A stretch of 29,943 nt of DNA from Natrialbaceae archaeon Tc-Br11_E2g8 (GCA_001564115.1 LKNG01000005.1:1-29943); one strand, 5' to 3'; shown: positions 1-29,943, counted from the stretch's first letter. Notes: generated from the letters alone by a model not told the origin. Made by a program: numbers and translations.

Positions 1-64
1 CCGGCGGGAGCGGTACGCCACGGAGGCCGACCGGATGCGGGCGACACACGCGCCCGACGACCCG

Positions 65-264
65 GTGTGACTGCCGGCCGAGGGCTCCGGCGTGACTGCC
101 GGCCGAGGGCTCCGGCGTGACTGCCGGTCGCAGGTTCCGGTGTGACTGCCGGTCGGGGGCTCCGGCGTGACTGCCGGCCGCGGGCTCCGGCGTGACTGCC
201 GGTCGGGGGCTCCGGCGTGACTGCCGGTCGGGGGCTCCGGCGTAACTGCCGGTCGCGGACGCGA
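65..264. repeat. Tandem direct-repeat array with no spacers: about 8 head-to-tail copies of a 25-bp unit. The last copies are degenerate.
   Basis: Read directly. The unit gtgactgccggccgagggctccggc recurs with point variants (ggtcgcaggttccggt, ggtcgggggctccggc, and others). The copies abut with no intervening unique spacers. Each junction reads ccggc-gtgact-gccgg, a 5-bp inverted repeat. The array ends about 50 bp upstream of the ABC ATPase start codon. Confidence 0.9.
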
Positions 265-316
265 ACGCCGTCACGAGTGGCAAACCTTTTAGCCGGTGGT
301 GCGATGATCCCGCTGT

Positions 317-1234
317 ATGCCCGCGATCACCGTCGACGCCCTCACCAAGGAGTACGGTGACACCGTTGCCCTCCGTGAGCTCTCTTTCGCCGTCGAGGAC
401 GGGGAAGTGTTCGGCTTCCTCGGGCCGAACGGCGCCGGGAAGTCGACCGCCATCAACGTCCTCCTGGACCTCGTCCGGCCGACCGCCGGCGGGGCGACCG
501 TCCTCGGGATGGACGCCCGGGAGGAGAGCAAGGCGATCCGCCGGCGAACCGGCGTCCTCCCCGAGGGGTTTCACGTCTACGACCGGCTCACCGGCCGCCA
601 GCACCTCGAGTTCGCGATCGAGTCGAAAGGGAGCGACGACGACCCCGGCGCGCTCCTAGAGCGGGTGGGAATCCCCGAGGCGGTCGATCGGAAAGCGGGG
701 GGCTACTCGAAGGGGATGGCCCAGCGGCTCCTGCTCGCGATGGCGCTGGTCGGCGACCCCGACCTGCTGATCCTCGACGAGCCCTCGACCGGGCTCGATC
801 CGAACGGCGCCCGCGAGATGCGCGAACTCATCCGCGAGGAAAACGCCGACGGGACGACCGTCTTCTTCTCCTCGCACATCTTAGAGCAGGTCGAGGCCGT
901 CTGTGACCGCGTGGGGATCCTGCGGGACGGCGAGATGGTCGCGACCGACACGATCGAAGGGCTTCGCGAGTCGGTCGGCTCGGGTGCCCGGCTGCGGGTG
1001 CGCGTCGACCGACTCGAGGACGACGCCCTCGCGGCGGTCCGTTCTCTCGACGGCGTGACGGCAGTCGAGGCGACCGACGGCGACCGGGGACCGGTCGTCA
1101 CCGTCGACTCGACGGGCTCGAAGACAGCGGTGCTTTCGGCCCTCGAGGAGTCGGGACTGACGGTCGAGGACTTCGCGACCCGGGAGGCCTCCCTCGAGGA
1201 GGTCTTCCGCTCGTACACGGAGGCGTCGGCATGA
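317..1234 (+). CDS. ABC transporter ATP-binding protein, ABC-2/NosF-like, with a C-terminal regulatory extension
   Basis: Walker A GPNGAGKST, Q-loop, signature-like YSKGMAQRL, Walker B LLILDEPSTGLD and H-loop SSHIL. The stop overlaps the downstream ATG as ATGA at 1231–1234. Confidence 0.9.
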   Translation: MPAITVDALTKEYGDTVALRELSFAVEDGEVFGFLGPNGAGKSTAINVLLDLVRPTAGGATVLGMDAREESKAIRRRTGVLPEGFHVYDRLTGRQHLEFAIESKGSDDDPGALLERVGIPEAVDRKAGGYSKGMAQRLLLAMALVGDPDLLILDEPSTGLDPNGAREMRELIREENADGTTVFFSSHILEQVEAVCDRVGILRDGEMVATDTIEGLRESVGSGARLRVRVDRLEDDALAAVRSLDGVTAVEATDGDRGPVVTVDSTGSKTAVLSALEESGLTVEDFATREASLEEVFRSYTEASA

Positions 1235-2100
1235 GCGTCGCCGCCGTCGCCCGGAAGGACTTCCGGGACGGGATCCGGTCCCGGCTGCTCTGGGGGCTGA
1301 TCGCGCTGTTCGTGGTCTCGATCGCCGGCTTCTCGGTGCTCGCCACCCGGAACGTCGACGGCGTCCAGGCCGAGGGGGAGCTCGCCATCCTCTTCGTGCT
1401 CGGGCTCTCGTTCGTGCTGGCGATCGTGGTCCTCGTCCCCCTGACCGGACTCGTCGTGAGCATCAAGTCGATCGTCCGCGAACGCGAGCTCGGGAGCCTG
1501 AAGATCCTCCTCTCGTTGCCCCACACCCGCAGGGAGGTGATCGTCGGCAAGTTCCTCGGCCGATCGGCGCTGCTGACGACGGCGATCCTCGCGGGCTTTC
1601 TGCCCGCCGGACTCGTCTTCGCGATCCGCGTCCCGGAGTTTCCGGTCCCGGAGTACCTCGCCTTTACGCTCGTGACGGTCCTGTTCGGGATCGTGTTCGT
1701 CGCCGTCGGCCTCGGCATCTCGGCGCTCGTGAGCACCGAAACCCGGGCGACCGTCGCCGGCGTCGGCGCCTTCTTCCTGCTCTATCTCTGGGACAACCTC
1801 TTTGGCTACGTCAACGCACAGCTGGATCTGCTCTCGGGGGACGCCCTGACGTTCGTCCTCCGATTCGACCTCTTTACGGTCTTTTTCGACGTGCTGTTGA
1901 CGCTGTTTTCCCTCCGGTACGACGACGTCCCCTCGGCGTCGGCGGCCGTCTCGGGCCAGCTCGCCGGAGGTCCCGAGGTGGCCGAGATCCCCGCCCAGCC
2001 GTTTTACCTCCAACACTGGTTCGCGCTCGTGATCCTCGCGCTGTGGATCGCGGTGCCGGTGGCGATCGGCTACCTCCGGTTCGAACGGGCCGACCTCTAG
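1231..2100 (+). CDS. ABC-2 family permease, the membrane partner of the preceding ATPase
   Basis: 289 aa with about 6 hydrophobic helices. It is translationally coupled to the ATPase through an ATGA overlap. An N-terminal cytoplasmic segment followed by a large first loop is typical of ABC-2 permeases. Confidence 0.8.
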   Translation: MSVAAVARKDFRDGIRSRLLWGLIALFVVSIAGFSVLATRNVDGVQAEGELAILFVLGLSFVLAIVVLVPLTGLVVSIKSIVRERELGSLKILLSLPHTRREVIVGKFLGRSALLTTAILAGFLPAGLVFAIRVPEFPVPEYLAFTLVTVLFGIVFVAVGLGISALVSTETRATVAGVGAFFLLYLWDNLFGYVNAQLDLLSGDALTFVLRFDLFTVFFDVLLTLFSLRYDDVPSASAAVSGQLAGGPEVAEIPAQPFYLQHWFALVILALWIAVPVAIGYLRFERADL

Positions 2101-2171
2101 GACGGCGCTCCGGGTCCGGAGGCCCCCGTGGAGGGGTGTGGATTTAGGCGACTCGGGCGCGTAGGACGGCC

Positions 2172-3110
2172 GTGACCGACTGTCTGTTCTACGGCGGCAA
2201 AGGCGGGGTCGGCAAGACCACCTGCGGGGCCGCGACCGGGCTCGCGCTCGCGGCGGCCGGCCGGGACGTCCTCGTCGTCTCGACCGATCCCGCCCACTCG
2301 CTCGCCGACGCCTACGGGATCGAGCTGGGGGCCGAACCGCGGGCGGTCCGCCCCGGCCTCGAGGCCGTCGAGGTCGATCCCGAGGCCCGCGCCGAGCGGT
2401 ACGAGCGGATCGCGACCGCGCTCGCGTCGGACCTCCGTGCGGCGGGCATTCGCCTCGAGGACGCGGAGGTCGAGCGGATCTTCGCGGCCGGGACGCCCGC
2501 CGGCGGCGACGAGCTCGCCGCGCTCGACCTCCTCGTCGAGTACGTCGAGGACGGCCGCTGGGACGTCGTCGTCTTCGATACGGCGCCGACGGGCCACACC
2601 CTCCGGCTGTTCGACCTCCCCGAGGTGCTCGGGTTGGCCCTCGAGACGACCCGGTCGCTTCGCGGACAGGTCCGCCGGATCGCCGACTCCGCCCGGCGGA
2701 TGACCATGGGGCCGCTGTCGTATCTCGGCGGCCGGGACGACGGCGGCGACGAGCTCGTGGCGCTCCGGGATCGGATCGAGCGGGCACACGCGGTGATCAC
2801 GGATCCCGACCGGACGGCGTTTCGGGTGGTGACGATCCCCGAACGGCTGGCGATCGCCGAGACCGAACGGCTGGTCGACCGGCTCGAGGCGGCGGAGGTG
2901 CCGGTTCGGTCGGTCGTCGTCAACCGCGTCCTCGAGGATCCCGATCCGGCGTGCTCGCGGTGTCGCTCGCGGACACGGGATCACCACGACCGGCTCGCCG
3001 AGATCGAGGGGACGTTCCCCGAGCTCGAGGTCCTCCGGCTGCCGGAGGTCGACGGGGAGCCGTCGGGTACGGAGGAGCTGGCCGCGATCGGCGAGCGGCT
3101 GGTCGGGTAG
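2172..3110 (+). CDS. ArsA/GET3-family anion-transporting-type ATPase
   Basis: GTG start. Deviant Walker A GGKGGVGKTT, the motif STDPAHSL (the family hallmark) and a CxxC pair (CSRCRS) like the GET3 zinc motif. Confidence 0.85.
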   Translation: MTDCLFYGGKGGVGKTTCGAATGLALAAAGRDVLVVSTDPAHSLADAYGIELGAEPRAVRPGLEAVEVDPEARAERYERIATALASDLRAAGIRLEDAEVERIFAAGTPAGGDELAALDLLVEYVEDGRWDVVVFDTAPTGHTLRLFDLPEVLGLALETTRSLRGQVRRIADSARRMTMGPLSYLGGRDDGGDELVALRDRIERAHAVITDPDRTAFRVVTIPERLAIAETERLVDRLEAAEVPVRSVVVNRVLEDPDPACSRCRSRTRDHHDRLAEIEGTFPELEVLRLPEVDGEPSGTEELAAIGERLVG

Positions 3111-3254
3111 CCGGGGCGACGACCCGGGCGGCCGTCGACGCGTCGAAGACACGAGTCGACGGCGTCGGTCGGCTGACGCCGGAGTATATAGAGACACGGA
3201 TCGGACCGGACCCCTCCCCCCCGAGACGGTGCTCTCGGTACCGGTACGTGTCAC

Positions 3255-3270
3255 AAAATATTATTCATAG
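3255..3270 (+). promoter_or_regulatory. AT-rich box, a candidate TATA element, upstream of phnD
   Basis: aaaatattattcatag is the only AT-rich stretch in otherwise GC-rich DNA. It is centred about 45 bp upstream of the phnD ATG. Confidence 0.35.
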
Positions 3271-3306
3271 CAAGGCTTACATCTGTTTCCCGACCGTTCT
3301 ACGACG

Positions 3307-4464
3307 ATGACGGATCCTGTCCGCGCCAACCGAATCCGGCCGACGAGAAGACAGTACCTGCTGGGAGGGGGAGTCGCCTTCACGACGGCACTGGCTGGCT
3401 GTCTCGGTGACGACGAGAGCCAGCCGGGCGACGACGGCAACGGCGGCGACGGCGGCGACGGAGGTGACGGCACCAGCGGAGACGACGACCCGTCGTTCCC
3501 CGACTGGGACCCGAACGATCCACAGTTCCCACAGCTCGTCTCGACGCTCCTCGCGGACGACTTCCACATCGGAACCGAGGAGCTGCTCGGGGAGATGGAA
3601 CCACGCGACGAGCCCCGGTACGGCAACGCGCCGATGGAGCCGCCGGAGGACGAAAGCGAGTGGCTCGACCCCGACACGCTCGATTTCTCGCTGGTTCCCA
3701 CCGAGGATCCGGACGCCTACACCGACGTGCTCGAACCACTGATCGACAACATCGAAGCGGAGACGGGCCGCGACGTCGTCGTCAACCCACTCGACTCCTA
3801 TGCGGCCCAGGTCGAGGCGATGAACGCCGAGCGACTACACGTTGCCGGCTTCGCCACCGGTGCGACGGCGTTCGCGGTGAACATCGCGGGTGCGGTTCCG
3901 TTCGGTATCCAGATCGCCGACGGGCAGTTCGGCTACCGTCTCTGGGTGATCACCCAGGCCGACAGCGACGTCGACTCCCTGGATGATATGGAGGGACGGT
4001 CGGTCACTCACGTCGAGGAGTCCTCGAACTCCGGCCACCAGGCACCCGCTGCCCTGTTCACGGCGGCCGGCGTCGAACCGGGGGAGGCGTACGACGTCTC
4101 GTTTTCGGGCAGCCACGAGAACAGCATCCGGGCGATCGCCGCGGGCGATTACGATGCCGCACCGATCGCGAGTACGGTCCTCCAGCGCCAGGTCGACGCC
4201 GGCCACGTCGATGCCGACGAGATCAAAGTCGTCTGGGCGAGCGATCCGTTTCCGACGACGTCGTTCTGTCATCACTACAAACTCACCCCGGAGCTCCGGG
4301 AGGGGATCGTGGCCGCTCACCTCGAGTACGACTACGCCGGCACCGCACTCGACGAGTACTTCGGACGCGATCGGTTCGCGCCGATCGACTACGCGACCCA
4401 CTGGGACGTCATCCTCGAGATACAGGAACAAAACGGGGTCGACTACCGCACCGAGGAGATCTGA
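3307..4464 (+). CDS. phnD: Phosphonate/phosphite ABC transporter substrate-binding lipoprotein (PhnD family)
   Basis: Tat motif RRQYLLGGGVAFTTALAGC with a lipobox Cys, followed by an acidic Gly/Asp linker. The mature domain matches the PhnD fold signature (…SGHQAPAALF…FSGSHENSIRAIAAGDYDAAPIAS…). It heads a phnC-phnE-phnE operon. Confidence 0.85.
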   Translation: MTDPVRANRIRPTRRQYLLGGGVAFTTALAGCLGDDESQPGDDGNGGDGGDGGDGTSGDDDPSFPDWDPNDPQFPQLVSTLLADDFHIGTEELLGEMEPRDEPRYGNAPMEPPEDESEWLDPDTLDFSLVPTEDPDAYTDVLEPLIDNIEAETGRDVVVNPLDSYAAQVEAMNAERLHVAGFATGATAFAVNIAGAVPFGIQIADGQFGYRLWVITQADSDVDSLDDMEGRSVTHVEESSNSGHQAPAALFTAAGVEPGEAYDVSFSGSHENSIRAIAAGDYDAAPIASTVLQRQVDAGHVDADEIKVVWASDPFPTTSFCHHYKLTPELREGIVAAHLEYDYAGTALDEYFGRDRFAPIDYATHWDVILEIQEQNGVDYRTEEI

Positions 4465-4473
4465 CCTCGGTCG

Positions 4474-5331
4474 ATGCTCTCGATCTCGACCCTCGGAAAG
4501 ACGTACGGAACGGGCGAGCGCGCCCTCGACGACGTCTCGTTCGACGTGGAGGGAAGCCAGGTCGTCGCCGTGATCGGGCCCAGCGGTGCCGGAAAGAGCA
4601 CCCTGATCCGGTGTATCAACCGACTGACCGAGCCCACGGACGGGGAGGTGCGACTCGACGGGACGAACCTGACGTCGCTTTCGAACCGCGAGCTGCGCGC
4701 CGCGCGCCGCGAGATCGGGATGGTCTTCCAGGAGTACGCGCTGGTCGAGCGGCTGACCGTGATGGAGAACGTGCTGTCGGGTCGACTCGGCTACGTGAGC
4801 ACGTGGCGGGGCTTTCGCCGGAAGTTCCCACAGGAGGACGTCCAGCAGGCGTACGCCACCCTCGACCGCGTCGGACTTCGTGGCCACGAGGACGACCGGG
4901 CGGACGAACTCTCCGGCGGACAGCGCCAGCGTGTCGGCATCGCCCGTGCGGTGCTCCAGCGTCCGAAGATCGTGCTCGCCGACGAGCCGACGAGCAGCCT
5001 CGACCCCGAAACCTCACGGGCGGTGATGGAGCTGCTGACCGAGATCGCCAGAGAGGAGTCCATCCCGGTCCTGATAAACATCCACGAGGTGCCACTCGCG
5101 AGAGAACACGCCGATCGGATCATCGGGCTGACCGACGGCAAACTGGTGTTCGACGGCACGCCCGACGAACTCGACGACCGGGCTCTCGACCGGATCTACC
5201 GCTCGGAAGAGCCCGGAGGGAACGCCGACCGGCAGGGGACGCCCGAGCCAGAACCCACCGCGGGAGACGACGTGAACCCGCCGCTCGAACGGGTGAAAGC
5301 CGACGCCCGATCGTCCCCGGAGGGCCGATGA
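4474..5331 (+). CDS. phnC: Phosphonate ABC transporter ATP-binding protein
   Basis: Walker [19 protein letters not shown] and Walker [13 protein letters not shown]. PhnC-typical segments LIRCINRL and INIHEVPLA are present. The stop overlaps the next ATG (ATGA at 5328–5331). Confidence 0.9.
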
Positions 5332-6176
5332 CCGGGACACGGCCGATAGACGCCTACGAGACCGAGTGGCGGCGGCCGACGGTCTTCGCGAGCCACCGGA
5401 CCAAGTGGATCGTCTACGGGCTCGGCATCGCGTTTCTCGCGTGGAACGTCTGGGAGGCTCGCGTCTCCCTCGAGCGGTTCGTCTACGGTCTGGGACAGGG
5501 CGCCGTACTCCTCGAGGGGATGGTGCCACCGGACTTCGGCGTCAGCGTCACCGCGAACGGTATCGAGACCGAACGGAGCTTCTGGCGGATCTACGAGGGG
5601 ATGGTCGAGACGCTCGCGATGTCGATCGTCGCGACCGTCGCCGGCGTCGCGATCAGCGTGCCGGTCGCGGTGATGGCGGCGGAGAACCTCGTTCCACGTC
5701 CGGTGTACTACGTCGGCCGGGCGATCGTCTCGGTGACCCGCGCCATGCACGAGCTGATCGTCGGCATCGTCCTCGTCGTCGGCTTCGGCTTCGGGGCGCT
5801 GGCCGGCGTGCTGGCACTCGTGTTCGCGACGCCGGGGTTTTTCGCCAAGCTGCTGGCCGAGGACCTAGAGGACATAGACCCCGCACAGCTCGACGCCGTC
5901 CGATCGACCGGGGCGGGCCCGCTTTCCGTTCTCGTCTACGGCGTCCTGCCACAGGTGCTCCCGCGGATGATCGGGCTGACGATCTACCGCTGGGACATCA
6001 ACCTCCGGGCGAGCACCATCCTCGGCATCGTCGGCGCCGGCGGGATCGGCGCGACGCTCAACACCGCCTTCAACACCTACGAGTACGACTACGCCATGGC
6101 GATACTCCTCGCGATCATCGCCCTCGTCGTCCTCGGAGAGATAATAAGCGCGTACACGAGACGGAGGGTCCAGTGA
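5328..6176 (+). CDS. phnE: Phosphonate ABC transporter permease
   Basis: Polytopic membrane protein carrying the PhnE/binding-protein-dependent permease EAA-like region (…[23 protein letters not shown]…[23 protein letters not shown]). The true start is an ATG inside the longer six-frame ORF 4611..6176. Confidence 0.85.
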
Positions 6177-6177
6177 G

Positions 6178-6996
6178 ATGGCGGACACGGAGGACCGTGA
6201 CGGCGTGACGGAGTACCCCGAGTGGAACCGACACGACGTGACGACCAGGCTCGTCCGGTTTCTCGGCTTGCTTGGCGCGGTGTCCCTGACGGTGCTCGCG
6301 TGGCGAGGGCTCGGCGTCAGATACGAGTACGTGGCGTCGGCCCCCACCGAGATCCGGAACCTGTTCGGCCGGATGTACCCCCCCGACGTCGCGTACACCG
6401 GCGACATCGTGACGCCGATGCTTCACACGGTGAACATCGCCGTCGTCGGGACGCTCGGGGCGATCTGCCTGGCGCTCCCGGTCGCGTACCTCGGGGCACG
6501 GAACACCACGCCGAACGACGCCACGTACGCCATCGGTAAGCTCATCATCTCGGGGTCGCGGTCGGTCCACTCGATCATCTGGGCGCTCGTCTTCGTCATC
6601 ATGTTCGGGACGGGCGTCCTGGCGGGCATCCTGGCCGTGACGTTCCGTTCGATCGGGTTCATCGCCAAACTGCTGGCCGAGGAGATCGAAGAGATCGACG
6701 AGACGGCCGTCGAGGCGGTGCGGGCGACCGGTGGTGGTCCACTCGACGTGTTGATCTACGGCGTCGTGCCACAGGTGAAAGCCGGCTTCGTCGGGATCGC
6801 CGTCTACCGCTGGGACATCAACGTCCGGGAGGCGACGATCATCGGGCTCGTCGGCGCCGGCGGGATCGGCGTCGAACTCAACAACCGGATCAACGCCTTC
6901 GACTGGCCCGCAGTGCTCACCATCCTGCTCGCGATCCTGGCCGTCGTGCTCGTAAGCGAGTTCGTCTCGGCGTACGCGAGACGGATGGTCAGGTGA
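6178..6996 (+). CDS. phnE: Phosphonate ABC transporter permease, second copy
   Basis: A paralogue of the preceding gene with the same conserved block (…LLAEEIEEIDETAVEAVRATGGG…VYRWDINVREATIIGLVGAGGIG). It starts 2 nt after the previous stop. Confidence 0.85.
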   Translation: MADTEDRDGVTEYPEWNRHDVTTRLVRFLGLLGAVSLTVLAWRGLGVRYEYVASAPTEIRNLFGRMYPPDVAYTGDIVTPMLHTVNIAVVGTLGAICLALPVAYLGARNTTPNDATYAIGKLIISGSRSVHSIIWALVFVIMFGTGVLAGILAVTFRSIGFIAKLLAEEIEEIDETAVEAVRATGGGPLDVLIYGVVPQVKAGFVGIAVYRWDINVREATIIGLVGAGGIGVELNNRINAFDWPAVLTILLAILAVVLVSEFVSAYARRMVR

Positions 6997-7057
6997 CGGT
7001 CCACCGCGATTCCGTCCGAACCGACACCGACGAACGAGAGGGTAGACACCGAATACG

Positions 7058-7762
7058 ATGACCGAAACCACCGACACGGGCGGACCGAACGAGATCCCAC
7101 CGGCGATCCTCTTCGACATGGACGGCGTCGTCCTCGAGGGACGAGGGACCGATCCCTCCGTCTACGAACGCGCCGCGGACGCCGCGGTCGAGTCACTCGG
7201 CGTGGAGCCGACCGACGACCAGCTCGCGGGGCTCAGAGCACACGGCTACGACGCCGTCGAGGGACACTGTGAGACGCTCGGGGTCGACCCTACCGAGTTC
7301 TGGAGGCTGAAAGAGCGCTTTGCCTCCGAGATCTCGAGCGGTCGTCTCCAGTCGGGCCGTCGTGGCGTGTACGCCGACGCCGACGTGATCCGATCGATCG
7401 CCTCCGAGACGACGACCGCGCTCGTGAGCAACAACCGACACGAGACCGTCGAGTTCGTCGCCGACTACTTTCGCTTCCCGTTCGACGCGGTCCGGGGCCG
7501 CGATCCGACCCCGGCCGGCTTTCGCCGGCGGAAACCGGATCCGGCGTACCTGCTCGAGACCCTCGACGCGCTCGACGTCGACGACGGGATCTACGTCGGT
7601 GACCGCGAGACCGACGTCGTCGCCGCCGAACGCGCCGGCCTCGAGGCGGCGTATCTCAGACGCCCGCACAACCGAACGCGGCCGCTGCCGGAGGGCTCGA
7701 CCTACGAGCTACACTCCCTGGAGGAGCTTCTCGGGATCGTCGGGGCCGCTCACCCGTCGTAG
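7058..7762 (+). CDS. HAD-superfamily hydrolase, a phosphatase or phosphonatase-like enzyme
   Basis: HAD motif I FDMDGVV, motif II LVSNN and motif III/IV region K…YVGDRETDVVAA. It sits immediately downstream of the phn operon on the same strand. Confidence 0.8.
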   Translation: MTETTDTGGPNEIPPAILFDMDGVVLEGRGTDPSVYERAADAAVESLGVEPTDDQLAGLRAHGYDAVEGHCETLGVDPTEFWRLKERFASEISSGRLQSGRRGVYADADVIRSIASETTTALVSNNRHETVEFVADYFRFPFDAVRGRDPTPAGFRRRKPDPAYLLETLDALDVDDGIYVGDRETDVVAAERAGLEAAYLRRPHNRTRPLPEGSTYELHSLEELLGIVGAAHPS

Positions 7763-8367
7763 CTGATCAGCCCGTCGGCGGCCGCCGCCAGCTCGGCCGC
7801 CCGTCCGTCGAAGGAGTCGGCGTACCGGACGAGCAACACCAGCACGGTCTCGGGGCGTTCGACGGCGTAGCCGTCCTCCCGGGAGAGCAGACCGGCCGTC
7901 TCGAGTTCGCCGGCGTACTTGCTGATCGTCGGCGCGGAGACGTCGAGGCTCGCGGCCAGCTCGCTCGCGGTCGCCTCGGGGGTCGAGAGCAACTCGACGA
8001 GCATCCCCCTGGGGGTCGGCCGGCGGAGGTAGCCGAGGGCGGCCCGCTCGAACTCGTCGAACCGGCCGGCCGGCACGAACCGCTTGTAGTCGCCGTCGGC
8101 GTAGCTCTCGATCACGTCGGCCTCCTCGAGACGCCGGAGGTGGTGTTGGGCCTCTCCGGTGCCGAGCTGGAGGTCGTCTCTGATCTTCGAGAAGTGGGCA
8201 CCGGGGGTCGCAGCGAGGTAGCCGGCGATCGCGTCGCGGGCGGCGCTGTCGCCCGGATCGGCGCTCGCACGCTCGGGGAAGCCGACGACGGGCGCGGCGG
8301 CCCCGAGGGCGGCAAAGCGTCTCAGCGTCGCCCGTTTTCTCTCGTCGACCCCGTCTCGCGACCCCAT
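7750..8367 (-). CDS. Transcriptional regulator with two winged helix-turn-helix domains
   Basis: Two segments fit the wHTH pattern: …AHFSKIRDDLQLGTGEAQHHLRRLEEADVIES… and …ASELAASLDVSAPTISKYAGELETAGLLSRE…. The 3' end overlaps the HAD gene by 13 bp in convergent orientation. Confidence 0.6.
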   Translation of the reverse strand: MGSRDGVDERKRATLRRFAALGAAAPVVGFPERASADPGDSAARDAIAGYLAATPGAHFSKIRDDLQLGTGEAQHHLRRLEEADVIESYADGDYKRFVPAGRFDEFERAALGYLRRPTPRGMLVELLSTPEATASELAASLDVSAPTISKYAGELETAGLLSREDGYAVERPETVLVLLVRYADSFDGRAAELAAAADGLISYDG

Positions 8368-8443
8368 CTACCCGCACGGAGGGGACCACGCCTAAAACGC
8401 GTTTCGGCCCGCTTCGTTCACCGAACCCTGAGCGTCACGGCGA

Positions 8444-9568
8444 CTAGCTGGTGAACTCCTGGTCCATCTCTTCGATGACCTCGTCGGGGTCTTTGATCTC
8501 GGCCGTGTCCTCGCCCTCCTGGATCGCCTGGGCCTGCTGTTCCATCGCCTCGATGTCGAGTTCGGCCTCCTCGTCGATCTCGCCGATGATCTCGGCGATG
8601 TCGTCGAGCCCGATCAGCTCGCGGGTCTCGTCGTCGAACTCCAGGCTGTCGAGGACGTGGCCGTCCTCTTTGACGTCGCTGCCGGTGAGGTGTTTGCCGT
8701 AGCGGCCGACCATCGAGGACAGCTCCTGGGGCACGATGAACGTCGAGGACTCGCTCTGGCCGATCTCGGCGAGGGTCTCCATTCCCTTCTCGATGACGGC
8801 GCGCTCGCCCATCGACTCGGCCGAGCGGGCCCGCAGGACGGTCGAGATGGCGTCACCCTGGGCCTCGAGGATCTGGCTCTGTTTCTCACCCTGGGCGCGG
8901 ATGATGTTCGACTGTTTGTCACCTTCCGCCTTCTCGACGGCGCTGCGGCGTTCACCCTGTGCCTCGAGGATCATGGCACGGCGTTTGCGCTCGGCGGAGG
9001 TCTGTTGTTCCATCGCGCGCTGGACGTCCTTCGAGGGGTTGACCTCGCGGACCTCCACGCTCTCGACGCGGATCCCCCACTCGTCGGTGGGCTCGTCGAG
9101 CTCCGTCCGGATGCGGGCGTTTATCTCCTCTCGCTTCGAGAGCGTGTCGTCGAGTTCCATGTCGCCGATGACGGCACGGAGGGTCGTCTGGGCGAGGTTC
9201 GAGACGGCGCGTTTGTAGTCGTCGACCTCGAGGAACGCCTTCTTGGCGTCCATCACCTTGATGTAGACGACGGCGTCGGCGGTCACCGGGGAGTTGTCGC
9301 GGGTGATCGCCTCCTGGCGCGGGACGTCCAGGGTCTGTGTACGCATGTCGAACTTGTAGGTCTTCGAGACGAACGGCGGCACGAAGTTGATGCCCGGCTC
9401 GAGTAGCTTCCGGTACTCGCCGAACACCGTCAACGCGCGCTTCTCGTAGGCGTTGACGATCTCGATCGCGCTCATCAGGGCGGCGATCACGACGACCAAC
9501 ACGAGCGCGCCGACGGCGAGCCCGGCGGTGCCGAGATCTACCTGTAGGATCGTGGCTTCGGGGAACAT
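8444..9568 (-). CDS. SPFH/Band-7 (stomatin/prohibitin-like) membrane protein with an acidic C-terminal tail
   Basis: One N-terminal TM helix, then the SPFH core (…ITRDNSPVTADAVVYIKVMDAKKAF…) and a coiled-coil segment rich in A/E/Q repeats. It lies directly downstream of an NfeD gene. Confidence 0.9.
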   Translation of the reverse strand: MFPEATILQVDLGTAGLAVGALVLVVVIAALMSAIEIVNAYEKRALTVFGEYRKLLEPGINFVPPFVSKTYKFDMRTQTLDVPRQEAITRDNSPVTADAVVYIKVMDAKKAFLEVDDYKRAVSNLAQTTLRAVIGDMELDDTLSKREEINARIRTELDEPTDEWGIRVESVEVREVNPSKDVQRAMEQQTSAERKRRAMILEAQGERRSAVEKAEGDKQSNIIRAQGEKQSQILEAQGDAISTVLRARSAESMGERAVIEKGMETLAEIGQSESSTFIVPQELSSMVGRYGKHLTGSDVKEDGHVLDSLEFDDETRELIGLDDIAEIIGEIDEEAELDIEAMEQQAQAIQEGEDTAEIKDPDEVIEEMDQEFTS

Positions 9569-9659
9569 ACACGTCCTTTACGGGGGTAAGGTGAAAAACG
9601 TTCGCTTGGTACCGCCTGACTCGTTCGTGCTCGTCGCGACCCGCTCGCGGTCGATATTC

Positions 9660-10289
9660 TTACTCGCGGTCGGTTTCGGCGACCCGCTCGTCGACCGACC
9701 GCTCGAGACGCCGCTCGAGTTCCTCTATGGACTCCTCGTCGGTTTCGCCGGCCTCCTCGGCCTGCCTGGCCGCCTCCCGGCGGAGCGCGCGGTCGATCTC
9801 GTCTTCCTCAAGAGTACCGTGGGGCGTGACGGTGAGGACGTTTCCGCCGCCGGGATCGAGGACGATCACCTTCTCTCCCTCCTCGATCGTTCCCTCGGTC
9901 GACCGGGCGCTGTAGTACGGCGCGAAGCCGCCGCTCTCGAGTTTGACCTCGCCGTCGCGTTCGGTGACCGTCTTCGTGACGTAGCCGACCGAGCCCGCGA
10001 GCGTCCGCGAGTCGCTCGTCTGTGCCGTCCCCTTGCCGCCGTAGAAGTCGAACTCCCGGTAGACCCAGGCGGCGCCCGCGCCGAACGCCAGGGTCAACGC
10101 GGCGAGCACCAGCGGCGCCGCGAGCATCGGGAACACCGCCCCCACGAGCAGCCCGACCAGTCCGGCGCCGGCGAGCGCGACGCCGAGGACGATGAAGTGT
10201 GCCCCCGGAGAGAGCGCCTCGAGAGCCATCAACGCGAGACCCGCCCCCAGCAACACGAGCGGCAAGTTCTCCAGGACCAGTTCGATCAT
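9660..10289 (-). CDS. NfeD-family membrane protein, the short partner of stomatin
   Basis: N-terminal hydrophobic helices followed by a C-terminal soluble β-rich domain (…VTERDGEVKLESGGFAPYYSARSTEGTIEEGEKVIVLD…). It lies immediately upstream of the SPFH gene on the same strand, which is the classic pairing. The start is an ATG inside the longer six-frame ORF. Confidence 0.75.
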   Translation of the reverse strand: MIELVLENLPLVLLGAGLALMALEALSPGAHFIVLGVALAGAGLVGLLVGAVFPMLAAPLVLAALTLAFGAGAAWVYREFDFYGGKGTAQTSDSRTLAGSVGYVTKTVTERDGEVKLESGGFAPYYSARSTEGTIEEGEKVIVLDPGGGNVLTVTPHGTLEEDEIDRALRREAARQAEEAGETDEESIEELERRLERSVDERVAETDRE

Positions 10290-10474
10290 GCAAACGACTA
10301 GGGTCCTCCGAAGTAAGTGTTTACCGGCGATGGGGTCCCCGGTCGCCCGAGCGCCGGCCCAGACGGGGCCGTTCGAGAACTGCCCTCGACGGGATCGGTA
10401 GAGAACCGGTGTCGCCCGAGAGTCGGCCTCGACCGGGTCATTCAAGAGCCGGTGTCGCCTACCGTCGACCGCGT

Positions 10475-10558
10475 GCGAGGGTAGCCAAGTGGCCAACGGC
10501 GGCGGACTCAAGATCCGCTCTCGTAGGAGTTCGTGGGTTCGACTCCCTCCCCTCGCAC
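10475..10558 (+). tRNA. tRNA-Leu, anticodon CAA, with a long variable arm. CCA is not encoded.
   Basis: Acceptor stem GCGAGGG/CCCTCGC with discriminator A. Anticodon stem GCGGA/TCCGC with loop CTCAAGA. Long variable arm. T-loop TTCGACT. The T-stem has one U·U mismatch. Confidence 0.8.
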
Positions 10559-10571
10559 TGTCAACCAGTGC

Positions 10572-10591
10572 GGCAAGAGCGCGCTCTTGCC
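10572..10591. other. Perfect 20-bp palindrome (ggcaagagcg|cgctcttgcc) 13 nt downstream of the tRNA 3' end. It could be a terminator, a processing structure or a protein-binding site.
   Basis: Read directly: the two 10-nt halves are exact reverse complements. Confidence 0.6.
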
Positions 10592-10750
10592 CTCGCAACG
10601 TTCTATCCGATCGAGAGACGACTCCGGACTGCGTCGGTCCGGCGTCGGCGACACGATCCCGGTCGGTTCGACGTCGCAGTACGTTCCGGTCGATCGGGTC
10701 GGACCGATCGAACCGGTGGCTCTTTGCCGGTGTGGTGGCCACCCCTATCA

Positions 10751-11560
10751 ATGAGTGGCTCGCGGACGCGACGACACGAGGTTGCCCTGACGGCCGCCCG
10801 GGCCGGGGCTTCGGTCGCCGACGACCGGTTCCGGACGGCGCTCGCGGTCGAACTGAAAAGCGGGAAGACAGACGTCGTCACCGACGCCGACCGGGAGGCC
10901 CAGACCGCCGTCACGGCGGCCATCGAGCGGGCGTTCCCCGGCGAGCCGATCGTCGGCGAGGAAGACGAGGAGCCCTCGTCGGTCCCCGCCGAGGGCCCCG
11001 CCTGGATCGTCGACCCGATCGACGGCACGCACAACTACGTCCGGGGAATCCGGACCTTCGCCACCGCCGTCGCGGCCGTCGTCGACGGCGAACCCGTCGC
11101 CGCCGCGGTCGTCCTCCCGGCGCTCGGGGACGTCTACCACGCCGGCTCCGACGGCGCCGTCCGCAACGGCGAGCCCATCGCCGTCGCCGGCCGGACCGAC
11201 CCCGAGGAGTGTACCGCCTGCCCGCTGATCTGGTGGCCGACCGACCGCCGCGAGGAGTACGCGGCCGCGACCCGCGCGATCGTCACCCGGTTCGGCGATC
11301 TCCACCGGATCGGCTGTGCCCAGGGAACCCTCGCGACGGTCGCCGCCGGCGGGATCGACGCCGCGTTCACGAACGTCGACGCCAACCCCTGGGACACGGT
11401 CGCCGGCGTCCACCTGATCCGCGAGGCCGGCGGGACCGTCACCGACCTGTCCGGCGACCCCTGGCGACACGACAGCGACGGCCTCGTCGCCTCGAACGGG
11501 CCGCTGCACGGGACCGTCCTCGCGGCCGCAAGCGAGACCGACGCCGCCAGCGAGACGTAA
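10751..11560 (+). CDS. Inositol-monophosphatase-family phosphatase (IMPase/FBPase/SuhB-like)
   Basis: Family motifs EED…E, WIVDPIDGTHNYVRGI and the C-terminal WD…AG region. The start is an ATG inside a longer six-frame ORF that runs through the tRNA. Confidence 0.85.
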   Translation: MSGSRTRRHEVALTAARAGASVADDRFRTALAVELKSGKTDVVTDADREAQTAVTAAIERAFPGEPIVGEEDEEPSSVPAEGPAWIVDPIDGTHNYVRGIRTFATAVAAVVDGEPVAAAVVLPALGDVYHAGSDGAVRNGEPIAVAGRTDPEECTACPLIWWPTDRREEYAAATRAIVTRFGDLHRIGCAQGTLATVAAGGIDAAFTNVDANPWDTVAGVHLIREAGGTVTDLSGDPWRHDSDGLVASNGPLHGTVLAAASETDAASET

Positions 11561-11729
11561 TACAGCCCGTGGAGCCGACGCCGACCGCGGGACCGACGCC
11601 GAACGTGGCACTGACGCCGCCGGCCAGACAGGCGCCGAACGCGACTCCGTGGACGATGGCGACTGATCGACCGGCGCCGTCGTGACCCCGGGGAAACGCT
11701 TATTTTCGACCGCGCTCCGCGTGGAGTCG

Positions 11730-12890
11730 ATGACCGAGTACGACGTGGCCGTCGTCGGCGGCGGAATCGTCGGCTGTTCGGCCGCCCGCGAGCTGGCGGC
11801 CGACCACGAGGTGGTGGTGCTCGAACGGGACGCGATCGCCAGTGGGGCAAGCGGCAAAGCGTCGGGCGTCGTGACGTTCTCGGCCCAGCGATCGACCCTC
11901 CCCGAGTTCGTCGAGTACTCCCTGTCGTTTCTCCGGGAGTGGGAGGGAACCGCCCACCACGAGTTCCACCGTCGGAACACGGTCGAGCTCACCCCACCCG
12001 AGAAGGAACGGGAGGCGAAAGGACGGGTCGAGGCCGCACGGGAGGCGGGATTTCCCCTGCGGTTCCTCGACGCCGCGGAGGTCGACGCCCGCTACCCGGG
12101 AGTCTTCGAGCTCTCGGGGTACGTCGGCGGGATCGAGTACCGGGACACCGGCTTCGTCGATCCGTACACCGCCACGACGAGCTACCTGGAGGACGCCGAG
12201 ACCCGCGGCGCGGATGTCCGAACCGGGGTCGAGGTGGAGGATGTGAAACGCTCGGGGAACTCGGTCGACGGCGTGGAGACGTCCGACGGACCGATCACGG
12301 CGGGGACGGTCGTCTGTGCGGCGGGCTGGCGCACGCGGGAGCTCCTGGCGGGGGTCGTCGACGTCCCCGTCCGACCGATCCGGTACCAGGCCGTCGACCT
12401 CCGACCGGATCGATCCCTCGGCGACGCCTACCCGATGGGGATCGATCCGGTCGGCGAGTACTACTGGCGTCCCCAGGGTGACGGCACCCTCCACGTCGGT
12501 GGCGGCGACACGCTCGTCGGGACCCCCGGCGAGGTCCGCCACGGCGTCACCGAGGAGTTCAGACTCGACGTCGCGACGGACGTCCCCGGGATACTCCGGG
12601 GGTTCGAACGTGCCGAGGTGGAAAGCGAGGACACCTGCCCGACGGGCGACGCCGCGACGCCGGACTCGATTCCGATCGTCGACTGCCCTCTCGAAGGGCT
12701 CGTCGTCGCCACGGGCTTTCACGGCTACGGGATCATGGCCTCGCCGTCGGCGGGCCGGGCGGTTCGGTCGCTGGTGACCGGCGAACCCGCACCGTTCGCC
12801 CTCGAGGACCTCTCGCTCGACCGGTTCGAGGAGACCGGCGATCGGTTCGAGCTCCTCTCGCTCACCGAGAAACGCGCGAAGTACGGCTGA
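11730..12890 (+). CDS. FAD-dependent oxidoreductase of the DAO family (glycine/sarcosine/D-amino-acid oxidase-like)
   Basis: N-terminal Rossmann motif [19 protein letters not shown], length about 386 aa and a C-terminal …[10 protein letters not shown]… segment typical of DAO enzymes. Confidence 0.8.
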
Positions 12891-12990
12891 GCCGATCCGT
12901 GAGATCGGCCGCCCGGCGGACGCCACGGCGCTCGGGTGTGTCGAACGCACGAAACCGGAAACCGTAAACGACGCGGCTCGTAGAACTGCG

Positions 12991-14079
12991 GTGATGAACG
13001 AACTCCTCGACCGCGTGGGACCCGTCCGACTGTGGGCCGTCACCGTCCTCGCGGTGACGATAGCGGTCGCCGCCGCCGCGGTGGCCTTCCCACAGCGGGT
13101 CTACGTCGAGGTCATCTGGCAGTACTACTGGGGGCCGGTGGTCGCCGACGCCAACGGCTGGAGCTGTGTCGCCTGGGCCGGCGGGGAGCAGGTCGACGCC
13201 GGCGCGAACTGTGCCGACGCCGGCCCAGGCGACGGCCCGACGGCGACGCCCGGGTACACCTGGCAGTCCTACGCCGGCTACGTCCCCACGTTGCTCTTGC
13301 TCCTGGTCGGTATCTACTTCGTCGTCGAGTGGCTCGACATCGACCGCTTCCGGGAGGGGTTTTACGGGCTGTTCCCGTTCATGCTGTTCGGCGGGGCGCT
13401 CCGGACCGTCGAGGACGCGAACGTCCAGGCGGATCTGCTCATCCCGCTGCCGTGGTCGGCGCTCCTGATCAGCCCGTTTATCTACGTCGTCGTCGCCCTC
13501 GTGGCGGTCGTGGCGGTGGTGATCGCCGTCTGGCTCGAACGCCGCGGAACCGTCTCGAACTACGCCTATCCGCTCGCCGCCATCGGAACGGGCGCGCTCG
13601 TCCTCACGGTCGCGATCCTTGCCGTCCTCTCGGCTCGCGGCGGCATCGGTTTCTTCCCGCTGATCACGGTCGCCACCATCGGCGGGGCCACCCTCATCAC
13701 CGCGGTCACGTGGGTGGCGATCGACCGTCTCGCGCCCGGGATCAACCGCGGGACGGGCTACATGGGGCTCGTCGTGATCTGGGCTCACGCCGTCGACGGC
13801 ATCGCGAACCTCATCGGGCTCGACTACGCGACGGCGTTTGGCTGGCCGTACACCCTCTCGCCGAAACACCCGATCAACGCGGCGATCGTCGACTTCTTCG
13901 GGACGGCCTGGCCGTTCGTGGCGCTGAAAGTCGCCGCCGCCGTCTTCATCATCTGGGTGTTCGACGAGGCGATATTCGAGGAGAGCCCGCGGTATGCCAT
14001 CTTGCTCCTGATAACCGTCGTCGCCGTCGGGCTCGGGCCCGGCACCCGCGACATGCTCCGGGCGACGTTCGGCGTGTGA
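12991..14079 (+). CDS. Polytopic membrane protein of unknown function, possibly of the archaeal DUF63 type
   Basis: 362 aa with roughly 8–9 hydrophobic helices, a Cys-containing extracytoplasmic loop early on, and haloarchaeal codon usage. Confidence 0.55.
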
Positions 14080-14089
14080 CCTCCCGTTC

Positions 14090-14644
14090 GGTCTCCAACC
14101 ACAACAGAGCGACGAGAACATGCTCGAGCAGGATCACCTCGAGTCGAGGGACGTCCGCTCACCACAACTTCGGAGAGTCGAATCCAGCGGCCCACACGTG
14201 TAACTGCTCTATCCTGAAGCTCTCCTGGGCACTCGACACTGACTCACTGAGGCGAATGGGGCCAGAGACTCCCTCTGTCCGAGGGTGGAGTGTATCTCCG
14301 TATCGACTGGGCGGTTAGCACGATGGTCACCCCTATTTTATAAGACAAATATGTATTACCACGCGAGAGTCTACCACGTCTCCCGTTTCGTCTGGTACCA
14401 AAATTTGAAAGTAACGACGTCGTATGGGCCACACAGTATTCACCCGCCGAGATACAACAACATATTATAACTTTGGTCACCGTCTCGGGATGGTGTACAA
14501 TAGTGGCTATCACCCCGTCGCCCTCTTCGTATTTACCGGTTAGCGGTGAAACGTTCAACTGCTCTGTCTGAAACGACGTGGCCGGTTTAAGTGTAAACTC
14601 GGGGTGAAAAGAGCTGCCCCAGACGTGTGGGGCGGGAGAGAACG
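14090..14644. other. Unusually long AT-rich non-coding gap (about 45–50 % GC against about 68 % for the window). No convincing ORF on either strand.
   Basis: Read directly. It contains several TATA-like elements (ttttataa near 14336, atattataa near 14451, tttaagtgtaaac near 14585). The six-frame ORFs here (61 aa on +, 141 aa on -) have non-halophilic composition. Confidence 0.7.
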
Positions 14645-15274
14645 ATGACAGAGAAAAAATATAGCTCACGTCGCTTCGTACTGAAATCGGCCGCGGCGGG
14701 TGTGGCTATCGCTGGAATCGGCGCACCAACAGCAACTGCACAGGGTCGACAAACCGAGACTTTGACGACCGAAGAGGGTTGGATTACTGCGACGGTGAAC
14801 GCAGGACAGCGGACCGTCATCAGCGTCGAACTAGACGAGAGCGTCTACGGCCGCTGGCCCGACAATCCCACGGAGTACGTCATGGAAGCCAACGTGGGTG
14901 TTGTCGTCCCCGATACGGGTGTCTCCGACGACTTCCGAATCGGCTGGGGCGGTGCAGATACGGTTCAACGCGATGGAACGGCGGGTGGCTACATCAGGCG
15001 AAATCCCGGACCGGACGAAGATAGATTCGACACGCTCGAAGAGGACGTGCAGGGGCTGTTTCAGGCGACTGAATCATCTGACCAACAGTCCTACGAGTTC
15101 GTCATCAACTGGCAGACCCCGATCCCCGAAAAGCCAGACCGGATTCAGGAAATTCGAGTGAACGAAGTGTTCGGCCTCGATGGTGGCGGGGGTGTTCAAA
15201 CGGAGGGCATCGATGTCAGTACCGGTTCCTCGGGCGTGTTAGGCCTCGCTCCACCGAGAGGCGGGGGAAACTAA
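14645..15274 (+). CDS. Tat-secreted hypothetical protein, encoded by lower-GC DNA
   Basis: Tat motif SRRFVLKSAAAGVAIAGIG…ATAQG, with no downstream TM or PGF-CTERM segment and a Gly-rich C-terminus. Visibly lower GC than its neighbours. The start is taken as the ATG at 14645 (MTEKKY…). The six-frame ORF begins at the GTG at 14627. Confidence 0.5.
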   Translation: MTEKKYSSRRFVLKSAAAGVAIAGIGAPTATAQGRQTETLTTEEGWITATVNAGQRTVISVELDESVYGRWPDNPTEYVMEANVGVVVPDTGVSDDFRIGWGGADTVQRDGTAGGYIRRNPGPDEDRFDTLEEDVQGLFQATESSDQQSYEFVINWQTPIPEKPDRIQEIRVNEVFGLDGGGGVQTEGIDVSTGSSGVLGLAPPRGGGN

Positions 15275-15373
15275 CGAATCAGTACGTTTTCGACTCTCCG
15301 GCCCTGAAAGGCGAGGAGTCCCGAACGCCTGACGGCCGTTCCGGACCCATATTTCCGGCGGGAGAAAGCCACG

Positions 15374-15383
15374 TTACTTAAGA
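15374..15383 (+). promoter_or_regulatory. TATA-like element (ttacttaaga) centred about 29 bp upstream of the helicase ATG, implying a leaderless transcript
   Basis: Its position and AT-rich composition fit a haloarchaeal promoter at about −27. Confidence 0.4.
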
Positions 15384-15407
15384 GTGTTGCCCTCCAGACT
15401 GTGTACA

Positions 15408-17285
15408 ATGAGTACCACCGAGACGCGGGTGACTCGGCTCTTTGGCGGTCCGGGCAGCGGCAAGACGACGGCACTTCTGGATCACGTAGAGGAGATCCTC
15501 GAGGACGAAGACGTCTCCTTTCGGGACGTGCTGGTCGTCTCGTACACGCGGGCGGCAGCCCAGGAGGTCCGGGAACGGCTCGCCGAACGGCTCGACGAGA
15601 GTCCGCGTGCCCTCCAGGGCAACGTCTGTACGATGCACGCGAAGGCGTACGATCTGCTCGATCTCTCCCGCGGTGACGTCATCGGCGAGAAGGACAAAGA
15701 GGAGTTCTGCGAGGAGTACGGCCTCGAGTTCGAGGACGAGTACTCCGGGGCCGGCCGGCGGACGGCCCGGTCGACGACCATCGGCAACAAGATCATCGCC
15801 ACCAGCCAGTGGCTCCAGCGTACCCGCCGGGAGGTCGCCGACTGGTACGACGTCCCCTTCCAGTGGGACCTAGAGGAGGTCCGACTGCCCCCCGAGATCG
15901 ATCCGAACGCCCAGGAGGGCAACAAGTACACGCCGACCTGGCCGGCGGCCGACGACCGGATCGACGTCCCCGAGGCGATCCGGGCGTGGCGATCCTACAA
16001 GGGCCGGGAGGGAAAGATCGGTTTCGCGGACATGCTAGAGCGCGTCGAGCAGCGCTCGCTCGTCCCGAACGTCGACTACCTCGTGATCGACGAGTTCCAG
16101 GACATCACGCTGTTGCAGTATGCGGTCTACGAGGAGTGGAAACCCCACGTCGACCGCGTCCTGATCGCCGGCGACGACGACCAGGTCGTCTACTCCTGGC
16201 AGGGCGCCGACCCCGCCCTCCTGCTCGAGGAGGAGGTCGACGACGACGTCATCCTGCCGAACTCCTACCGGCTGCCCTCGAACGTCCTCCACGCGGTCAA
16301 CCGGGAGATCCGTCACATCGACGTCCGCCAGGACAAGGACCTAGATCCCCGCAAGGAAGGCGGGACGGTCGAGGGCTACGCGAACAAGTCGATGCTCGAT
16401 CTCGTCCGGATGGTCCGCCGGACGCTCGTCGAGGACGAGGGCACGATCATGCTCCTGTTCCGGGCGCGCTACCAGATGTTCCAGTTCGTCGATGAGTTCA
16501 TCACCGAGGGGATCCCCTTCACCGCGCTGACCGACCAGCGGATGTGGACCGACCGGCTCACCCAGTACGTCCGGGCGGTCGAAGCCGTCGAGGCCGGCGA
16601 GGACCTCGACGGGCTCCAGGCCCGCCGGCTGGCGGACATGCTGATGGACTCGGCCTTTGGCACCGGCGAGCGCGACGAGCTGTTCGACGCGATCGACGAG
16701 CTCCAGGAGGAAGCCGACGTCGGCGACCTCACGGAGCTCACCGTCCCGCTGTCGGTCGTCGAAGAGCACGTCCCGTTCATGCCGGATCCGGCCTCGGCGT
16801 CGGACATGCTCCGGAAGGTCACCAGCTTCCAGAAAAAGAGCGTCAGGGCGTACTTCGCCATCGGCAGCTACCAGGGGATGGACACCGACCGCGTCCGCGT
16901 CGGTACCATCCACTCCGCGAAGGGCCGGGAGGCAGACCACGTCTTCGTCGGCACCGACCTCACCGAGAAGGTCGTCGAGCAGATGGTCGCCACCGTCGAG
17001 GGGACGGGCGCAGACGCCGACGCCACCGACGTCCCCGGCGTCGAGGAGTTCACCAAGACGACGTCGCCGGTGCCGATCCTCACGGACAACGAACGCCGGG
17101 TGTTCTACGTCGGGATGTCCCGGGCCCGCGAACGGCTCGTCCTGCTCGAGAACCTCGTCGACGGCGCGCCGACGCTTCCCGTCGACGTCCTGCTCAACAA
17201 CCGGATGACAGACGCCGACCTCGAGGAGCTGATCGAGATGGCCCAGACCCCCGCCGGCCTCGAGGCCGAACCGGAAGCCCACTGA
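15408..17285 (+). CDS. UvrD/Rep/PcrA-like superfamily-1 DNA helicase, compact, with no N-terminal extension
   Basis: Motif I GGPGSGKTT, Ia VVSYTRAAAQE, II LVIDEFQDIT, III GDDDQVVYSWQGA, IV YRLPSNV, VI VGTIHSAKGREADHVFV, and the C-terminal RRVFYVGMSRARERL. Walker A begins at residue 13, so the usual Q-motif region is absent. Confidence 0.85.
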   Translation: MSTTETRVTRLFGGPGSGKTTALLDHVEEILEDEDVSFRDVLVVSYTRAAAQEVRERLAERLDESPRALQGNVCTMHAKAYDLLDLSRGDVIGEKDKEEFCEEYGLEFEDEYSGAGRRTARSTTIGNKIIATSQWLQRTRREVADWYDVPFQWDLEEVRLPPEIDPNAQEGNKYTPTWPAADDRIDVPEAIRAWRSYKGREGKIGFADMLERVEQRSLVPNVDYLVIDEFQDITLLQYAVYEEWKPHVDRVLIAGDDDQVVYSWQGADPALLLEEEVDDDVILPNSYRLPSNVLHAVNREIRHIDVRQDKDLDPRKEGGTVEGYANKSMLDLVRMVRRTLVEDEGTIMLLFRARYQMFQFVDEFITEGIPFTALTDQRMWTDRLTQYVRAVEAVEAGEDLDGLQARRLADMLMDSAFGTGERDELFDAIDELQEEADVGDLTELTVPLSVVEEHVPFMPDPASASDMLRKVTSFQKKSVRAYFAIGSYQGMDTDRVRVGTIHSAKGREADHVFVGTDLTEKVVEQMVATVEGTGADADATDVPGVEEFTKTTSPVPILTDNERRVFYVGMSRARERLVLLENLVDGAPTLPVDVLLNNRMTDADLEELIEMAQTPAGLEAEPEAH

Positions 17286-17304
17286 CCCCCGACGGGCCGA
17301 ACGG

Positions 17305-18576
17305 ATGTCCCCCTCAGGGCCGACCGACGCCGGGAGTCGCGACCGATCGATCGACGAAACCCACGACCGATCGACGGACGTCGAGGGTCGCGACCGACTG
17401 GTCGGTGCCGAGATTCACGGCCGGCTGCTCGACGCCCTCGGCGGGGACGACGCCGCGGCCCTGGTCCACGCCGGCCATCCCCGGGAGCCGACGCTCCGGT
17501 ACCTGCTCGGGGCCGCCGACCGCCGGCCGGCCGGCGAGGTGGGGGTCGTCCGTGCGGTCGCCGTAGACGAGGAGGGGATCCTCGCGTTCGCGGCCGACGG
17601 CGACGACCACCCCGCGACGCGGCTGGCGGACGCCCTGCGGGAACGCGGCCGGACGGGGACGCTCCTCGCACCGCCGGACATCCCCCACGACGCGGCGCTG
17701 TACCTCGAGCGGGCGGGGTTCGAGCTGGCCTCGACCGATCTCCTCGATCGGCTCCGTGCGTCGAAGAGCCCCGCCGAGGTGCGACGAATCGAGCGCTCCG
17801 CGGCCGCGGCGACCGCGGGGTTGCGCCGGGCAGCGTCGATCCTCGCCGACGCCGCGAGCGACGGGGTCTCCGACGACGCCACGGGCGACGGGGTCTCCGA
17901 CGACGCCGCGGGCGACGGAAGCTCCGCCGGCGCCACGGCCCACGACGGGACGCTCGTCGTCGACGGCGAGCCGCTGGGCCGCGAGGGGTTCCGTCGCCGG
18001 ATCGACGCCGCGATCGTCGACGCCGGGGGGTTTCCCGCCGGACACACCGTCGTGGGGGTCGGTCGGACGCCGACCTCCGACGCGTCGGAGACGATCGGGG
18101 AGGGGGCGACGGCCGGGGGCGGAGCGGACGTCCTTCCGGTCGGCGAGTCGATCGTCGTCTCGGTCGCTCCCCGCGGGCCGGAGGGCTACCACGCCCCGAT
18201 GAGCCGGACGTTCGTCGTCGACGGTGACGGGGGCGAGCGACGCCGGGCACACGTCGCGGCGACGGCGGCGCTACGATCGGCCGAGGCGTTGCTCGAGAGC
18301 GGCGAGGATCGGGCCGGGGTCGTCGAGGCCGACCTCGCGGCGGAGGTCGCTGCCTTCGGCTTCGAGGCGGGCGTCGAGAGTAGCGTCCGTGGCGTCGGGC
18401 TCGAACCGACCGAACGGCCCCTGGCGGGCGGAACGATTCCGGACGGCGCCGTCCTCGCGCTCGAGGCCGAGACGATCGAGCCGGCGGTCCGACTCGCCGA
18501 TCTCCTCGTCGTCGAGGGCGGGGCCGTCCGCCGGCTCGAGGCTCCCTCGCGGTCGCTGGTGCCCTCGAGAGAGTAA
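17305..18576 (+). CDS. M24-family (Xaa-Pro aminopeptidase/creatinase) homologue, apparently catalytically inactive
   Basis: A creatinase-type N-domain followed by a pita-bread domain (LRASKSPAEVRRIER…; GESIVVSVAPRGPEGYHAPMSRTFVV; GVGLEPTERP; LALEAETIEPA; LLVVEGG). A by-eye alignment puts Ser and Pro where the two metal-binding Asp should be, and Thr where the His should be. The two Glu are retained. The gene starts 19 bp after the helicase stop on the same strand. It contains a 27-bp tandem repeat encoding (DGVSDDATG)x2. Confidence 0.65.
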   Translation: MSPSGPTDAGSRDRSIDETHDRSTDVEGRDRLVGAEIHGRLLDALGGDDAAALVHAGHPREPTLRYLLGAADRRPAGEVGVVRAVAVDEEGILAFAADGDDHPATRLADALRERGRTGTLLAPPDIPHDAALYLERAGFELASTDLLDRLRASKSPAEVRRIERSAAAATAGLRRAASILADAASDGVSDDATGDGVSDDAAGDGSSAGATAHDGTLVVDGEPLGREGFRRRIDAAIVDAGGFPAGHTVVGVGRTPTSDASETIGEGATAGGGADVLPVGESIVVSVAPRGPEGYHAPMSRTFVVDGDGGERRRAHVAATAALRSAEALLESGEDRAGVVEADLAAEVAAFGFEAGVESSVRGVGLEPTERPLAGGTIPDGAVLALEAETIEPAVRLADLLVVEGGAVRRLEAPSRSLVPSRE

Positions 18577-18581
18577 CGCGA

Positions 18582-20138
18582 TCAGCCGACGATCGCGATC
18601 GGAACGGGCATGAAACAGAGGACGCCGAGGACGAAGGTGACGACGCCGAGCAGGAGCCGTCCGCGGCCGAGTCGGCCGTCGTCGACCGGCCTGGCCGGCC
18701 CCGCGGCCGCGATCAGGGCCGCGAACAGTCCCCAGAACACCCAGATGAAAACCGAGTTGCCGCTGTAGTCGCCGACGTAGTAGAGGTAGCCGGCGAGTGC
18801 GAACAGCACGCCGGGGACCAGCGCGCCGATCGTCTCCTGGAGCTCCCCGATCATCGCCCGGAGGATGTGGCCACCGTCGAGCTGGCCGACCGGGATCAGG
18901 TTGAGGAAGGTGACGAACATCCCCACCCAGCCGCCGATGACGACCGGGTTTACCGCCGTCGTCGGATCCTCGCGGTACAGCGGCTGATCGACGGCCGTCG
19001 CGAGCAACTCGAGCAAGGGCGGGTAGCCGAGCTGGATGACGACGCCCGACTCCTCGACGACCTCCTGGGGGGCGTTGACCGGCGGCAGGTGGAGCCCGAC
19101 GACGGTGACGGCGACGGTCGCGACCAGCCCCGCCAGCGGTCCGGCGACGCCGATGTCGAAAAGCGCCCGCCGGTCGGGCATCCGCCCTTTCATCTTGATC
19201 ACTGCGCCCATCGTTCCGATCAGCGTCGGCACCGGCAGGAAGTACGGCAACGAGGCGTTCACGCGGTGATACCTGCTCAGGACGTAGTGGCCCATCTCGT
19301 GGACGCCGAGGACGAGCAAGATTGCGACCGAGAACGGCCAGGCCCGCCAGATCTCGGTCGGCTCCGCGAACGGGTCGATGTAGTACCACTGGGCGCCGGC
19401 GAACAGCGTCGAGAGCACCGTCGCGACGAACAGGACGACGTTCGTCCAGGGAACGCCGTCGATCCCGACGTCGACGGGCTCTGCGAGGAGGACGTACCGG
19501 TGATCGTCCGCCATCGGCGACGCCGCCTGCCCACGCGGTTCCGTCGCGTCGTCGACCCGCGACGCCGCGTCGTCGATCCGTGGCGTCGCGTCGTTGACCC
19601 GCGATGTCGTGTCGTCGACACGCGGCGTCGTACGCTCTTCGCCCACCGACCCGTCCTCACGTGCCGACCGCGTACCGTCCTCACGCACCGACCGCGTACC
19701 GTCCTCACGCGTCGACCGCGTACTCCCTTCAGCCACCGATCCCGTACCGTCCCTCGGGGTCGTCCCCTCGTCGCCCGTCGCCGACCGCCCGCCGGGCACC
19801 GCGTCCGCGGTCGTGAGGCGGACCTCGTAGCCCGCTTCCCGGAACACCGGCCAGAGCTCGCGAACCAGCGGCTCCGGGGGGACGAGCGGGCGACCGAAGT
19901 ACCGAAGCGTCGAGCCGTCACGGTCGACGGCGCTCACCCGGAACACCGGTTCGATCGCCTCGAGCGGGGGGCCGGCCTCGGCGGCGTCCGACCTGGCCAT
20001 CGCTACGACGTAGCGGTCGGCGGCATAAAACGGCTGTCGGTCGCGGAAGCCGGCCGTCGAGCCGGCAACGACGACCGCGGACGGTCCAGCGGGAACCACG
20101 ACCGGGCCGTTGGAACGCGGGGGGTCTGCCGTTGGCAC
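18582..20138 (-). CDS. M50-family site-2 protease (S2P) with an N-terminal soluble domain and a repeat-rich linker
   Basis: HExxH motif HEMGHYV, a second metal-ligand motif LDGGH, and multiple TM helices. The N-terminal roughly 120 aa are non-membrane and are followed by two tandem 8-aa repeat tracts. An alternative start is the ATG at 20000 (MARSD…). Confidence 0.75.
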   Translation of the reverse strand: MPTADPPRSNGPVVVPAGPSAVVVAGSTAGFRDRQPFYAADRYVVAMARSDAAEAGPPLEAIEPVFRVSAVDRDGSTLRYFGRPLVPPEPLVRELWPVFREAGYEVRLTTADAVPGGRSATGDEGTTPRDGTGSVAEGSTRSTREDGTRSVREDGTRSAREDGSVGEERTTPRVDDTTSRVNDATPRIDDAASRVDDATEPRGQAASPMADDHRYVLLAEPVDVGIDGVPWTNVVLFVATVLSTLFAGAQWYYIDPFAEPTEIWRAWPFSVAILLVLGVHEMGHYVLSRYHRVNASLPYFLPVPTLIGTMGAVIKMKGRMPDRRALFDIGVAGPLAGLVATVAVTVVGLHLPPVNAPQEVVEESGVVIQLGYPPLLELLATAVDQPLYREDPTTAVNPVVIGGWVGMFVTFLNLIPVGQLDGGHILRAMIGELQETIGALVPGVLFALAGYLYYVGDYSGNSVFIWVFWGLFAALIAAAGPARPVDDGRLGRGRLLLGVVTFVLGVLCFMPVPIAIVG

Positions 20139-20213
20139 GCGGGGAGTCTGGCGCCGACACGCGGGGGCCGTCCCGACGCCAGACGTCGAGTCAATTCGGA
20201 CTGTGTCGCCGGG

Positions 20214-20453
20214 TCAGGCCGCGTCGACGCGCCAGGTGGTCGCGCTCGTGTACGACCACTTCTCGATCTCGAGGTCGGCTGCCGACTCGGAGAGCTTGAC
20301 CATGAGCGCGCCGATCTCCTTCGGCGAGAGGCCGACGTCGTCGGCGATGAACTTGCCTTTGAAGTAGAGCTCGCCGTCCTCGACGCGCTCGCGGAGGTAC
20401 CGTTTCAGGCGGCGTTCCTTGCTTTCCGTGGAGGGTTGTGTCGTGGTGCTCAT
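20214..20453 (-). CDS. Small conserved protein (79 aa), possibly a winged-helix DNA-binding protein
   Basis: MSTTTQPSTESKERRLKRYLRERVEDGELYFKGKFIADDVGLSPKEIGALMVKLSE… has halophile-like composition and an HTH-like segment. It is on the same strand as the S2P gene and directly upstream of it, separated by 75 bp. Its start is an ATG inside the longer six-frame ORF. Confidence 0.5.
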   Translation of the reverse strand: MSTTTQPSTESKERRLKRYLRERVEDGELYFKGKFIADDVGLSPKEIGALMVKLSESAADLEIEKWSYTSATTWRVDAA

Positions 20454-20482
20454 CGACGTCGATCCCTCGGAACGGGGAGGGG

Positions 20483-20489
20483 TTATAAA
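20483..20489 (-). promoter_or_regulatory. Archaeal TATA box (TTTATAA on the minus strand) about 30 bp upstream of the small gene's ATG
   Basis: The plus strand reads ggttataaacgg, which is cacccgtTTATAAcc on the minus strand. The spacing fits a leaderless transcript. Confidence 0.55.
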
Positions 20490-20749
20490 CGGGTGATGGT
20501 TAGCGGCGTTTCGGCTCCTTTCGGGATGAAACGGCGAATACGGAGTTTTCGCCCGGTTTAACGAACCTTTCACGACGATCTCAACGGTCGTTAGACGTTT
20601 TAGAACCGAATCTGAGGGAGTAATACGATGTTACATGCTCCGGACCGAGAACGTCTCGTGGCTCCGGTCGGCCGTGCCTCGATCGCCGTCGATCGCCCCT
20701 CCCCGGTCGCGCGCGACGATGGATCGTCGGCCCTCGACGGTTCGGGGGC

Positions 20750-21571
20750 CTACTGACGTTCGTGGACCCAGAACTCGTCGTCGACGGTGACCTCCTTTTT
20801 GAACAGCGGCACCTCGTCTTTCAGCCGGTTGATGCCGTCTTCGACCGTCCGGAACGCCTCCTCGCGGTGGCCGGCGAGGACGACGACGAAGACGATGTCC
20901 TCGCCGTCGGTGACGACGCCGGTTCGGTGGAACAGCTCGACTTCGAAGACGCCCTCGCGAGCCCCGAGCTCCTCCCGGATGGTTCGGAGGCGCTGCTCGG
21001 CGACGCCCTCGTACTTCTCGAACTCGAGGAACTCCGTTCGCTCGTCGTCGGGGTCGTCTTTCGCACGGACGCGACCGGTGAACGTCGCGATGGCGCCCGC
21101 CCGGTCGGCGTCGGGGGAGGCTTTCACCCGGTCGACAAGCGAGCCGAGGGTCTCGTGGGGTTCGCTCGCGTGGAGCTCCTCTAGGAGGGCGTCGACGTCG
21201 AGCTCGTCGGGTCGGTCGACGGTCGCAATCGTGGTGTCGGTCGGCTCGGCGTCGCCGACGGCGACCGTCGGATACGAGAGCGAGTCGACGCCGACGACGA
21301 CGGCGTACGCACAGTCGACGGCGAGTTCGTCCAAGATGTCCCCCACGGATCGGTCGGTGCCGGTGGCCGTCCAGTCGCCGTCGGCGCCGAGCTCGTAGGT
21401 GACGTCGCCGCCGGGCGTGACGTTCGGTTCGCGCAGCTCCGGGGTGCCGTCGGCGATCGTCGCGTCGTAGCGGACGACGCCGACGCGTCCCTCCACCGAG
21501 AGGCGGTCGGTGATCCGGCCGAGAACGCCCTCGAGGCGGTCGCCGGCCCCGAGGATCCCGAGTACGTGCAT
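20750..21571 (-). CDS. moaE: Molybdopterin synthase catalytic-subunit (MoaE) domain fused to an N-terminal MobB-like domain with a degenerate P-loop
   Basis: The C-terminal half carries MoaE hallmarks (…IATFTGRVRA…FLEFEKYEGVAEQ…VVVLAGHREEAFRTVEDGINRLKDEVPLFKKE). The N-terminus MHVLGILGAGDRLEG…VGVVRYD aligns to MobB, but the GxxGxGKT Walker A is missing. Confidence 0.7.
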   Translation of the reverse strand: MHVLGILGAGDRLEGVLGRITDRLSVEGRVGVVRYDATIADGTPELREPNVTPGGDVTYELGADGDWTATGTDRSVGDILDELAVDCAYAVVVGVDSLSYPTVAVGDAEPTDTTIATVDRPDELDVDALLEELHASEPHETLGSLVDRVKASPDADRAGAIATFTGRVRAKDDPDDERTEFLEFEKYEGVAEQRLRTIREELGAREGVFEVELFHRTGVVTDGEDIVFVVVLAGHREEAFRTVEDGINRLKDEVPLFKKEVTVDDEFWVHERQ

Positions 21572-21624
21572 ATCCGTTTCGAGGACCGCTCGCGGCTTGT
21601 AGCTGTCGGGAGCCAGGTGGCAAT

Positions 21625-21633
21625 CCTTAAGAA
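21625..21633 (+). promoter_or_regulatory. TATA-like element (ccttaagaa) about 30 bp upstream of pyrH
   Basis: Position and composition only. Confidence 0.3.
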
Positions 21634-21658
21634 CGCAACCCGGTTAGAGCGCGGTAAG

Positions 21659-22375
21659 ATGAACGTGGTCGTCTCCATCGGCGGGAGCGTGCTCGTCCCC
21701 GAACCCGGCGCCGGGCGGGTCGAAGCACACGCCGCCGTCCTCGAGGAGCTCGTCGCGGACGGCTGTCGGGTCGGCGCCGTCGTCGGCGGCGGCGGCGTCG
21801 CACGCGAGTACATCGGCGCCGCACGGGCCCTCGGCGCCAACGAGATCGAACTCGACCAGCTCGGAATCGACGTCACCCGGCTCAACGCCCGGCTGTTGAT
21901 CGCCGCCCTCGGCGAGGGGACGGTGACGGCGCCGGCCCACGACTACGAGGAGGCCGGCGACGCCCTGCGTGCGGGGAACGTCTGTGTCATGGGTGGGGTC
22001 GCTCCGGCCCAGACGACCGACGCCGTCGGCGCCGCTCTCGCCGAGTACATCGACGCCGACCTGCTCGTCTACGCGACGAGCGTCCCCGGCGTCTACGACG
22101 CCGACCCCAACGAGGACGACGACGCGAGGAAGTACGATCGGCTCTCGGCCGACGAACTCGTCGACGTCATCGCCGGCCTCGAGATGAACGCGGGCTCGTC
22201 GGCGCCCGTCGACCTGCTGGCGGCGAAGATCATCGGCCGGTCGGGGATGCGAACGATCGTCCTCGACGGCACCGACCCGGAGCGGATCGCCCGGGCGGTA
22301 CGCCACGGCGACCACGAGGGAACCGACGTCGTCCCCGAAGGCGTAAACGAGGAGCCGACCTACTGGGCCCAGTGA
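21659..22375 (+). CDS. pyrH: Uridylate (UMP) kinase
   Basis: MNVVVSIGGSVL…, VVGGGGVAREYI and …DPNEDDDARKYDRLS… match the amino-acid-kinase-fold pattern of archaeal PyrH. The stop overlaps the lysRS start. Confidence 0.85.
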   Translation: MNVVVSIGGSVLVPEPGAGRVEAHAAVLEELVADGCRVGAVVGGGGVAREYIGAARALGANEIELDQLGIDVTRLNARLLIAALGEGTVTAPAHDYEEAGDALRAGNVCVMGGVAPAQTTDAVGAALAEYIDADLLVYATSVPGVYDADPNEDDDARKYDRLSADELVDVIAGLEMNAGSSAPVDLLAAKIIGRSGMRTIVLDGTDPERIARAVRHGDHEGTDVVPEGVNEEPTYWAQ

Positions 22376-24057
22376 TGGACACCGGAACCCGGGACGACGC
22401 GGCGGGCGAGATCGACGCCGCGAGCCCGTACACGATCCAGTCCGCGGACGACCGCCGTCACGCCTTCTGGGCAGACGTCGTCGCAGACGAGATCGAACGT
22501 CGGGGGCCCGAGGAGCCGATCGTGATCAAAGGCGGCATCTCCCCGTCCGGCGTCCCACACCTCGGGAACGTAAACGAGATCATGCGGGGGTACTACGTCG
22601 CCGAGGTCCTCCGGGAGCGCGGCCACGAGGTCCGGCAGGTGTTCACGAGCGACGACCGGGACCCGCTGCGGAAGCTCCCGCGGACGCTCTGTGACCTCGA
22701 CGGGGAGCTCGTCGGGCTGGGGGAGGTCGACGCCGGCGCGCTGGGTCGAAACCTCGGCGTACCGTACACGGACGTCCCCGACCCTTTCGGCTGCTGTGGC
22801 TCCTACGGCGAGCACTTCTCGACGATCATCCGACGGAGCGCGGATGCCCTCGGCGTGCCGATCGAGCTCGTCTCGACGACCGAGCTCTACACCTCGGGGC
22901 GCCTCGAGGGGGTGACCCGCCACGTCCTCGCCAACCGCGAACGCGCCCGCGAGGTACTCTCGGCCTACCAGGGGAAAGTCGACGACGAGTACGTCCCGTT
23001 CAACCCGATCTGTGAGGCCTGCGGGAAGGTCACCGAGACGGTGACGGACGTCGACCTGGAGCGTGAGACCGTCGAGTACCGCTGTACCGACATGGAGGCC
23101 GGCGATCGGACGATCGAGGGCTGTGGCCACGAGGGGACGGCGACCCTCCGTGAGGGGAAGATGCCCTGGCGCTTCGAGTGGCCCGCCCAGTGGGAGGTCC
23201 TCGGCGTCGACTTCGAACCGTTCGGGAAAGACCACGCCGAGGGCTCCTGGCCCAGCGGCGAGGACGTCGCCCGGAACGTACTGGGGATCGAACCGCCCGT
23301 GCCGATGGTCTACGAGTGGTTCACACTCGACGGGGAGCCTTTCTCCTCTTCGGCCGGCAACGTGATCCTCGTCTCGGAGGTCCTCGAGCTACTCGAGCCC
23401 GAGGTCCTGCGATACTTCTTCGCGAAAGACCCTGCGAAGGCCCGGGACTTCAGCGTCGAGCGCCTGGACCTGCTGGTCGACGAGTTCGACCGGTTCGAGG
23501 CGATCTACTTCGGGGAGGTGGCCGCGAGCGAGGACGAGCGGGCGTTCGCCGAGCGGGTCTACCCGCTCGTCGTCGAGGAGGTCCACGAGGAGCGGATCCG
23601 GCTCCCGTACACGTTCGCCGCGGTGCTCGGGATGACCGACGACCCCGCCCTCCGCGAGGAGATCGCCCGCCGCGAGGGACACGTGCCCGATGACGCCCCC
23701 GACTGGGCGGTCGAGGCCGCACTCGCACGGGTCGAGCGCGCGCGAAACTGGGCTCGACGGACCCAAAACGAGTTCGACTACGAACTCAAGCGGACGACGC
23801 TGCCCGACCACGAGTTCGACGCGGCTACCGAGGCCGCCCTCGAGGAGCTCGCCGACTTCGTCGAGACCGATCCCGGCCCCGAGGAGCTCCAGGGGGAGAT
23901 ATACGAGACGGCAAAGCGCCACGACGTCCCGGTCGGGGAGTTCTTCGCCGCCGGCTACCGGCTCTTTTTCGACGAGCGTCAGGGGCCGAAGCTCGGGCCG
24001 TTCCTCGCGAAGGTCGACCGGGAGTTCGTCGTCGACCGGCTCCGCCGGGAGCGGTAG
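22372..24057 (+). CDS. lysS: Lysyl-tRNA synthetase, class I
   Basis: Class-I LysRS signature …IKGGISPSGVPHLGNVNE… (a HIGH-type motif), a Cys cluster (CEACGK…C…C) and a KMS-like region. It has the typical length of about 560 aa. The start is the GTG at 22372 or the ATG at 22375. Confidence 0.9.
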   Translation: MMDTGTRDDAAGEIDAASPYTIQSADDRRHAFWADVVADEIERRGPEEPIVIKGGISPSGVPHLGNVNEIMRGYYVAEVLRERGHEVRQVFTSDDRDPLRKLPRTLCDLDGELVGLGEVDAGALGRNLGVPYTDVPDPFGCCGSYGEHFSTIIRRSADALGVPIELVSTTELYTSGRLEGVTRHVLANRERAREVLSAYQGKVDDEYVPFNPICEACGKVTETVTDVDLERETVEYRCTDMEAGDRTIEGCGHEGTATLREGKMPWRFEWPAQWEVLGVDFEPFGKDHAEGSWPSGEDVARNVLGIEPPVPMVYEWFTLDGEPFSSSAGNVILVSEVLELLEPEVLRYFFAKDPAKARDFSVERLDLLVDEFDRFEAIYFGEVAASEDERAFAERVYPLVVEEVHEERIRLPYTFAAVLGMTDDPALREEIARREGHVPDDAPDWAVEAALARVERARNWARRTQNEFDYELKRTTLPDHEFDAATEAALEELADFVETDPGPEELQGEIYETAKRHDVPVGEFFAAGYRLFFDERQGPKLGPFLAKVDREFVVDRLRRER

Positions 24058-24171
24058 CCGACACGACTCTGCCGGGAGCGGTAGTCCGTCTGCGCGACGA
24101 ATCAATACCGACCGGCCCGGAGTCGGCGTGGTAGGCCCACGTGAACCACCCGGTCGATCCGGTTTCGAGAC

Positions 24172-24234
24172 CGGTACGCACCCGTGAACGATCGAGCCGG
24201 TCGGCCCCGAAATCGGTACGCACCCGTGAACGAT
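24172..24234. repeat. Two perfect 21-bp direct repeats (cggtacgcacccgtgaacgat) at 24172–24192 and 24214–24234, upstream of the lipoprotein gene
   Basis: Read directly. They lie 27–89 bp upstream of the ATG at 24261 and are a candidate paired operator. Confidence 0.6.
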
Positions 24235-24260
24235 GAGCTACCGCAGCCACGGTAGCGGGC

Positions 24261-25697
24261 ATGAGGGAATCTGACGTACCGAGGCGCCGTCTCCTCGCGG
24301 CGGTCGGCTCGGGCACGACTCTGACGATCGCCGGCTGTGCCGGCGGCGGAGATTCCGACGACGGAGCGGGCGACGACGCCGAGAACGGCGACGGTGACGC
24401 CGAGGACGACGCCGAGGACGGTGACGATGACGAGGACGACGAGAACGGCGACGACGACGAGGGCGACGAACTCGACGAGGACGCCCGGTGTGAGGGCGGC
24501 CCCTCCGTCGGGACGCCGATCGAGACGTTCGACGAGCCGTTCCTGACCGACGAGGCCCAGTGGTCGGCGTCGCTTGGCGCGTCTATGGAGTTGATCACCG
24601 ACGACGTCTACTGTGGGGATCGATCGGTCGAACTCCGCCAGCGCGACGACGACGGCGAGTTCCACGGGCGACTCGACTGGCGACCGGTCGCGCCCGTGGA
24701 TCTCTCGGGGCGTGATTTCTCGATCGCGTTCAGCGTGCCGGCGGATCTCGACGGGCTCGCGGGGTACGTCGATCTGCGGCTCGGCGACGTCGACGGGAAC
24801 GTGCTCGTCTTCCGGGCCGACGCCTCCTCGACGTCGGTGCTCACGGAGTCGGCGGAGTGGCTGCGGATCGACTTCGGGCTCCCCAACGCGAGCCCGGACG
24901 AGATAGACACCAGCCGGATCATCGAGGTCGGCATCGATCCCTGGCGATCGGCCGAGACCGTCCGGATCGACGATTTCAGGGCCGTTCCGAACGCCGGGGA
25001 GGCACACCTGTTGGTCGACATCGACAACCCCGAACGCAAGGGCGACGAGACGGGATTTCTCGACGTCTTCGATAGGTGGGGGTATCCGTGCGTGATGGGC
25101 GTCGACGCCGTCTACGCCCGCGACGAGGCGGAGGTGATGGACGTCGACTGGCTGCTCGCGGCCCAGGCGGACGGACACGAGGTCTGCACCAAGCTCACGG
25201 GCACCGTCGTCGAGGAAGCCGTCGGGGTGAACACCGCGGACCTGAGCGAGCTCTCGGCCGACCAGCAGGCCGAGGCGATCGCGCACAACCGACGGCTGCT
25301 CGAGGAGTTCGGTCTCGACAGCGGCCTGGACACCGTCGTCTACACGTTCAACAACTGGTCGGCCGGCACCCGCGAGGCCCTCGAGGGGAACGTCCGGTGG
25401 GGTCGGGATTCGGGAACGGGTGCCTGTGGACACCTGATCACCGAGCCGTACGGGCTCCCGGGACACAACATCGACAACGCGGCCGTCGAGGACGTGACCT
25501 GGCGGATCGATCGAGCCGTCGAACACGGGCTCTTTCTCAACCTCTATCTCCACCCCGAGGCCGTCCCCGACGACCGGCTGGACGCCATCCTAGAGCACGT
25601 CCACGGCCACGTCGAGGCCGGACGCCTCGAGGTGATCACTCACAGCGAGCTCACGGAGATCGTCGACGGGATGGAGGGCGCAGACGGCGCGGACTGA
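24261..25697 (+). CDS. Tat lipoprotein with a poly-acidic linker. The extracytoplasmic domain is of unknown function.
   Basis: RRRLLAAVGSGTTLTIAGC (Tat signal plus lipobox), then a run of about 60 aa made of D/E/G. The rest is a globular domain for which I can recognise no family. Confidence 0.6.
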   Translation: MRESDVPRRRLLAAVGSGTTLTIAGCAGGGDSDDGAGDDAENGDGDAEDDAEDGDDDEDDENGDDDEGDELDEDARCEGGPSVGTPIETFDEPFLTDEAQWSASLGASMELITDDVYCGDRSVELRQRDDDGEFHGRLDWRPVAPVDLSGRDFSIAFSVPADLDGLAGYVDLRLGDVDGNVLVFRADASSTSVLTESAEWLRIDFGLPNASPDEIDTSRIIEVGIDPWRSAETVRIDDFRAVPNAGEAHLLVDIDNPERKGDETGFLDVFDRWGYPCVMGVDAVYARDEAEVMDVDWLLAAQADGHEVCTKLTGTVVEEAVGVNTADLSELSADQQAEAIAHNRRLLEEFGLDSGLDTVVYTFNNWSAGTREALEGNVRWGRDSGTGACGHLITEPYGLPGHNIDNAAVEDVTWRIDRAVEHGLFLNLYLHPEAVPDDRLDAILEHVHGHVEAGRLEVITHSELTEIVDGMEGADGAD

Positions 25698-25805
25698 CCG
25701 TCGACGGGATGGAGGGCGCAGACGGCGCGGACCGGCCGTCGACTGGCGAACCGATCGTCGACGTAGACAAAAGCCATTTGAGAGCCCGTCCCCGAGTGTA
25801 TCCCA

Positions 25806-27629
25806 ATGTCCGGCCCCGCAGTTCCCGCTTTCCTCTCGCCGTCGAGTACGCTCACGTGGGTGCTCGCCGGGTTCGGCGTCTACTGGCTCGCGCTGATCGC
25901 GCTCCGAAATCGCGGGTTGCTCCCGAGCTACGTCGGCACGCAGGGGCCGATCGTCACGATCCACACGAAACGCGGCCGGCAGTTTCTCGACCGTCTCTCG
26001 AAGCCCAAACGGTTCTGGCGGGCCTGGGCGAACGTCGGCGTCGGCATCTCGCTCGTGGTCATGCTGGCGATGTTCGTCGTGTTGCTCACCGCCGCCTTCG
26101 GCGCGCTCCAGACGACCGAGACGACCCAGGTCCAACAGCCCCAGAACGTCCTCGTCATCCCGGGGGTCAACGACTTCCTCCCGCTGTCGGCGGCCCCGGG
26201 GATCGTCTTCGGCCTGCTCGTCGGGCTGGTCGTCCACGAGGGGGGTCACGGCCTGCTCTGTCGGGTCGAGGGGATCGACATCGAATCGATGGGCGTCGCC
26301 ACCCTCGCGATCCTCCCGATCGGCGCGTTCGTCGAACCCGACGCCGAAGACCAGTACGAGGCCAGCCGCGGCGGCCAGACCCGGATGTTCGCCGCCGGCG
26401 TCACGTTCAACTTCGCCGTGACGATCGTCGCCTTCGCGTTGCTCTTCGGTCCCGTCGCCGGCGCGATCACGGTCGCTCCCGGCGCGGCCGTCGGCGGCGT
26501 CGCGCCGGGCTCGTCGGCCGGCGAGGCCGGGATCGAGCCCAACGACCGGATCACGGCGGTCGACGGAACCCCGGTCGAGACCAACGAGGAGCTCTCGACG
26601 GTCCTCGGGGACACCGAGGCGGGCGAGGTGACAGTCGAGATCGACGACGGTGACCGGGAGGTGGCCGTCGAGCGCTCGCTGCTCGTGACCGCCGCGGTCC
26701 CGAACGGTCCGACGAGCGTCTCGAGTGGTGACACGATCCGCGCCGTCGACGGCGAGCCCGTGGCCACGGAGGCCGACTTCCGCTCGGCCGTCGGCGACCG
26801 GGAGGTCGTGACGCTCACCGTCGAACGCGACGGCGACCGCGAGGACCGAACGGCGCCGATCGGCGCCGCGCTCGCGGTCGTCGAGGACGGGCCGTTCGCG
26901 GCGGCGGGTGCCCCGGTCGGCGATGGCCACGTGGTCACCTCGATCGACGGCGAGCGGATCTACTCCTACGGCGACCTCCAGGCCACACTCGACGAGCGGA
27001 GTCCGGGTGAGGAGGTGACGATCGTCAGCCACCACGACGGCGACCGCGAGGAGTACGCGGTGACCCTCGGCGAGCGAAACGGCGCCGCTTTCCTCGGCGT
27101 CCAGGGGGTCTCGGGCGTCTCCGGGCTCGTCGTGAGCGACCTCGGGGTCGACCTCTACCCCGCCGCCGAGTATCTGGCCGTGCTCGGTGGCGACGCCGAC
27201 GTCTCCGAGAACCCGGTGCTCGCCTCGTTCGCCGACTCGTTTCTCGGCAAGTCGATGATCGTCCTCCTGTTGCCGATCGCCGGCGTCGTCGGCGTGCTCC
27301 CGTTCAACTTCGCCGGCTTCACCGCCGGCGTGGAGAACTTCTTTGCCGTCCAGGGACCGCTCGCCGGGCTCGGGGAGCTGCCGGTGTTCGTCGTCGCGAA
27401 CCTCCTCTTTTGGACCGGCTGGATCAACGTCCAGCTCGGCTTTTTCAACTGCATCCCGGCGTTCCCGCTCGACGGCGGCCACATCCTCCGGACGACCACC
27501 GAGGCGATCGTCTCGCGGCTCCCGATCGACGCCACCCGCGGGATGGTCCGGACGGTGACGACGACCGTCGGGCTAACGATGCTCGTCAGCTTCCTGGTGA
27601 TGGTGTTCGGCCCGACGCTGCTCAGTTAA
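25806..27629 (+). CDS. M50-family site-2 protease with multiple PDZ-like domains
   Basis: HEGGHGL (HExxH) in a TM helix and LDGGH near the C-terminus. The central roughly 300 aa carry repeated PDZ-like GxxAxxAG / DxIxAVDG segments. There are TM helices at both ends. Confidence 0.85.
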
Positions 27630-28009
27630 GCGATCTGGTCGGCGTAGTCGGCGGCCGCGAGCAGCCCCTCGAGCTCTCCCGCGTCGGCCGGCTCGATCTC
27701 GATCATCCACCCCTCGCCGTAGGGGTCGTCGTTGACGAGCTCGGGTGCGTCGAAAAGCGCCTCGTTGACCCCGACGACCTCGCCGCTTACGGGCGCGTAC
27801 AGGTCCGAGACGGCCTTGATCGACTCGACCACGCCGAACGCCTCCTCCCGGTCGACGGCGTCGCCGACGTCGGGCAGCTCGACGAAGACGACGTCGCCGA
27901 GCTCGTCCTGGGCGAACTCGGAGATGCCGACCCGGACCGTGCCGTCGGTTTCGAGGGCCCACTCGTGTGATTCCAGGTACCGTCTGTCGTCGGGAGTCTC
28001 GAAGCTCAT
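27626..28009 (-). CDS. gcvH: Glycine cleavage system H protein
   Basis: SHEWA…[20 protein letters not shown]… and the lipoyl-lysine motif [18 protein letters not shown]. 127 aa. The start overlaps the gcvT stop (ATGA). Confidence 0.9.
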
Positions 28010-29103
28010 GCTATGTCGATAAACGGCGTCGCCTCGACTCTTGCCTCTTTCGGCTCGCCGCGGACGACCACCGCGAGTTCGGTTCCCGGCTCGGCGTACG
28101 CCGCGGGGACGTACGCCAGCCCGATCGGCTTCCCGAGCGTCGGGCTCATCGTCCCGCTGGTCACCGTCCCGATCGTCTCGCCGTCGGGCGTCGCGACGTC
28201 GTACCCCGTCCGCGGGATCCCGCGTTCGAGGAGCTCGAAGCCGACGAGTCGCTCCTCGGGCCCCTCGGCGGCGATCGCCGCGAGCGCGTCCCGGCCGACG
28301 AACTCCGTCTCGAGGTCGACGGCGAACTCGATGCCTGCCTCGATCGGCGTCCGGGGGTTCGACTCGTAGTCGAACTCGTTGCCACCGAGCAGGAACCCAC
28401 CCTCGAGCCGGAGGGTGTCCCGGGCGCCGAGCCCGCAGGGCTGGCAGTCGAAGGCGCTCCAGACGGTCTCGGCTTCCTCCCAGGGGAGGACGAACTCGTA
28501 GCCGTCCTCGCCGGTGTAGCCGGTTCGCCCCATCCAGCACTCGACGCCCGAGACGGTCACGTGGGTCGCGGTGAACCGGTCGACGTCCGCGCCCGGCCCG
28601 TCGAGGGCGTCGGCCACCAGCGACGGCGAGTCGGGCCCCTGGACGGCGAACATGGCACACTCCCCGGTGCGGTTCTCGACGGTCGCCTCGAGCCCCCAGG
28701 CGTCGCGGTGATCGATCCACCGGTCGTAAGCCCCCTCGTCGTGGCCGGCGTTCGGGACGAACAGGTACGACGGCGTTCCGTCCTCGTCCGGGAGCCGGTA
28801 GATGATCGTATCGTCGAGCATCGTCCCGGCCTCGTCGACGATCGCGGCGTACTGGGAGTCGCCGACGGCGAGCTCGGCGACGTCGTTGGTCGTCAGCCGG
28901 TTCATCAGCTCGCGTGCGTCCGGTCCCGTGACGACGATCTCGCCCATGTGGGAGACGTCGAAGATCCCGACGGCCTCGCGGACGGCCTCGTGTTCGGTCC
29001 GGATCGAGTCGAACTCGACGGGCATCTGCCAGCCGCCGAAGTCGGTAAACGACGCCCCGCGCTCCTCGTGAACGCCGAAAAGCGGCGGCTTCCGTACGGA
29101 CAT
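28006..29103 (-). CDS. gcvT: Aminomethyltransferase (glycine cleavage T protein)
   Basis: …[48 protein letters not shown]… is the classic GcvT N-terminus. The start is an ATG inside the longer six-frame ORF 28006..29157. Confidence 0.9.
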
Positions 29104-29216
29104 ACGCGAACCGACTGCGCCGGGACAGTAAGTCCTTTCGTCGCCACCTCGTCCCACTCGGCCGTCGACGGGCCGGTGTCCGTTCGTTTATGTCGACAAC
29201 CGACGAACCGTTACCG

Positions 29217-29943
29217 ATGATCGAGGCTCCCCTCCAGCTGGCCGATCCGCTTCTCGAGGAGCCGGTGATCAGGATCGGCCTGGCCGCGATACTCGGCCTG
29301 TTTCTCGGGCTGGAGCGGGAGTGGTCCGAGAAGTCGGCCGGAATCCGGACGTTCTCGCTCATCAGCCTGCTCGGGGCCGTCTTCACGATCCTCGCGCTCG
29401 AGACGGCCCTGGGGGTGAGCCTGCTGGCTCTCGGCGGCCTGCTCGTGATCGCTCAGGGCGTGTTGCTCGCCGTCGAGGGGTTGATCGGCAAGAACGACGC
29501 CGGTCTCTCGCTTACCACCTCGGTCTCGATGCTCGTCGCTTACGGCGTCGGCGCGCTGGTCGCCGCCGGATTCGTTCTCGAGGGGGTGGCCGTCGCGGTG
29601 CTCTCCTCGCTGTTGCTCGTGCTCAAGCGCGAACTCCACGAGTTCGCCGGCGGGCTCTCCCGGGCGGAGGTCCGCGCGAGCGCCGAGTTCGCGATCCTCG
29701 CGTTCGTGGTTCTCCCGCTGTTGCCCGCCGCGTACGTCCTCTCCGTCGGCGGCGTCGAGATCCCGATCGAACCGCCGGTAGTCTGGCTGATGGTCGTCGC
29801 AGTCGCCGCCATCGGTATCGTCAACTACGCGATCGTGACGACCTACGGCGGCCGGGGGATCGCCGTCACCGGCTTCGTGGGTGGGCTGGCGTCGTCGACG
29901 GCGGTCGTCGGCACGATGCTCGATCACGTCCGCCAGCGCCCCG
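29217..29943 (+). CDS. MgtC/SapB-family membrane protein, 3'-truncated by the window edge
   Basis: N-terminal signature …[35 protein letters not shown]… (GLERE…AGIRT) followed by further helices. It is not in the ORF track because no stop is reached. The minus-strand ORF 29211..29927 is its antisense shadow. Confidence 0.7.

Follow-up and report, generated by a model that had tools for sequence, protein, structure and literature searches.

A compact UvrD-like helicase and an M24 pseudo-peptidase encoded by a putative two-gene operon of Halobacteria

Helicases of the UvrD/PcrA/Rep type are SF1A motors, which are typically weak helicases on their own, and E. coli UvrD has a C-terminal extension of about 100 aa after motif VI that serves as a partner-binding region. 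In model haloarchaea, a helicase gene is annotated as uvrD or as repair helicase. However, uvrD deletion mutants of H. volcanii had no phenotype with UV or MMC (PMC7776575), and those of H. salinarum had none in growth, with MNNG or in mutation rate (PMC2816208). In a Cas1 pull-down the H. volcanii protein HVO_0415 (“UvrD”) was co-purified along with UvrA and UvrB, and the gene downstream of HVO_0415 is absent from the pull-down list and its supplement (PMC9051519). The small prolidases of P. furiosus (1PV9), P. horikoshii (1WY2) and D. radiodurans (5GIU) have a two-domain architecture with a pita-bread fold. Creatinase has the same fold and performs a metal-free reaction. The N-terminal domain of Spt16 (Spt16-NTD, FACT) and Ebp1/PA2G4, the latter of the M24A (MetAP) type, are likewise M24 folds without metal ligands and act as binding platforms in nucleic-acid-related machinery. 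For Ebp1, this ligand-less platform has been described (PMC11266112).

Here, we analyzed a stretch of 29,943 nucleotides from Natrialbaceae archaeon Tc-Br11_E2g8 (GCA_001564115.1 LKNG01000005.1:1-29943), referred to as the window, in which a UvrD-like helicase gene is followed by an M24-like gene. The features of the first gene and of the junction are:

15369-15384, plus strand: BRE/TATA-like element CCACGTTACTTAAGAG, about 32 nt 5' of the helicase ATG, leaderless-type arrangement
15408-17285, plus strand: compact UvrD-like SF1 helicase, 625 aa, based on Pfam/NCBIfam, PDB matches, homologs and Haloferax loci
15444-15470, plus strand: motif I/Walker A GGPGSGKTT, aa 13-21, with the Q-motif segment absent 5' of it
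aa 43-58 of the helicase: motif Ia
16080-16109, plus strand: motif II/Walker B LVIDEFQDIT, aa 225-234 (DEFQD, aa 228-232)
aa 255-267 of the helicase: motif III, GDDDQ..WQGA
aa 285-288 of the helicase: motif IV, NSYR
16899-17144, plus strand: motif V (VGTIHSAKGREADHVFV; TIHSAKGRE, aa 500-508) and motif VI (ERRVFYVGMSRARERLVL; YVGMSRA, aa 567-573)
17286-17304, plus strand: GC-rich intergenic spacer, 19 nt

The helicase reading frame is open from GTG 15384, contains the conserved ATG at 15408 and ends with the stop codon at 17283-17285. The Pfam domains UvrD-helicase (PF00580; 98.8 bits, gathering score 23, 5.5e-28) and UvrD_C (PF13361; 45.5 bits, gathering score 25.6) are both found above their gathering scores, which places the protein at superfamily level among the UvrD/PcrA/Rep-type SF1A helicases, and AAA_19 is matched as well. 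Motifs I, Ia, II, III, IV, V, and VI were all located, in agreement with a preliminary description of this DNA, and are invariant in the orthogroup. The best matches among solved structures are E. coli UvrD, D. radiodurans UvrD, PcrA, and Rep, with which the protein has both domains and motifs I-VI in common. However, its scores against the NCBIfam equivalogs (pcrA 101 vs. 911, uvrD 89.8 vs. 1144, rep 80.3 vs. 951 bits) are far below the cut-offs of 911-1168 bits, and unlike the bacterial proteins it has neither the Q-motif segment nor a long C-terminal extension. The protein starts 12 residues ahead of Walker A. No counterpart of the Q motif was found in the alignment with E. coli UvrD, in which the helicase has just 10 residues ahead of the part matching UvrD residue 27, or in the Pfam match, which begins at profile position 17 of 271. 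The same start, already noted in the preliminary description, is present in 77 related loci, where GGPGSGKTT follows the ATG after 11-13 (rarely 15-19) residues and an in-frame stop codon is often found three codons 5' of the ATG. Judged from these loci, the Q-less start is general in the orthogroup and does not result from wrong gene calling. Of the 115 nearest 50% representatives in the wider clade, 110 begin at Walker A as well. At the other end, motif VI aligns to UvrD 593-612, and since only 46 residues remain after it, the helicase is without a long C-terminal extension. The identity of the helicase to proteins outside its own orthogroup does not exceed about 30%, and its closest relatives there are compact Walker-A-first helicases of about 30% identity, including those of plasmids and phages (phage relatives, 23-32%). 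By homology, it can be assigned to SF1A as a member of a compact clade that begins at Walker A.

The gene order at the H. larsenii and H. volcanii loci is HVO_0416, helicase, M24, and on this basis the helicase of the window, which is 73-75% identical to HVO_0415, is its ortholog. Homologs found in the search are 78-100% identical, and across Halobacteria the helicases form one orthogroup with 70-90% identity. With a dN/dS of 0.02-0.11, the gene is under very strong purifying selection and among the most conserved of the class.

A full-length M24 protein had been noted 19 nt downstream on the same strand, and its gene indeed extends from ATG 17305 to a stop codon ending at 18576. No promoter- or terminator-like signal was seen in the 19-nt spacer. 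Most relatives have a 4-nt ATGA-type stop/start overlap instead of the spacer, and the junction is 6 nt in H. volcanii. The promoter-like element CCACGTnACTTATnGG recurs with unchanged spacing in loci of many genera, so that the BRE/TATA-like element of the window is the putative promoter. In all 80 loci that encode the M24-like protein, from many haloarchaeal genera, the helicase gene lies directly 5' on the same strand, whereas the other neighbors in the window and the outer flanks are not conserved around the pair. Seen from the helicase side, in loci sampled from metagenomes, the partner is present in 13 of 19 (11 full-length, two truncated) and missing in six. In a Haloquadratum MAG, it is cleanly deleted from an otherwise conserved neighborhood. 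As about eight of the 19 loci have a truncated partner or none, the helicase works without it. The co-directional cassette proposed before is thus borne out by synteny, and comparison of the loci indicates that helicase and M24-like gene form a two-gene operon that is inherited vertically and occurs throughout Halobacteria. We take HVO_0414, named from the gene order, to be the H. volcanii partner gene; it is not mentioned in the literature searched, nor was a published description of the helicase/M24 pair found there. The pair had not been recognized as a described system before, and so far it appears to be undescribed.

The order helicase, M24-like gene is the same at the HVO_0415 locus, and the partner has lost ligands in both organisms. 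Unlike H. volcanii, the window does not contain an HVO_0416-type zinc-finger micro-protein gene upstream, but a low-GC insert. In 74 of 82 relatives, the helicase gene has one or more such zinc-finger genes ahead of it. The low-GC island reported earlier is real (14100-15300, 44-63% GC vs. about 68% elsewhere), but by this comparison it is a local insertion and not part of the module. Both genes have a native GC3 (0.92 and 0.89). PADLOC models of the Gabija helicase GajB, a UvrD-like helicase of similar size, match the helicase at about 1e-30 to 1e-9 and PDB chains of GajB at 1e-6; the PADLOC scores are no better than those of generic PcrA/UvrD, so that the likeness is at the generic family level only. 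The viral helicase family phrog_1967 matches with 226 bits. For the M24-like protein, no PADLOC or PHROG match was found. No GajA/OLD nuclease gene is adjacent, the adjoining genes being a Tat-signal ORF and the M24-like gene, neither with a PADLOC match. Gabija was rejected as the identity of the locus, since a GajA neighbor is missing and the helicase belongs to one class-wide orthogroup that is not patchy or mobile, with native GC3 and a dN/dS of 0.02-0.1.

The features of the second gene are:

17305-18576, plus strand: two-domain pseudo-peptidase of the prolidase type (M24B), 423 aa, orthologous to the gene that follows HVO_0415
17680-17709, plus strand: invariant family motif IPHDAALYLE, aa 126-135, at the end of the N-domain, in ligand-intact and degenerate members
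17847-17938, plus strand: 27-nt unit repeated in tandem (3.4 copies) and coding for an acidic insert, GDGVSDDA, aa 181-212
18160-18198, plus strand: lost Asp ligand positions S286 (18160-18162) and P298 (18196-18198)
18205-18246, plus strand: conserved motif RTFVVDGDGGERRR, aa 301-314, with R301, T302, G309, G310, R313, and R314 family-invariant
18388-18414, plus strand: lost His ligand R362 (18388-18390), lost HExP His T369, and kept E370 (18412-18414), followed by Arg (TERP)
18463-18465, plus strand: fifth ligand position E387, kept; E or D in relatives

The protein matches Peptidase_M24 (PF00557) above its gathering score of 23 (31.2 bits), and the family profile matches prolidases only, among them 1PV9 (5.5e-23). 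Its AF2 model (pLDDT 85, pTM 0.83) has a complete two-domain prolidase fold, and Foldseek matches both of its domains to those of prolidases (E about 1e-16, TM about 0.7). The ligands D209/D220/H284/E313/E327 of 1PV9 align to S286/P298/R362/E370/E387, so that of the five only the two Glu are kept, the His and the two Asp having been exchanged, as had been suspected from motifs. Unlike in the small prolidases, three of five ligands and the HExP His (T369) are therefore replaced, and with two ligands left no dinuclear M24 metal centre can assemble; the pseudo-peptidase call stands. Further differences from the small prolidases are the family motifs IPHDAALYLE and DGDGGxxRR, the obligatory linkage to a helicase gene and, in the window, the acidic repeat insert, which is a low-confidence loop in the AF2 model and specific to this organism. 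Prokaryotic prolidases, creatinases and similar proteins fill the first 40 places among the structural matches, with small prokaryotic prolidases nearest; creatinase and the ectoine hydrolase EutD/DoeA are among the matches. The likeness to Spt16 and Ebp1 put forward earlier holds for an M24 fold with ligand loss, but not for a specific relatedness: Spt16-NTD is a significant structural match only at ranks 41 and 49, Ebp1 was not found among the top 50, and the protein, which goes back to a prokaryotic prolidase by an origin of its own, is no nearer to Spt16/Ebp1 than to other M24B proteins. The comparison is thus only an analogy. Furthermore, the net charge of -0.06 to -0.08 per residue corresponds to the acidity of typical haloarchaeal proteins and does not point to a surface for nucleic-acid binding.

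The loss of ligands is widespread in the family. Of 105 members, 87 retain one to three ligands and 18 are intact with D/D/H/E/E; erosion patterns differ widely, e.g., the H. volcanii partner is degenerate (S/A/G/E/R) and the catalytic site of the Halogeometricum partner is intact. By parsimony, which gives at least four independent state changes and at least two gene losses, the ligands were lost at least four times; in some lineages the protein is reduced to the C-domain and in others the gene is missing. Since the site is intact in some lineages, the protein may there have been simply a prolidase from the beginning, and may perhaps still act as one. Genes for M20 and M32 peptidases are also near the locus in Haloferacaceae, which hints at an origin of the M24 gene in peptide catabolism. 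Among the 87 degenerate members the first Glu is kept in 86, and the other pocket positions are hypervariable (D1, E/A/S/R/T; D2, G/R/A/H; H, S/H/A/T/G/Y). Arg is found at the HExP His in 46 of these 87 vs. one of the 18 intact members and at the residue following the Glu in 57 vs. two, counts that come from phylogenetically related sequences and therefore overstate independent events. The M24-like gene evolves five to ten times faster than the helicase gene, with a dN/dS of 0.13-0.48 (about 0.3) at dS up to 0.9, and the value is the same for an intact/intact pair. Length and fold are kept in more than 90 genomes. Where present, the gene is thus under purifying selection.

Taken together, we lean with moderate confidence towards a class-wide operon with a housekeeping role outside NER, MMR, and defence, in which the partner aids the helicase non-catalytically. 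What is selected in the M24-like protein is then presumably not peptide hydrolysis, but more likely a non-catalytic role coupled to the co-translated helicase: as a binding platform or regulator it could recruit, dimerize, or activate the SF1A motor, a help that would be useful yet dispensable. The module would serve a housekeeping DNA/RNA transaction outside canonical NER/MMR and not anti-virus defence. A defence-type, non-housekeeping nucleic-acid module tied to the variable low-GC island, as favored in the preliminary description, is the least probable of all readings. The GajB and phrog_1967 matches and the low-GC segment immediately 5' of the helicase speak for it, but the GajB scores are generic, phage relatives are distant, related loci have zinc-finger micro-protein genes in place of that segment, and a vertically inherited core gene with 70-90% identity, a dN/dS of 0.02-0.1, native GC3 and no GajA partner already contradicts it. 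It is also very unlikely that the helicase is an ordinary bacterial-type UvrD for strand removal in NER/MMR next to an irrelevant gene. Its annotation, its domains and SF1 motifs, and the co-purification with Cas1, UvrA, and UvrB are in favor of this, whereas the missed equivalog cut-offs, the absent Q motif and long C-terminal extension, the compact nearest relatives, and the deletions without UV, MMC, MNNG, or mutator phenotype speak against it; the early doubt about a role in nucleotide-excision repair is in line with these deletions.

More specifically, the degenerate prolidase may be a true co-translated subunit or regulator of the haloarchaeal “UvrD”, whose remodelled pocket controls the helicase, a tentative proposal that we regard with considerable doubt. 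The pocket, in which Arg flanks the kept Glu, would accommodate either the tail of a protein or a ligand that carries phosphate and thereby control an SF1A helicase that has neither a Q motif nor a C-terminal partner-binding region, and the complex would carry out the strongly selected function of the helicase. A hitch-hiking relic is rather unlikely as well: an ex-prolidase would have come by chance to lie downstream of the helicase gene in the ancestor of Halobacteria, functionally unrelated and slowly decaying, held there by translational coupling and no pressure to separate, with at most a residual role independent of the helicase. The many erosion patterns, the C-domain-only truncations and outright losses, the faster evolution, and the nearby M20 and M32 genes would fit such a relic, and so would the absence of the protein from the Cas1/UvrD pull-down list, which is weak evidence against a tight helicase complex. 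However, the dN/dS remains clearly below 1, ORF length and fold are maintained, intact and degenerate members have invariant motifs in common, Arg recurs beside the always-kept Glu, and the adjacency persists while all other neighbors change. Improbable, finally, is a neofunctionalized, creatinase-like enzyme that catalyzes a different, metal-free reaction via the Glu and the new Arg. It is suggested by the structural matches to creatinase and EutD/DoeA, by E370 with its recurrently gained Arg, and by the purifying selection, but the hypervariability of the remaining pocket positions is unlike a conserved new active site, some forms are truncated and lack the N-domain, and a metabolic gene context is absent.

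Few genes of the class are conserved as strongly as that of the helicase, but its deletion has no phenotype in the NER/MMR assays published for two model species, and a class-wide, translationally coupled partner provides a concrete new handle on its real job. As the partner is degenerate in H. volcanii and intact in Halogeometricum, the hypothesis is open to genetics and biochemistry. Moreover, the M24-like family represents a natural series from enzyme to pseudo-enzyme, i.e., intact, eroded, truncated, and lost. The current review of pseudo-peptidases (PMC11266112) does not deal with prokaryotic ones of the M24 type. If the partner is a true subunit or regulator of the helicase, it would be the first case in prokaryotes of an M24 pseudo-peptidase that was taken on as a binding platform for a nucleic-acid motor, convergent with Spt16-NTD and Ebp1.

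The two genes lie on the same strand of a high-GC haloarchaeal chromosome segment (about 68% GC in the window), and their layout, a UvrD-like helicase gene followed after 19 nt by an M24-like gene, is as the preliminary description had it:

15369-15384, + strand: conserved BRE/TATA-like element CCACGTnACTTATnGG, about 32 nt upstream of the helicase ATG
15408-17285, + strand: helicase ORF, 625 aa, from the conserved ATG at 15408 to the stop at 17285; the frame is open from a GTG at 15384
17305-18576, + strand: M24-like ORF, 423 aa, separated from the helicase stop by a 19-nt GC-rich spacer

A scan of the M24-like alignment against one genome per species gave 176 relatives, and in 80 of the best 80 loci, which were fetched, a helicase ortholog (68-92% identical) is located immediately upstream on the same strand. 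This bears out the proposal that both genes form a cassette, which is present, among others, in many Natrialbaceae as well as in Haloarchaeobius, Halanaeroarchaeum, Natronoarchaeum, Halorubrum, Salarchaeum, Halobellus, Halopenitus, Halalkalicoccus, and Halorubellus. The M24 start and the helicase stop overlap by 4 nt in most loci and are elsewhere separated by 0-19 nt, and no promoter- or terminator-like signal was seen in the 19-nt spacer of the window, which is the sequence signature of a putative translationally coupled bicistronic operon. Beyond the pair, the window's neighboring genes (M50 protease, DUF63, and others) are conserved in the closest relative only. The M50 gene (18582-20138, - strand), encoding a site-2-protease homolog, carries two tandem repeat sets (21/42 nt and 24/48 nt, 19517-19752), which give the N-terminal region of the protein the repeated peptide units TPRVDD.. 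and REDGTRS... Neither the Rfam nor the tRNA scan gave a match within the module or close to it, the sole RNA gene detected in the window being a tRNA-Leu (CAA) at 10475-10558.

In the reverse direction, the helicase alignment was searched against metagenome contigs, yielding 25 orthologous loci, of which 19 extend far enough downstream for the partner to be assessed. A full-length M24-like gene follows in 11 of these 19, a version of 214-219 aa comprising only the C-terminal pita-bread domain in two, and no M24-like gene at all in six. In a Haloquadratum MAG the M24 gene is cleanly gone, with M20, M32, HVO_0416, helicase, and DUF7533 retained. Judged from these losses and truncations, the partner is frequent and tightly linked, yet dispensable. 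Both shortened genes (L084:5833-6492 and L106:5833-6477, loci of two metagenomic haloarchaeal lineages) still overlap the helicase stop by 4 nt. M24-like neighbors are absent from all 55 distantly related loci of compact helicases in gut and other metagenomes, which restricts the pairing to the haloarchaeal orthogroup. The order in Haloferacaceae (loci L081, L163, L165, and L166) is M20 peptidase, M32 carboxypeptidase, HVO_0416, helicase, M24-like gene, and DUF7533, and the helicase is therefore surrounded by three peptidase-family genes in this family.

The helicase matches the Pfam families UvrD-helicase (5.5e-28, from profile position 17 of 271), AAA_19, and UvrD_C, its SF1 motifs are complete, and its closest solved structures are UvrD of Escherichia coli and Deinococcus radiodurans, PcrA, and Rep. 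However, it is not a strict bacterial UvrD ortholog, as it reaches only 80-101 bits against the NCBIfam equivalogs pcrA, uvrD, and rep, whose cut-offs are 911-1168 bits. Since only ten residues precede the segment aligned to UvrD residue 27, there is no space for a Q motif. A mis-called start was ruled out, because 77 related loci have their ATG 11-13 (in rare cases up to 19) residues ahead of GGPGSGKTT, and in many of them an in-frame stop is found three codons upstream. The position of the BRE/TATA-like element fits a leaderless haloarchaeal transcript. When 1.84 billion representatives were searched exhaustively, the haloarchaeal helicase family fell into a single 50% cluster, beyond which the next relatives are 28-38% identical and 480-650 aa long. 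Among the nearest full-length representatives with a recognizable Walker A, this motif lies inside the first 20 residues in 110 of 115, so that absence of the Q motif characterizes a whole broad clade of compact SF1 helicases. Names were available for few of its members, namely for a helicase encoded on a haloarchaeal plasmid and a protein of Dehalococcoidia. The best viral family is phrog_1967 (226 bits versus about 100 for the bacterial UvrD/PcrA/Rep models), and the phage relatives (23-32% identity) adjoin primase genes in replication modules. An AlphaFold2 model of the helicase, for which the input was an alignment of 20 sequences at least 73% identical, was poor (pLDDT 53, pTM 0.39) and was not used.

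The M24-like protein alone scores only 31 bits against Pfam Peptidase_M24 (gathering score 23), and a single-sequence phmmer search of the PDB returned no M24 chain, only one spurious match (0.13). For this reason a family profile of 40 members was used, which matches the Pyrococcus furiosus prolidase 1PV9 at 5.5e-23. The 1PV9 ligands D209, D220, H284, E313, and E327 correspond to S286, P298, R362, E370, and E387, and T369 aligns to the His of HExP, which confirms the suspected loss of both Asp and the His with retention of both Glu. Hence, the protein cannot be a canonical metallopeptidase here, as in H. volcanii. With the family alignment as input, AlphaFold2 gave a confident model (pLDDT 85, pTM 0.83) that has a complete two-domain prolidase architecture. 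Small prokaryotic prolidases are its top Foldseek matches (E about 1e-16, TM about 0.7), followed at lower ranks by creatinase, EutD/DoeA, and DddP, whereas the Spt16 N-terminal domain appears at ranks 41 and 49 only. At aa 181-212 the M24-like protein has an acidic GDGVSDDA insert, the product of a 27-nt tandem repeat of 3.4 copies (17847-17938); relatives lack this insert, and disorder is predicted for it.

Across 105 family members the D/D/H/E/E ligands are present in 18, while the other 87 have only one to three ligands left, with replacements of many kinds. The first Glu is retained in 86 of these 87; Arg occupies the position of the HExP His in 46 of them versus 1 of 18 intact members, and directly follows the Glu in 57 versus two. 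Both states occur within one genus, since Halorubrum alkaliphilum and H. kocurii are intact and H. cibi is degenerate, and likewise among genera that we take to be of one family (intact in Halogeometricum and Haloprofundus; degenerate in Haloferax, Halogranum, and Halobellus). When the states were mapped by Fitch parsimony onto a tree of the helicases from 99 loci, a minimum of four changes between them and of two gene losses was required. Intact and degenerate members alike show no or hardly any variation in the motifs IPHDAALYLE, RTFVVDxxGGWxRR, and AExxAxGF. In 20 closely related pairs dN/dS (Nei-Gojobori) is 0.02-0.11 for the helicase versus 0.13-0.48 for the M24-like gene (0.32 in a pair with both proteins ligand-intact), which means that the partner is kept by selection, but 5-10 times more loosely than the helicase. 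As the catalytic center was repeatedly lost while the protein and its motifs stay, these comparisons suggest that selection preserves something other than peptidase chemistry.

The preliminary description regarded the pair as a non-housekeeping, defense-type module tied to an adjacent low-GC island:

14100-15300: low-GC segment, 44-63% GC
14627-15274, + strand: ORF in this segment, encoding 215 aa that include the twin-arginine signal peptide SRRFVLKSAAAG; GC3 0.63, compared with about 0.9 for the genes next to it

We reject the defense reading, because GC3 of the helicase and M24-like genes is native (0.92 and 0.89, compared with 0.63 for ORF 14627-15274), PADLOC finds only a generic GajB similarity of the helicase at the same level as PcrA and no GajA, and the M24-like protein has no PADLOC or PHROG match. 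The tie to the island does not hold either, as the segment is not present in related loci. Instead, 74 of 82 loci have a gene for a CPxCG zinc-finger micro-protein of the HVO_0416 type (58-63 aa) upstream of the helicase and co-directional with it, often with a second CxxC protein of 52 aa (DUF7563) in between (loci L003-L081 and L163-L166; for example L019:4479-4655 and L019:4812-4970, L166:3441-3632 and L166:3714-3872). This linkage may be functionally meaningful. Both genes are absent from the window, and since the low-GC segment fills their place, it looks like a foreign insertion. Its ORF has no match in Pfam, NCBIfam, PHROGs, or PADLOC, and a repeat search around it gave short chance-level matches only and no clear insertion boundaries.

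Haloferax larsenii and H. volcanii share the gene order HVO_0416-family zinc-finger micro-protein, helicase, M24 protein, which identifies the helicase as HVO_0415 ("repair helicase UvrD") and its partner, by gene order, presumably as HVO_0414, a name not found in the literature searched. H. volcanii without HVO_0415 is not sensitive to UV or MMC, unlike uvrA, uvrB, and uvrC mutants (PMC7776575), and deletion of uvrD in Halobacterium salinarum is without phenotype in growth, MNNG tolerance, and mutation rate (PMC2816208). HVO_0415 was brought down with UvrA and UvrB in a Cas1 co-purification, and the product of the gene downstream is missing from that list (PMC9051519 and supplement). The HVO_0416 transcript is separate, monocistronic, and leaderless (PMC6490895), in agreement with the promoter-like element directly upstream of the helicase.

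The pair is thus a core operon, inherited vertically, that combines a compact UvrD-like helicase lacking the Q motif with a prolidase-fold protein, and we infer that the latter would assist the helicase in a non-catalytic role. SF1A motors such as UvrD, PcrA, and Rep generally need a partner or self-association for efficient unwinding. Bacterial UvrD uses a long C-terminal region for partners, whereas the haloarchaeal helicase has neither that region nor the N-terminal Q segment, so that a co-translated M24-like platform is a reasonable guess. However, a necessary partnership can be doubted: about 40% of the helicase loci sampled have a truncated partner or none, some lineages still have fully intact catalytic sites, M20 and M32 peptidase genes adjoin in Haloferacaceae, the partner is missing from one pull-down list, and the acidic content of the M24-like protein is ordinary. 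We therefore keep alive the explanation that the gene is an ex-prolidase carried along in the operon. A new metal-free, creatinase-like enzyme is possible but poorly supported, as the pocket positions are hypervariable.

The components, an SF1A UvrD-like helicase and an M24-fold pseudo-enzyme, are of known kinds. A search for UvrD paired with Xaa-Pro in haloarchaea found nothing relevant, and the literature searched contained neither the class-wide coupling of both genes, nor the series of intact, eroded, truncated, and lost M24-like genes, nor the assignment of the haloarchaeal "UvrD" to a Q-less compact clade. The pair offers a direct way to test, in an organism with established genetics, what this very conserved helicase does.
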